DNA of 64,000 nucleotides, taken from Rhizodiscina lignyota. Lineage: Eukaryota. Positions 1 through 64,000 of the stretch are shown here, piece after piece. The translations under genes were made by a program, and so were the position numbers. The first letter of the stretch is position 1; the number at the start of each line of letters is the position of its first letter. The stretch spans positions 1,736,001-1,800,000 of the forward strand of contig ML978125.1 of assembly GCA_010015805.1 (NCBI GenBank), in the 5' to 3' direction. Under the pieces are notes generated by a model that saw nothing but the letters and a program-made list of their open reading frames with translations, searched no databases and had not been told where the DNA came from.

Positions 1-317
1 CGCATGCAGCAGCGCTTCACTATTGGCTGAGATACCTCGTATCGAATAGTTGTTGCATCCGAGCCTAACTTACAATATCCTCTCATCCATACCCCACTCT
101 CAGCCTCATTGAGGAGGACGATATGCAAGAATATATGCAAAGCTTTGTGTAACAGTAGTGAATAGCTTTAGCTACTCGATTCAAAATCATCTGCAGCCAC
201 TATCCACACCAAGTCGCCCATCCCTCCTAGGCTGTGCCTCCCGACGAACCTTAATTAGTCGCTCGTGGCGAACCCCGTTTGCCAGGCGGTAATCGGTTCG
301 CTTCAACGTCATCTAGA

Positions 318-2441
318 ATGGGCGATAACACATACTTTTCAGAAGACAACAAATGGGACGCCGAGGACGGATTTCAACAAATCAGTGCTGATCTTCAATT
401 CAGCGATAGATATGGGGTGAATACGTGGTGTGAAACATCAAGGAACGGTATAACCATCGATAGTGACAAACATGTATGCCGGTCGACCTATCTAGCATCG
501 CCAGTCACCATTGCTAATTGCTCATTATAGGAAAGAGAGGAGTTATACAGGAAGCAGCAAAAGAGAGAAGAGGAAAGAAAGCAGCTCTTGGTGCACGTAG
601 ACGACCGATGGGTATATATCGTGGATAACGACTTCGCACAAGCTTTCATCAGCAAGCTTGACTTTAAGGGTTCGGACCGTCTCCCTCGCTACTCATCTCC
701 TCCAGAACTTTGCAACCGCTGTACCACCATCCAGCTGGGCGAAACCATCAGTACCCCTCAGCTACGAAAGAAGCTTAAGCCTTGTATCATGTGCCGAATG
801 CAGTCTCGGCGCTCTGAGGCTGTGGACGAGAGGAACCGATTCCTTAACGCCCCGTCACTAAGAGTGTGCGCATCTCCAAGGGTCAAAAAGGCGCACCCAG
901 ACGTTCAAGTTGGGTTTCCGGTCCTTCCGCGATCGAATAGTCCAATCCGGTTCAAACTAATGAACGAGTGGCTTCGCATTTGCGACGAAGATCATACCGA
1001 GTGTGTTGACGAGCCTACTGTCGGTGTCTACCCCGAATTGCCCACCAGGGTGATTGATATAGGGGAGCTATCCACTGATCACTTACGTCTCTGTGCTTTC
1101 AGTACGGAAGACAAGGAATCCTCTTGGCAGCCAAGATACATTGCTCTGTCCCATTGCTGGGGTAACCTGGCAGAAGAGCAGAAAAGACAGTACTGCACCT
1201 CTGCCGAAAACATTGACGAAAGGTCTAAGCAGGGCTTTGACATGGCCATACTGCCACGTACATTTCAAGACGCCGTCACTGTGACTCGAGAGCTGGGGAG
1301 ACGCTACCTCTGGATCGACTCCTTGTGCATCATCCAGTATGGCGACAATATGGAGGACTGGAAGAGGGAGGCCACGCGCATGGAAGGCGTGTTTAGGAAT
1401 GCGTATTGTACCATCGCCGCAACATCCGCGGCTGACTCGGCCAAGGGGTTTCTTAAACGCCCACGAGTCCAACAGCCAGAACTGCAATGCATCAAGGTAG
1501 AATCTTCTGCCCACGGACCGGTGTACGTTAGCTCCGTTGCCGATGATTTCCAGCGAGATGTCGAGCAAGGAATACTGAATCAACGCGCCTGGGTGCTGCA
1601 GGAAAGAGCTCTATCGCGCCGAATCATCCATTTCACCGCAACTCAGGCATACTGGGAATGTGGGAGTGGCGTGCGCTGCGAAACACTGACCTACATGCGC
1701 AACTCCAGAGCGCTCTTTCTGGGCGATGCCAAGTTTCCAGAGTCGCTGAATCTCCGGCGCTCGCTAGACAAGATCAAGCTATTTCAAGACCTCTTCATGA
1801 CGTACTCGCGTTTGGGCATCACGAAGCACACTGATAGGCCTCATGCGATTTCCGGGTTGGAGCAGCGGCTGGCAAGTACGTTCGGCACGGAGGCCAGATA
1901 CGGCGTGTTTGAGAAGTATCTTCACAGAAGTCTTCTATGGCAACGGTCTGGGGCTAAGAGAATGGATCGTATTCTGTATGCAGACGATGATGCTGTAGTG
2001 CCGTCGTGGTCTTGGATGGCGTATGATGGCGAATTTGAGTATCTCGAGATCAACTCCGATTATGTGGAGTGGGTCGAAGAGGTCAAGTTGGCTGATAAGA
2101 TGTTGAAAGCTCAAGTGAGACGCTTCCGAGGCTGCAAACTCGTGCGGAAGGACAACGGGACTTGCAGCATTGAAGCCAAGGAAGGGAAAGGTGAACGAGG
2201 GTGGTTGAAATATGACACCAAACCCCTCATGGATTTACGAGAGCTCCGATGTGTGATAATTGGAAGAGAGAAGGAATGGAATGGAAGTGGGAATCGGATT
2301 GTTGGGACCGATCATTATGTCCTTCTGGTCACGCCACGAGACTCGGAGACAGGTAAGGTATTTGCAAGAGTTGGTGTTGGGTTTGTGCCGTCAGGATATA
2401 TTCGGTTCCAAAAGAAGCAAAGCGAGGAGTGCATTGTCTGA
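318..2441 (+). CDS. Heterokaryon incompatibility (HET) domain protein, 2 exons
   Basis: HET motifs LPTRVID, YIALSHCWG, LPRTFQDAV..TRELG.RYLWIDSLCIIQ, LNQRAWVLQER. Exon 1 318-473; intron 474-530 (GTATGC..GCTAAT..TAG) joins in frame to the 588-2441 ORF. Confidence 0.9.
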
Positions 2442-4031
2442 ATCCGATGACCACCTTTATTCATCGAGCAGCTCACCTCTGTCACTGCTGTTGTCGCCGT
2501 GCAGCGGCGTCTAACAGACCCATTAGTCTCAAAGCCTTTCTTCGTTGCGTCTGTAGTCAAGGTCGGCTGTGGGAGTCCCAAGGAGCGGCAGTCGCAATCG
2601 CACCTTAGCAGATGTAACTATCGTCCACGAACAGATTGCACAGAACTTTAGCCGAGACAAAGAGGTGTCAGTCTTATGCGGATCGCCGTATCAGCTATAT
2701 CGGGTGTAGTCGATATCCAATAGCGTGCAGAGTCGTCCAAATCGATTATCTAGATACTCTCGCCAATCGAAAATGGCAAGGCTGAATTGGTTAGCCATTA
2801 TTTCGTCACAGTATCAAAGCACTATCGTTCATCTTATCGATACGTAGCATTGTGGAACTGAAAGGAGAATCGCGGATCGTTGGTATACCACTGACCCGGC
2901 TCTTTGAGTGAAACCAGCGATCTAAAGGATCTTTGGTACACCAAGCTGGGTCTCGCGGTGAAACCAACGAGCTGAAGGCAGCGCGAGTGCCACGTCTTTG
3001 AATCTCCAGCGTATGGCTGAATCTGTACAACCACACGCCAAGTCCAGCTCGAGCATAAAGATTCCCTTTAAGCTGCGAGTCAAATGGCCATACGTAAGCG
3101 GACAAGCCACCGAGCATCTTCGCCGAAAGCCACGATGCGCATTGCTGGCGTTTATCGAATTCGGCAGCGTTGGGACGGCAGAAAGTGCGATCGCCGCGCG
3201 GCCTTGCGCAAACGGGAGATTCGCTTTCTCGGTCTGCCCCGGCGGGTTGAGCTTTCGTGGCTTGTTTCAGGAAACAGCCAGGGCGCCGCCGAGCGCTGCG
3301 TGGGCTTGGATGGGGGCGTTCGGGGATTTGGCAGTGTGGACGGCGGGTTGTGGGTCTGGTCAGCGAGCGAGCGGAAATGAAAGAGCATTGTTTTCACTCG
3401 GGGCGGCACGCGCTGGCGGTTGAATGCACGGCATTGAGGGGAATTCAAGCTTAATTCGCGGATGGCCAGACAACAGGCAGAAGCGCGCAGCAAACAAAGA
3501 ACTGCCAGGCTGGAAGCCGTTGCAAGAGTGAAGCGCTGGCGGTGCGCGTGTGGTGCGAGGCAAAGCTTGGCCGCTCCCGCAAATTGCACTGTGGCCCGTG
3601 CTGCCGCGCTAGGCCACGTCCCGCGCTAGCGCTGTGGGGCCCCTGCGGCGTGATTGGCCCGTGGCGCTGCACCGCTGCAGGTACGGAAGGAGCGCCCAGC
3701 CCTGGCCGCCGGCTCTTTGTCCTGCTCAGCGACCGCATCCCAACTCTTCCACCAACCCTGCCGGCTGGCTGTCGCTCTCTTTTCTCCTTGAACTACCTTG
3801 CATTCTCTTCTTCTTCCACCAACGTTCCTTTCTGTAAGTGATACTCACCACAGTCACTCTTTTGGCCGCGGCCGCCAATTCACTCGTTATTGTTACCGTG
3901 GAGTCTTGTGAATGCGTATTACATCTCAATAGGAGGACCCACGCCCTTTTTACGCGCCCGCGGCGAGAATCCACTTCCATCGACAATTCTCAACTTCACG
4001 ATACCCAGAGCCAGATTCTCTTACGATCAAC

Positions 4032-5515
4032 ATGCGTTACAATCTTGTGGCCAGCGCCCTTGTGGCGGCGTCGATGATGTGTGGTGTGCTCGCGCAGAGC
4101 GGCGCGGATTGTGCTGAGTCCGGAGGCAACTGGTATTGCCAGGCAGTTCAGAAGATCGCGTACTCCGGATTCGGAAAGTCTGGCCAGTACAAGAAGGTCA
4201 CCAACATGTATCCAAGCTGCCAGCAGTCTGACCAAAGCTACTCTGGACCCCTTTCTCCATTCGATGAGGAGGTAAGATATTCGATCTTGACCCTGGAGTG
4301 GCCTAGACTGACAATAACGACAGGTTTCGATGCACTTCCGTGGACCCATGGTCATCAATCAGGTCGCAGTCTACACTCCATCCAGCAGCTCCAGCAAGGC
4401 CAAGGCTCGCCGTACCGTCCACGAGCGTCGCCATGGCCATGCCGGCTTCCACAAGCGCAATAAGGAGATACGCGAGATGCAGGAGCGCCAGATTGGCGCT
4501 ACAGTCACTGCGACCATCAATGGCGAGACTGTTCACTGGATCAACGAGTACGGTGGCCCAGGTGGCTCTCCATCTACCTCCGCCGCAGCAGCTTCTACCC
4601 CTTCTTCGGCTGCTGGTAGTGGTGACGCCGGTTTCATCGGCGCTGCTGTAGATTCTGTCGAGGCTGCTGCTGCTCCCACGACCTCTTCCAGTGCCGATTC
4701 TGCTACTTCGAGCTCTTCCACAGCGTCCACGCCTGTGGCTTCTGGTGACTGGGTTCGCTCCGCCTACTACAAACAGGACTCGCAGACCGCTCAGGGTATG
4801 GTCTTCCTCAACAACATGGGTGGTAGCGCCTCTGGTGTGTTCGACAACACCTATGGCAACTCCCTGGCCTACGCCTCTCCTGATGGCAGCTCTGCTGCTT
4901 CTAGCCCTCAAGTCTCCAACGGCACGCTGGACTCCAACAAGGAGGTTATCATCTTCTCAGACCAGAAATGCAATGGCGACTGCGGCTACGTCCGCGATGG
5001 CACTGTTGCTTACCGTAAGTGCTCTCCATACCCAGTTAATCTGCAGCTTATACTAACAACGATTAGACGGTTTCGATGGCGCTGAGAAGCTCTTCCTCTT
5101 CGAGTTCTCCATGCCCGACGATGGCACCACTGGCTGGAACATGAACATGCCCTCGGGCTGGTTCCTCAACGCCCAGATCCCCCGCACTGCCCAGTACGCC
5201 TCGTGCTCCTGCTGGGAGTCCGGCTGCGGCGAGTTCGACTGGTGCGAGGTGCTCGACTCCGGCAACACGAAGTGCAAGTCCACCTGGCACGGCAACACTC
5301 CCGGAGGCAGCTCCGACTACTTTGATCGTCCCACCAGCGCGCCTATCAAGATGGCTGTTCTCATGACCCCCAGCGGTATCAACGTCCAGAAGCTTGATGA
5401 TAGCCAGGATTTCGGCACCAGCATGTCGAAGGCCACGATCAACCAGCTCAGCAGCACCAGCAGTGAGAGTGACGGCGAGAAGCTTCTCACGACACTCTTC
5501 GCGCTCGGCTCGTAG
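4032..5515 (+). CDS. TOS1: Secreted TOS1/PGA52-like putative glucanase (DUF2403+DUF2401 type), 3 exons
   Basis: Signal peptide; motifs GNWYC, YSGPLSPFDEE|VSMHFRGP, Ser/Ala-rich linker, W.LNAQIPRTAQY..CSCWESGCGEFD. Introns 4272-4323 and 5015-5066. Confidence 0.88.
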
Positions 5516-5749
5516 AGTGACGGTACATGCATGGCTTGAGATCTTTTCCTTTTTCTCTTTTGCTTTTTGTGAATACTTCACTTGCGTGGCGTAACGATCG
5601 GACATGATGCTGGTGTAGGCGGGTTCCTTCCATCACGGTTGGATACAATAGTCCATGTACACAGCGATACACATCGGAAGAAATCAAGTAAACTGTTTAA
5701 ATGACGTCTCGGGTGGCTTATGTGCATGGCGGATTGAAATGTGGAAGTG

Positions 5750-6525
5750 AAAGCGTGAAAGATGCACTGCTGCCCCCCGTGCCATAGTCGATACAGTGCC
5801 GTCGACACTGCCACATATCCTATCTTACCTCAAGTGGTGCTCACGCTCTTACAATAATTGAGTACGTGCTTGTGATGCGGGTCATATTCATAAACCACCA
5901 AATGAAGTTGGAGATCATACAGTAGAACGCATTCGATACGAGCACTGGTCGACAATCATATTTGCGGACGAGTATGAGCGAAACGCACATGATGCTCATA
6001 ACGTCGACAGCATGTCGCCCAAGTTGTCATATTCTCCATCTTGCCTCAAGAAGTGATGCCTACGCTTCCTCGGATAGTTGAATACGTGCTTGTCCTGCAG
6101 TTTACATTGATATATTGCCTAATAAACTCTGGGATATTCCAATTGCATATCTGTAGTGTCTGAACGTCAACCATCAAAGTCGTGGATGGCGAGGGCCGAA
6201 AGCAAATGGTGCTCATCATATTGATACTGTGCCGCTCACATTGCCATAATTTCTGCCTCCTCTCAGCAATTCACACCTACGCTGCTTCGATGGCTGAATA
6301 TGGGCTTGTGGCTCAGTTCATATTCAATAGCTAGTCAATGAGCTCAGACGTATTGTAGCAGGCCGTGTCGGTGGCGACGAGTTGTTAATTTGATTTCGCC
6401 GTTACGCGTGAGCGAAAGCACGTGCTGCTCGTGATATCAACACCATCCAACGCACGTGCCATAATTTGCATTCCGTGTCAACAACGGACACCTGCGCTCT
6501 TCTGCCGATGAAATGCGTTCTCAGC
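5750..6525. repeat. Degenerate tandem repeat, ~217-bp unit, about 3.5-4 copies
   Basis: Anchor motif at 5978 (gcgaaacgcacatgatgctc), 6195 (gccgaaagcaaatggtgctc) and 6412 (gcgaaagcacgtgctgctc), spaced 217/217. A second anchor (agtacgtgcttgt, aatacgtgcttgt, aatatgggcttgt) occurs at 5861, 6081 and 6297. Confidence 0.75.
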
Positions 6526-6861
6526 CGGCGATGAGTCACGCAATGCCCCTTGAATATGTCAATGTTGTTTCATAAACAATGAAAACCGCCCCCATTTTTT
6601 GACAACACCACAATTTAACATCGCGAGATCGGAGAGCACCCACAATTAAAGCTTAATTGATGTCGCACGTGAAGGCGACAGTGCGCTAGGGCGGCCGCTA
6701 ACTCAGCGTGTATGTCGATCCGGTGTTCTGAACGTTCGTGGCTTCAAGGCGTCAATTAAACGCGAATCTATTGACCGGGCTGAGGCCGTGCGCTCTCAGC
6801 GTGGTGAAGTCTGTGGCGCCGGATACGGTGTCCGTAGGTGGTAGCTAACGGAAGCATTTTC

Positions 6862-6868
6862 TATAAAA
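6862..6868 (+). promoter_or_regulatory. TATA box (TATAAAA) followed by a CT-rich initiation-type region
   Basis: ctataaaagc followed by a pyrimidine-rich stretch at 6870-6915, with no credible CDS downstream. Confidence 0.55.
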
Positions 6869-6972
6869 GCTCCCCAACCTTCCTTCCTTTCCAACCCAAT
6901 TCCTCGCTCCCCGTTTACTGCGCAGTCAGAACTGATTGTCCCAGGCTTGAGCCGACCATTTCAACCACCGCC

Positions 6973-7412
6973 CCGACCACTGCCAGGGGGAGACTGTCCG
7001 GGGACGCCCGGGCAGGACTTTCCTCTGCAGTGCTCGGTGGGGAGTGCTCTTGATGTGTCAGGCTACTTGCCATGGGCTTCAATCAGCACCTGAGTCTGTG
7101 AGGGGATTCGGGTCCTGCAGCGAGGGGGTGTCCAGCAATGTGCTCGCTTGAAGCTCGGCCTCGCATCGGCTCACCCGCCCACACTCCGCTCCGCACGTTG
7201 CAGCCAGCATGAGTTCTCTCTCCCGGGGCACAGCCCTGGGGGAAGCAGGCTCATGCAGTCTGCAGCGTGCGGAGCGGGTTGTGACGGTGAGTTCTTTCTT
7301 GGTCGTCTTCAAGCGGCACATGTTGGGCGCCCGCCCGGCTTTGGACAGCACCTTCACGCGGTGCCGGGTGTCAGTAGCCTCTCTGAGGTGAAGCCAAGAC
7401 TGTCCACTCTCC
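6973..7412 (+). ncRNA. Candidate highly structured non-coding RNA (65-nt hairpin plus ~375-nt rod)
   Basis: Nested complementary arms: 7186-7203 with 7260-7277; 7126-7153 with 7307-7332; ggctact 7061 with agtagcc 7373; ggggagtg 7039 with cactctcc 7405. A separate hairpin spans 6973-7037. Non-Watson-Crick pairs in the inspected stems are mostly G-U on the + strand. Confidence 0.6.
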
Positions 7413-8684
7413 TTTTCTCTTCTCTCTTCTTTCTTCTTTCTTTTTGACTCCTGTGTAGCAATGGCCTCACCGATGCCTCCAAGATGCTCTGATGGTCGCC
7501 TTCGCAGCCTTCGACTCTTGTGGTGTTGCCATGTACACAAATGAGCAGCTTCGACTTGAGCATTCCCTGTTGTTGATACGATGAAGGCACATCGTTCGTC
7601 AACGCCATCGTCTTCGCCGCGCTGTTTGTGCTTATCTTCAGGGATGACGTTGTCGTTGTCGACGACATTACTCAATGCTCTCCTCTTGTAGATAGTTGAA
7701 TAGAAGAAGACAAGAAACATTAGCAATTTGATCATATGTATACTTGCAGCTACGCGCTCGGTTCTGTGATGCCCACCCAGGTGATAAATGGAAATGAACA
7801 ATGACCAAAGTTCAAGATGTGATACTGCCGCGTAAACCCTTCGAGGACCTATCTTGCATCCATGTGATGATGTATTGGGTATCTTACCATGCCAGTACCC
7901 ATAGTTATAAGAAAATATGAGAATACCATGTTCGAAGTATCGTGCAGTTGAAGTCATATCGACACCCTCTTCCTTTCGACCTTGATGAGAGCACTTCCGC
8001 TCCCTGTAATCGAACGGGTGGCTATGACATGGCTTGAACGTAAAGAAGTATTTTCTAGACTAAGTAATGTGCGAAACAAACATGATAGAGCATGGCATAT
8101 TAAAACGGAGAGTAGATCTGCGTTAAGGATGCAGCATCGTCACAACGTCGAGGCATCGGGTAGCGAACATTCTCCATCTTGTATCAGGCCGTGGTGCTGG
8201 CACTTCGGTTCCACATGTGCATAAAGTTGCGAGACAATTTGAGCAGAAAGAGGCCATTTTCCTGTCCAGCAAGGCAGTGGCAAAACCGTCTGATGTTTAG
8301 TCGCGATACGCCCGAACGAGGTGCGGTTGCGCATGAAAAGTCTGGGGTAGGGAAAACGCCGACAGCCGAGGGACGTTTTGTCAGACTTCCCGCCATCCTT
8401 CGACGGAGAGGGCAACGCCTGGCGAATGAAGACTCTTTCACCCATCCATTCGCACCCACTCGGCACACCTCTTAGTACTCTCTCAAACAATCGCTTCTCT
8501 CTAATCACTTTCAAAGCATCAACTCCTCCAACGCCCTCCCCGCAACTCTCATATCGCCACTGCGTCCTTCACGCTACCTATTCCGTCATAGTTCGACCGG
8601 CAGATAAGCCGAGCACCACACCGCCAGGCTACAAGAGAGCGAGGATACACATGAGGCATTGAGGGATCTCCAAAAGTGGGCTGG

Positions 8685-10227
8685 ATGGCTTCACCATCGC
8701 CTCCCAAGCCGTGGGAGCGTGCGGGTGCCGGTGGCACATCTGCAGGTGAGTGGCACGCGCTTTGTCGACCGCTGAGCGCAAAGAATAATGGCGCTTCACG
8801 AACTTTCCAAGAATCGTCTTCGGAAGAAAGTCATAACTGACATCTGGCTACAGCGGGCGCTCCACCTGCGCCATCGACAACAACAAGTACCGGTACCTCG
8901 TCATCTATTTCTTCTACCAACCCGCCATCACTACCCGCCAGACCCAGCGCCTTAGACTCCGTTGTTAACCGCACCGCCTCAAACTACTCCACACTCAACG
9001 CAAACCGCTACGGCTCGTCACCCTACGGATACGGTGGCATGAATGGCATGAGTGGCGTGGGTGGCATGGGTGGCTACAATTCCTATTCCTCGCCGTACAA
9101 TAGATTTGGGAGCTATGGCTCCATGTACGGTGGCATGGGCGGCTACGGTGGGATGTACGGAGGAATGGGAGGAATGGGCGGCATGTACGGTGGCATGGGC
9201 GGCGGCATGGGACAGAACCCAAACGATCCGAACAGCTTGACGCAGTCGTTCAGCAACAGCACGCAGGCGACGTTCCAGCTCATTGAGAGTATCGTGGGTG
9301 CGTTCGGCGGATTTGCACAGATGCTGGAGAGCACGTATATGGCAACGCATTCATCTTTCTTCGGTATGTGCCACCGATCCCAGCAATGCTATATCGTTTG
9401 AGCACGATGTTAACGGAGTTAATACAGCAATGGTGTCTGTAGCAGAGCAATTCGGCAACCTTCGGCAAACCCTCGGCTCAGTCTTGGGCATCTTCACCAT
9501 CATGCGATGGATCCGCACAGCCATCGCCAAACTCACCGGCCGTCCCATCCCAGCCAGCGGCAAAGAGCTAACACCTTCCAACTTTGCCGCCTTCAATGGC
9601 GGTTCGCTACCCGACGGCTCCCCCGTCAACCCCCGCCCGAGCAAGAAGCCCTTCATCATGTTCCTCATCGCAGTCTTTGGCCTCCCCTATCTCATGGGCA
9701 AGCTCATTCGCGCCCTCGCAAAGGGCCAAGAGGAAGAAGAGCGCAAACGACTGGAAGCAAACCCACAAGCGTACGGCGCCGACCCCAACGCCCCCTTAGA
9801 CCCGACGAAGCTCGACTTCTGCCGCGTCGTCTACGACTTCTCGCCCGAGACAAACGCGAATGTAGTGCAGGGCGTCGACCTGAGCGTCAAGAAGGGCGAC
9901 CTCGTCGCCGTGCTGAGCAAGACGGATCCGATGGGCAATCCGAGCGAGTGGTGGCGGTGCAGGGCAAGAGACGGGCGTATGGGCTATCTGCCGAGCCCGT
10001 ATCTCGAGCCGATTCAGAGGAAGAACCAGCAGGCGATTATGAGCGCGAGTCAGTCTGGTAGTCCAGCGGGAAGCAGGGCGCAAACTATGACAGGAAGCGG
10101 GCCTACGAGTGGGAATGGGAGTCGGACGGCGACGATGACGGAGGGAAAGGAGGTGAAGCCGGTGATTGAGGGCAAGCCGGGGGATATGCCCTTGGAGAGC
10201 TTCCAGAAGGGGCAATTCTATTCGTAA
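8685..10227 (+). CDS. PEX13: Peroxin-13, peroxisomal docking protein with SH3 domain, 3 exons
   Basis: N-terminal SPPKPWE, YG/GGM-rich region, STQATFQLIESIVGAFGGFAQMLESTYMATHSSFF|AMVSVAEQFGNL and a C-terminal SH3 domain. Introns ~8746-8853 and 9364-9427. Confidence 0.96.
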
Positions 10228-11260
10228 TGTGAAGGATTTGGGAATAATGAAGTACGGCGTTCATGGAGCGAGAACTCAAACCAGTCTCGCGACCATTTTC
10301 ATATACTTTTTTTCTCGGTTTGTACTTGCTGTCTTGTACATTTTTATGTTCAAGCACGTTGGGCTTGAGCTGTGACGATTATGATCTAAAAGTGCGATTT
10401 TTTCAGCAATATACCGATTCAGATCGTTCAATCATTCAATATTCCTTCCGACTTCCTTCGCACTGCTGTATCCGCCTTGCCAAACAGTTTGCGATGGCAT
10501 TCCCAACAGGCCTGAAGCTTAGTATCGATAAACTGAGCCTTTTTTCGAACAAGTCCTTCAGGCTTCATCTACCTGTCGATGTGCCGACCAGACCACCTAA
10601 ATTCGGGAAACTTACCGATCTCAACCATCCTTGATTAATTTTTACTTCTAATCTTAATATGTATCTTCCAAGTAATGTATAAGTACCATGACTTTCGAGC
10701 CGAACTCTTCAGGGCCTGTGCCGTTCGATACGACCATTTTGGAATGGCGCAGGAACTGCATTATGAGCGAGCGTTTCGGCGCACTGTTCGAGAAATATCA
10801 AGCGGTGGGCTTGGAGCAATGCAGCTACGCCTTGTGTAGTCGCAAGTAAATGGAGCATTTACGAGGTCGAGAAAGGCAGCTAATCGCATAGTCTCAGCGC
10901 CATCTTGGAGACTCCAGCAACCCTCAAGTCAAGCCTCAATACGCAACATCGCTATGAGCAAAGGCAGCTTTCATGAGGTAAAGACATGTACTGATCGCAA
11001 AGCCTCAGCGACGTCTTTGATACTCCGATGACGTTTAATTTACACCTCCATATACAGATTGGCCCGGCTAAATAGAGCCATTAGGACGTAGACGTAGTTC
11101 AGGGCTTGTGACCAGCCGTTCAAATTTATTCGTGCAACTTCGACCAATGCCAAATTTCGCAATTCCGATACATCCGTTTGTACATCCCGTTATCCCTGCC
11201 AACGCCGTTCCGATATCCTTCTCTCAGCTCGGCCCCGGGGCCACCGAGATGTCCAATCAA

Positions 11261-13359
11261 TCAATAAAACCCTCTTCTTACTCTACTCATCATCCTCTCC
11301 TCTCCGACAACGTCGACTCCTCTCCTTCTCTTCGAAGTTGTACCAGTCCTCGTCGCACTACCGCTGTACACACTCGTAATCCTGATACTCGCCGGCTTCT
11401 TCGTACTCCGCGAACTGTAGCTGAACACACCACCTCCTTGACTCGTCATAGTCAGAGGAGTGGTACTGGTGCCCAGGAACAACTTCAGGGCCGCACTTGC
11501 ATCAACCACGACGTTCGAATGTGCCGTCACGCTGATGGTGCCACTCTGTGTAGTGGTCCACGAGTAGGCATCGATAGTTACGACGTCGGTCTTCGATCTG
11601 TCGCCAGTGGCTGCAACGGAGGCGCTATTGTTGAAGCTGGAGTCGCTCTTCTGCGAAATGGTGAGCTTGAACTCGCGCTTCACGGTTGGTGTCGCGGTTG
11701 CTTGCGCAGGGGCAGTGAATGAGCATTTTGCCCTGTCAGCACCGACGAGGGTGACCGTAGGGCCAGAGACTTGAGTCCAGCTGTAAGTGAGGTTACCTTC
11801 CGGGATTTCGGATGCATTGTTCGAGCCGCTAAGCGTGACGACACTGCCTGGAATATGGGAGAAGTTGGCGGGGACAACTGCGAGAGGTGTTGTGAGCGGT
11901 GAGGACGTAGTGCCATCACCAGGATCCGTTGGAGGTGATGTACATGTCGATGGCGCAGATGGAGCAGTTGCACCGGGCCACGGCTTGAGTTGGCCAAACT
12001 GATGTTCGTCCTGCACGATTCCGTTGACGACATTGGTCATGCCGGTGAAGTCCAATGCTGGCGGATTCAGCCCAGGAGTGGTAAGTTCGGGGAAGATCCA
12101 CTCTGTGACAGGCTGGACATATTGGCCAGCTAAGATCCCGTTCTTAGTCGCCTTCGTGCCAGTTGAGGCTTTGATACGGTATTCACGCGTGTACTTGGAG
12201 AGCGTCGTAGAGTCCGCGCGCCAAGTGAATTTGTTACGCGCGTCGCCGGCTTTGATTGTAGCGCTACCGACAATACGGTCGGTCTCCTCACCAGTGCAAT
12301 GATCGACGTCGATTGCTGAGGCAGTAACTGACGCCGAGGAGTCGGAGAGATATCCGATGAACTGTACATGTGTGTCAGTGTATCGATTATATATGAGATT
12401 AAATAGCTGCATACCCTAGTATCGCCGAATTCAGAATTTGGGTCACCATCATACACACCGATGAGGGCATCTTCAATGCGAATGTAAACGGGAGAAGAAG
12501 ACCGTATTTGCACGTTCGCCGCGACAATTGCGTAACAGACGACTTCTCCGCCGATCATGATACCCGAAAATTCGAGATAATCGCCAACAATGAATGGCGC
12601 CATAACCAATGGATCGGGGGCATTACTACGTTAGAATTAGTCATTGTCTGCAAATAACAGCAAAAGGCTCTGCCGGAGACATACAAGGTCCTCTGTCCGC
12701 TTGGACGATTGGATAATGGGCACAGCTCGTCGGAAGCAGAACGGGGTATACACATGGGAAACCCAGAAAATGCCGTAATGCTTGGATTCTCGTCATCTGC
12801 AGTGAAGGCAGGCTTCTCTGTATAGGCCTTGCCGTAGACGCCGTTGGGGTCATTGATCCTGAGTGTCGGACCACCCTTGATATGGATTTTGCCATTGGCG
12901 CCATCGATACTGTCGATGTAGCCAGTTCCGCCTTGCAAGAGGAGTTGGGACATGCTGACTATGCCCGCAATAGCCTTGCCGCTGACCTGCTTGAAGCGTT
13001 AATAAGATTCTAAAAGTAGGCTATGGTGTGCTGCTCACAATATTGCCAAAGACATCCACTTCATTTCCAGTGAATCCGCCAGAGCAGATTTCCTTGAAGG
13101 GAATCCATGCTGCCGGTAGCTGGAAGATCAAGTTTTCTGGAATTGTAATGGAGTAGCCGTTGACTGTGATAGCACCGCCGGTGTTGAATTCAGAGCTGGA
13201 GCATGTCGCACTATCTTCAGGTCAGTCCATACATGAGATTGCCTCGCATTGGTCAGCCTGCCTCTCGAGTGTTCCTGTGGTAAGAAGTGGTGCCGGCTCT
13301 TGTGCCACGACAGAAACACCAAGGAGAGCGGAATAGGCTAAAGAATGTAAAAACTTCAT
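11261..13359 (-). CDS. Secreted multi-domain protein of unknown function with a C-terminal PKD/Ig-like beta domain, multi-exon
   Basis: Signal peptide MKFLHSLAYSALLGVSVVA. Spliced exons give RINDPNGVYG, FTADDENPSITAFSGFPMCIPR, APFIVGDYL, NGILAGQYVQPVTEWIFPE and the PKD-like LTYSWTQVSGPTVTL. Confidence 0.8.
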
Positions 13360-14697
13360 GCTTAAATAAATAGTATCCAGGAGCTACGCATGGTCTCACA
13401 GCACAAACCTTGCGGATTCAATGCGAACTTTATACACCTTGTGTGGTGCACAGGCGTCATCTAGACTCCGTGCAACATGTTAGACAAGACGTCGAAACTT
13501 TGGGTACGAGAGATTAAGCGCTTGAATATGCACAGAGCAGAATCTAAGATCTTCCACCAAGCCTTACAGGAGCTTCGGAAAGAACTAGAACGGTATCAAG
13601 CGAAGGATGATTCCCAATAAAGACAGCCAATACCATAAATGGGGTAACTGCACGCTAATCACGCGATTTTGACCCGAGCATGGACCATATTTCGCGGGAC
13701 GAAGCGCGATAGCTTCCGCTTTCAGTCAGATGATGGCGGCAGGAAGCGTTGCGTTCTCACAGGCCAGTACAGAGTAGTTTTGAGCAATCGGTAGAACTAG
13801 AGGAAATCCTCTCCCGCCCAAATGCGAAACAGGTATCTCATCCGCACATCTGATAGAAAAAAAGATGCAGAATACGATAACAGAAGATTCAGGGAAAGCA
13901 CTCAGTATGTTGACTTCCACGATAAACTGAAGCTCTTGTTCTCTTGTGAGTTTCGGATACACGTTAGGGGAGATCCAGACGCTGGCCAATGACTAGAGAG
14001 GGTTCCCGTCGGAGTATGGAAAGATATCCATACATAAGAGCTGAATACGTCGTTTGCTGGCGAGAAGTGCTTGCGTTGGCTTGAAGCTGATGCTACTCAA
14101 TGGAAGAAGAATGTCACTGGACGTTTCCCAAAGGCCGGATTGGCTCCGCTCGGCGGAGAGCCAAGCGAAGGGCCAAGCGGGAAGCCAAGCGGTCCGCCCC
14201 ATGTCAGATCTCAATACCCCATTTTTAGCATCAGAGGAGGCGCTAGAACAGGGGCCAGAACCTCCACAAGACTCTGCAAGTCTCCGCCCACATACACCAT
14301 GGCTACCCAGCCATTCGTTGTTCTCTGTCAATTTTGTGTCCCTCATATTCCTATGTGTCAGATTCAATATTGCGAACCGGCCCTCAGAGATCCGTTTATT
14401 TTACAGCGGACTACAGCCGAAACCCCTCTTCGAGCTTTTGAAAGCGAATGCTTCGGAGATTTCCACTAATCATAGAGTACAAATCGTAGCAGCTCGCCTT
14501 TTTAGTGAGCGATTTGGACTAAGCGAGACAACTTCATAGACTCTACATTAAGTCTTGGGAGCTGCGCCAGAGCTCCTTCCAAGTTCCGCTATTTCTTCGC
14601 GCTTCATTCCTCTTCTCTCTCCTACCCTCCAATTTGAGTGGCCGGATACCCGGTTCAGCTCCTCTCTTTGTTGTTTCTCATGTAATCGATTTTGTCA

Positions 14698-16163
14698 CTA
14701 CGGCTCGGGCCCAATCCAGATAGGTCCAGTTCGTGGCGGTAGATGAGGCTTGGCTGGCGTTTGGCTTCCATCCAAATCGAACGGCGAGAGCAATGAAACG
14801 CGCTCTTTTGACTTTGAGCTCACAGGGACACCTCTCTGTCTGTCAGGATTCGCTGTCCGACCACATCTCCAGCATTTCTCTAATATGGGTGTATCAAATG
14901 GCATTTCGCTCTGTGGCAGTTCGCTTTCCGAGTCCGCATCGTAAGCATTGTCATCCGCACGATCGACTTCAGACATCTGAAGCTTCTGAGACGCCCTTGA
15001 AAACAGGCCCTGGTTCAGCGCATCGCGGACTAGAGTCTTCCTGCTACCGGATGCTACCCGTGGTCTTTTCCGAACAACCAGAGGCCCTAACTCTCCAGGT
15101 GATGTACTTGACCCAGACGATCTGGTCTTTTGTCCTTCTTCGGATGGCTGCGTAGCTCCAACTATGGGCGCACCTGCAAGTTGCAAGCTGGCCTGCTCAA
15201 TACCACCAAATTCTGGGTATCTAGATGGTTTGCCATCATTTCGTGATCGAACACTTGCTGCTGCCGCGGATGACGAGCCCTTGTATCTCCCAAAGGATGG
15301 GCTGTCGATGTCTGCCCAAGACCTGCTTCTTCCAGGTCGACCATGTTTGGCAATTTTGGAATGAAAGTTTGTATCCATTTTAGCGAGCGTCTTGTCACCT
15401 CTTCCGCAGCTCGACCCTCGGAAGTTCCACTTGTGTATAGCTCTTTGGCGACTCTATGCCCGAATCGTATTTTCACCTTTTTCATCATCGAGAAGAGTAC
15501 AAGGCGTTCGAGCTCCAGTTTTGTTTGTTCCCACGGCACAGAGTGGATCTCATCGCAGGTCTGGGCCCACCATTTTCGATGCGGCGTATTGCTTTCCGTC
15601 GCTCTTGGTTCAGGCTGGCGCTCAGAGCTCGAACTACTCTGGCGGGTCGGAACATCGCCTTCAAGGTCTATCTGGAACAGCTCGGCCCCTTCATTTCCTA
15701 CCCAGTCATCTTGATCGCTGTCATCGGCGCTGGAATCGGATTCAGCCTGTTCATCCCAGATATGCCGAGCTCCCACACCCATCTTAGTGTATAGAGTATT
15801 CTCTGCCCTCCCCCAAATTCCTTTTCCGATTGGAGTCGGCATCCGCAGCCTGATGTTATCTCCGGCTTGCGTATGTTTGACCCGTCTGGCTTGATATCCA
15901 GTGTTCGGGAGCTTTATGGGCCTCGATTTGGGATAGGAATCTCGTCGTCGTACATTCAGTTGTTCTTGCCAACTGCGATACACAGTAGTGGCAGGTGAAG
16001 CATCCTCCGACAATGGAGAAGGCGAATTGTGCAGCTGCAGTGTACACGTTGTCGTAGCTCTTGCGATCTCTTCTCCTAGCAGATGATGTATTCTCCTCTG
16101 CTGTGGGCCGACAGCATTTGGATATGCGAGGTCACGAACTGGCACCCTTTCACGTTCCAGCAT
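14698..16163 (-). CDS. Hypothetical, largely disordered protein (exon structure uncertain; may extend to ~16830)
   Basis: Overlapping minus-strand ORFs of 333 aa and 226 aa, plus ORFs at 16207-16605; no recognisable domain. Confidence 0.35.
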
Positions 16164-18851
16164 GCGCGGTCTTTCTCTGGGTGTGAGAGACTCCCTGTTT
16201 AGAAGGTTAGCTTGTTTCTATTACTCCACCACCGGACACAACCTGCCTTTCAGATTCGCAAAGACCCTTGTCAATTGCCTTGGGTGGCTCCTTAAACCGG
16301 TGTATGGTATCTCTCCTCCCTATTTGGGGAGGGGGAAGCTCGATTACGTCCCTATCGGATGCCCGTGATATAACAATTATCCTCCTCACGGCTTTCACGA
16401 AGGCGGCTTTGGCCTTTGACAGGACGTGGTTCACAACTTTGGTCAACTGCCTGTAAATCCACAGTCGGAGGCTTCGATGGCTCTCGTCCAAATCGCTTGC
16501 GATGTCATTTCTCCTGTCTTTGAGCCCTTGCTGGTTCCAATAATCCGCCCATCCGGTTCTTGCCTTTCTGGTAGTCCTTTCCAGAGGGGGATTGTCTTCT
16601 TCCAAGATGTCTCCATCCTTGGTAGCAGTGGAGCTACAAGTTCAGGCCATCAGTAAGAGCAGACTTATTTATCCAACATAGCAAGCTCAAACCGCTGTGA
16701 GAATTCATGTAGCTCGGCGGCGGTCGTCGGTTTTGAGATCATCTCGAAGATTTTGGCCGAAATTCTTTCCGGAGAACGGTTTCGGAGGGGTTGAAAATAG
16801 GGAGGATTCGCGCAACGAGCCTGCTGTAACGAGCCTGCCATAACATTGTGAGCGGAGCTTCGGTGTGGTGCAAGTGTAGTGCTTACGTCGTTGTCTATCG
16901 AGAAGAAAGTTGCTGAAGGACAGGATCGGGGCACACTGGGAACTCCAATGAAGGGGAAGTGCCCGATGCAATTGTAGTACTTAGCGATAGGATATGATAA
17001 GATATGTAGCGAAGGACACTGAAGTGTAACAATGAGAGAACTGCAGCGGTCATGAATAATAATCACCGTCAGTTGGGGAAAACATAATACCATGCATCGC
17101 CGACAGTGAAAGGAAAGTACGACAGACAGCAAACGGAAGCGAGTTGGACAGAAAGAGAAAGCGCATATCATTGAGCCGGAATCCACTAGGAAACTGGTTA
17201 GATTGGGACTGCAGAATGTGACGAAAGATGGTGCTTGTGCTCCAATATCAATTGATAATAATGGTAGTCCGCGTCGGTTCAGCTAGAGTGCTTCTCTTTC
17301 GCCTTGCGTAGAAAGCAGACCTCGAATCAGGGTATCAAAACCCACTGAATAACAAAGCTTGGTATCCCAGTAGAGACGTTGTGCGATTTCCTGTTGATTC
17401 ATTGCTGGGTTCTCACTTTGGCATGGTCATACTGGGAGATTCAAGTGTCAATGTCAACATGTTGCTCTTCTTCTCTTGAGGAGACTGGTTCCACCAGTCA
17501 TCGCAGGAGGCCGCAAGGCGCTTCAGATCTGAGCAAACTGCTACCAGAAAAACAATATGCTTAGAAATGTTGCTTTCCGATGCTTGCGATCGGCTCGCAT
17601 TGAAAGGAATTAGGAATGGAGATGCACGCTTTGCAACTGACTCGCTCCGCCTGCCAACCTGGCTGGTGCTGTCAATATAGCCGCTTATCGTGTCTTCAAG
17701 CCCATGCTAAATTAATGATCGGGCTGATTGTACGGGCTGCATAGAGAGTGTATTTGACAGAACTCCGAAGGTAGCAGATGGGAGCTCGAGGGTTGGGATA
17801 CTCGCCGGCGCGCCCCGCTCGATGTTCGCAGAGTTGGTCAAAATTTGGTCATAAGTTTTTCAGTGGTAGAAGCAGCAGACAGGAGATCTCAAATTGAACG
17901 GCAGATTTCCGATATATGGAGTTTAAAATTGCAGCGTTTGAGAGTCTGGAGACGGCAGCAAAATCAAGCATTATCCGTGCAACTATAGCGCCGACACTAT
18001 AATAAAGTCCCCTTGCCAAGTCGAAACATCATCTGTATTTCGAGAACCTTAACCTTCGTTTACTCACCGGAGTACATGCCGCACATTACTGGTCTGTCCC
18101 TTTCTTTGAGAGCGTCACAAATCGATGAAGTATTGCAATTCGTTTGCTTGGTGATCTCTATCCGCTCTTCAAAGCGTCATACTTCAAACCACACTTCAAA
18201 GACCTTGAGGATATGTACCTTCATGTCTTCGAGTTTGTGGAAAAAGGTTCTCCCAGAGGGTCTGCTCCATCCCAATCAAGTGCAAGATCACCGCAACATG
18301 TATCTGGGGGAGTGCGGAGAGATGCAAGACTGTCCATCTATACCCCAGAAGTTCCTGCATCTGGCACACCTGCCATGTAGTTCCCAGGCCTGCCCCATGT
18401 CTCGAGCTGGGCATGTTGCCGATGGGCGCGGAATTCAATCCCGCGTGTTGAACAACGGCTTCTTGGGATCTCAGGTCCAGATAAGCCATAAGCTCTTTCA
18501 TGTTTTATGAATTTGATATCAGACGACATCGAGGGCACAGGAAGAAAACAGGCGGAATACGTGCAGCTCGCGAGAGTGATATTAGGCCTAGCTGGGTGCT
18601 TCATGGCTTGAATATCTAGTCATGTATCCTTGCGCTCCACGCGTATACCATGCGGGATTGAGTCCCGCTGAAATATCATGTAGGCTACTTGGCTGTTTAT
18701 CATTGATACTAACTCCCCGTGGGGCGACATAGGCTTCCAAGTCCCAAGTCCTCGGAACTACTTAACGATGTAACCATCCCCATGGGGAAAATATCTCTTA
18801 GCATGCATCAACTTACACCAAAGACAACATCTTGTATAACGTCCATCTGAG

Positions 18852-20581
18852 ATGTTTCTCGAAAAGCTTGAGGGGGTTAAGCTCACTGTTGCCATTACAT
18901 TTGCGTGTGGCACAGGCTTCCTCCTCTTTGGGTACGATCAGGTACGGAATATCTCTGCGATAATCCTGAAACACACTCAAGCTGACTGCGATCAATCAGG
19001 GTGTCTTTGGTGGTATTCTTACAAATGCTGCGTTCCTCGGGACCTTCAAGAATCCAAATGCAACTATCCAAGGCCAAATTGTCTCGACTTACGACATTGG
19101 ATGCATTCTCGGTGCAATATTGAGCATCTTCGTCGGCGACAAGTATGGACGTCGACGATGTATCATGCTCGGATGCAGCATTTTGATCGTGGGCGGCGCT
19201 CTCCAATCTGCAAGTTCCTGGCTTGGGATGATTATACCTGCCCGCATAATCGCTGGTCTCGGCAACGGGCTCAATACTGCTCAAATACCAATCTGGCAGG
19301 CCGAAACATCAAAGGCCCATCAACGAGGAATGCTCATCTGTATCCAACTTGCGCTTGTCATCAGCGGTATCGTCATCACAGAGTGGATGAACTTTGGCTT
19401 CACCTACACAACGGGTCCAGTTACTTGGCGATTCCCTTTGGCCTTCCAGTGCTTCTTCGCGCTCCTCACCATATTCCTTGTAAAGTTCCTTCCGGAATCG
19501 CCACGTTGGATGGCACTAAAGGATCGAGTTCCTGAGGCTCAAGCAATCATCGCACGACTCGAAGGCAAACCCGCAGATCATCCTGATGTCCTGGCCGAAA
19601 TCGATTCCATCGTAACGACGGTGCAGCGTGAGGCTGGCATGCGGCGTGCCGGTTTCCGGGAGTTCTTTGCAGGAGGCAAGCAGCAAACCTTCCGTCGTCT
19701 ATGTCTCGGCGCTGGAGCTTCCATATTCCAACAAATGGGAGGTATCAATGTCGTTGTAGGTTCTCCTGTGGTGCAAACATGAGATCTAAGGCCGTGCTAA
19801 TTTGCTCTATATGATTAGGTGTATTACCTTCCAATTGTGCTTACGCAGTCTTTCGGATTCAGTAACCGGCTCTCCTTGATTTTGTCTGCTGTCGATTCGA
19901 TGTCCTTAGTCTTTTGGGGTGTTGTGGCAGGGTTCTTGGTGGAACGCGTCGGACGAAAGAAGCTGATGCTCCAGGCGGCGATCATGGACTCGATTTGCTT
20001 TGCCTGCGCTGCTGCTGGTCTAGGTGTGGGGAACAAGGCTGGCAATACTGCTGCCGTGGTTTTCATCTTCCTCTACTATGTCTTCTATGGCATGGGCCTC
20101 ATGGTACGTCCCAACCGAATACCGAGCATACTGTGTTTGCCAAACTGATAATGCGTCATAGGCCATTCCATTCATGTATCCCTCAGAGATCAACTCGCAG
20201 CATATGAGGAACGTTGGCTCAGCAGTTGCAATGGTCACCAACTGGCTCTTCGTCTACGTCGTGGTCCTGGTGACGCCTACCGGCATCAAGAATCTTGGAT
20301 GGCGCTTCTATATCATCTTTGCCGTTATGAACGCTGCCTGGATACCGTTCATCATCTACTTTTACGTTGAGACGAAGGGCCTCTCCCTCGAAGAAGTGGA
20401 TCGGGTATTTGAGCTGAAATACGGTAGGGAAGACGGAAGGAAGATCTCTTACGACGAGGCGATTGAACAAGTCAAGTTCGAGAGGACACTTCATCGGACA
20501 GAGAAGGACGCGGAACGGGGTCTCGGAAGCTCTGAGAAGCTCGAGGAGGTGCCGGTCACGGTTGAGGAAGCCGAGAATTAG
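18852..20581 (+). CDS. MFS sugar porter (STL1-like family), 4 exons
   Basis: FLLFGYDQ|G, GDKYGRR, PIWQAETS, WRFPLAFQ, LPESPRW, QQMGGINVV, ERVGRK, YPSEI, ETKGLSLEEVD. Confidence 0.93.
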
Positions 20582-21695
20582 ACTCTGGCCCCCGGGCCCT
20601 TGTACATAACAAATAGAGACAAATCATTTGCGAACGCCGTGCTAGCAGCGAGCAAAGATAGAGGCTGATGACGGCATGCATGTAGATCATGGGGATTCCA
20701 CCTGTCGTCCGATGATCCGGATAGTGGCACTGCCCTGGAGGATTTTGCGTACCAGCTTGTCTGCAGCTGAAGCTGGAACGATCCTGGACAAGCGGTAACG
20801 GGATTGGTTGCCAAGCGATCTCGGGATGGCGTAAAACCGCTATATGCCGACCCTGAGGACGCAGAGGGTGAGGGCTGTGGACATCCATATTCGAAGATTC
20901 CCTAAAATTAGGAGACTGAAGAGCGTCTCCAAGACATACGCCTATCATGCGACGACGTCCGCTGCTGAAGCAGGAATAAAGTTTACATACAGATCGCAGA
21001 GATCTAATTTAGGACAGGGGTAAGCACGTGTAGCATCTCATCTGCCCTGCTGATTCGATGAGACAAATTCGATGACGCCCCGGAATTTTTGACCTCAACA
21101 ACACCAACCTCCGTAAGCAGCATTCTCTTCATTTCCACGCCAATTCCGAAGCTACACGGGACTTGCCCGCTAGGCGGAATGATTATACGCAGCGCTCCCA
21201 CGGGCTCGGCGATGTCTGGTGGAGGATCATTCGTATTGCGTCTTTGCGGCCGAGAGAGGGCCTGGATGCCGAGTCCTTGCTGTTGGCTATCCAGCCAATA
21301 GACGCAGCTGCAGGTATTTGATTCTTGACCGCTCTCAGGCTCTGCACACAACACTTTGGCCTTGTGCCGATCAGCCGGCGAATCGAGGGGCGTTGCTCTC
21401 GAACATCACACTCGCATTTCGCAAGCCCTCTTGTCCGCTAGGCCCACGCGGCCCGCCCTTTCTCTCGCGCTTCGTCGACGGTCCCGTCTACCCGTGAGGA
21501 TGGCCGTGCTGAGAGCACGTTGCTGCATTTGACCCTAATCATCCGACAGAGTGGACACCTGTGATGCACTGCTCTTGGAAATAGCTAGGTGTGGAGTGCA
21601 TACCATATTGGATATGGTTCCGTCTGAAAGTCATATATAAGTGCTGAGACACTTCCGCCTAGTCATTGAGGTAGGTTCACATAATATATTTCACT

Positions 21696-23409
21696 ATGGA
21701 TGTTGCAATAAAAACAATCGAGGCGGAAGCCGAAGGGCTTAGAGATATAAACAAAAAAGTAAGCTTTTCATGAAGTCCAAGTTATCTTGTCATCATTGAC
21801 CGCTCCAAACCTCGAGTTCTCGTACTTTATACCTATTTCTCGATTCCTAATATTGACGTTACACTCTATACAGATTCACGAAAATCCAGAGCTTGGCTTT
21901 GAGGAGGTTCAAGCACACGACAATATCGTCGCTTACCTACGCAAACTCGGCTTCAAGGTAAAGCCACATGCTTATGGCGTGGCCACATCGATGGAAGCCG
22001 AGTATGGCTCGGGAGGTCGAGTCGTCACCTTCAATGCCGAATACGATAGCTTACCGGACATTGGCCATGCCTGCGGGCACAATCTCATTGCAACCGCTTC
22101 TGTAGCTGGCTTCATCGGCGCAGCTGCGGCGCTGAAAGCTTCTGGCAAGTCTGGACGAGTCCGTCTGCTTGGCACCCCAGCTGAAGAAGGCGGTGGCGGG
22201 AAGCTCAAGCTCATCGATGCTGGAGCGTTCAAAGACGTCGATGCATGCATGATGGTCCATCCTGCCCCTTTCACTGAGACATGCAAAGGTCTCACTGGTG
22301 CCGCGTACGCGACTTCTGCTGCAAACTGCAAGCTCTACGTTACCTTCCACGGACGGCCTGCGCATGCTGCATTCGCGCCATGGCAAGGATCGAACGCGCT
22401 CGACGCTGCAACGCTGGCCTACTCCGCGGTGTCCATGATGCGCCAACAGATCCGGCCGGAGGACCGCATTCACAGCATCATCAACCACGGTGGTGACCGG
22501 CCGAACGTCGTCCCGCACATGAGCAAGATGAACTACTACTGCAGAGCGCCAACGCTTGCGAGGGCGAAGATGCTGCGGCATAGAGTTGAGGCGTGCTTCC
22601 GCGCCGCGGGACTGGCGACAAACTGCCATGTCGAGATCCAAGAACAAAATACGTACTTCGACCTGCGGCCAAACAGGCCACTTGCAGCTGCATATGCGGA
22701 GGAGATGGAGAAGATTGGCAGCCCGGTGGCGCTCAGCTACGAACCGGATGCGACGATGGCAGGCAGCACGGATCAGGGAAACGTCAGCTACGAATGCCCG
22801 TCTATTCATCCAATGTTCGGAATCGATGCTAGAGAGGGCTGCTATAACCATACCCCAGGTTTCACGGCGGCCGCAGGCACAGAAAAGGCGTTTTGGCAAA
22901 CGATTGAAACGGCCAAGGGCATGGCCGCTGCTGCGTGGAGGATGTTGACAGATGACAAATTCGCAGAGGAGGTGAAGAAGGATTTTGAGGAGGACCAGAA
23001 GACGCTCCGCAAGGAGAATTCCAAAACGTGAGTATATTCGCCTCTATCTTCCGTACAGCTATACTGACTGGTCTTGGCACAGCGATCATGCAATCCACAA
23101 GGAGGAGGACGATGCCGAAGAGGAGACCAACGGCACAAAGAAGCGGTCGGCGGAGGATGAGGTGCATGAGCCTCCCAGCAAGGTATGCATATTCGCACGA
23201 GTAGTAGATTTCTTGCGGCGCATGAAAAAATGCGCCGTCGGTCGATCCGGAAGGGCACTGCCGCTGACTGCATGCATTAGCGAACCCGCGGCGACGCGGA
23301 CGAGATTTCGGCATTGAAGAAGGAGAATGCGGAGCTGAAGGCGGAACTGGCTGAATTGAAAGGCAAGGCTGCAAAGTCGACGCGCAGTAGCACGAGGGGC
23401 CAGAAATAG
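21696..23409 (+). CDS. M20 family amidohydrolase (Acy1L2/PM20D2-like); unspliced form stops at 23031, spliced form at 23409
   Basis: IHENPELG.EE, NAEYDSLP.IGHACGHNLI, GTPAEEGGGGK, G.PAHA..APW.G.NALDA, GSTDQGNVSY, NHT. Exon 1 21696-21758; intron to 21873. Confidence 0.9.
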
Positions 23410-23687
23410 TGTTTGGACCAATTAGCAAGTGCGTGCTGGATAGCGCGGCGTCTGGTGTACGCGGGAAAAAGCTATACAGCATATGCAAGGTGGTGCAGCA
23501 TTTGAGTATTTAGCTTATCATGGACAGTAGGAGTTCGGAGGGCGTTGGTGGGGGAATATCATCATGGATTCCATTCCTTCGGACATGATAGCAGTGATTA
23601 CTTTTCTGTGATCTGGAAGATGCATGTAGCCAGTGAAAAGTTAGGGCAGCGATTTGCTTATGGAAGCAATGGACACCATCTAAGCAA

Positions 23688-24777
23688 CTATGTATATGAA
23701 TATGGCGCAAATTTATACTTCTCGGCAGTCTGTAGCGCACGAAGCATTAGTAATCGGTCCCAGCTTTGAGCTTCTTGCTGACTTGACGATATGTAGCACG
23801 AACCTTTTTGCAGTGGCCAAACAACATATTCGCATTCGTCCTCCGCTGCAGCATGCGAATCATCTGATGACTCCTGATCCAGTCATCGTGGTCTCGCGCC
23901 AACCATCCCTGCGGCACGTTGTCCTCCCAATTCTCCAGCACATGGTACATATCTGTGGTGCAGATCCACGTCCCAGAATCGAGGAGGTTCACCTGCATGA
24001 TAATAAGGCCGGGCGTGTGGCCCTTGGCAAGTCGCAACGTGATGCCTTGCGTGATCTCGAGGTAGTCGCCGGTCATGCACTGCCAGTTCAGGTCGAATTT
24101 CATATAGTGCGGGAGGTACACGGCGTCAGTCCCGGTTGCGACGGTGTAAAAGGCATGCTTGAGTTCGTCCTCGTGTACCCAGATGGGTACGTTTGTACCG
24201 ACCCAGTGCTCCAGCCCGCCCGCGTGGTCGAGGTGCAGGTGGCCCATAATCACCATCTTCACGTCCGAAATGAGGTGGCCTGTCAACTCGATCTGTTTGT
24301 CAAGCTCTTGCTCCGGGTCATAATCAACGCGGGCGAAGATGTCATTGATTGGAGCACCCCACACTTCGGGGTAGTTTTCGCCAGCACCCGTCTCGAAGAG
24401 GATAAGCCCTTCTTTGGGATGGTCAATGAGCATGGTCATGATGATCATCTTACGGCGCCCACGCGGAGGATTAGGATTCGAGAGAGTGGACGTGCCGCCC
24501 TGGATATCTGGTTAGCTGGAACATGTTGTTTGGTGCGTCAAGAGATAGGTACACCGCGTGTGAACCATCCTTCATCTGCCTCGAGAGTACCAACGTTGAG
24601 GATCTGGAATGTATCAATGGAGTTCCCGTCTGATTGAACCTAAGGGAGAGCGTCTACCCAGAATCTGGTCCCCTGAGGAAAGAATCAGCAACAAATCGTC
24701 AATCTCAGCGTCCTCTTTGCGGTTCGCTTTACCTTGGGGCACTTCGAAAGAGCATCCAAAGACGTAACTTCAGCCAT
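23688..24777 (-). CDS. Metallo-beta-lactamase-fold lactonase/gamma-lactamase (AHL-lactonase family; resembles Fusarium FDB1/MBL1), multi-exon
   Basis: Zinc-binding HLHLDHAGG, GHTPG, TTDMYH and FGH motifs; EGLILFETGAG..YPEVWGAP; GWLARDH. ATG at 24777; last exon TAEKYKFAPYSYT*. Confidence 0.88.
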
Positions 24778-25955
24778 TGTCACGGAATTGCTTGTCTCGA
24801 GAACTGGATACTCGAGAGCTTAATATATGCCCCTCCATTACGGATGTACCGCCAATGGAACCGACTCCTTCTCCGCAATTAGGCCTCCGCTCGAGCGAGC
24901 TGCCAAATCGTCACACTCTACTCCGCGTCTATTAGTCCGACCCTGTTAAACAAACTTGTGAGCCGGAAATGATACGGGAATGTCATGATTAAAAATTACC
25001 CACAGACGTCACCACGCCATCGGTCCGAAGCGGAGCCTTCAGCCTTGGTAGTGGGGGACGTTCTGGGGAAATGGCACTGTACTCTCATTGGACCGACGAG
25101 CAGGATTTTTGACTCGGCCATGGCCAGTCCACGTGAACCTGCTTAAGCTGCTAAGCATGAAACAAGCGCTCGGTTTCGACATGCTGATACCGTTGTACGG
25201 CCACAATGGATATTCTGGACTCTAGGATGTCATCTGCCAAGACCCACGACGATGTAAGAAATCAGACAGCATTGTTTCAAAGAGTGAAAAGGCCTCAGCC
25301 TCCTCTGACTGGCGTTCCCCCTCGCCTCGAGTTTAGGAGGGTAATGCACGAGCCCATGTGGGGCCAAGGGTGAGAGTAGTTAAAATGTCAGGACGGCTTA
25401 GCAAGCCGGCCAATAGCGCCGTGACTAGCGAGTTTCCAATGAAAATGGCGAGTTGGTGAAGCATTCAATGCTTCGAAGTAAGACCAAAGTCTGCATCTCT
25501 TTGAGGTGTAGCAGAGTCGTCATTGAACTCACTCTGGATGTCCCCTTAAACACCAGGGCAGAGGCACCGCATGAACTATTTGTATCCACCAACATGCAAG
25601 GGCTCTGATACAGGAACTATCTCTCGACAGTATAGCGAGGGCGGGATTACTCCCACGCGTGCCACGGAACCCCAGAATGTCAACCCCTCCCCTTTCCCGC
25701 TGCTGGAAACTCTCTCCCTTGTGGCGGCCATTGGAGTCCAGTAGCACGCTAAGCTCACCAGCAAATCAGATGTCCAGCGCAATCTACGGAGTAGCTATCG
25801 AGGCTGGCTAAATGCGGCTCAGCATCACCTGCCAACTCTGCGCTAGAAAGCAAGGCTAGCCATCTATCTCATTTCGCTTTTCGTTTGTACATTGCCATCT
25901 GCATCCTCATCCTCTACCTCGCGCATGTTGTTCCTAACGTTATGGAAGAGAGAAG

Positions 25956-27065
25956 ATGGTCGCCGTCTCTCTCAATGCGAATTTCAAGACCCTCATAGCC
26001 TCCGCCGCGGCGTTCGTCTTCCTTGCAGTATGCCTGCTCCTCCTTTACACCCCGCACACTCAACCTCCGCTCCATTTTGTTGACCCAGCGTACGGCATCC
26101 TTCGGCATATTTCCTCAGTCGCAAAGCCTCGATACGCAATCGCGACGTTCCTCAGCCATGATTCCTCACAGGATTGGGACCAGTCCGATGTGCAGAACGA
26201 CTTTGCCTTCATCGGCACTCGCATGCTGACCTACCAACTCCTATATGCGAACGAGACGAGACTGCGCGACCCGTCCGTCCAATTCATTGTCCTTTGCACG
26301 CCAACTGTCTCGGCAGCAAAGCGACAGCAGCTCATCCTCGATGGCGCGACCATCATAAACGTCGATGTACCACCTCTACCAGAGTACCTCCTCAATGACC
26401 GCGCCGCAGCACCTTCGCTGGACCACTTCTCCAAGCTGCGACTGTTCGCGCTCACGCAGTATGATCGCATCCTATTCCTTGCGCCTCAAACGTTTCTTAC
26501 TAGCCCTATCGAGCCCATATTCACAGATACGGCCCTGCACGCTCCTCTTGTCACACTGGCATCAGAGAGACCGAAGGAGGTGAAAGAAGACGAGGCTCCA
26601 CTACCAGCAAATTATCTCTTTGCTGCGCGCTCCGACTCTAGTTCCGCAAACAACAAGGACCCCTACTTCCACGAGTACCCTCCCGCGGTCACCTCCACAT
26701 TCTCGCCCATGGCGCTCCTCCTCGCGCCGAGCCTCGAGCTGTACGCCTTCCTCCTTTCTGCCCTGCACTCTCCACGCCTCCAGTCAGTCTTTTCCTCATT
26801 CTACGACGAGAAATGGACTTGGCCGCTCTCCCGCTGGCGCCATCATACCGGTCCTGAGACTGCGCTGTTAAACTACGTTTTCAGGAGAGAAGGCACAATG
26901 CCCTGGACCGAACTGGATCCGCGGTGGAACGCGAATTGGGGGAATCAGAAGGATTTGGATAAGCAGGTCATCGGCTTGGCGGGAGAATACTGGTGGAGCG
27001 GCGATCTTGGCGTACGGGACGTCTGGGTGCAGTGGAGGGGAAGGATGGAGGCGGAGTTTGCGTAG
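25956..27065 (+). CDS. Glycosyltransferase family 8-like type II membrane protein, DxD motif absent
   Basis: N-terminal TM anchor; RMLTYQLL, FSKLRLFALTQYDRILF, DEAPLPANYLFAAR, LLNYVFRREG.MPW. Confidence 0.82.
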   Translation: MVAVSLNANFKTLIASAAAFVFLAVCLLLLYTPHTQPPLHFVDPAYGILRHISSVAKPRYAIATFLSHDSSQDWDQSDVQNDFAFIGTRMLTYQLLYANETRLRDPSVQFIVLCTPTVSAAKRQQLILDGATIINVDVPPLPEYLLNDRAAAPSLDHFSKLRLFALTQYDRILFLAPQTFLTSPIEPIFTDTALHAPLVTLASERPKEVKEDEAPLPANYLFAARSDSSSANNKDPYFHEYPPAVTSTFSPMALLLAPSLELYAFLLSALHSPRLQSVFSSFYDEKWTWPLSRWRHHTGPETALLNYVFRREGTMPWTELDPRWNANWGNQKDLDKQVIGLAGEYWWSGDLGVRDVWVQWRGRMEAEFA

Positions 27066-27076
27066 AATTCTTCCAG

Positions 27077-27147
27077 AGCGTGTTTTCAGCGTGTTTTCAG
27101 CGTGTTTTCAGCGTGTTTTCAGCGTGTTTTCAGCGTGTTTTCAGCGT
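27077..27147. repeat. Perfect 11-bp minisatellite (AGCGTGTTTTC) x6.5
   Basis: Read directly; starts 12 nt after the GT8 stop codon. Confidence 0.97.
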
Positions 27148-27680
27148 TCTATTCGGCGGCAGCGAAGCTTCCTGGACCAACTCTATACCCCGACTGAATC
27201 GAGAACCCTGGAATTTTTCTTGGATATGGAATGGGACCATCCCACTCGCTTGCATATTCCGTATACGGTTTACTAGAGAGGAGTCAATCGTTAAAGGAGT
27301 TGGAGAGGCGTGGCGTCCGCAATATGTGTCGCGTGCGTCTTGGGAGGATATGATACCACGGCTCAATCGTTAAGAGGGATACCGGTCAGCAAAGGGCACG
27401 CCTTGCTGAGGCGTAACACAGTCGACAGAATATGATACCACGAGAAGACCTTCCCGTTGCAGACCGAATGCAGCTATGCAGAGGCATATACAGTTTTTTA
27501 TTTCTATCAATGTCTCGTGATTGCGTGTATTTGGATGAGAGCTGTAGTGTAATTGATTGATCTTGACTCAACTAGCGTAACATATCCGAGAGAAGATCGA
27601 AACCGCTTCCTTGCCCGAGTAAAGGAAATCATACATGTTCACTCTTCTTTGAGTTCCACATTAACATTTTGCATACTCTT

Positions 27681-28958
27681 TCAATCAGCCGCATTCCAGA
27701 CTCGAAGCAGAGCGTCCGGTGCACCCACGGCTAGGAGATGCTCAACTTGTCTACGGTCTTCGTCTTTCAGGTTGAGAAGATTTTCCATTCCCCCGACGAG
27801 AAATGGAACCATATCTAGATGCTTGTGAACGATAGCGAACCGTAGGAATGCCTTTCCCATTCCTTTGCATCTTCCACGTCCCAGGAGCAATCGGGCGATA
27901 TTTGTATGACCTCGCAATGCAGCGACAAGTATCGGCGTGTAGCCATTGGAATCTTGAATACTAAAATCAGTGTTGGCTTGGCCTAGGAGAAGTTCAATGA
28001 TGTCGGAGAAGCTGTGTCCGGCAGCAATATGAGCGGCAGTACGGCCGGAACATGTTTTTGCATTAACATCGATAGCGTTGTGCGCCAGGAGGAGTCGGAA
28101 TATATCTGCATAACCATGCTCTGCAGCAATATGTAATAGAGTCCTACCATGGCGGTCTCTTACTTTAACACCGATAGTATTGTGCGCCAGGAGGACTCGG
28201 AATATGTCTATATGACCATGCTCTACAGTAATATGTAATACAGTTCTACTATCTCTGTCCCTTGCGTTGATATCGATAGTGTTGTGCGCTAGCAGGAGTT
28301 GGACTATGTCTGTATAACGATGCTCGGCAGCAATATGAGCGGCAGTACGGCCGTCTTCTGTTACTGCGCTAACATCGATAGTATTGTGCGCCAGGAGGAG
28401 TCGGACTATATCTGTATAACCACGCTCGGTAGCAACATGCAGTACAGTTCTGTCCCGGTAGTCTCTTGTATTAATGTCCACCAGGGGGTGTTTCAATAAA
28501 AGATCAAACGCGTTGGCATAGCCCCTCTCAGCAGCGGTATGTATAGCAGTGACACCTTCGAAGCATGTCAAATCGACATCAATGCTATCTCGCTCCAAGA
28601 GGAACCGGACGATGTCTGTGTGACCCAGACCGAGAGCTATTTGGATTGGAGTGGATCGAGATCTGTCCTCCGCATTAACGTCAACGTCTTTGCATGTCAG
28701 GAGATACCTGAGCACGTCAAGACAACCGCCTTTAACAGCACAATGGACAGCGGCACAGCCGTTGGAAGCTTTAGCATTGACATCGAAATCTTTGTGCCTT
28801 GAGAGAAGTGTAACTACGTCGATGACGCCTTTCTCAGAGGCAATAAGGAGTGCAGTCTGACCCTTCATATCCTCTGCGTTGATGTCAACTCGGCCATCTT
28901 CCATGAGAATCCGGACACACTCAATAGCATCCTGCCACATTCCTTTAGGATAACTCAT
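27681..28958 (-). CDS. Ankyrin repeat protein (about 10 repeats of 34 aa), intronless
   Basis: Repeated G.T.LH.A.E.G..DIV.LLL....IDVN units; 102-bp nucleotide periodicity. Confidence 0.9.
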   Translation of the reverse strand: MSYPKGMWQDAIECVRILMEDGRVDINAEDMKGQTALLIASEKGVIDVVTLLSRHKDFDVNAKASNGCAAVHCAVKGGCLDVLRYLLTCKDVDVNAEDRSRSTPIQIALGLGHTDIVRFLLERDSIDVDLTCFEGVTAIHTAAERGYANAFDLLLKHPLVDINTRDYRDRTVLHVATERGYTDIVRLLLAHNTIDVSAVTEDGRTAAHIAAEHRYTDIVQLLLAHNTIDINARDRDSRTVLHITVEHGHIDIFRVLLAHNTIGVKVRDRHGRTLLHIAAEHGYADIFRLLLAHNAIDVNAKTCSGRTAAHIAAGHSFSDIIELLLGQANTDFSIQDSNGYTPILVAALRGHTNIARLLLGRGRCKGMGKAFLRFAIVHKHLDMVPFLVGGMENLLNLKDEDRRQVEHLLAVGAPDALLRVWNAAD

Positions 28959-29824
28959 ATTGGAAGGAGGCTTCGTAAGGCTTGCGGCGATGTGCAGGAC
29001 TTCAGGAGTTAAAGAATGAAGAAATCAGATCAGGAGCGATGCTTTTGGCCGAAGGACTTTCAGCCTCGCACGGCGGACTTGTATCATACGCCACGCCGTC
29101 GCATGCAGCAGCGTCGGCTGTGCAGACCGCCTGACGTCCATACGCAAATCGATACGATGACATCATTGTGGGAGCATCCTCATGTGTTTCGTAGAGGCAA
29201 CTCCGAGGCAGGAATTGAGTTACTGGGGGTAGACGAGAGGTACCAGTGAAGGAGAGTCTGTTGAAATAAACGTTGACACTAGCCTTGTTTAGGGTGGATA
29301 CGTTACGATATGCTATCCGGGGTTAGTGCGATCACAAATCTTTATGGAGCTAAGGTGGCACCTCCTGACATCCATGGCATTTCAAGTACCAACATTCTGA
29401 ATCCACTCACATTATACGGCTTTCTAAATTTTGTTCTATCATATCTCTACATCATTCAAGAATTTTGCAATGGTAACGAGACAAGACGTCCGCCGACCGA
29501 TGTTATTCATTTGTTTTACTTCCTCTCACCAAAGAAGTGCATATGATTGTAACAGACGGTATTCATTGACTATGAACGATCTCCAAAGCGTGCAACTACA
29601 TCCAATAGCCAGAGATATAGCCTCGACAACCTGACCCTCAAAGAGGATGGTCTGCTGGAATAGGAGGATATGGGAATCGCGTATAAGCGATCTGGATCGG
29701 GAAATTCCTTATTTGACGAAGTCCTCCAGGTGGATTGTCACCTGCGCTTTGCAACTCATTTCTCGTCGGCTGGGGGCCCCCTATCACACACTAGTCAGCA
29801 AGTTTCTCATTGTCCCGAAATTCC

Positions 29825-30703
29825 TTACTCACAGTATGGCCAGCTTGTGCAACAAAACCTCCTACCCTCCCTCTTCGCCGTACGGTAACACTGCGCATAT
29901 GCATTCGGCATGCCGGCTTGAGCGCCCGTACTTATTGTAACGTATTGTGGAATGCCCGAGGTGGCAGGGAACAATGGCCATCTACGTGTTGGATTCAAAC
30001 GGTTCGTCTCGTTGCAGAGTCTATTCCATTTGGCTTTTACTTTCTGATTCGTTAATATCCAACGGCACCTCCGGCAGTACTTCATCTTTAGCATCTCCAT
30101 GTTCGGGCACCTCGCGAGGAGGTCAATTGCTGGCACCGCAAGCTCGTCGGTACCGTCCTCGAGGCTTACCCAGGATACATATCTGAGCAATTGCCTCTGT
30201 GCTAGAGTGGCGCCGAAGATCTGAATAGTGGTGGGAGCCTTGCTTAGATGAGTCAGGAACATATACAGATCTCTCATCTTGTTGAATCTGAAGCAATCAG
30301 TCTCGAGAATAACTCTCACGCATTCCCAATACATCCATTCATTGTGCGCCATGAAATGTCTGAGGTTAACTCCTCCAGGGCCCATTGGTGCATCTGGTAT
30401 GCCATGCCAGACGACACATCGGCGCGGAACATGCCCGTCAACAGCGGCGCTCTGGCGAGACTCGCGTGGAAGAGCTTTGATGAGAAATTCGCCCGGGGTG
30501 CTGATATCTTGGAATATGTACGTTAAAATCTGTCTTCGTGCAGCATGTAAATTGGGCGTATTGAGGTTCGTTTGAATCAGATTAGCCCAGACGGAGTGAG
30601 GACCCGCGGGAATGGGCTGCGGATGCCACCAATACACATTATGAACTGCTGGGCCGCCAGCGGCCATTGCGCGCGTAATTCGTCGATTTGGCGGAACCGC
30701 CAT
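29825..30703 (-). CDS. Hypothetical protein
   Basis: 292-aa ATG ORF with protein-like composition; no family recognised; 3' end uncertain. Confidence 0.45.
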   Translation of the reverse strand: MAVPPNRRITRAMAAGGPAVHNVYWWHPQPIPAGPHSVWANLIQTNLNTPNLHAARRQILTYIFQDISTPGEFLIKALPRESRQSAAVDGHVPRRCVVWHGIPDAPMGPGGVNLRHFMAHNEWMYWECVRVILETDCFRFNKMRDLYMFLTHLSKAPTTIQIFGATLAQRQLLRYVSWVSLEDGTDELAVPAIDLLARCPNMEMLKMKYCRRCRWILTNQKVKAKWNRLCNETNRLNPTRRWPLFPATSGIPQYVTISTGAQAGMPNAYAQCYRTAKREGRRFCCTSWPYCE

Positions 30704-31263
30704 ATTGTCTGTCCTTCGCGTACTCCTTGTGTGATGCAGTCGGTTTCGCTGGTTGCTTCCATCTCACGCAACAAGATGGCGATGGTCAGACTCACTACTT
30801 ATACAAGGTATCCATTGTTTGTCTCATGCTCAAGACAACAATGAGCTTATTCCGATGGTGAGAGGCGATTGTTAGATATGGCTTTGTTCAAATAAACGCC
30901 GAGATCAATGGCTTTCAAGACACTGAAAGAGAGCCCTTTGTTCGGTATAAAGAAATAATTGATCAGGAGCAGCGAACATCGCAGAATTAAACGAACAGAA
31001 TAACAGAGAAGCCGGCGTATATGGTGCATGAGAAGTAATTGTCATAGTGAAATATAGAAATAATAGAGATAGAGAAAACAGAATGTATCTAATGTCATGC
31101 CTGATTCATACATATATCTCCTCGTTCGCGAGTTGCTCCAAGGCGCATGATTCAAAGCCAAATTTTCAGATAATCGCAGAACATGTTGTAGAAGCACTCG
31201 GGCGCAAGGGCTTCTTTAGAATGAAGTACGATTCGTACCAAGTGCATTCGAAATAGCTTCAAC

Positions 31264-31314
31264 TCACATGTCTTCCGTCACACATCTTCCTTCACATATC
31301 TTCCGTCACATGTC
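31264..31314. repeat. 14-bp tandem repeat (TCACAYRTCTTCCK) x3.6 upstream of a TATA-like box
   Basis: tcacatgtcttccg / tcacacatcttcct / tcacatatcttccg / tcacatgtc; TATAAAG follows at ~31341. Confidence 0.75.
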
Positions 31315-31551
31315 CTACTACGTAACCACTCCAGCTACTCTATAAAGGCAGGGTCAGCTCCGACTATCTTCATGCTACATTGTTCGAGGTATATATGAAA
31401 AGTTCCAAGTTCTTTCAAGTTTCGAACAGTATACTGATCTTCAACTACTCCAGAGAAACAACCATTTACCAAATATTACCGACATCGAAGCAGCTTCCGT
31501 AACTGCTCTCTTCCTTCTCAGGAATTCGTCAGAGAAACTTCAGGCTTCAGC

Positions 31552-31938
31552 GTGGAAGAGCCGGACTACATCAGTCAAATCTCGGCAATGGCGAAAGGCA
31601 GATTCGAGATCCCTCAGCTTGCGGAACAAGACATCACACCGACTCCTTCTGCGACTCTTGAAGCCATGAGGTGCAGCAATGATCCTGATGTCGGCCTCGT
31701 CGCCTGTTGGTCGGGTGAAGCGTTCGGAACTCCGCATCCTCAGATAAAGTCACTAGCGTTAGCGATACGCGACGATGGCAAAAGTGGAGGATGCCATACA
31801 GGTTGCATTGTGGGGGTTACGATAGGAGCCGTAGTCGGAGTCAGTATTGTCCTGCTCATGTTGTATTGGTTCTTGGCCTCCGTGGGCATGCATAAGAGTG
31901 ACGCATGGAAGACCCATAGAAGGCATGCGCAGGGTTGA
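31552..31938 (+). CDS. Small single-TM protein (start uncertain)
   Basis: GGCHTGCIVGVTIGAVVGVSIVLLMLYWF hydrophobic helix, paralogous to 32400-32585. Confidence 0.45.
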   Translation: MEEPDYISQISAMAKGRFEIPQLAEQDITPTPSATLEAMRCSNDPDVGLVACWSGEAFGTPHPQIKSLALAIRDDGKSGGCHTGCIVGVTIGAVVGVSIVLLMLYWFLASVGMHKSDAWKTHRRHAQG

Positions 31939-32399
31939 AACCCAGGAATTGGGGGCTCGGAGTCTTCGGCATTGAACTGCGTTGTTCTGTGCTAGAGGTG
32001 AATGGGTTGCTTTCAGTGTACCTGCGTGGACCTGTCGATTGCGTAGCCGCTCGTGAGTGGAACGCTCTGTAACAGTCCTGGATCATTCTGTGAAGAACGT
32101 CCAGAAAAGTGCCTAAAGATACAGTCAATTTGAATAGAGCACACTCTACCCAGATTTCCCTGCGTACAAAGTTCCTGCATAGCCTCATCGGCGACGCGAC
32201 ACAGATATCGATAGCAAGACTTGCCTCACAACCCGACCGGTTTGTTCCGGCAATCTACAAGCACAGCTCTACTTTATACCTGCGCTCGACGACCCTGTGC
32301 ACCTCTGTGAACTTCGACTTGTCTCGGATTTAAAGCTGACGAGCTCCCTCATCTGGACACTGAAATTCATAGAAGAATTAGTTGGCCGAGACGCTGACA

Positions 32400-32585
32400 A
32401 TGGCGATCACTGCTTACGGCTATTCTACACTTCAGGCACTAGTGAACCGCAGCAGTGGAGGCGATGGGACCGGATGCGGTGCGGGTTGTATAGTGGGTGT
32501 GACACTGGGTGTTATCATTGTCTTCGTTATCCTCATTTCGATAATCTGGTGGAGCTTCCTCATACCCTGCTGTCGTACCCGGTAG
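32400..32585 (+). CDS. 61-aa single-TM micropeptide
   Basis: ATG ORF containing GCGAGCIVGVTLGVIIVFVILISIIWW and a C-terminal CCRTR. Confidence 0.5.
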   Translation: MAITAYGYSTLQALVNRSSGGDGTGCGAGCIVGVTLGVIIVFVILISIIWWSFLIPCCRTR

Positions 32586-32718
32586 GCGGTGGGAATTCAA
32601 TCGATACGAACAAAGGAAACAGCATATGACTTGAAATGGTACATCGGAAGCGGGAAGGAAGGCTGCGCATGAACAACAGAGAGATTGATTCGAGGAATGT
32701 ATTCTACCGTAATGCCAT

Positions 32719-34655
32719 TCATTGAGATGCGGCCTGTGAGCTCTTTCTCACGGCCCACATTCCAGATTCGTCTTGTTCCCATAGATCCTCGTCGTCGCCA
32801 AATTCTGCAGCAGACGCTGTGTCATTGATCTGGCCAGCATCCAAGTTGTCTACTGGATCTACTGCTGAATCGTCAAGCGTCAGATCCTGATCGGCAGAGA
32901 CGATCTCCTCGGCTGATGCCTTATTGATGGTTTGCGATGTCGGGTTATTTGCGATATTTTCTTCGTTGTCCGCCAAGTCAGGGTCGACATTCGTACCCAA
33001 AGCCCTGTCTTCCAAAAATACAGCGTTCCTCAGTGCTTCGGGGAAATACTCTTGCTTAACTTTCCCATCCACATAGTCCGGGTTGTATTTGTAATCTGCT
33101 CCATATCCAATCTCTTTCATTAGCCTCGTTGGGGCGTTTCGTAGATGCAGCGGTATCGGTAGTCCGGCTGTTTTGGGATCTTGGACCGCAGCCATGGCAT
33201 TGTTGAGTCCTCGATATGCCCTTGTGCTCTTTGGCGATAATGCCAAAGCCGTCACACAGTGGGCAAGGTTAATCTTAGCTTCTGGTAGGCCGATTTTCTG
33301 AACGGCATCGTGCGTGGCGACAGCGAGTGGCAGCATGGTGTTATCGGCTAGTCCGACGTCTTCGCTAGCTACGACGATCAGCCGACGGGCAATGTAAAGA
33401 GGGTCCTCGCCTGACTCTATCATACGAGCTAGGTAGTAAAGCGACGCGTGTGGATCAGAGCCACGAATGGATTTGTGGAGGGCAGATATGGTATCGTAAT
33501 GAGCATCGCCTTGACGGTCATAGATGAGCGTATGCGTCAATGATGTTTTCAGTTGCTCCAATGTGATATCTGGTTTCTCAGATAAGGAGAGCGCCAATTC
33601 AAGAAGGTTCAAAGCGGTTCGACCGTCTCCCGACGCCGATGTTGCCAGGTACAGGAGGACATCCTCGCCGTCATCACCACTGAGTAAAGGAGGCAGAGGC
33701 AGGTCTTTTGAAACAACTTCGACGTCTAGTGCTCGCTTCAGGATCTTTACAATATCCTGATCGGAAAGTGGGGCCAAAGTAAAGACTCGACATCTTGAAA
33801 GAAGCGCAGAGATGACTTTGAATGAGGGATTCTCAGTGGTGGCACCAATTAATGTGACTAGTCCGGCCTCAACAGGACCGAGAAAGACATCCTGCTGTGA
33901 CTTGCTGAAGCGATGAATCTCGTCGCAGAAGATAATAGTCTTGCGTCCCGTGAGTTGCAACTCGCTAAGTGCCTGTGCGAAAAGTTTCTTGCATTCGCCC
34001 ACGCCGCTGCTGGTGCTGTTGATCTCGACAAAGCGGCTGTTCGACGAATGTGCAATAAGTCGTGCAATAGTTGTCTTGCCTGTTTCATATGTCAGCGATT
34101 TCGATGTGATAGGCGTAGATCTATAAACTTACCCGTGCCTGGCCCACCCCAGAGGACCATAGAAGGGACGCGGTCTTGCTCGACGAGGCCTCTGATGATG
34201 CCGTTTGGTCCAACCAGTTCTTGCCCATATACCTCATTTAACGATCGAGGTCGCATACGATCTGCAAGAGGCGCGACTTTTTGTAAGTTGCTGGTTTTAC
34301 TTTTCTTCGCTGCAGGCTCGGTCTGGTCTCGCCTCCATGCTGGATCAAGCGCGTCAGGGGAGCGCTGAAGTTCTTCAAATGGCCTCTTTGCTCCATTCGG
34401 AGCGGTCGATGACGGAGCATTCCTGGAAACCTCACTCTTCACAGCCGGTGTTGCTATTGCCAACGTGGGCCTGTTTGTCGTCGATAGGCTATTGCTCGCC
34501 GTCTTCTTCGCCGTGGGCGTTTGGAAGAAGCTCGCCACCGGCGTCTTTCCCTCAGCTCCATTTGCTTCGGCGACGAAGTCCTGGCAGCCCGAATCCAGGT
34601 GGGCGTTGATATCGCGCTCCTTCACCTGCTTCCCACATACCGGGCAATCCACCAT
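32719..34655 (-). CDS. MGS1: DNA-dependent AAA+ ATPase Mgs1/WRNIP1 with N-terminal UBZ zinc finger, 2 exons
   Basis: CPVC..INAHLDSGC, PLADRMRP, WGGPGTG|KTT, DEIHRF, GATTENPSF, SALHKSIRGSD, PLHLRNAPT. Intron 34080-34132. Confidence 0.95.
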
Positions 34656-34932
34656 CGTCGCCTGCTCAACTTTCTCGTAGAGGAAGTCGTATGCCCCGGC
34701 CGTCGCGTACCAGGCTGGTGGTGCGCGACGCGCCAGCTCGAACAGGCATAGCGTCGCTGGTAAGAAAGATCCGGGGAAGAACAGCCCCAAAGCAGGAAAA
34801 CGCCCCGTGTGTTGCGACCTCGGACGGATCCACATCTGCGCGGCGAGCCACGCAAAAAGCAACTTTTCACGTCCACTCTGTGCTTATTGCGCCATAGTGG
34901 ATGATGCGTGTCACTCATGTGCTCTTATGACC

Positions 34933-36425
34933 ATGCCACTGAAGTTCCTAAATACACTCGGTGGAACAGCATTTCGTTATCGGGGCCTTGGGGGTCCTTC
35001 TCACATTTCTTTTCGCTGTCTGCCGCTCGCGACACCCTCAATCGCGCAGGGACGCTGGAAACAGTCATTTTCATCGTCCGCAATGAGTGCCGATCCGTTC
35101 AAGCCTGCTCAAAGAGTAGCTGGCGCAAGAGCAGATGTTTGGTAGGCAACTATCATACCTGACAGCCTAATGACCTCTGATTGACCGTATTCTAATAATT
35201 TTCAAGGACAATCGTCAATGAAGCGGCGGCAGCTTCACCAGTCCAGCCAATCATAAATATGGGTCAAGGATTCTTTGGCTACAATCCACCACCTTTTGTC
35301 ATCGAGGCTGCCAAAGGTTGCCTTGACCGTGTAGAGTGCAATCAGTATTCTCCAACTAAAGGACGGCCGCGATTAAAGAAGGCGATCGCGGACTCCTACG
35401 CTCCGTTTTATAACCATGAACTTGACGGAGAGAAGAACGTCACGATCACGACTGGCGCAAACGAAGGCATGCTCAGCGCATTCATGGGATTTCTTGAGCC
35501 AGGTGATGAAGCAATCATCTTTGAGCCGTTCTTCGATCAGTACACGAGCAACATCGAGATGCCTGGCGGTAAAGTCGTCTATGTTCCCATGATTCCTCCA
35601 TCACGTGGCGCCACGGAAAAGACTTCTGCATCGGAATGGAAAATCGACATGGAGAAATTCAAAGCCGCAATCACGCCGAAGACGCGCATGATTGTTCTCA
35701 ATTCGCCGCACAACCCCATCGGAAAGATCTTCTCACGGGACGAGCTGGAGGAGATTGGCGAGGTGTGCGTAAAACACAATCTCATTATTCTCAGCGACGA
35801 AGTCTACGACAAACTCTATTATACCCCGGAGAAATTCGTGCGGATCGCGAATCTTAGCGAGGAAATGTGGAAGCGGACGTTGGTCGTTGGCAGCGGTGGC
35901 AAGATCTTCTACGCGACAGGGTGGCGCGTCGGCTGGCTCATCGGACCTGAGCACTTGATCAAATACGTTGCAGGAGCGCACACTCGAATATGCTACAGTA
36001 GTGTCTCCCCCTTGCAAGAGGCTACCGCAATTGGCTTAGAAGAGGCCGAAAAGTACAACTTCTACGAGGAGTCGCGAAAGGAGATGAAGGCGAAGATGGA
36101 TCGGTTCAACGAGGTCTGGGACGAACTTGGTCTCCCATACTCTGACCCGGACGGCGGTTACTTCGTGCTTGTGAACTTGGCGAAGGTCAAACTCCCAGAG
36201 GACTACGACTACCCAAGCTACGTTTCCAGCAGGCCGAGAGATTTCCAGCTTATGTGGTTCCTCATTATGGAGATTGGCGTTGCGGCAATCCCTCCGACGG
36301 AGTTTTTCACCCTCGAGAATGAGCATCTGGTCAAGGACTGGCTACGGTTTGCGGTTTGCAAGAACGATGATGTTTTAGAGACGGCAAAAGAGAGACTCCG
36401 GAAGTTAAAACAATACATAGTATAG
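34933..36425 (+). CDS. BNA3: Kynurenine aminotransferase (class I/II PLP enzyme); alternative start at 35083
   Basis: DVW|TIVNEAA, NMGQGFFGYNPP, NQYSPTKGRPRL, TTGANEG, NSPHNP, SDEVY, GK.F.ATGWRVGW, RFAVCK. Intron 35142-35206. Confidence 0.93.
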
Positions 36426-36654
36426 ATAGCCCTGCGAATTGCTTTCCTTGCAGTCGCAGTAGGTTGATCTTGTAAACAGAGACAATAACGGTTCGCTCAA
36501 CTACTGCTTCATAAACCTCGTTCGCGAGTCATGTCACTCGATTGTTGAAGCCCCATGAACTCATTGATATGACAATGGAGCATAAAGATACGGCAAGATC
36601 ATCTCGACATCTATTATTTTACCAGCTTTAAAATAACGGTAAATCATATTCCTA

Positions 36655-38488
36655 TTAATAGAGCAACTGCTGAATGATCTCAGGCGAATTGATGAATGCA
36701 CACCTCTCTCGCAATCTCTGTTCACTTACAGCTGGGATCGATCGCTGTCCATCCTCCGCATAGAGACCTTCATACGGTCCACCAATGACAAAGATATCCG
36801 TCTCGTTAGGATGCGTGTATGCCGGGGCCCATCCTTTCAGCGTGTCATGTCCGGCAAGCGAAGGATGTCCTAATGCTGCAAAAGTTGACCAAGATCTGGA
36901 CTCCCGGTTCCGTAGGGCAACATCGGAAGCGTTGACATTGTACGGGAAGTTATCGATATTATAATGCGAGAGATTGCCGAAGGCGTAGGCCATCTCCGAC
37001 GTATGTATTACTCCCAATCCAGGCTGGTCAACGGAGGCGAAGACTTCTCGCAGGACTGTCTGGTTCTGATCGTAATAGAAGACATTGGCGCCTTTCTCGG
37101 CAAGCGCCTGGCCGTAGTGGATGGGCTGGCAGGTGAAGATTATGTCTCTTAAGATTCTGCCAGAGCGATAAAACTGCGCGGACAGATTCGCAGACGGGTT
37201 GTCGAAGAACTCCGACACAGGATACAGAGAGATAAGTTTGTCAACGTTGGCGGCAGTGAATCCTGGTAGATATGCGGAGAAGAAGTTGAAGTTGTCGGCG
37301 GTGCTGTTGATCGAGAAGTTCGTGAACGGATTTGCATCATCCTGCGTCCAGCCTATTATTGTCGAAATGTTGCCGAAACGACCCTCTGAAATCAACTGTG
37401 AGGGTGCGACAGGTATGAAGTCTCCATCGACCACAGGCATCCACTGGTCACCCAGGTTCTGCGCTGGCCCGTCTCCGGAAGTGTTGAATTGTGCCGTGAT
37501 CAACGTTTGCATGCTTTGACTTCGAAGACAGTCCACGGTCTCACTAGAATCTAGACTGGTAGCATTGCAGCCTATGAAATCGAGAACATTCGCCATAGCA
37601 TCTCGAGTGAAGTTTGCGGTGATACCAGGCTCGAGCGCTTGACTCTCGCAAATGCCCTGCTGGAACGGCTGATCGGTCGAGCCGTAGGCCATGATTTGCA
37701 GACCAACGGCTAAGCCTGTCGCAGAATGAGTAAGTATTCTCCGGAGTGATACAGTGACCTTGAGCCTCACCTCCAGAACTTTGGCCATATATCGTGATCT
37801 TCTCGGGATCACCACCGAAGGATGCTATATGATCCCGAGTCCATTCAATGGAGAGACGTTGATCTTTTAACCCTGCATTTTCAGACCCTTCGGTTTCTAG
37901 AGCTTTGGATTGAGCAAAGCCGAAGACTTTCTTCATTAGCCAGCAATTCTTACATTTCTGATCGTTATTGTTCCACTCACCTCCCAAGCGATAGTTCACA
38001 TTAACGGCGATCACAGGGTAGCCATTGGCAACAGATTGTAGAATCAGCCCTGGAGGTTGTGAAACAAGCTCATCCTTCGACCCTCCGACAAAACTGTCCC
38101 CGTGAATGAACAGCATGACTGGCAGTTTGTCTCCGGCCTGTGTACCATTTGGACGGTAGACATTTAATAACAGACAGTCTTCGGAGACTTCAGTTATGTT
38201 AGATAGGTAGAAGGGATATGAAAACACCTGACCCAATTGCTGCGGACACGATGGGCCTTGTTCATGGGCGTTAATGGTCGACCCAGGCGTTGGGGTATAT
38301 GGTTTCGGGTTTTTGAAGCGGTTTGAACCGGAAGTGTCCTGGCCGTAGTGTATACCAAGGAAGGTCTCAACATGACTACGATATACACCTCTGTAGGTGA
38401 CATTGCAGCTGGTGTCTACGGCTGTTGGAACGCCCGCAGCGGCAAGGGACCAAGCCGAAGCCCAAAGCAGAATTGCAGCCTTCATCAT
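36655..38488 (-). CDS. Secreted type-B carboxylesterase/lipase, 3 exons
   Basis: Signal peptide; FLGIHYG, SEDCLLLNVYRP, NYRLG, NAGLKDQR, FGGDPEKITIYGQSSG, HTSE. Confidence 0.92.
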
Positions 38489-39408
38489 CGGTCGTAGGCC
38501 ATCCAATGGTGAATTTGACATTGCATCTAGACAAACAGAGTGGCGGCATTCGATAGCACCTAATAATTTATTAAAAATCGAAGAGACGACGGCGCTCGGC
38601 GTCATGGGTGTTGTGGCACCTTCCTAATCGGGATGAAGATCGAGAGATTGAGGTTTTGTTCATTGTTTCCCTCATTTCGGTAGTGCCATTGATTTTAAAG
38701 TTACCAGGTCCAATGGCATGGAAAGTTCCGAACCATAGCCGATTCAGCCTGTGTTCCTGAAAGTGATCTAATTCGATGTTCGGAGGTCCAGCCTACCATT
38801 CGCCGTCTTTGTCCGTTGGCCGGGTTGACGCAGATCGATTTTAAGCTAGACCTGAGATTTTAGTCTTGCACGTATTTCATACTTCTTTTTAAAGTAGATG
38901 AAATAGAAAGAAAGTTTGAAATCGAAATCAAGATCGAATTTAGGATAACGAACGAACCCTGAATAATGAGAACGACAGATTGTACATCACCGGCAGACTC
39001 AGTTGGGGTGGAAGACTCCGGGGCGTCGTGGTCTTACCCAGTATCCTTCATCAACATTTGATCTTGGAGTGATCACAATGTTCACATCTGTCTCGTGTGA
39101 ATGATCTTAGACTTTCGCAAGTTGTGATGAGGTTTCCTTTGCAGAGTAAGATTGTGGCGTTCCGGTTCTCGGATTTAGCCGAGTTTCATTAAGAACTCAG
39201 TGTGCAATGTGCTTCTACCAACCGGCGCTATGCAGTAATAACTTCACAGTGAAAGATCTTATCCATCCTGCGAAGATAGTGGGTGCACCAATCGACTATG
39301 GCAACCACCTTGATCGCAGTGAACCAAGCTCCTACAATGGGCGTGTTGCTTTCCAGGTTGCATGCACAAGTTGAAAGAATGGTATCCGGCAAGAGAGATT
39401 ATTGCTGA

Positions 39409-40479
39409 TCATACAAGTACGGCTCCAGCAACTGCGGCCATAGCCAACAGCCCTAAGCCTCCGGTTTCCCTCGGCGCAGCTCCCGTCGACGACGCACTGC
39501 TGCCGCTCGCACCACTACCACTGCCGCTGCCGCTCGCACCCGTCGCAGAAGCCAACTTCTCAGCTCCTCCAGTAATCGTGACTGACCCGTACGACAGCGC
39601 CATTTCCGTTGTCAATGCCGTTGTCATTGTGCCCGAGCCCTGCACAGACTCGGACAGCCTCTCAACACAGCTAGCAGAGCTCGTGCTCGACACGGTGCAG
39701 CTGAGTGTAACCTCTTGGCCCGCCTGCGAGAAGTTGGCGCCGAAGAAGCTCTGTCCTCCCATTGTGATCCATGGCTTCAACGGTCCTATGCCGCTGTCTG
39801 CACCAAACGGGCAGCTCTCATTTTTGTTCTCGCCAGTTGCGCAGTCGATCTGGTAGATTGTGGTCGAGGGGCCGGCGCTGACGACGGACGCGGCGAGCTG
39901 CTTAGGATCGACTTCGGGGAAAAGGATTGCCGCGCTCGTCACAGTGGCTGACGCGCCGGTGCTGGAAGCGCTGTTGCTCGCTGGCGCTGCAGTCGCGGTT
40001 GCTGCACCGTTCAGCTTCTGGGCGCCGGCAGTGATAACAACAGGGTAATAGGTAATCTCGCTCGCGGAGAGCTCGGTGGTAGTGGTGCCAGGGTCGTTCG
40101 CCTCAGCGCCGCCAAACGATTGGGAGCAGCTAGCAGATGTGGTGCCGGCGACGTCGCAGCTCCATGTTGCGCTGAAGTCACCTTCGGTCATGTTCATGGC
40201 ATAGAAATTTTCGCCAGCAGTTACCCATTCGTTGAACGTTCCGCAGTCGTTTGAATCAGTTCCTTGCAGGTGTCAGTAACGATGGAAGGTGCTTTGACAA
40301 GTTGCAATAAGTTCTTGCGTACCATCTGGGCAATTCAAAACGTAGACTGTCGAAGTTGGGTTGGCTTCTACTACAGAGGCCACCAGTTTCTGTGGATCTG
40401 TGTCAAGCAGGAGAAGAGAGACGGTTGAGCTCTGTGCACAAGCGACAGTCGCAAGACTGAGCAAAGATATTGCTAGCAT
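39409..40479 (-). CDS. Predicted GPI-anchored cell-surface protein with two tandem Cys-containing domains, 2 exons
   Basis: Signal peptide, Ser/Thr-rich linker and C-terminal hydrophobic GPI-type signal. Intron ~40263-40322. Confidence 0.8.
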
Positions 40480-41357
40480 CTTTGAAAGGAAGTCCGAGTT
40501 GTTGCAATACTAATACAGCCGTGAAGTGTAATGTCGTAACGAGTGACTTTGAAACGAGAGGCAGTGGTGAAGAACGAAAGTTGGAAGATGTCGCGCGAAA
40601 GAATGATGAGACTGGGGGAAACTTGAAAGTGGAAAAGACGATTATACATACGCCAAGCGCCACCTTCGCAACGGCTTGGTTGCTTAGATCTAGTGTCTCA
40701 CACGAGACGCGCCCTTAATAGCGGCGTTAACCACATAGGGCACAGACGGAGTTTGCTGGAATGAAAATTCACGATGGTCAGGGTTCAGGGGCTGGCCACC
40801 GTCGTGTTCTGGAGCGGGAGTGGCTTGGCGGCCGCTCTAGCCCGATCGAGTCATGCAAAAGGGGTACCTGCATAGATGAAAAAGGCTTCCTCGGCTGCGG
40901 CGAAACCGGTGATACACTCGCGCGAAGTTACGAAGCGCAACCTCGTCAAAACGAAGCGTGGTATTCCGCTCTTGGCAGCAGTAGAGGGTTTCGCCACGGA
41001 TGGACCCATGGATGTAACTCTCGGCGCCAAGTTCATCCTCATTCGCTAGTCCGTTCCTCGGAGGAGAGGCGCTAAACACCATGCTATCGTAACATCGTCC
41101 CCTTCTTCAACGTGCAGGGCGGAGAGCCCTATATGTCCTGTCTAGATCTTAAAGGACCTTCGATTTTCAGCGCAGCAAGAATATTGCCTAAAATATTGGT
41201 GACAAACGGGGCCCCAGATTCTTAGGGAACTGCATTGCAAGCGGCCACATGACGAACTCAAATCCATTTCATAATCGAGCTGAACGACGCTGTTGGCAGC
41301 AGAATTCAAGTTTAGCATCGATATTGAAAAATGAAATGGAGCCTTAATAAGCAATAA

Positions 41358-43188
41358 TCACTGCGTCGAAAACTTCCCCGGTTGATCAAGCGCCTTGATC
41401 CTCCCCAACATCAGCTCAATAACCCTATACGAACTGCCTGGAGCATACTGCGGCTGCTGATGGCCTGCGTAGTACGTCTGATAGAAGGTAAGTCCCCTTT
41501 CGGAACCCCATTTCCCTACATATCCACTCGCTGCCAGACTTCCCTGATTATACTCCTTGTGATACGGCACGAAGAGTTGTCTGTCACCTGGATATGATTG
41601 GAATCCTTGCTCTCCGTGCCATGTCATGTTCTGTATAACAAGCAGGGTACCATTCAGCGGTAGGATGTAGTCCAGAAGCCCAACCCCGATAATTGCGTTT
41701 TTCGTGTACTCAATCACACGTTGCAATACGCCATCTTGCGCCGGACCGAGCGATTGATCTCCATTGGGTGGAAATACGTTGACGTTTGTGCACTGTTGCC
41801 AGACGGTGCCGACAGGAGCATTGATGGCGGCTTGGACGTCGCGGCGATTGAAGTACGGGACTTCTGGATTGTACAGCAAAGGGCAGTAGTCTGTAATATG
41901 ATAGACGTTGAAACAAGGATTGAGCAGGTTAATCGCAGAGTGTACGATATTGTAAGTCGCGCAGCTACTGTTCCGTGCTGGTGCAGGAAGCACAGGGAAT
42001 GAACCTTTCGGCGGTGGAAAGTTTAAGTACTTCGACATGTACGATTCGTAGCCGCATGATGAGTGAATGGAGTGTAAGTGTTCCGTGAACGTCTCATTGA
42101 AGTTGAAGATCTTTGACCAGTAATCAACGTACGGGCTCATTATCACTGGCGCGCTCGTTAGCAAAAGCCTCTCAAAGAAACATCGCCCACGCTCTTTTAG
42201 TATATTGACGTTGAACTCACCATCCTGCTGCACAGTATTATCGCCAATGATTGGGTCGTTGATCGCAACACCCTTGAGATTGTAGTACGTTTCATCTTTG
42301 GCACCAATGAACGCGTCTGCCACATACGGAATGTAGAATCCTGCGTAACTCTCTCCAGTGATATACATCTTTCGATTTTCGAGCTTGAACGCTTTGACGA
42401 AATTCTTCCAGAAGCCAATGAATTGCTGGCCTAGCTCGACTTCGTTGGAGATATCTGGGGTGCCTTGCGTGAAGCCGACACCGACTGGCTGTTCCACATA
42501 CACCATGTTGGTGAGATTGACCCAAGTATAGGCGTTCTTCGTAAAACCTTGGGTGCCCGTCTGCCAAATAATTGGGCCATTTTCATGAATCAAGCCGGTC
42601 ATTGAGCTACAGCCCGGTCCGCCGTTAAACCTAGCAGAATATCAGAATTGAGCTGGGATAGAGAATGCATTGCCGCTCACCAGATTGTGATTTCATCCGT
42701 AGCATTTGGATTCTCAGACGGGAAGAACCTTCAAAACAGAAGTTAGTTCGTCAACCAAGTACGGTCAGAAGAACGGCACGCACCAAAAGTACAACTCCCG
42801 TGTCTCATTTTGCTTGTCGCTAATCGGCAAGAGCCCAGCATAGGATTCTCCAATGTCGAATGGGATGTCTGGAATGGCTGAGCCATTTACAACAAATCCT
42901 ACACCTGATAAGCAACCAAGATATTAGACCCAGTGGCAGAGCTCACGGACGTTCTGTATTGCTGTTGAGATATGGCGAGCTGCTGTGAACTGCGCGCGGA
43001 GAAGAGGCACGTTCATCCAGGCGGTAAGGGGCAGCTCGAGCACCGAGCGCGGGCTCTTGTGGCACCCAATCGGCACCTAAGCCGGGTGCAGGGTCTCGAG
43101 GCTCCAGTCGCATAAACGCATCTCGAGGGTGGCCACCAATGGCGTTGCCAACGAAAAGCAAACTGGATAGCAAATATGATTTTGCCAT
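41358..43188 (-). CDS. Secreted serine carboxypeptidase (S10), multi-exon
   Basis: Signal peptide; IGESYAGLLPI, NGGPGCSS, VEQPVGVGFTQG, catalytic TGESYAG and C-terminal AGHQQP. Confidence 0.93.
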
Positions 43189-43702
43189 TTTATGTATCAG
43201 ATATTGCCCACCCCTTCAAACCAAGGCAGTTCGGCAATCAACTGACACGAATTTATACGTGAACTGAATATATTGACGCCCATCATTTTCCCGATGTCCT
43301 GGGATATATCTCCCCGACCGAAGCTTAGGAAACCAAACTCACTCTCTCGAAGAGGAAGGCGATGAAGACTTATCGCAGCATATCGTCAACTATCAGTAGA
43401 ATGGTGCGAGAAGACGTGATATACCTCCGCTTATTGGGCATCGCTTAACTGCTTGTAGATCAGTCTCTTCCTTCTTGGGTTTTGCCTAATGACCAGCAGG
43501 AGAATTGCATTATGTTTAACAAAATACAGTGTCGATCAATGTAACGGTTGCGACTAGTATTGGAACTTGTTTCTGTCTGTAAGGGATTGCGGAAGTAGGT
43601 ATACCGAAAAGTACCTGGATTGGCTATCGGAATCTAGTAGAGATGCAACGGGAGTTAGCCATTTCAATTCGACCTCCACCAACAGCGTAACATTCCATGC
43701 AT

Positions 43703-45260
43703 CTATAGCCTCGCTTTCGGGTTAAGTTCCAATTCGGAATCAGGTACGAGCGGCACCTTTTCCAGTGCCCTTGACCCTTGGCTACCCTCCATAAGCACGT
43801 TCAATGGCTTTTGATCTTTCTGAAGCTGTCTCCACTTCCAGGCTTTGAGAGCAGGTCTGTCCGGTCCAACACCCTCGATCCTGTCGACCACATAATTGCC
43901 AATGACTGGCAGAAATTTGAAGGCATGGCCGCTTCCTCCAGTGGCGACCATCAAACCTTCCCTTTCGGGGACCCGGTCGATGACAAAATGATTGTCAAAA
44001 GAGTCCGTGTACCAGCAGACTCGTGTCAGAAAAATGTCGATTCCCTCTGCCTTTAGCTCTGGAATAAACTCATTCAGAAACTTTGTGATGACTTTTAACG
44101 CCTGTTGCGGAATAGCTTTGAGGTTCTCTTGGCTCTGCCCTGGAGACGTAGACCATCGCGTAACAGGAACACTGCGCTCAGCTCCGTCATGCTGAACTCT
44201 TGGGTTCGTGTACTTAGTACCTCGATAGCCAATCTTTAAAACTCCGTTTTCATCGCGTGGAAAGCCGTAAAGACCGCCTTCGGCACCCTCGCGCATATTG
44301 TACGCCCAAGTAGGGAAGTTTTGTGGTGCAAATCGTTCGAACAAAGGTGATTCGCGAGGAATTCTGAAATGAACAACCGACCCTGCAGTAGTCTCGCACA
44401 AGCCATCCAATTCTGGGAGAATAGACGGGGTCCAGCCGCCACAAGCTAGAACAGTAAGTGCCGCTTGATGCACTATACCATCTCTTGTCTTGATGCCTGT
44501 GACTGTCTTGCCGGATTCGTCGTAGCACAATGACTCAAGAGCGCCCCTCACAGGATCAAGCACTGTATGGACACCGAGGGTTCGTGCCTTATGCAATGCG
44601 AATCGACACGCTTTGTCTGCGACGGCCATGCCACCAGTGCTGTCCAGCACTCCGACATTCTTTTTGCCTCGATCTACTCGCTTGAAAGGGTCCATAGCAA
44701 ATCCGAAGCCTTTCTTCTCCGCCATAGCAAGGTGGCTGGGATCAGTTGTACTAAATTGCGTGTCCTTGTGGCCAGCAGCGTCCATGCCCGAGATAGTAGC
44801 AAGCTCAAACGCAGGGAGTTCATCGGCATCGAGCAGCGACAGCTCCCCGCAGTTTACGAAGACGCGGTCCGTCGAATTCATTCCCGGTGGTACTGACTTG
44901 CTGCTGGCAAGTTCCGAGTTCCATGCGTTCCATTCTGATATTGCCTCGAGTGTGAGCTGTTGGTACTCAGTCTGCGGGCCATAAGCAGCTCGAATGATTT
45001 TGTTAAAATCTGCAAGGCAAAGTCAGATGATGAAACAGAATTGACAAATGCAGAAGTAGAGAGTTGAGGTTAGAGACACCTGCAGAGGCAGCATCACAGC
45101 CATTGAGATAGGAGTACAATGTCTTCTCATACGGTTGTTTATCGAAGATTGTCACGTTCCGATAGCCACGTCGAGCAAGATGCAGAGCGGTACTAAGGCC
45201 GAAGACACCTGCTCCAACGATATTGATTGGCGTATCCTTGTCTATAATTTTTGAAGGCAT
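43703..45260 (-). CDS. FAD-dependent oxidoreductase (sarcosine/pipecolate/fructosyl-amine oxidase family) with PTS1, 2 exons
   Basis: IVGAGVFGLSTA, AASA|DFNKIIR, CWYTDS, ATGGSGHAFKFLP; C-terminal ARL. Confidence 0.92.
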
Positions 45261-45540
45261 TGTAGGATGGTCAGTAAGTTCTATCGATGCAGAAGCTCGT
45301 TGCAGCCACTGCACTGGTCACTAGTGGCGTTCAGATAGGGACGGAGCCAAACCTTCCGTTGCACCCAGCCACTTTCCGCTCCCAATCCCCTGGTAGGGCG
45401 GAAATTTGGTGCATGCATGAAAAGCAAGCTTCAAGCTCCCAGCAGAGCTCCGCGGCGCCGAACTGGTAAATTTTTTACGCTCGACGCGAAGCTCTCCTAC
45501 AACGAGTCTCCTTACTTCTTTCTCTCTACTACCTTCTACA

Positions 45541-47100
45541 ATGTCGTCAACAATCATGATTACGTCTCGCGCAATTGCACGGCAGGCCGCTGCAAAGCCG
45601 TTGCGCGCCGTTGTCGCCACGCGCGCAGCTTCAACGTGGTCTAACGTTCCTCAAGGACCTCCAGTAAGTGTTGACAAACCGCCGAGTAAATACAGGAGTA
45701 CTAATATAATTAGGATGTATGTAATCTCGAAGTTGCTGTCTCGTCTCATCTAACTAAGTACCTACTCTTCTACAGGCAATTCTTGGTAAGCCTCATTGAG
45801 CTTGAAAATATTGACTCCCGATGCTAACTAGTGCTACAGGTATCACAGAAGCTTTCAAAGCCGACAGCCATTCCGAGAAGATCAACCTGGGTACGACACG
45901 CTCAAATATCTGCATCTTCGAGGCAATTGACTCATTTTTGAAGGTGTTGGCGCCTACCGCGATGACAAGGGCAAACCTTACGTCCTCCCCTCCGTCAAGA
46001 CCGCAGAGCAGAAAGTCGTAACCTCAAACCTCGATAAGGAATATGCTGGTATTACTGGCGTGCCGTCCTTCACCAAGGCAGCCGTTCTCCTCGCCTATGG
46101 ACCCGACTCCGCACCCTTGAAAGAAGACTGCATTGCGGTCACTCAGAGCATCTCCGGTACTGGTGCGCTCCGCATTGGCGGTGCGTTCCTCGAGCGCTTC
46201 TACCCCGAGGCCAAGGCAATCTACATCCCTACACCTAGCTGGGCGAATCACCAGGCCGTCTTCAAAGATAGCGGCTTGAAGGTGGAAAAGTATCGATACT
46301 ACAACAAGGAGACGATTGGTCTCGACTTTGATGGCATGGTTGCGGACATCAAGGCAATGCCCAAGAAGAGCATTATTCTACTGCATGCCTGCGCCCATAA
46401 CCCAACTGGCGTCGACCCCACGGAGGAGCAGTGGCGAGCAATCAGCGACGCCGTAAAAGAGGGAGAGCACTTCCCCTTCTTCGACATGGCGTACCAAGGC
46501 TTTGCCAGCGGTGACACCAACAAGGATGCGTATGCGCTGCGCTATTTCATCTCTCAAGGCCATACTCCGTGTCTGTCTCAGAGTTTTGCCAAGAACATGG
46601 GTCTGTATGGCGAGCGTGTCGGAGCCTTCTCTATGGTCTGCGCTTCGGCTGAGGAGAAGAAGCGTGTCGACAGCCAGATCAAGATTCTTGTCCGACCTCT
46701 CTACTCGAATCCCCCAGTCCACGGTGCTCGCATTGCGTCTGAGATCCTAAACGACGCGACTCTTAACAAGCAATGGCTTGGTGAAGTGAAGGACATGGCC
46801 GAACGCATCATCAAGATGCGCGCATTGCTGAAGGATAACCTCGAGAAGCTGGGTAGCAAGCACGACTGGAGCCATATCACGTCTCAAATCGGCATGTTCG
46901 CCTACACCGGTCTCACGCCAGAGCAGATGGACACTCTGGCCAAAGAGGTAAGCTGAGTCTGCTTTCTTTATGAGTGAGAACGCTGACGTCTCGTACAGCA
47001 CTCCGTGTATGCCACGAAAGACGGCAGGATATCTGTGGCGGGCATTACGACAGACAATGTCAAGCGCCTAGCAGAGTCTATCTACAAGGTCACCGGTTAA
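45541..47100 (+). CDS. Mitochondrial aspartate aminotransferase, 6 exons including 3-nt and 10-nt microexons
   Basis: Arg/Ala-rich presequence; [61 protein letters not shown]. Confidence 0.95.
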
Positions 47101-49754
47101 ATTTGACATGGCAAATACCCTCTAGCGTTGCAGCCTGAAGTCACAAGCCCGATCGTCATCCTATTCAGCTCTGTAGCACCTGTTGTTGATACCTTGCATC
47201 ATCTATAGACCTTCCCGTTAAGTTAGACCAAAATGCCTGATTGTGCCCAATTGTTGAGTAAGATGGCAAGCTAATACAGTCGATCACTGGCTCTTTTGAC
47301 CCGCGCCGTTGTCATGGAGACATCTTCGTGAATCCTTCGACGTCACTCGCTGTTGAGATGCTGGTGTCCGATCCGCTCCGACACTGACTGATCGTCGGTA
47401 TACCGCTGGAAGCTTGATTCCTCACGACCTCTGAGGCCGGAATAATTTGTAGACGTAAAGGAGGGGCATAGGATGATCGTTACTGTTCGAAGCCTGGTGG
47501 CCGCGCTTTCTGGACCCTGAATTTGCCCACGCCCTGCCGTGTTCTTCCAGAATGGTTCGAAAACCTGTGAAGAAGCAACTGGAGTCCGCCGACTGAAGAT
47601 CAGGTGGCCGTAGTTGAGGTCATGATCGAGCGGCTTGATCGCGTGCTCGCAAAGGGCAAGCAGTGACAGCGCGAAAACTTAGTTGAGGTCCATAATGAGG
47701 AGCTGTGGAACCATCGTGGGCCTTTTCCTCCATGGTGGGCTCAATATATCATAGTTTCCGTCGCCTGACGTCGGGTGAACCGGGACAACCATTCTTCCTC
47801 TACACCACCACGGCAAAATATAGCAGGAGGAAGACAGATGAGGCTCTTCGCAGGCTTCCTTCGGGGTCAAGATGCAGGAAGCTTTGACGCTTCCCACCGC
47901 CGATCACTGCACGGCGCATCACCGCTTCCCCTGTCCTGCGTAAAGTTGCATAGCGCGCCATCAGGACAACCCTCCCAACCACGGCGTCTGCATAAGCGAG
48001 GCCATGCCTCTTCCGAACCTGTCAGCTCTTCTCGATCGCGGCCTCCTCGCCGGGAGACATTCGGAATGCTCTCGAGATCGAATGCGAAGCAGCGGAATCG
48101 GGCAGTGTCGCCGTGCAGCGTGGGTTTTCTGGCAAGCGGCTTCTGTACCAAGCAATTGCCCTGCATTTCAGCGGTAGTGTAGCACTTGACCTTCAGCTTA
48201 GTAGCAGCTTGATCTCTCCTGCTGGAGCGCGGCAACTCTGTTCCGAGAAATTGGCTTGGGCAGGTACTTGCAGCGCGCTTGCGGTGCCGATGGTTGTGCT
48301 TGTGGAAAGGGTCCGTTGCCGTCATTGCTCAATAGTACATATACATACAGCCAGGCCTGGTAGTGCATCGCACCGGAACTGACTCCGGGAGGGGCAAGGG
48401 GCACGCTACTCTGAAAGAGTTGTGCGCCTACACAGAGGCCTCTGAGAAGGGAAATGGGGAGCGTACTAGCCTGCCGAAGACGGAGAGGCACACTACACAC
48501 GGTTTGTCCAGCGTCGACCTCTTCGTCTTTGCGCGGGCGATGATGCAGTAGTCTTTAGCTAGAGCCTGCACCACGTTTTCCTCGAGCGCCGATCTTGCGC
48601 AAGAAAGGGATGACGTCGGCTGACGTATCGTTCCCGGGGCTCCGTGCTGTGGTGCTCGTTGGACCCAAGGCCTCACGTCGCGACGCCTCCTTCGCTTGTA
48701 TATCCATAGAGAATGGCGCGGGACGGGCTTCTGGCTGGGCATAGGCGTATATGGGAGCAGTCTCACGAGAGCAGATGCCTGTTGGCTGCAGAAATGCCCG
48801 GAGGCCGCTGTATCTGTGCCCTGAATTAGCCCAATGTCCCCCGTTCTCCCTAGCTATACAGCCCACAGTGGGACCGTAGTACACACCCCCATTGATTGTC
48901 GTTTCCCGTTCCCTCCTCTCGGGAGAGCTCTGGGAGAGTCAGTTCCCGCCAGGAAGGATTGACATGAGCCTCTGGTTGACCGCAGATGCTGTATTGCCAT
49001 GGCGCGTAGATCAATGTGAGGCACACCGGCGTCTAGAAGACTCTTTTCGCCTCCAAGAGAGGGCGAGCAGCAATTTGGATTTTAGGCAGCGTAGAGCGGA
49101 GCCAGGGGTGCAGGTTGTAGAGGTTTAATAATTCAGAAAAATAACAAGGACGTTGCCCCCGCTCTTGCACATTTTCTGCGTCTGAATGCAAGAAAACCTG
49201 CCCACCACCGATACTTGCCGCGTTCAACCACCTCACGCATCTTACCACCTGCTTCGAAGGCATCGAACTCCGGCCTCCTTCAAACCACTGTTCTCCTACA
49301 ACCACACGCCATACTAGTGGTGCTTAATCTCCCCTCTGAACGACCCCCGCCGCCTCATACCCACGCCATCCTTGCCACCCCGAGTGCCGTCATCGAGTCA
49401 ATCGTCTCGAGTCTCTGAGCTTTCGGATCGGCCCTTCTCAAGCTCCCCTGACTTCCAATATACCTTGCTCAATTTTCTTTGTGTGATACCGCGCCTCATT
49501 TCCCTTGCTGTCGTTTCGAGCTCGTCTTGCCTCCTCAGCAGCTCCATTTCAACTCTCCTGTGCGTCCTCGATCACATCAGAACCCAGTCGGCCGGCCGGC
49601 TACTTGGCTCCGAGGAAGAGTGTTTGGTACAGAAGTTTGTGACGAGCCCTACGTCACACAGCCGAAATTTAAACACGGTGTCACGGCCTTTTCCGAACAT
49701 TGAACGTCGGAAGCCACAGAGGGTTTTCGAATAGTAAATTTGGGCGTAATAGAT

Positions 49755-50459
49755 ATGGCGGACGCAAAGGTACTTGGGCAAAACCCCGCGGACCACTAGT
49801 CCACTCTCAACCCCCACCAACGGTATCTCAATTGCGATACCATCTTCGCGATGCTAATACGATCGGCTCTCTAGAGCGAAGGCAGCACCGGCCTCCCTGA
49901 TCCTTCGGGTGAGATTGTTGACCAGGCGACTTTCTCTCAGATCCTAGAGATGGACGAGGATGAAGATGAGCGCGAGTTCAGCAAGAGCATTGTTTACGAC
50001 TTCTTCGAGCAAGCCAGAAGTACTTTCGATAAGATGGACAAAGCTTTGTACGCCCTTACTGTCCCCCCTCTACCCCGTCGCGTCGTTACGAACATCTTCT
50101 ACTACGTCGCAGTTTCTGGTTGCCTCCCAAACTTAGATCCTTTGAGCCTACACCATTGACATTGATGGTTTACTGACCCATTATCTGTTCTCGTCTACAG
50201 GAAGGAGAAGGACTTGGCCCAGCTGTCGCAACTAGGCCACTTCCTCAAAGGCTCTTCTGCCACGCTCGGCCTGACTAAAGTCAAAGACTCGTGCGAGAAG
50301 ATCCAGCACTTTGGCGCACGAAAGGACGAGACAGGAACGCAAGACGAACCAGATGACTCGAAGTCGCTTAACAAGAGTGGCCACTCTGTCGGCCAGGCAA
50401 GACACGAATTCGAAGAAGCGGAGAACCTGCTGAAGAAGTTTTATCACGACAATGAGTAA
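49755..50459 (+). CDS. YPD1: Histidine phosphotransfer (HPt) protein, 3 exons
   Basis: TFSQILEMDEDE..REFSKSIV; LSQLGHFLKGSSATLGL.KVKDSCEKIQ with the phospho-His. Introns 49770-49874 and 50048-50200. Confidence 0.93.
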
Positions 50460-50872
50460 TCATACGACTATGGAAGAGAACTTGAGAGCCATGGCGTATC
50501 AAGTGGGGTTACAGGAGACTACATTCATCATGGAGAACCTGATGGCTTCGGGCGTCTGGCTTTTTCGTTTGGGTCCCTGCATCTGGCGCGCTGCACCTTC
50601 CTTTGCGCATTTGTTGGGTTTTTGCCATGAGGATGAAGAGTGCATTTCGAGTAGATTTTGCTTTTCGACTATCCACTACCCCGAAGCGGAGCCGTTACCC
50701 TTTTACCATTACCGATGTTGTCGCGCTCTGTCTACAGTCTCATAATCGCGTTTCACGATGAGCTGATAGACCGCCAACGCCGAACTCCGGGCCACCATGG
50801 CCACTAGCTATGCGCATGTGTCGCTCTTGACACCAACAACTGTCCTGTCCTTCCTGTTACTCGAGTCTAATT

Positions 50873-53050
50873 TTATCTACTTCCACCGATTTCATGAAAT
50901 ATGCTATTGGTTTCTCTTGTCTCGCTCTTCCTTCCTCCATCTTGGTGCGCAGATGCTATTTGCCTCTCGTCCTTGGAACCTCCATTCGAGGTTTTGCCGG
51001 GTTCAGGATTTGTGCCATTTGCCTGACCTGGGTTGTCTAGCTTCTTTCGCTTGATGCCTTCCGACTCCATTTTCTCCTCTTCTCGAGCATGCTCAGATTC
51101 TGGCTCTATGTTGCTCTTCAGTAGCATGCGCTGCAGATTTTCAATGTCTTTCGGGTTGTACGAAAGCTTGGCTAACTCTTTTATCAACTCCTCAGTATCC
51201 AGCACATCATTTCCATGAGCTGAATCGCCAGAGTCACTCTCTAAGCCGTCGTCGATGCTGTCTAGCTTGATCTTCCCAGGTAGAGAGTTACTGAGCTTAC
51301 CCTTAGTCTTAGGCGTGCTCTTCTTCTCCCTCTTTGCTCCGGCTTCCGCTTTTGCACGCTCCTTCGCTTCCTGTTTCACTCGCGCCCTCTCTTTTTCCTT
51401 CTGCTGATTTGCCAATTCCGCTATTACCCAGTCAGAAATGTTGATGACGGCATTCGTTGCTGACATTCGGTTCGCGAGAAGAAACCCTTGAAGCTCAGCT
51501 GGAGTGAACTTGCCCTCGGGAATTGACTCTGCAAATTGTTTCGCCAGATCCATGAGGGTCTCCATGTCATCCTTGCCCAGCTTTTTTTCGGTCGAGGTGA
51601 TTCGGCCGTTTGCGGACACGGTGATGGTACGGCCGTCCTCGCCATGCAGTTGGTCTGTGAACATGCGGATGAAGATCTGCTCTGCGCTCGCTCTGTTGAT
51701 TGGACCAAAATAAACCTTCTTGTCGATTCGGCCTGGTCGAACAAGCGCCTTGTCGAGCGCGTCGGGGTTGTTACTCGTCATGATCAGCAGTCTGCCTTCC
51801 TGCGAAGAGGTCCCGTCTATCGCGTTGAGGAGCCCGCTGAGTGAAACCTGTCTATGTATCGGACGAATACTTCCTTCTACAGGCTCTGCCTCGCGGTTGA
51901 TGCCTGCTGTATCGATGTCTTCCAGCAGAACGACGCACCGTGGGGGAAGCGAGGCAAACATGCGAGTCAAGTCGTCTTCTTCGATGGATCCATTTGCGAG
52001 ACTTAGCATGTAGAGGTCGAGCTTGCAGTGGCCGGCTAGTGCGAGGCTGAAGCTGGTTTTGCCTGTTCCTGGAGGGCCATGGAAAAGGTAGCCGCGTCGG
52101 AAAGGGATGCCACGACTAGCGTAAAACTCGCGCGCTGATGGGTCCATGTAGGCGTCAACATCTCTGATGATGTCTCGCTTTATGTCTTCGTCCATATTGA
52201 TGGTGTCGAGCGCTCGTGCCGGTCGCGCGATTGCCTGTCCCCATGTGTCGGGATAGCGATACTTGTCGCCCTTGATGTGAATCGTCGTCATCTCGCGCTT
52301 AGCCTCCGCCGCATACTCCTTGCAGTACTGCACAAAGGCCTTGAGTGGCTCCAGATGCCGTCCAAAGCACATGATCACAAGCGGTTCGCCGCCCCTCGCG
52401 TACTCGGTGTACAAGCTGCGCGTATTACGACTGAACACCGTGAAGTGACCGCGCTGGAACATGAACGGACGTCCACGGAACCAGAACCAATGCGTGCCCA
52501 AGGCCGGGAAGTACTTTACAGGCGGTGTGCGCTCGTCATAATCTTCCTTCGTCAGGCGCTTCCCGCGATCATGGCGGTAGTAAGCGTAAGGGTCCGCAAT
52601 GCGGTCGTCACCAGTGCGGGCAGACTGAGCGGCGACAAAGCGGCTGCCGCGCGACACGACATGCGCGGACATGTACGAGAGGATCTCATCGTTCAATCGC
52701 TCGTTGGCTGCAATAGAGACGGTCGACACGCAATATTGCAGGATTAGGGACTCGTAGATGATTTCCCTGCAATCCGTAAGTTCAATTCACTGTGGGTCTC
52801 ACTATGTATGTGGCATTGGTCAGATGGGAGTCGTCGCTTACCAAACATAACGTCCCCCACGCTCTATGAAGACGAGCAGCAGACACCATGTTACAATGTA
52901 GGTGATGTCAATGCCGGTCCATGACCATATGAGTGAGCGAGCGGTGCCAAAGCCTGGGACTAAGCTCTCGAGAATGTACGTCGGAGCTGCGCTGCTGCTG
53001 TTCCCGGTATCGAGGAGAGACGACGCTAGCCCCCCAAGATGCCGTAGCAT
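50873..53050 (-). CDS. BCS1-like AAA ATPase (fungal paralogue with charged C-terminal extension), 2 exons
   Basis: LESLVPG N-terminal segment, HWFWFRGR, RGIPFRRGYLFHGPPGTGKTS, LLEDID, SLSGLLNAIDG, DKALVRPGRID, TPAELQG. Confidence 0.9.
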
Positions 53051-53803
53051 TATGATGGCGATTGAATGGAATTCCGTCCGAACCAGAGTATTTTTTTGAA
53101 TAAGAAAGTGAGATTATTGGAGAATGGAAGAAAAATGACAGGTTCATGGAGCGCGGTTGTTGGTTATACCTCTCGGAAGCGACTGTATTAAATGCAGATA
53201 TTTCAAGTGACTCTGAAACGAGTGAAGAGACGTCAAACACTAAGATGAGGCTCTCTCCTTCAGCTACTTTCCCAGGGTTGGGGCACGTCCGTATTATATA
53301 TGGCAGGAGAGATGCTCTGGCCGTGAGGCCTACCGCCTCACCGACAGCCAGGCGGATGCACATGCATGCGCTAAGCCTGCAGCCCAGCGGAGCATTCACA
53401 GATCTACTCGCCGATCTTCGAGAGCGACTACAAGAGAACAAAGAAATCGTGGTCAAAGTATGACATCCTCTTGGATGACTGAGCAGGGTGCCATTCACCG
53501 GAGCGCAGACTTTACGTCCAATGAGCGAGGGCGCGGGGATCAGCCGTAGCACAGGACTGTGGGCTGAGCGTGCCTAGACGCACATAGGAGGAAAAGAAAA
53601 TCTGGAACAGCCTGTTCATGTAGACTTGGCTGGTTGCACGACATTCAAGAGACAGCAGTGCAGAACTTTTGCGATATGAAGATTTCCAATTTCGCTATGA
53701 AGAGTGTTGCTCAATAGTACAGTAATTGTTATCATTATAATCAAGTAAACCCCTATCTTACAAGAGCTAGAAAACTCACCGCCAGCTGGTGTGTAGCTCA
53801 ATC

Positions 53804-55508
53804 TTACTTTGTTCTCGCCGTCAGTCTTGCAACGATTTCATCAGTCTTGTTCTTGCTTGCATCCTGAACAATATGTTCCGTCGCCACCTCGAGCTTGCTC
53901 CCAAGCTGCTTATCAACCCTGCCAAACATCTCATAGGCTCTCTGTCTCACGCGCGGGTCTGCACCGAAGAGATGCGACGACACATTCGTGATGAAGTTGG
54001 CTTGTTGACCTTCCTGGCGGCCAAGAACATGCCACAGGCCTGTTGCTTGGACGAAGTCTTCGTCTGTCACTTCGTTAAAGTTCTGCGGGTTGAGTGCCCG
54101 TCCCACCCATTCCTCGTGTTGCTGATTGACATCCACTGGCTTGTACGTGATCGGCTTGAGAGGCGATGGATAGTTCGGGTCCGCACCGTAGTTACCGTTG
54201 ATAGCATATTGACCGTCACGCTGCCACGGTGCGTAAGCATGAAGTGGTTGATTGACGGGAATCTGTTGGTAGTTGACGCCTAGTCTGTGGCGTTGGCTGT
54301 CGGTATAGGAGAAGAGTCGCGCCTGCAACATTGGATCTGCGGTGGGTTCAATACCAGGTACAAGATGCGCCGGAGCGACTGCCATCTGTTCGATCTCTGC
54401 GAAATAGTTCTGGCACTATGCAACTGTTAGTTAGATAAATTATAGGCTAACAAGGAAGGCCTACGTTGCGGTTGAGCGTCATCTTTCCGACCGGTCTCAA
54501 CGGAACCTCACTGTGTGGCCACACCTTTGTGACATCAAAGATGTTCCAGCGGAATTTCTCGGCATCTTTAGGATCAAGGACCTGCACATAGAAGGTCCAT
54601 GAAGGGTACTCGCCACGGGCTATTGCCTCAAACAGGTCTTGAGTGTTCCAGTCAGGATTCGCCGAGGCTAAGTGAGTTGCCTCTTCCAAGTTGAGAGTTC
54701 TGTTCCCTTGGTCCTAGATATTGTCAGTGCCATGTGTCCAATGATCCCAACCTCGTTGCATCAAATGTACTCACGCTGATGAAGTGCATCTTGACATATT
54801 TGAAGCTGCCATCAGCAGCAATGAACTTGAAGGTATGGCCGGAGTATGTGTTCATATGTCTGTACGACAATGGGGTGCCTCGGTCGCTGAAGAGTTGCAT
54901 GACTTGATGGATGGACTCTTGGTTGCTTGTCAAGAAGTCCCAAAACATGGTGGCGTCTTTGGTATTCTGGAGAATGCCATGATTAGCACGCTGGGAAAGA
55001 TGAGCCCATAGAATGTATGACGTACTGTTTGCGGATTTCGTTTTTGGGTATGGATAAAGGTTGGAAACTTGACACCATCTCGGATGAAGAAGACTGGTGT
55101 ATCATTTCCAACCATATCCCAGTTTCCCTCTTCTGTGTAGAATTTGATGGCAAATCCTCTCGGGTCACGAGCAGAATCTGCAGAGCCTTTCTCTCCACCG
55201 ACAGTGGAGAGGCGCACAGCGACCTTGGTCTTCTTGCCAACCTCTGAGAACAGGTCTGCAGAGCATATATCCGTAATGTCATGGGTTACCTCGAACTCGC
55301 CGTATGCCCCGGCACCTTTCGCATGCACGACTCGCTCGGGAATCCTCTCGCGGTCAAAGTGGGCGAGCAGATCGATGAGATGAAAGTCTTGCAGGAGAAT
55401 TGGACCATTGTTACCAAGGCGCTGAGAGGCAGTTGCGTAGCTTATCGGTCTTCCTGACGAAGTGGTGTATACTCGCTGTTGAATCGGGTTCGCAGCTTGA
55501 GCAGCCAT
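53804..55508 (-). CDS. Small-subunit heme catalase, 4 exons
   Basis: [63 protein letters not shown]. Confidence 0.95.
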
Positions 55509-56756
55509 TTTGGTAGAGTATGAGACAATACAAGACTAAAGAATTAAACTTTGCGGTACTTTGGAACAACTTTATTGTCTTTGATCAGCTTAAGAAACAA
55601 GCAAATCAGCCCAGGCAATCGTGTAAACTTATATAGTCATCCCATCCCACAAAGATCACAGATGAAAACGCCATATTCGAGAACAGATAACTCAGTCCGC
55701 TTGATAATGCTCAATAAGGCTCGACTTCGTAATCACGCATGCAATAAAGTGCCTTACTACTCTGTGCAGCGCTCCATGGCATGCTAAGCGGGCGGACTTG
55801 AGCGGTCAAATGAACGCCGAGGCAAGTTTCCCGAGGCGCTTCATCTATTACTCAAACAAGACCTGCAGACAAGAAGATATTGATCTGGCGAATATGTTCA
55901 CTGATTAAGCGGAAGGTCTGGATGCATTTCGATGGACAACAGGGCGCGAAGGCGACATGAATGATGAGAGATGACAGGAAAAGGGGAAGCTTGGAAGCCG
56001 CTGTCGGCGCGGCAATCAAAACTGCGGCAAGTCACGTGCAAATCTTTGTCAGCCTCAGAATAGCTGCACCTGAGCTCGACGAAGATGGAGAGGTATGCAG
56101 CGAGACCGCGTTTGCTCTTCAACACAAGTGAGAACGTCCCTGAAAGCTTGGTACGGTATACTTCAGAGAGTATTTCTTGCAGGCACCCGATTTTAATGAA
56201 CATAATCTCTATCGCTAGAGGGTAATACGCATCACAGACAATCCAGTGAGTCGCAGTTCTAGCGCGACTATTTCGTCACCCTCGATTCTGGCTTCCTGTG
56301 TCCGCGGAGAAGGCATGCGACGACGCTGTCAATGCTAACAGGAGGCTGAAGGACCTCAGGTTAGCTCTAGAATCAAACAAGCAATAGATATTCCTCGAGT
56401 CTAGACATCAAGTGCTTTCTCATACATGGCTCCACCACCGAAACCGACTTTCCGAAACATCGCAGAGCTTTCATGTTCCTTTCCTATCTCCTTTCCACGC
56501 TACCTACACAAATTAGGCACAGTGCTCGCTAATCTCGCTTGTGGTGTTGACTATGCCTCAGGAACCATCCGTGTCGGACTAATTGTCCCATTTAGACATG
56601 CTTATCAAAATAGTCCACGCCGGACATTTTCTTCCTGAAATGTGGGATCGGGTCTAGAAAGATATGGTTTGGCATATGTTTTCTTTAATTTAATCAGCCT
56701 CAGCAGCGACATGTTGAAATTCCAGGAAGCATTTAGCAATTCAATCTGCCGTAAAT

Positions 56757-58196
56757 ATGCTTGATTCTGAACAGCAGCAAGAGCAATCTCATTTTAACAA
56801 CATCGATAGATCTACCGAAGCAGAACAACGAAACGTGGAAGAATCAACAGACGGCATCGAAGAACAAGATGGAGGCTATGGCTGGGTCTGCGTATTTGCC
56901 ATGCTTCTTATCACAGCACATACTTGGGGAGTCAATGGGTCATTCGGCGTTTACCTCGCCCACTACCTCGCAGACAATACCTTTCCAGGGACGGCAGAAA
57001 CGACATACTCCTTCATTGGAGGCCTCTCGTTGGCACAAATCACGTTCATCGCACCGCTTGTCACAAAATTCTCCGCCAAGTTCGGACTCCACCCTACTCT
57101 CTTCGTCGGCATCGTCCTCGAGACCGGAGCATTGATCGCTGCAAGTTTTGCCCGCCGCGTTTGGCACCTTTTCCTTACCCAAGGACTGCTCTTTGGTTGG
57201 GGCTCCAGCTTTCTCTACGTGGGTGCCATTGGGATTGTGCCTCAATGGTTCACAAAGCGGAGAGGGGTTGCAAATGGTATTGCAGCTGCCGGCAGCGGTC
57301 TTGGTGGTCTCATCTACAGTCTGGCTGCCCAAGCGATGATACAGAACCTTGGCCTGTCCTGGGCATTCCGGATTACTGCTATATGCGCCTTTGCAGTGAA
57401 TAGCGTCTGCGCACTGTTGATGAGGGATCGGAACAAGCATATCATGCCTAATCAACACTCTTTCGACCTCAGTCTACTTAAACGATATGAATTCCTTGTT
57501 ATAATAGCATGGGCCTACTTTAGCATCCTTGGATACACGGTATGATGGCCACCTGAAAGACTTAGTGAAAGTCACTAACACGAATAGATTATCATGTTCT
57601 CACTACCCGACAATGCTCTGAAAATCGGCCTCAATGCACGTCAAGGCGCCATCGCTGGCGCTCTCGTCAACTTGGGAATGGCCTTAGGTAGGCCGGTTGT
57701 TGGTTACTTCAGCGACCGCGTCGGGCGCATCAATATGATTACTGGAGGAACATTCCTCTGTGGGCTATTTTGCCTATGCATATGGACCTCGGCGAATTCA
57801 TATGCTGTTCTATTGGTGTTCGCAGTTCTAGGCGGGACTGTGGTGGGCACATACTGGGTGTCGATCGGTCCTCTCCTTGCCGACCTGTTAGGCATCAAGC
57901 ACCTTCCCGCCGCACTTTCGATCATCTGGACGGCAATCGTGTTGCCCGGTACATTCGCCGAGCCAATAGCTCTGAAGATGCGCGAGTCTGGGTCTTCCGC
58001 ATATTTTCCAGTTCAACTTTTCACGGGCTTCATGTTCATAGCTGGCACTATATGCATGCTAGTTCTTCGCAGCTGGAAGATTGCTCAAGACCACCCTCAG
58101 GGCGAGAAAGGAGCATTGCGCGGTCGAAGTATAGTCCTGCTTGTGGACGAGATCAAAAGAGCTGTGGCCCGATCTCTCGCGCCAGCGAAGGTCTGA
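56757..58196 (+). CDS. MFS monocarboxylate-transporter-like (MCH family) permease, 2 exons
   Basis: DGGYGWV, TWGVNGSFGV, PQWFTKRRGVANGIAAAGSG, GRPVVGYFSDRVGRIN. Intron ~57541-57587. Confidence 0.92.
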
Positions 58197-58580
58197 TCGA
58201 TTTACCATTAATCCCCTCAATGTGTAAAGTGCTTTTCACGATGCGACGAACAGAGAGAGGGCAGCCTTGTGGATGCAATGCATCTCCTTTAGAGTTGGAC
58301 AAAAAATAGATGGCCCCCGTATGCTCAAACGGATGTGGAGAAATGGATCTTGCATCTCTATGCTTTTGGCGAATGGAGTTTTAAATCATCCAGAGCTCGG
58401 CTTTCATGATCGAAGATATCCATAGACGTTTCTTTCACATAGACCATAGAACTTTAGACTTCCATGAAGATATTTAAATATCACGCTAAAATGTTTCTCA
58501 TGATACAGAGCGCCTCCAATGCCCACAGAGCCTGCTAGTGCAATAATTCAGAAATCCAATCGCGGTCTTCGCAATGCCGT

Positions 58581-61500
58581 CTATTCCTCTTGGTCGTCCT
58601 CGCTCCTCCGGCTATGACAAAAAGTGCATCCGATGTTGCCGATAGCGGTGCCTATAATTCTGGCGTGAGCTGTTTTCGCTCCGACGCTGCGAGTGAAGCC
58701 CCCGTCATCACTGTCCATGTCTTTTGCAAGTTGATCCTGCAATCTCTCAGCCACTGCCACTGCTGCGTTGGGATCTTCTTCGTTTTCTCGGGCCTTGGAT
58801 AGAAGACACGACAGATGAAAGACATGGCCACAGGCGAAGCCAATGAGCGTTTCTTTTTCTGCATTTATAGTCAGCAATCAAGAAGGGCAGCAGGATTAGA
58901 AGGTGACTGACCATCTTCGATGAAGAGCTTACGACAGCCTACACAGTGCCCTGGCACAGGGTCTTCATCCACAGCAGCTGGCTGAGCAGCAGGATCTTCA
59001 ACCTCTTCCTCTGTCTTGCCATTCTGATCAACCATGCTCACAACAGGATCGACAGAGACCTCGACTTTCGCGTCCGGCTCATGAACGACTTCAAACTTGA
59101 CACCCCGCCTCCGGCCCTCTCTAAGCTTAATCTGGCCTCCATTAACTTCGCCTCTCAGCACTCTGGCCACTCCTTCGCTGATACTGCCCTGAATCTCGAA
59201 CTCTTTGACCATCCGGCCGATGCCATCTCTCAGCCCTTCGATCTCCAAGCCCTCTGGGATTCTCTTGACGAGGGTGATAGGGTCTATCGATGTCCCGACT
59301 TCGTTTAACAAGCCCCGGATGAAGCGAGGTTTGTCCATGCTGTAATCCAGCAGGTCATTCCATAAATCGGGATCATCCTGTTCTTTAGCGAAAGAAATGG
59401 CGAGTGAGACGTCGCCGAGGGACTGGGTGATCAATGAGAGAGCACGCTTTGTTTGTCCAGTCTTGGAGAGCAGGTAGCTGCAGTACATTAGCCACACGAT
59501 TCGGACTATTACGATTAAAACAGGAGACTTACACAAGCTCAGGAATATACCCTCTCTTCTCACACACGGCAGAGGCATGCTCAAAAGCATAGCTTTGCGA
59601 CAGTCGGAGGAACTGCATTAGGATATCACGGTCATATTCGGCAAACAGGTCGACGGCCAGATCACCGAAATCTTCAACCATTGACCTGCCCTCAACGAGT
59701 AATCGTTCTTTGCCTCTCAGGGTGTCTTTCTTTCCAATTTGTGCCGTCCATAAGGAGCGCATGTAGAAAAACAGGAAGGGCTGGTACTCTGGCGGACCCC
59801 CACTGAGTTGATCGACGACAACTTTTGGACTCACGACGCCGGAATAAGCCTCGTCAACCAGAATCTGCATGGGTTCCGAGCTTGCTTCATCAAGTTCGCT
59901 CAGTGGCGCCTTTTCCATCTGGACCTTCGAGACTCGAAGCAGGAGAAAGCCCGGAATATCGTCGGCAATATCACCAAGCAGATGATAATCACGTATGAGC
60001 CTGATCGCCTCATCCGCATTTTGCACGCGAATATAGCATCTCAGTGCTTCTTTCAACCGCCCGTCGATTACATAAAGCTTCGCTAAGGCCTCGAGGAGGA
60101 TTCGCCAATCGCTATCATCGACGTCCTCGGCTCGCAACTTGCCTTCGATGGCAGAAGTGACACTGCCTATGTCGTACGTCGGTGGATCCCATTTCTCTAA
60201 GTATTCTTTGAAGCGCTGACGATCGTGCGCAATATAGTGTCCAAGAACAACTTCGTACACCAGGCTTGGCAGCGGTGGATGTACATCCGATCCAGGTATG
60301 TACGGGGCAATGTCGTCGAGCCTGCCGGCTTCAGCAAAGGCGAGGACCCAGTGCTCCCATCTTGTTGAAGTTCCAAGAACTCGGCCAGCTATCTGCCCTG
60401 CGGCCGTGTAATCTTTAGCTGAGACAAGTTGGTTGAGCCACAGGTCTCCAATCTGACGCTTCTCCTTTTCAGCCGCAGAGAAGTGGGCTCTTGCTGCGCC
60501 TGAGACAGTTGTGTGAGAAGCGCTGTCGTCAGCGAAAAAGTCAGCGAGACTTTGTTGGCCCCTTGGTGTCCCAGTTGGTGATTGCACGAGAGAGGTTTGC
60601 CGATCGATCAGTGACGTGCCGATAGTCTCGGGATGAGCGTCTACCAATTCGTATGCAGCTTTATAGTCTTCATGCTCTACAAGCCAGTCTAAGTGGTCGG
60701 ATGGCTCGCGCTTAATAGCCAGGACACAATCATACGGACTTTGAATGAAGATTTTGAGGCCTATGGATGCTGCGGCCGGTAGAGGCTCCATTCTAGGCTT
60801 CTTCAGCGGACTGGACCCTGTGTCGAGAGAATCGTGGGATGCAGTGGCCTTTGACTTTTCATTACTCGCTGGTACGCTGATGATGCTTGCACCAGAGCTG
60901 AAAATGCGCCCTGCACTGAGCCCAGCGTCCCAAATTCCGGTGCTAATTGATTCTAACGCACCCCTCTGCACGGGGCCGGCAACTTGAATTGGAGGGACAT
61001 AGAGAGTATTGAGGTGATAGTCCGCCGCTGTGAGAGTCTCGAATCGACTGATCGTGAGGGTGTCAACGTCGACCTCACTTCCAGTGGCCGCCTCAACCAG
61101 TCGCAGCTCAGGTTGTAATCCGTTCTGGCGGTGGTGAACTCCACGTCGTGGTGTTGTTTGGATAGTGCTCGCAATAGGATTATCGTCGTCATCGCGCGTC
61201 CGGTAGGCAAGAACAAGCATAAGCGAAGGGGTATAAAGCGAAATCCCAGAAATAATACAATCATCGAAAAGAAGTCTGTGAGAGTTAGCGATTGAGAGAA
61301 GTTTGCGACCCATATTACATACTTGTGTACAATGTCCGCACTTCCAGCCTGACGTTCTCCTGCGTCTTTACCACTGCCAGCACTCTCTGGCTTCACATGA
61401 ATTACCCAAGCGGTATCACCCCAGCCAATCACAGCTTTCTCAAGCCGTTTCTTCTTGCCCCTGACATTGCTGTGAGCAAGCTTTGCAAGGCTCTCGCTGG

Positions 61501-62763
61501 CATTTGTGGACGCAGAAGGACTGCCATGGGCACCGTTCGATAAAGAACTTTGGTCTTCGTCGACTTCTAGACACCCATCATCAATCCATTCTACACGAGC
61601 TTTCCACACGCTTGCCATCTCCTCCCACGTCCGACGATTCGGTCGATCTACATGCCCTATACGTTTCCAGGCATTTTCCGCATCGGCGCTTTGGAGCTTC
61701 AGGTTCGAACGCATAATTTTGATTCCTTGCTCATTGACCCAGAGGACGAATCGACCGGACAGTGACCACTTGATAATACTGATGGTCCCTTCTCCAGAAT
61801 GCAACACCGTATCTTTGCCAGTATTTGAACCCAGGCCAATTGAACCGAGCCACCCCGAGGCAGCCGCTGCAGCGCTGTTTGTATTTGCATTGGCACTAAC
61901 TCCAACTTTGCCACCAGTCGTAAGAATCAACTGTCCTGCAAGTCCGCCAGACAAATAGGTTCGATCGTTCTTGTATTCAGGTGACAGGGCAACGGCCTGT
62001 ACGGGTCGAGCAAAGTTTCGCAACAGCACATCTTTTGGGTCGACGAGAGATGAGACACAGACATTGCCATCGATGGATGCAGTCGCTATGTATATTGAAT
62101 TAGATGGTGTTGCTGGGAGCGTAGGCTGCTGTCGCGGCGTCCTTGGTGACGCATTTACATTCGATTTGTGAGGCTGAGTGGGAGTCTGGGGTCGTGCTGG
62201 GGAGCTCGTTGGTTCAGGACTGGGCCGGAGTGTGGATTCGCTCTTAGCATTCGGCCATGGCGGTGGGAAGGGCGATACTGAGACAGCAGTGATAGAAGCT
62301 GAATGCGCCTTGTAGGTTCGTAGTTGCTGGAAGGTAGGGATCGTGATGACATGCTACTCGAGTCAACTCTATGCTTCGCATATACCTTGAAATGTAGCTT
62401 ACGATATTTCCATTGTGCGTCCCTATAATCTATAAAAGGTTTAGTAGACGTTCCAGGCACTGTGCGCTCTCTACGTTCGAATTGAAAGGTTCAAAGTACC
62501 ATCTTGTCTCCCGCAACTAGGGAGCTACTTGTTGCGTCGCCATTGCGATATATCGGCCCAAGAGTCCCAGTCAACCTGTTGTACTTGAGCTTCGGCTCAG
62601 TCTCTTCCTCCTCTTCTTCCTCCTCATCCCGCTCGGTCCCATTCTGGATATCTGGGTCGTCTCGGTCGTCGGAAGCCTTGGATGGAGTGGCTGGAGGTTG
62701 TAATGCTGGTGCAGGCAAGGCAGCGTTTTCATTCTTTCCTTCCGCGTCGTTTTCGGTAGTCAT
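58581..62763 (-). CDS. VPS41: HOPS subunit Vps41 (WD40, clathrin-like repeat, RING), multi-exon
   Basis: EPKLKYNRLT, RNFARPVQAVALSP, LHSGEGTI, PELVYLLSKTG, ISFAKEQDDPDLW.DL..YSMDKPRFI, C-terminal CGHVFH RING. Confidence 0.95.
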
Positions 62764-62980
62764 GCTAAGCGCATGTTGGATCCGCCGAGCGCGCTCGAGT
62801 TTGGAGCTCTCTCAGTCGAGATATTTAGAATGCGCCGTAAGTCGAGCTTGAAGCGGCTCGCCAATGAGGTCAGTGACGGAGCGAGACCCCCGACGCGTTC
62901 CTCCGCAGCCGACAGAAATTTGGACCGCGAAGGTCTACTGTGGAAGTGACAACGCCCTGCAAACGGACTATATTTCCAAG

Positions 62981-63696
62981 ATGGTCAGTTTATTCAATCG
63001 GACACGACGGTTACGAACGGTAGGCAGTCATTGAAACATCTAGAGTGTTGTCCTGCGAATGCTAACACTTATACAGAAGGTACATGCTCCCAAACGCGAA
63101 GGTTTGAATTGGCGAGAGACTAATCAATTGGACAGCTCCTGGGCGTCCGACTTGGACCGGGAGCAGCAGTATTGCCCAAGGAGATATATAGGATCAATCT
63201 GCAGTTTGCAAAGAGTGTTGATGGTGGGCATATGGGTCCAAGGTGCGAATGATGCAGAGTTGTAGCAGTACATTGCTAACTACAACGTATGGCTCACAGA
63301 AAATTCTGGCGGAACATGCTTCCCAGATTAAAATACCACAACCCTACCGTCGACATGAATGTCGATCGAACAGTAGCAAATGACGGCCCAGCGACTTTGA
63401 CCCTGTTCTTCCACTCGCAATCCTCATCAACGCCAACAACGCCAGCCGAACAGACCGATCCTAATGCCATAACAAAAACAATAAACATGAAGAACAAGAC
63501 CGACACCGGCATCTGGGAAGAGTTCGTAACTCTTACGGACGCGAAGGCGGTGCGGCCAACAGAAGAGGATACACGATTGCTGCAGGAGCTCGCTGAGCAG
63601 AACACAGACAGCGCTGAGAATAGTGCAAGGCAGAAGGAGGAGAACAAGCGGATAAAGAGAGAGAGGCAGCTATTGCAAATGGTCAAACAAGATTAG
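62981..63696 (+). CDS. MRP49: Mitochondrial ribosomal protein Mrp49/mS25 family, 4 exons including a 3-nt microexon
   Basis: RLGPGAAVLP, GGHMGP|RKFWR.MLPRLKYHNP. Introns 63020-63076, 63080-63135 and 63243-63299. Confidence 0.88.
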
Positions 63697-64000
63697 CCGA
63701 AGTGTTTCTTGGGATACAAGCATTCGACGGAGTTCACATCGCCGTATATTGGGAGATACCAGGGTCATTGTGCATTAAAGGTAACATTCAGTGTATGGTA
63801 TTGTACTGTATAGCTCACAACACACTACAAGAAAGATCGTCGTCGTTGAAGTCTCTCACCAAATGGTCAGGCACCCAACCTTTGTGGATCTTCAGACTGG
63901 AACTACTTAGTCAAGGAGAGGCCTAAACGGCTTACCGGTTTCGATGTTCGATCTCCCATCCTTCCATCAATCGCTCGCTGCGTTCTTTCCATCTCTTCTC

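Follow-up and report, generated by a model that had tools for sequence, protein, structure and literature searches.

The Tos1-PEX13 spacer and its palindromes

We analyzed a 64-kb window of Rhizodiscina lignyota contig ML978125.1, in which a spacer of 3.17 kb separates a Tos1-family cell-wall protein gene from PEX13 (Table 1). An earlier reading of the bare letters (hereafter the sequence-only reading) had named both flanking genes, and Pfam bears it out. The spacer is about three times as long as is typical of most related fungi: Tos1-PEX13 spacers are 0.55-1.0 kb in the eight syntenic loci with both ends located, and likewise under ~1 kb in related loci L011 and L012. Its GC content is 0.48-0.49, no tRNA/tmRNA-like gene was found in it, and nothing in the spacer region except PEX13 exon 1 (8685-8750) is conserved among 70 related PEX13 loci. 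The species is covered by a genome paper (PMC7082219, as excerpted), and no small-RNA work appeared among the matches listed for literature naming the genus.

Table 1 Features of the Tos1-PEX13 interval (positions in the window)
Feature	Positions	Strand	Details
Tos1-family cell-wall protein gene, 3' exons (upstream neighbor)	4330..5515	+	Pfam PF10287, E = 1.6e-29; stop 5513-5515
TATAAAAG motif, candidate TATA box	6862..6869	+	~100 nt upstream of hairpin 1; putative promoter function
Pyrimidine-rich stretch right after the TATA motif	6870..6916	+	47 nt, 83% C+T
Hairpin 1, 75-nt imperfect palindrome	6968..7042	+	GC 0.73; 9-bp perfect core, 4-nt loop
Left outer "arm" of the claimed 375-nt rod	7039..7120	+	Not significant; not among blast palindromes
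Orphan ORF, 292 aa	7079..7957	-	Open frame 7079-8059, 326 codons; ATG 7957; covers the whole rod
Core rod, 217-nt imperfect palindrome	7121..7337	+	Apex 7230-7232; ~90 bp; GC 0.65
Candidate intron	7287..7458	+	GTGAGT 7287-7292, branch-like TTGAC 7444-7448, TAG 7456-7458; predicted from sequence
Right outer "arm" of the claimed 375-nt rod	7338..7412	+	Not significant; same flank-shuffle test
Pyrimidine tract	7405..7447	+	43 nt, 93% C+T; strongest such tract of the window
PEX13 (downstream neighbor)	8685..10227	+	ATG 8685, intron, exons to 10227; Pfam Peroxin-13_N + SH3

The spacer contains a lineage-specific pair of GC-rich imperfect palindromes of 75 and 217 nt, single-copy in the sequence searched. 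Hairpin 1 is significant as a palindrome (blast, E = 4e-4) and folds better than shuffles on both strands (+: z = -5.5; -: z = -3.7), its pairs spanning 6973-7037; the hairpin and 9-bp core proposed from the letters are confirmed. The core rod is stronger still (blast palindrome, E = 4e-21), with a minimum free energy (MFE) of -149.9 on the + strand (z = -12.2) and -118.7 on the - strand (z = -7.8) and a longest uninterrupted helix of 19 bp. Its apex lies where it had been placed, near 7230, and both helices described earlier were recovered, the 18-bp helix with one G-U pair within 7185-7203/7260-7278 and the 12-bp helix with three G-U pairs at 7126-7137/7321-7332. In a coarse-step scan of the + strand of the same 64 kb (887 GC-corrected windows), the core rod stood at -7.8 SD and the next independent locus at -2.6 SD. 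The two-strand RNAfold comparison with shuffles that the sequence-only reading had proposed gave, for the stretch 6960-7420, -260.1 kcal/mol on the + strand (z = -9.56; 0/100 shuffles as good) and -213.1 kcal/mol on the - strand (z = -5.32), structure far beyond chance.

The claim of one rod of ~375 nt (7039-7412) holds in part: the + strand MFE structure does draw 110 pairs there, but only the 217 nt of the core are significant. The real outer flanks add -64.4 kcal/mol, compared with -61.1 ± 4.2 kcal/mol for shuffled flanks (z = -0.77; 45/200 as good), and we attribute the outer stems to chance. The two palindromes are statistically solid, and the 375-nt rod was overcalled.

Other candidate features of the spacer were rejected. 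A duplicated PEX13 start at 7461 had a local score of 12, matched by 18 of 300 shuffles, and a fifth tandem-repeat unit at 8167-8203, with which the hairpin block would be an insertion into an array, had a profile E of 6.7.

Relatives, copies and strand asymmetry

Searches of the 70 related PEX13 loci with blastn, tblastx and nhmmer (E <= 10) recovered no homolog of the hairpins or of either half of the spacer. These relatives are distant, their PEX13 sharing no more than 80% identity with the query's; a relative at 87% is represented by a protein record alone. A BLASTN comparison of syntenic TOS1-PEX13 intervals had been suggested by the sequence-only reading, and the hairpins are absent from the relatives. 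Because none of the 70 loci holds a homolog, neither covariation nor conservation backs the proposed "new RNA class"; expressed or not, this is one lineage-specific locus and gives no grounds for a conserved class. The accompanying observation, that hallmarks of known families are missing, agrees with our search of 6000-8500 on both strands (Rfam 15, cmscan, E <= 1; membership defined as a score at or above the gathering threshold): no family reached its threshold, and the lone match was group-II-D1D4-4 on the minus strand at 6884-7030 (19.3 bits vs. a gathering threshold of 49, E = 0.18). The telomerase RNA of filamentous ascomycetes carries a template complementary to a TTAGGG-type telomere repeat; CCCTAA, TTAGGG, AACCCTAA and TAACCC, motifs that may differ from the host's repeat, are absent from 5516-8686. 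A conserved housekeeping RNA of an undescribed class would account for a strong, strand-biased structure that has no Rfam match, but it is extremely improbable given a plain bulged rod that has no multi-helix architecture and is missing at the syntenic site and elsewhere in the 70 loci, in a spacer with neither a telomere-template motif nor a tRNA-like gene.

The core has no second copy in the window (blastn) or in ~569 kb of related contigs, and no target-site duplication was found at the ends of 7121-7337 or 6968-7042. As a control we took a proven mobile palindrome, a 503-nt MITE in a related locus (L043, 5546-6046) with GC 0.30, arms 97% identical, a G-U:A-C ratio of 3:3, a TA target duplication and an empty site in related contigs L046 and L047. 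Like the rod, it is palindromic DNA in a fungal intergenic region; it is AT-rich with near-identical arms and a TA duplication, whereas the rod is GC-rich, diverged, free of such a duplication and single-copy in the sequence searched. A relic of a foldback/MITE-type transposon is consistent with a core that is one inverted repeat throughout, with a spacer longer than those of relatives and with the occurrence of mobile palindromes in related fungi. We nevertheless consider such a relic very unlikely, because the sequence searched holds a single copy without target-site duplication at either palindrome, the arms are just ~77% alike, and GC here is high compared with 0.15-0.54 in relatives' palindromes and 0.30 in the MITE.

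The arms of the core rod align with 80 Watson-Crick pairs, 10 G-U, 2 A-C, 12 transversion-type mismatches and 8 gap columns (8-13 across two alignments), and transversion-type mismatches are as numerous as transition-type. In a strand-neutral arm alignment over the full claimed span, G-U exceeds A-C by 19:4 (binomial P ~ 0.003). The ratio is 12:2 when hairpin 1 is counted with the core (P = 0.013), 10:2 for the core (P = 0.039; 9:2 in a second alignment, P = 0.065) and, depending on the alignment, 2:0 or 3:1 for hairpin 1; the core asymmetry rests on 11-12 informative positions. The core also folds better on the + than on the - strand by 31.2 kcal/mol, a gap (-31.2 kcal/mol, + minus -) reached in 11 of 600 strand-symmetric neutral-decay simulations. 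The sequence-only reading had taken the predominance of G-U over A-C as selection on a + strand fold; the predominance stands overall, but within the significant core it shrinks to 9-10:2 (P = 0.04-0.065). This asymmetry moderately favors either a + strand RNA or mutation that is biased on the + strand. RIP, which would leave C-to-T changes at CpA, a raised TpA/ApT and a lowered (CpA+TpG)/(ApC+GpT), was excluded as the origin of the one-strand G-U pairs: in the rod, TpA/ApT is 0 and (CpA+TpG)/(ApC+GpT) is 1.67, none of the 22 wobble T's stands before an A, and GC is 0.65; from the indices and the wobble T's, RIP cannot account for the asymmetry.

The same data bear on an inert DNA palindrome, in which an inverted duplication that arose long ago by template switch or fold-back repair would be decaying in a fast-evolving, expanded spacer, with no role at the RNA level and the fold as a by-product. 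Its lineage specificity (nothing alignable in 70 related loci), the spacer of 3.17 kb vs. 0.55-1.0 kb in the eight syntenic loci, the divergence of the arms to ~77% with 8-13 gap columns and equal numbers of the two mismatch types, outer "stems" due to chance and a core asymmetry of only moderate significance (P = 0.04-0.065) are consistent with such decay. The one-strand excess of 19:4, the energy gap reached in 11/600 simulations, a GC of 0.65-0.73 within a spacer of GC 0.48-0.49, and the TATA/CT-rich stretch just upstream argue against it, and on balance we regard inert decay as possible but rather improbable. If the locus is unexpressed, it is a decaying inverted duplication and would serve as a reminder that a DNA palindrome lacking any RNA function can yield extreme fold z-scores.

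The opposite-strand reading frame

The sequence-only reading had seen no credible CDS downstream of the TATA motif, which overlooked an open frame that runs for 326 codons along the minus strand; its 292-aa ORF is deposited, with an identical entry in NCBI/UniRef/nr as a hypothetical protein, though it is an orphan and unconvincing. A frame of this length in the spacer has a chance of 0.001-0.007 (1/1000, 20/3000 and 13/3000 simulations). A search of 5.77 billion clusters of 160-511 aa recovered the ORF itself and nothing else, and a search of 1.84 billion representatives recovered the ORF and one weak match (E = 5e-4); the weak match, P0002, is a repetitive 1141-aa protein and was judged spurious. 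The ORF has no Pfam family, and its Atlas model has pTM 0.17 and pLDDT 0.38. Frame 0 gives its best codon score, which is above zero (0.028) and falls 1.8 SD short of the average for 21 long ORFs (0.108 ± 0.045); GC3 stands at 0.53 for the ORF and 0.45 for its N-terminal part, compared with 0.58-0.85 in neighboring genes. Protein coding is therefore doubtful by homologs, by domain or fold and by codon usage; the one point in its favor is how long the frame stays open.

The locus might instead be a young orphan minus-strand gene running from ATG 7957 to the stop at 7079, with the palindrome in the 3' coding third, hairpin 1 in the 3' UTR and the "TATA" as a T-rich 3'-end element. Such a gene would fit the deposited entry, the rarity of the 326-codon frame and the positive codon score in frame 0. 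It is unlikely, since the ORF finds only itself besides the weak match and has no Pfam family, its model and its codon and GC3 values are poor as given above, the G-U asymmetry favors the opposite (+) strand, and a 90-bp stem within a CDS would presumably hinder translation. Read on the minus strand, the pyrimidine tract at 7405-7447 encodes a K/E/R-rich stretch of the 292-aa ORF.

A candidate + strand hairpin RNA

The TATAAAA reported at 6862 by the sequence-only reading is present, as TATAAAAG, and the window, counted on both strands (128 kb), has just two further TATAAAA motifs. In filamentous fungi, core promoters come with CT-rich tracts, and one such tract directly follows the motif; by a rough post hoc estimate, the chance of a TATA motif plus C+T stretch upstream of the hairpins is ~0.007. 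On the minus strand the motif could presumably be read as a T-rich 3'-end signal of the 292-aa ORF, which counts against a + strand hairpin RNA. A second TATAAAAG at 62431 was discarded as a promoter comparison: its CT-rich stretch is antisense to an acidic coding stretch and so is uninformative about promoters. Past the TATA/CT stretch, no ORFs other than very short ones lie on the + strand, as would suit a non-coding RNA.

We tentatively favor a lineage-specific + strand hairpin RNA, an hpRNA-like Dicer substrate, with a probability of roughly 0.4. RNA polymerase II would initiate just past the TATAAAAG/CT-rich stretch (6862-6916) and yield a non-coding + strand RNA, the first ~450 nt of which would fold into bulged stem-loops of ~27 bp and ~90 bp; the long stem may represent an hpRNA or an over-long milRNA-like precursor, and a Dicer-type RNase III would cut it into small RNAs. 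Transcription, its direction, processing and any target are here what we infer. Consistent with the hairpin RNA are the extreme fold of the core rod (z = -12.2; -7.8 SD among 887 windows), the G-U excess with an energy gap reached in 11/600 simulations and RIP excluded, a rare TATAAAA ~100 nt upstream followed by 83% C+T, the very short + strand ORFs, the contrast with the mobile palindrome of the relative, and Dicer-like processing of inverted-repeat RNAs in filamentous ascomycetes: in the excerpted text of PMC12871901, RNAs from inverted-repeat transgenes in Aspergillus fumigatus give rise to DclB-dependent 20-nt 5'-U small RNAs. Against it stand the few informative positions of the core asymmetry (11-12; 9:2, P = 0.065 in the second alignment), the absence of the hairpins from 70/70 related PEX13 loci, and the deposited opposite-strand ORF across the rod, its 326-codon frame being unlikely by chance (0.001-0.007). 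The arms also lack a target-like match inside the window: blastn gave none, and the best tblastx matches had E = 0.017-0.07 (24-26 bits), none of them significant, by which a derivation of the arms from a gene of the window was rejected.

The candidate hairpin RNA resembles Drosophila hpRNA/endo-siRNA and plant long-IR loci in being a single inverted repeat of a few hundred nucleotides with a long bulged stem, in its putative Pol II-type context and in rapid lineage-specific turnover; hpRNAs are described as young and fast-evolving in the available portions of PMC10317233 and PMC10292708. What defines such loci is Dicer-dependent siRNAs together with homology between the arms and a target gene; ours is a candidate predicted from sequence, and its ~90-bp stem with many bulges lies at the short, imperfect end of the class; no target-like sequence lies within the 64 kb, and the minus-strand frame has no protein homolog. 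Like fungal milRNA precursors, it folds with a very favorable energy into a bulged stem-loop that contains G-U pairs. According to the excerpted parts of PMC9757828, the hairpins of well-supported fungal mi/milRNA loci are short (inter-duplex length <20 nt), the rank of a candidate depends on its small-RNA evidence, its conservation and its lack of overlap with a CDS or transposon, and reported milRNA loci of filamentous fungi are mostly short and poorly supported. By the excerpted criteria, the hairpins have the stem-loop fold but no conservation (0 matches in 70 related loci). The ~90-bp stem is several times longer than the well-supported hairpins, which also weighs against the leading reading, and, unlike milRNA loci with their short hairpins, it is unconserved and overlaps a doubtful opposite-strand CDS. 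In inverted-repeat RNAi transgenes of filamentous ascomycetes, as here, a promoter (a candidate one in our case) precedes an inverted repeat, but the transgenes form perfect 500-bp gene-directed duplexes, whereas the present repeat is natural, 217 nt long and ~77% complementary between its arms.

If a + strand RNA exists and is diced, the locus would be a clean natural long-hairpin small-RNA locus in a filamentous fungus, and it would show a very young regulatory RNA that lies beside a possible de novo ORF or overlaps with one. A more specific version, in which a promoter-driven, young, single-copy hpRNA of a little-studied Dothideomycete lineage would be diced to silence a gene elsewhere in Drosophila-like fashion, with splicing competing with dicing, is distinctly unlikely. 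The 5' splice site of the candidate intron sits within the 3' arm of the core rod.

Palindromes in the Tos1-PEX13 spacer

The window comes from the nuclear genome of a filamentous ascomycete. The Tos1 stop and the PEX13 ATG bound a 3.17-kb spacer (5516-8684) that holds both palindromes, and the locus therefore lies within it. The TATAAAAG motif at 6862, a 65-nt hairpin (in the fold), an 18/19-bp helix and a 12-bp helix with three G-U pairs are all present as described in the sequence-only reading. The ~375-nt rod proposed there (~7039-7412) was not upheld: sensitive self-comparison finds two palindromes only, the core and hairpin 1 (see table).

Features of the locus and its neighbourhood (window positions)
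Feature	Position	Strand	Basis and remarks
HET domain (heterokaryon incompatibility) ORF, 636 codons	531-2441	+	Pfam; upstream of Tos1 gene
Tos1-family cell-wall protein	4330-5515	+	Pfam; stop 5513-5515
Hairpin 1 palindrome	6968-7042		Sensitive self-comparison, E = 4e-4
Orphan ORF, 292 aa from ATG 7957	7079-8059	-	Spans entire rod
Core palindrome	7121-7337		Sensitive self-comparison, E = 4e-21
Candidate intron	7287-7458	+	Sequence reading alone: GTGAGT 7287, 43-nt pyrimidine tract, TTGAC 7444, TAG ending 7458
PEX13 (Peroxin-13_N + SH3)	8841-10227	+	Pfam; ATG at 8685

The region 6960-7420 folds at -260.1 kcal/mol on the + strand (z = -9.56) and at -213.1 kcal/mol on the - strand (z = -5.32), and none of 100 shuffles folded equally well on either strand. 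For the core, z was -12.2 on + and -7.8 on -, and it is the most extreme of 887 GC-corrected 217-nt windows in the same 64 kb (-7.8 SD; second-ranked independent locus, -2.6 SD). The outer flanks of the proposed rod (7039-7120 and 7338-7412) gain -64.4 kcal/mol, against -61.1 ± 4.2 when shuffled (z = -0.77; 45 of 200 as good). DNA of this kind seldom carries long palindromes: scanning 633 kb (the window and 70 related loci) returned 20 matches, with only four loci comparable.

Four degenerate tandem repeats of ~217 bp each (start-to-start 217, 217 and 216), overlooked by TRF, occupy 5758-6635, upstream of the TATA motif. Neither the rest of the window nor any of the 70 related loci contained a further copy of the unit, and a suspected fifth unit at 8167-8203 was not significant (E = 6.7). 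The unit matches the core palindrome in length, perhaps by coincidence.

Strand asymmetry and + strand features

Base-pair classes were counted after aligning the arms in a strand-neutral way. Over the full span of the proposed rod (125 Watson-Crick, 19 G-U, 4 A-C, 28 transversion-type mismatch and 21 gap columns), the G-U excess previously taken to favour the + strand stands at 19:4 (binomial P ~ 0.003); it is weaker in the significant core (10:2, P = 0.039; second alignment 9:2, P = 0.065), and core plus hairpin 1 gives 12:2 (P = 0.013). When a perfect palindrome was decayed strand-symmetrically to the observed divergence, the gap in fold energy between strands reached at least 31.2 kcal/mol in 11 of 600 runs. 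The asymmetry is thus real at roughly the 1-5% level and not overwhelming, and an inert, decaying palindrome is a serious and quite possible rival.

RIP (C-to-T repeat mutation at CpA) was rejected as the source of one-strand C-to-T changes: an A follows none of the 22 wobble T's, and RIP indices run opposite to RIP. Deamination of the non-template strand during transcription would produce the observed sign only if transcription is rightward, so selection and mutation bias alike would point to a + strand transcript. Downstream of the TATA motif, + strand ATGs open very short frames only. A + strand intron is plausible from its sequence signals, its 5′ splice site lying within the rod's 3′ arm, paired by an 8-bp helix (7168-7175/7286-7293).

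The minus-strand open frame

The sequence-only reading saw no credible CDS and overlooked a minus-strand open frame of 326 codons. Its 292-aa translation is deposited, letter for letter, as a hypothetical protein (a singleton in NCBI/UniRef/nr). Such a length is unlikely by chance in the spacer (1/1000, 20/3000 and 13/3000 simulations), which favours the locus being part of a young orphan gene. All other evidence argues against a working protein: the ORF matches only itself in sets of 1.84 billion representatives and of 5.77 billion clusters, and it has no Pfam family, a poor language-model structure (pTM 0.17, pLDDT 0.38), GC3 of 0.53 vs 0.58-0.85 in neighbouring genes, and a codon score of 0.028 per codon vs 0.108 ± 0.045 in 21 long ORFs of the window. 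The frame may be an orphan gene that arose de novo; otherwise it is a long ORF due to chance, on which a spurious gene model was built. The orphan gene is a serious rival, if a rather unlikely one.

Relatives, known RNA classes and transposons

With the PEX13 exon as protein query, the top match is a 100% identical protein of the Dothideomycete R. lignyota itself, and the next ones reach 87% and 78% identity; a close relative is lacking for comparison because R. lignyota forms its own family (PMC7082219). A PEX13 scan of metagenome contigs yielded 70 loci (53-80% identity), 14 of which carry, upstream and in the same orientation, a Tos1 relative, within ~1 kb in ten (L003, L006, L008, L011, L012, L023, L043, L046, L047 and L062). 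This order is kept across Dothideomycete-like contigs, usually with a spacer of 0.55-1.0 kb (the eight loci with both ends located: L003, L006, L008, L023, L043, L046, L047 and L062) vs 3.17 kb in the window; in four (L030, L031, L048 and L063) it is 4.6-8.8 kb. Only PEX13 exon 1 is conserved in the 70 loci; the hairpins and remaining spacer align in none (blastn, tblastx and nhmmer, E ≤ 10), and the palindromic element would therefore be lineage-specific, located in extra DNA.

No Rfam family reached threshold, no tRNA-like gene was found, and a motif search of 5516-8686 found no telomere template; a new conserved RNA class is nevertheless highly improbable, given the missing alignments. The stem is much too long for fungal milRNA precursors, whose quality criteria, in PMC9757828, include conservation and absence of CDS overlap, on both of which the window hairpin would fall short. 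The closest likeness would be to hpRNA-type inverted-repeat loci, described in PMC10317233 and PMC10292708 as young and quickly evolving, along with Aspergillus inverted-repeat transgenes, which are processed by Dicer-like B according to PMC12871901. Our most likely, still tentative, reading (probability roughly 0.4) is a non-coding, hpRNA-type hairpin RNA from the + strand, specific to this lineage.

A transposon relic is improbable: the element is palindromic, yet GC-rich and present in one copy in the window and none in the 70 related loci, with no target-site duplication, so that this reading finds no support within the DNA searched. A positive control is L043, from a related fungus, where a 503-nt AT-rich palindromic insertion (5546-6046, GC 0.30) ~1.4 kb upstream of the Tos1 gene has 185-nt arms 97% identical and a flanking TA duplication, and is missing from L046 (~6036) and L047 (~3072), contigs otherwise 98-100% identical; it is an insertion-polymorphic Tc1/mariner-type MITE, and the window palindromes are wholly unlike it. 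Other long palindromes occur in L048 (16578-17766; very AT-rich, GC 0.15-0.17) and L003 (3303-3472 and 12607-12703), with G-U:A-C counts balanced or leaning the opposite way (6:13, 4:5, 5:11 and 0:3).
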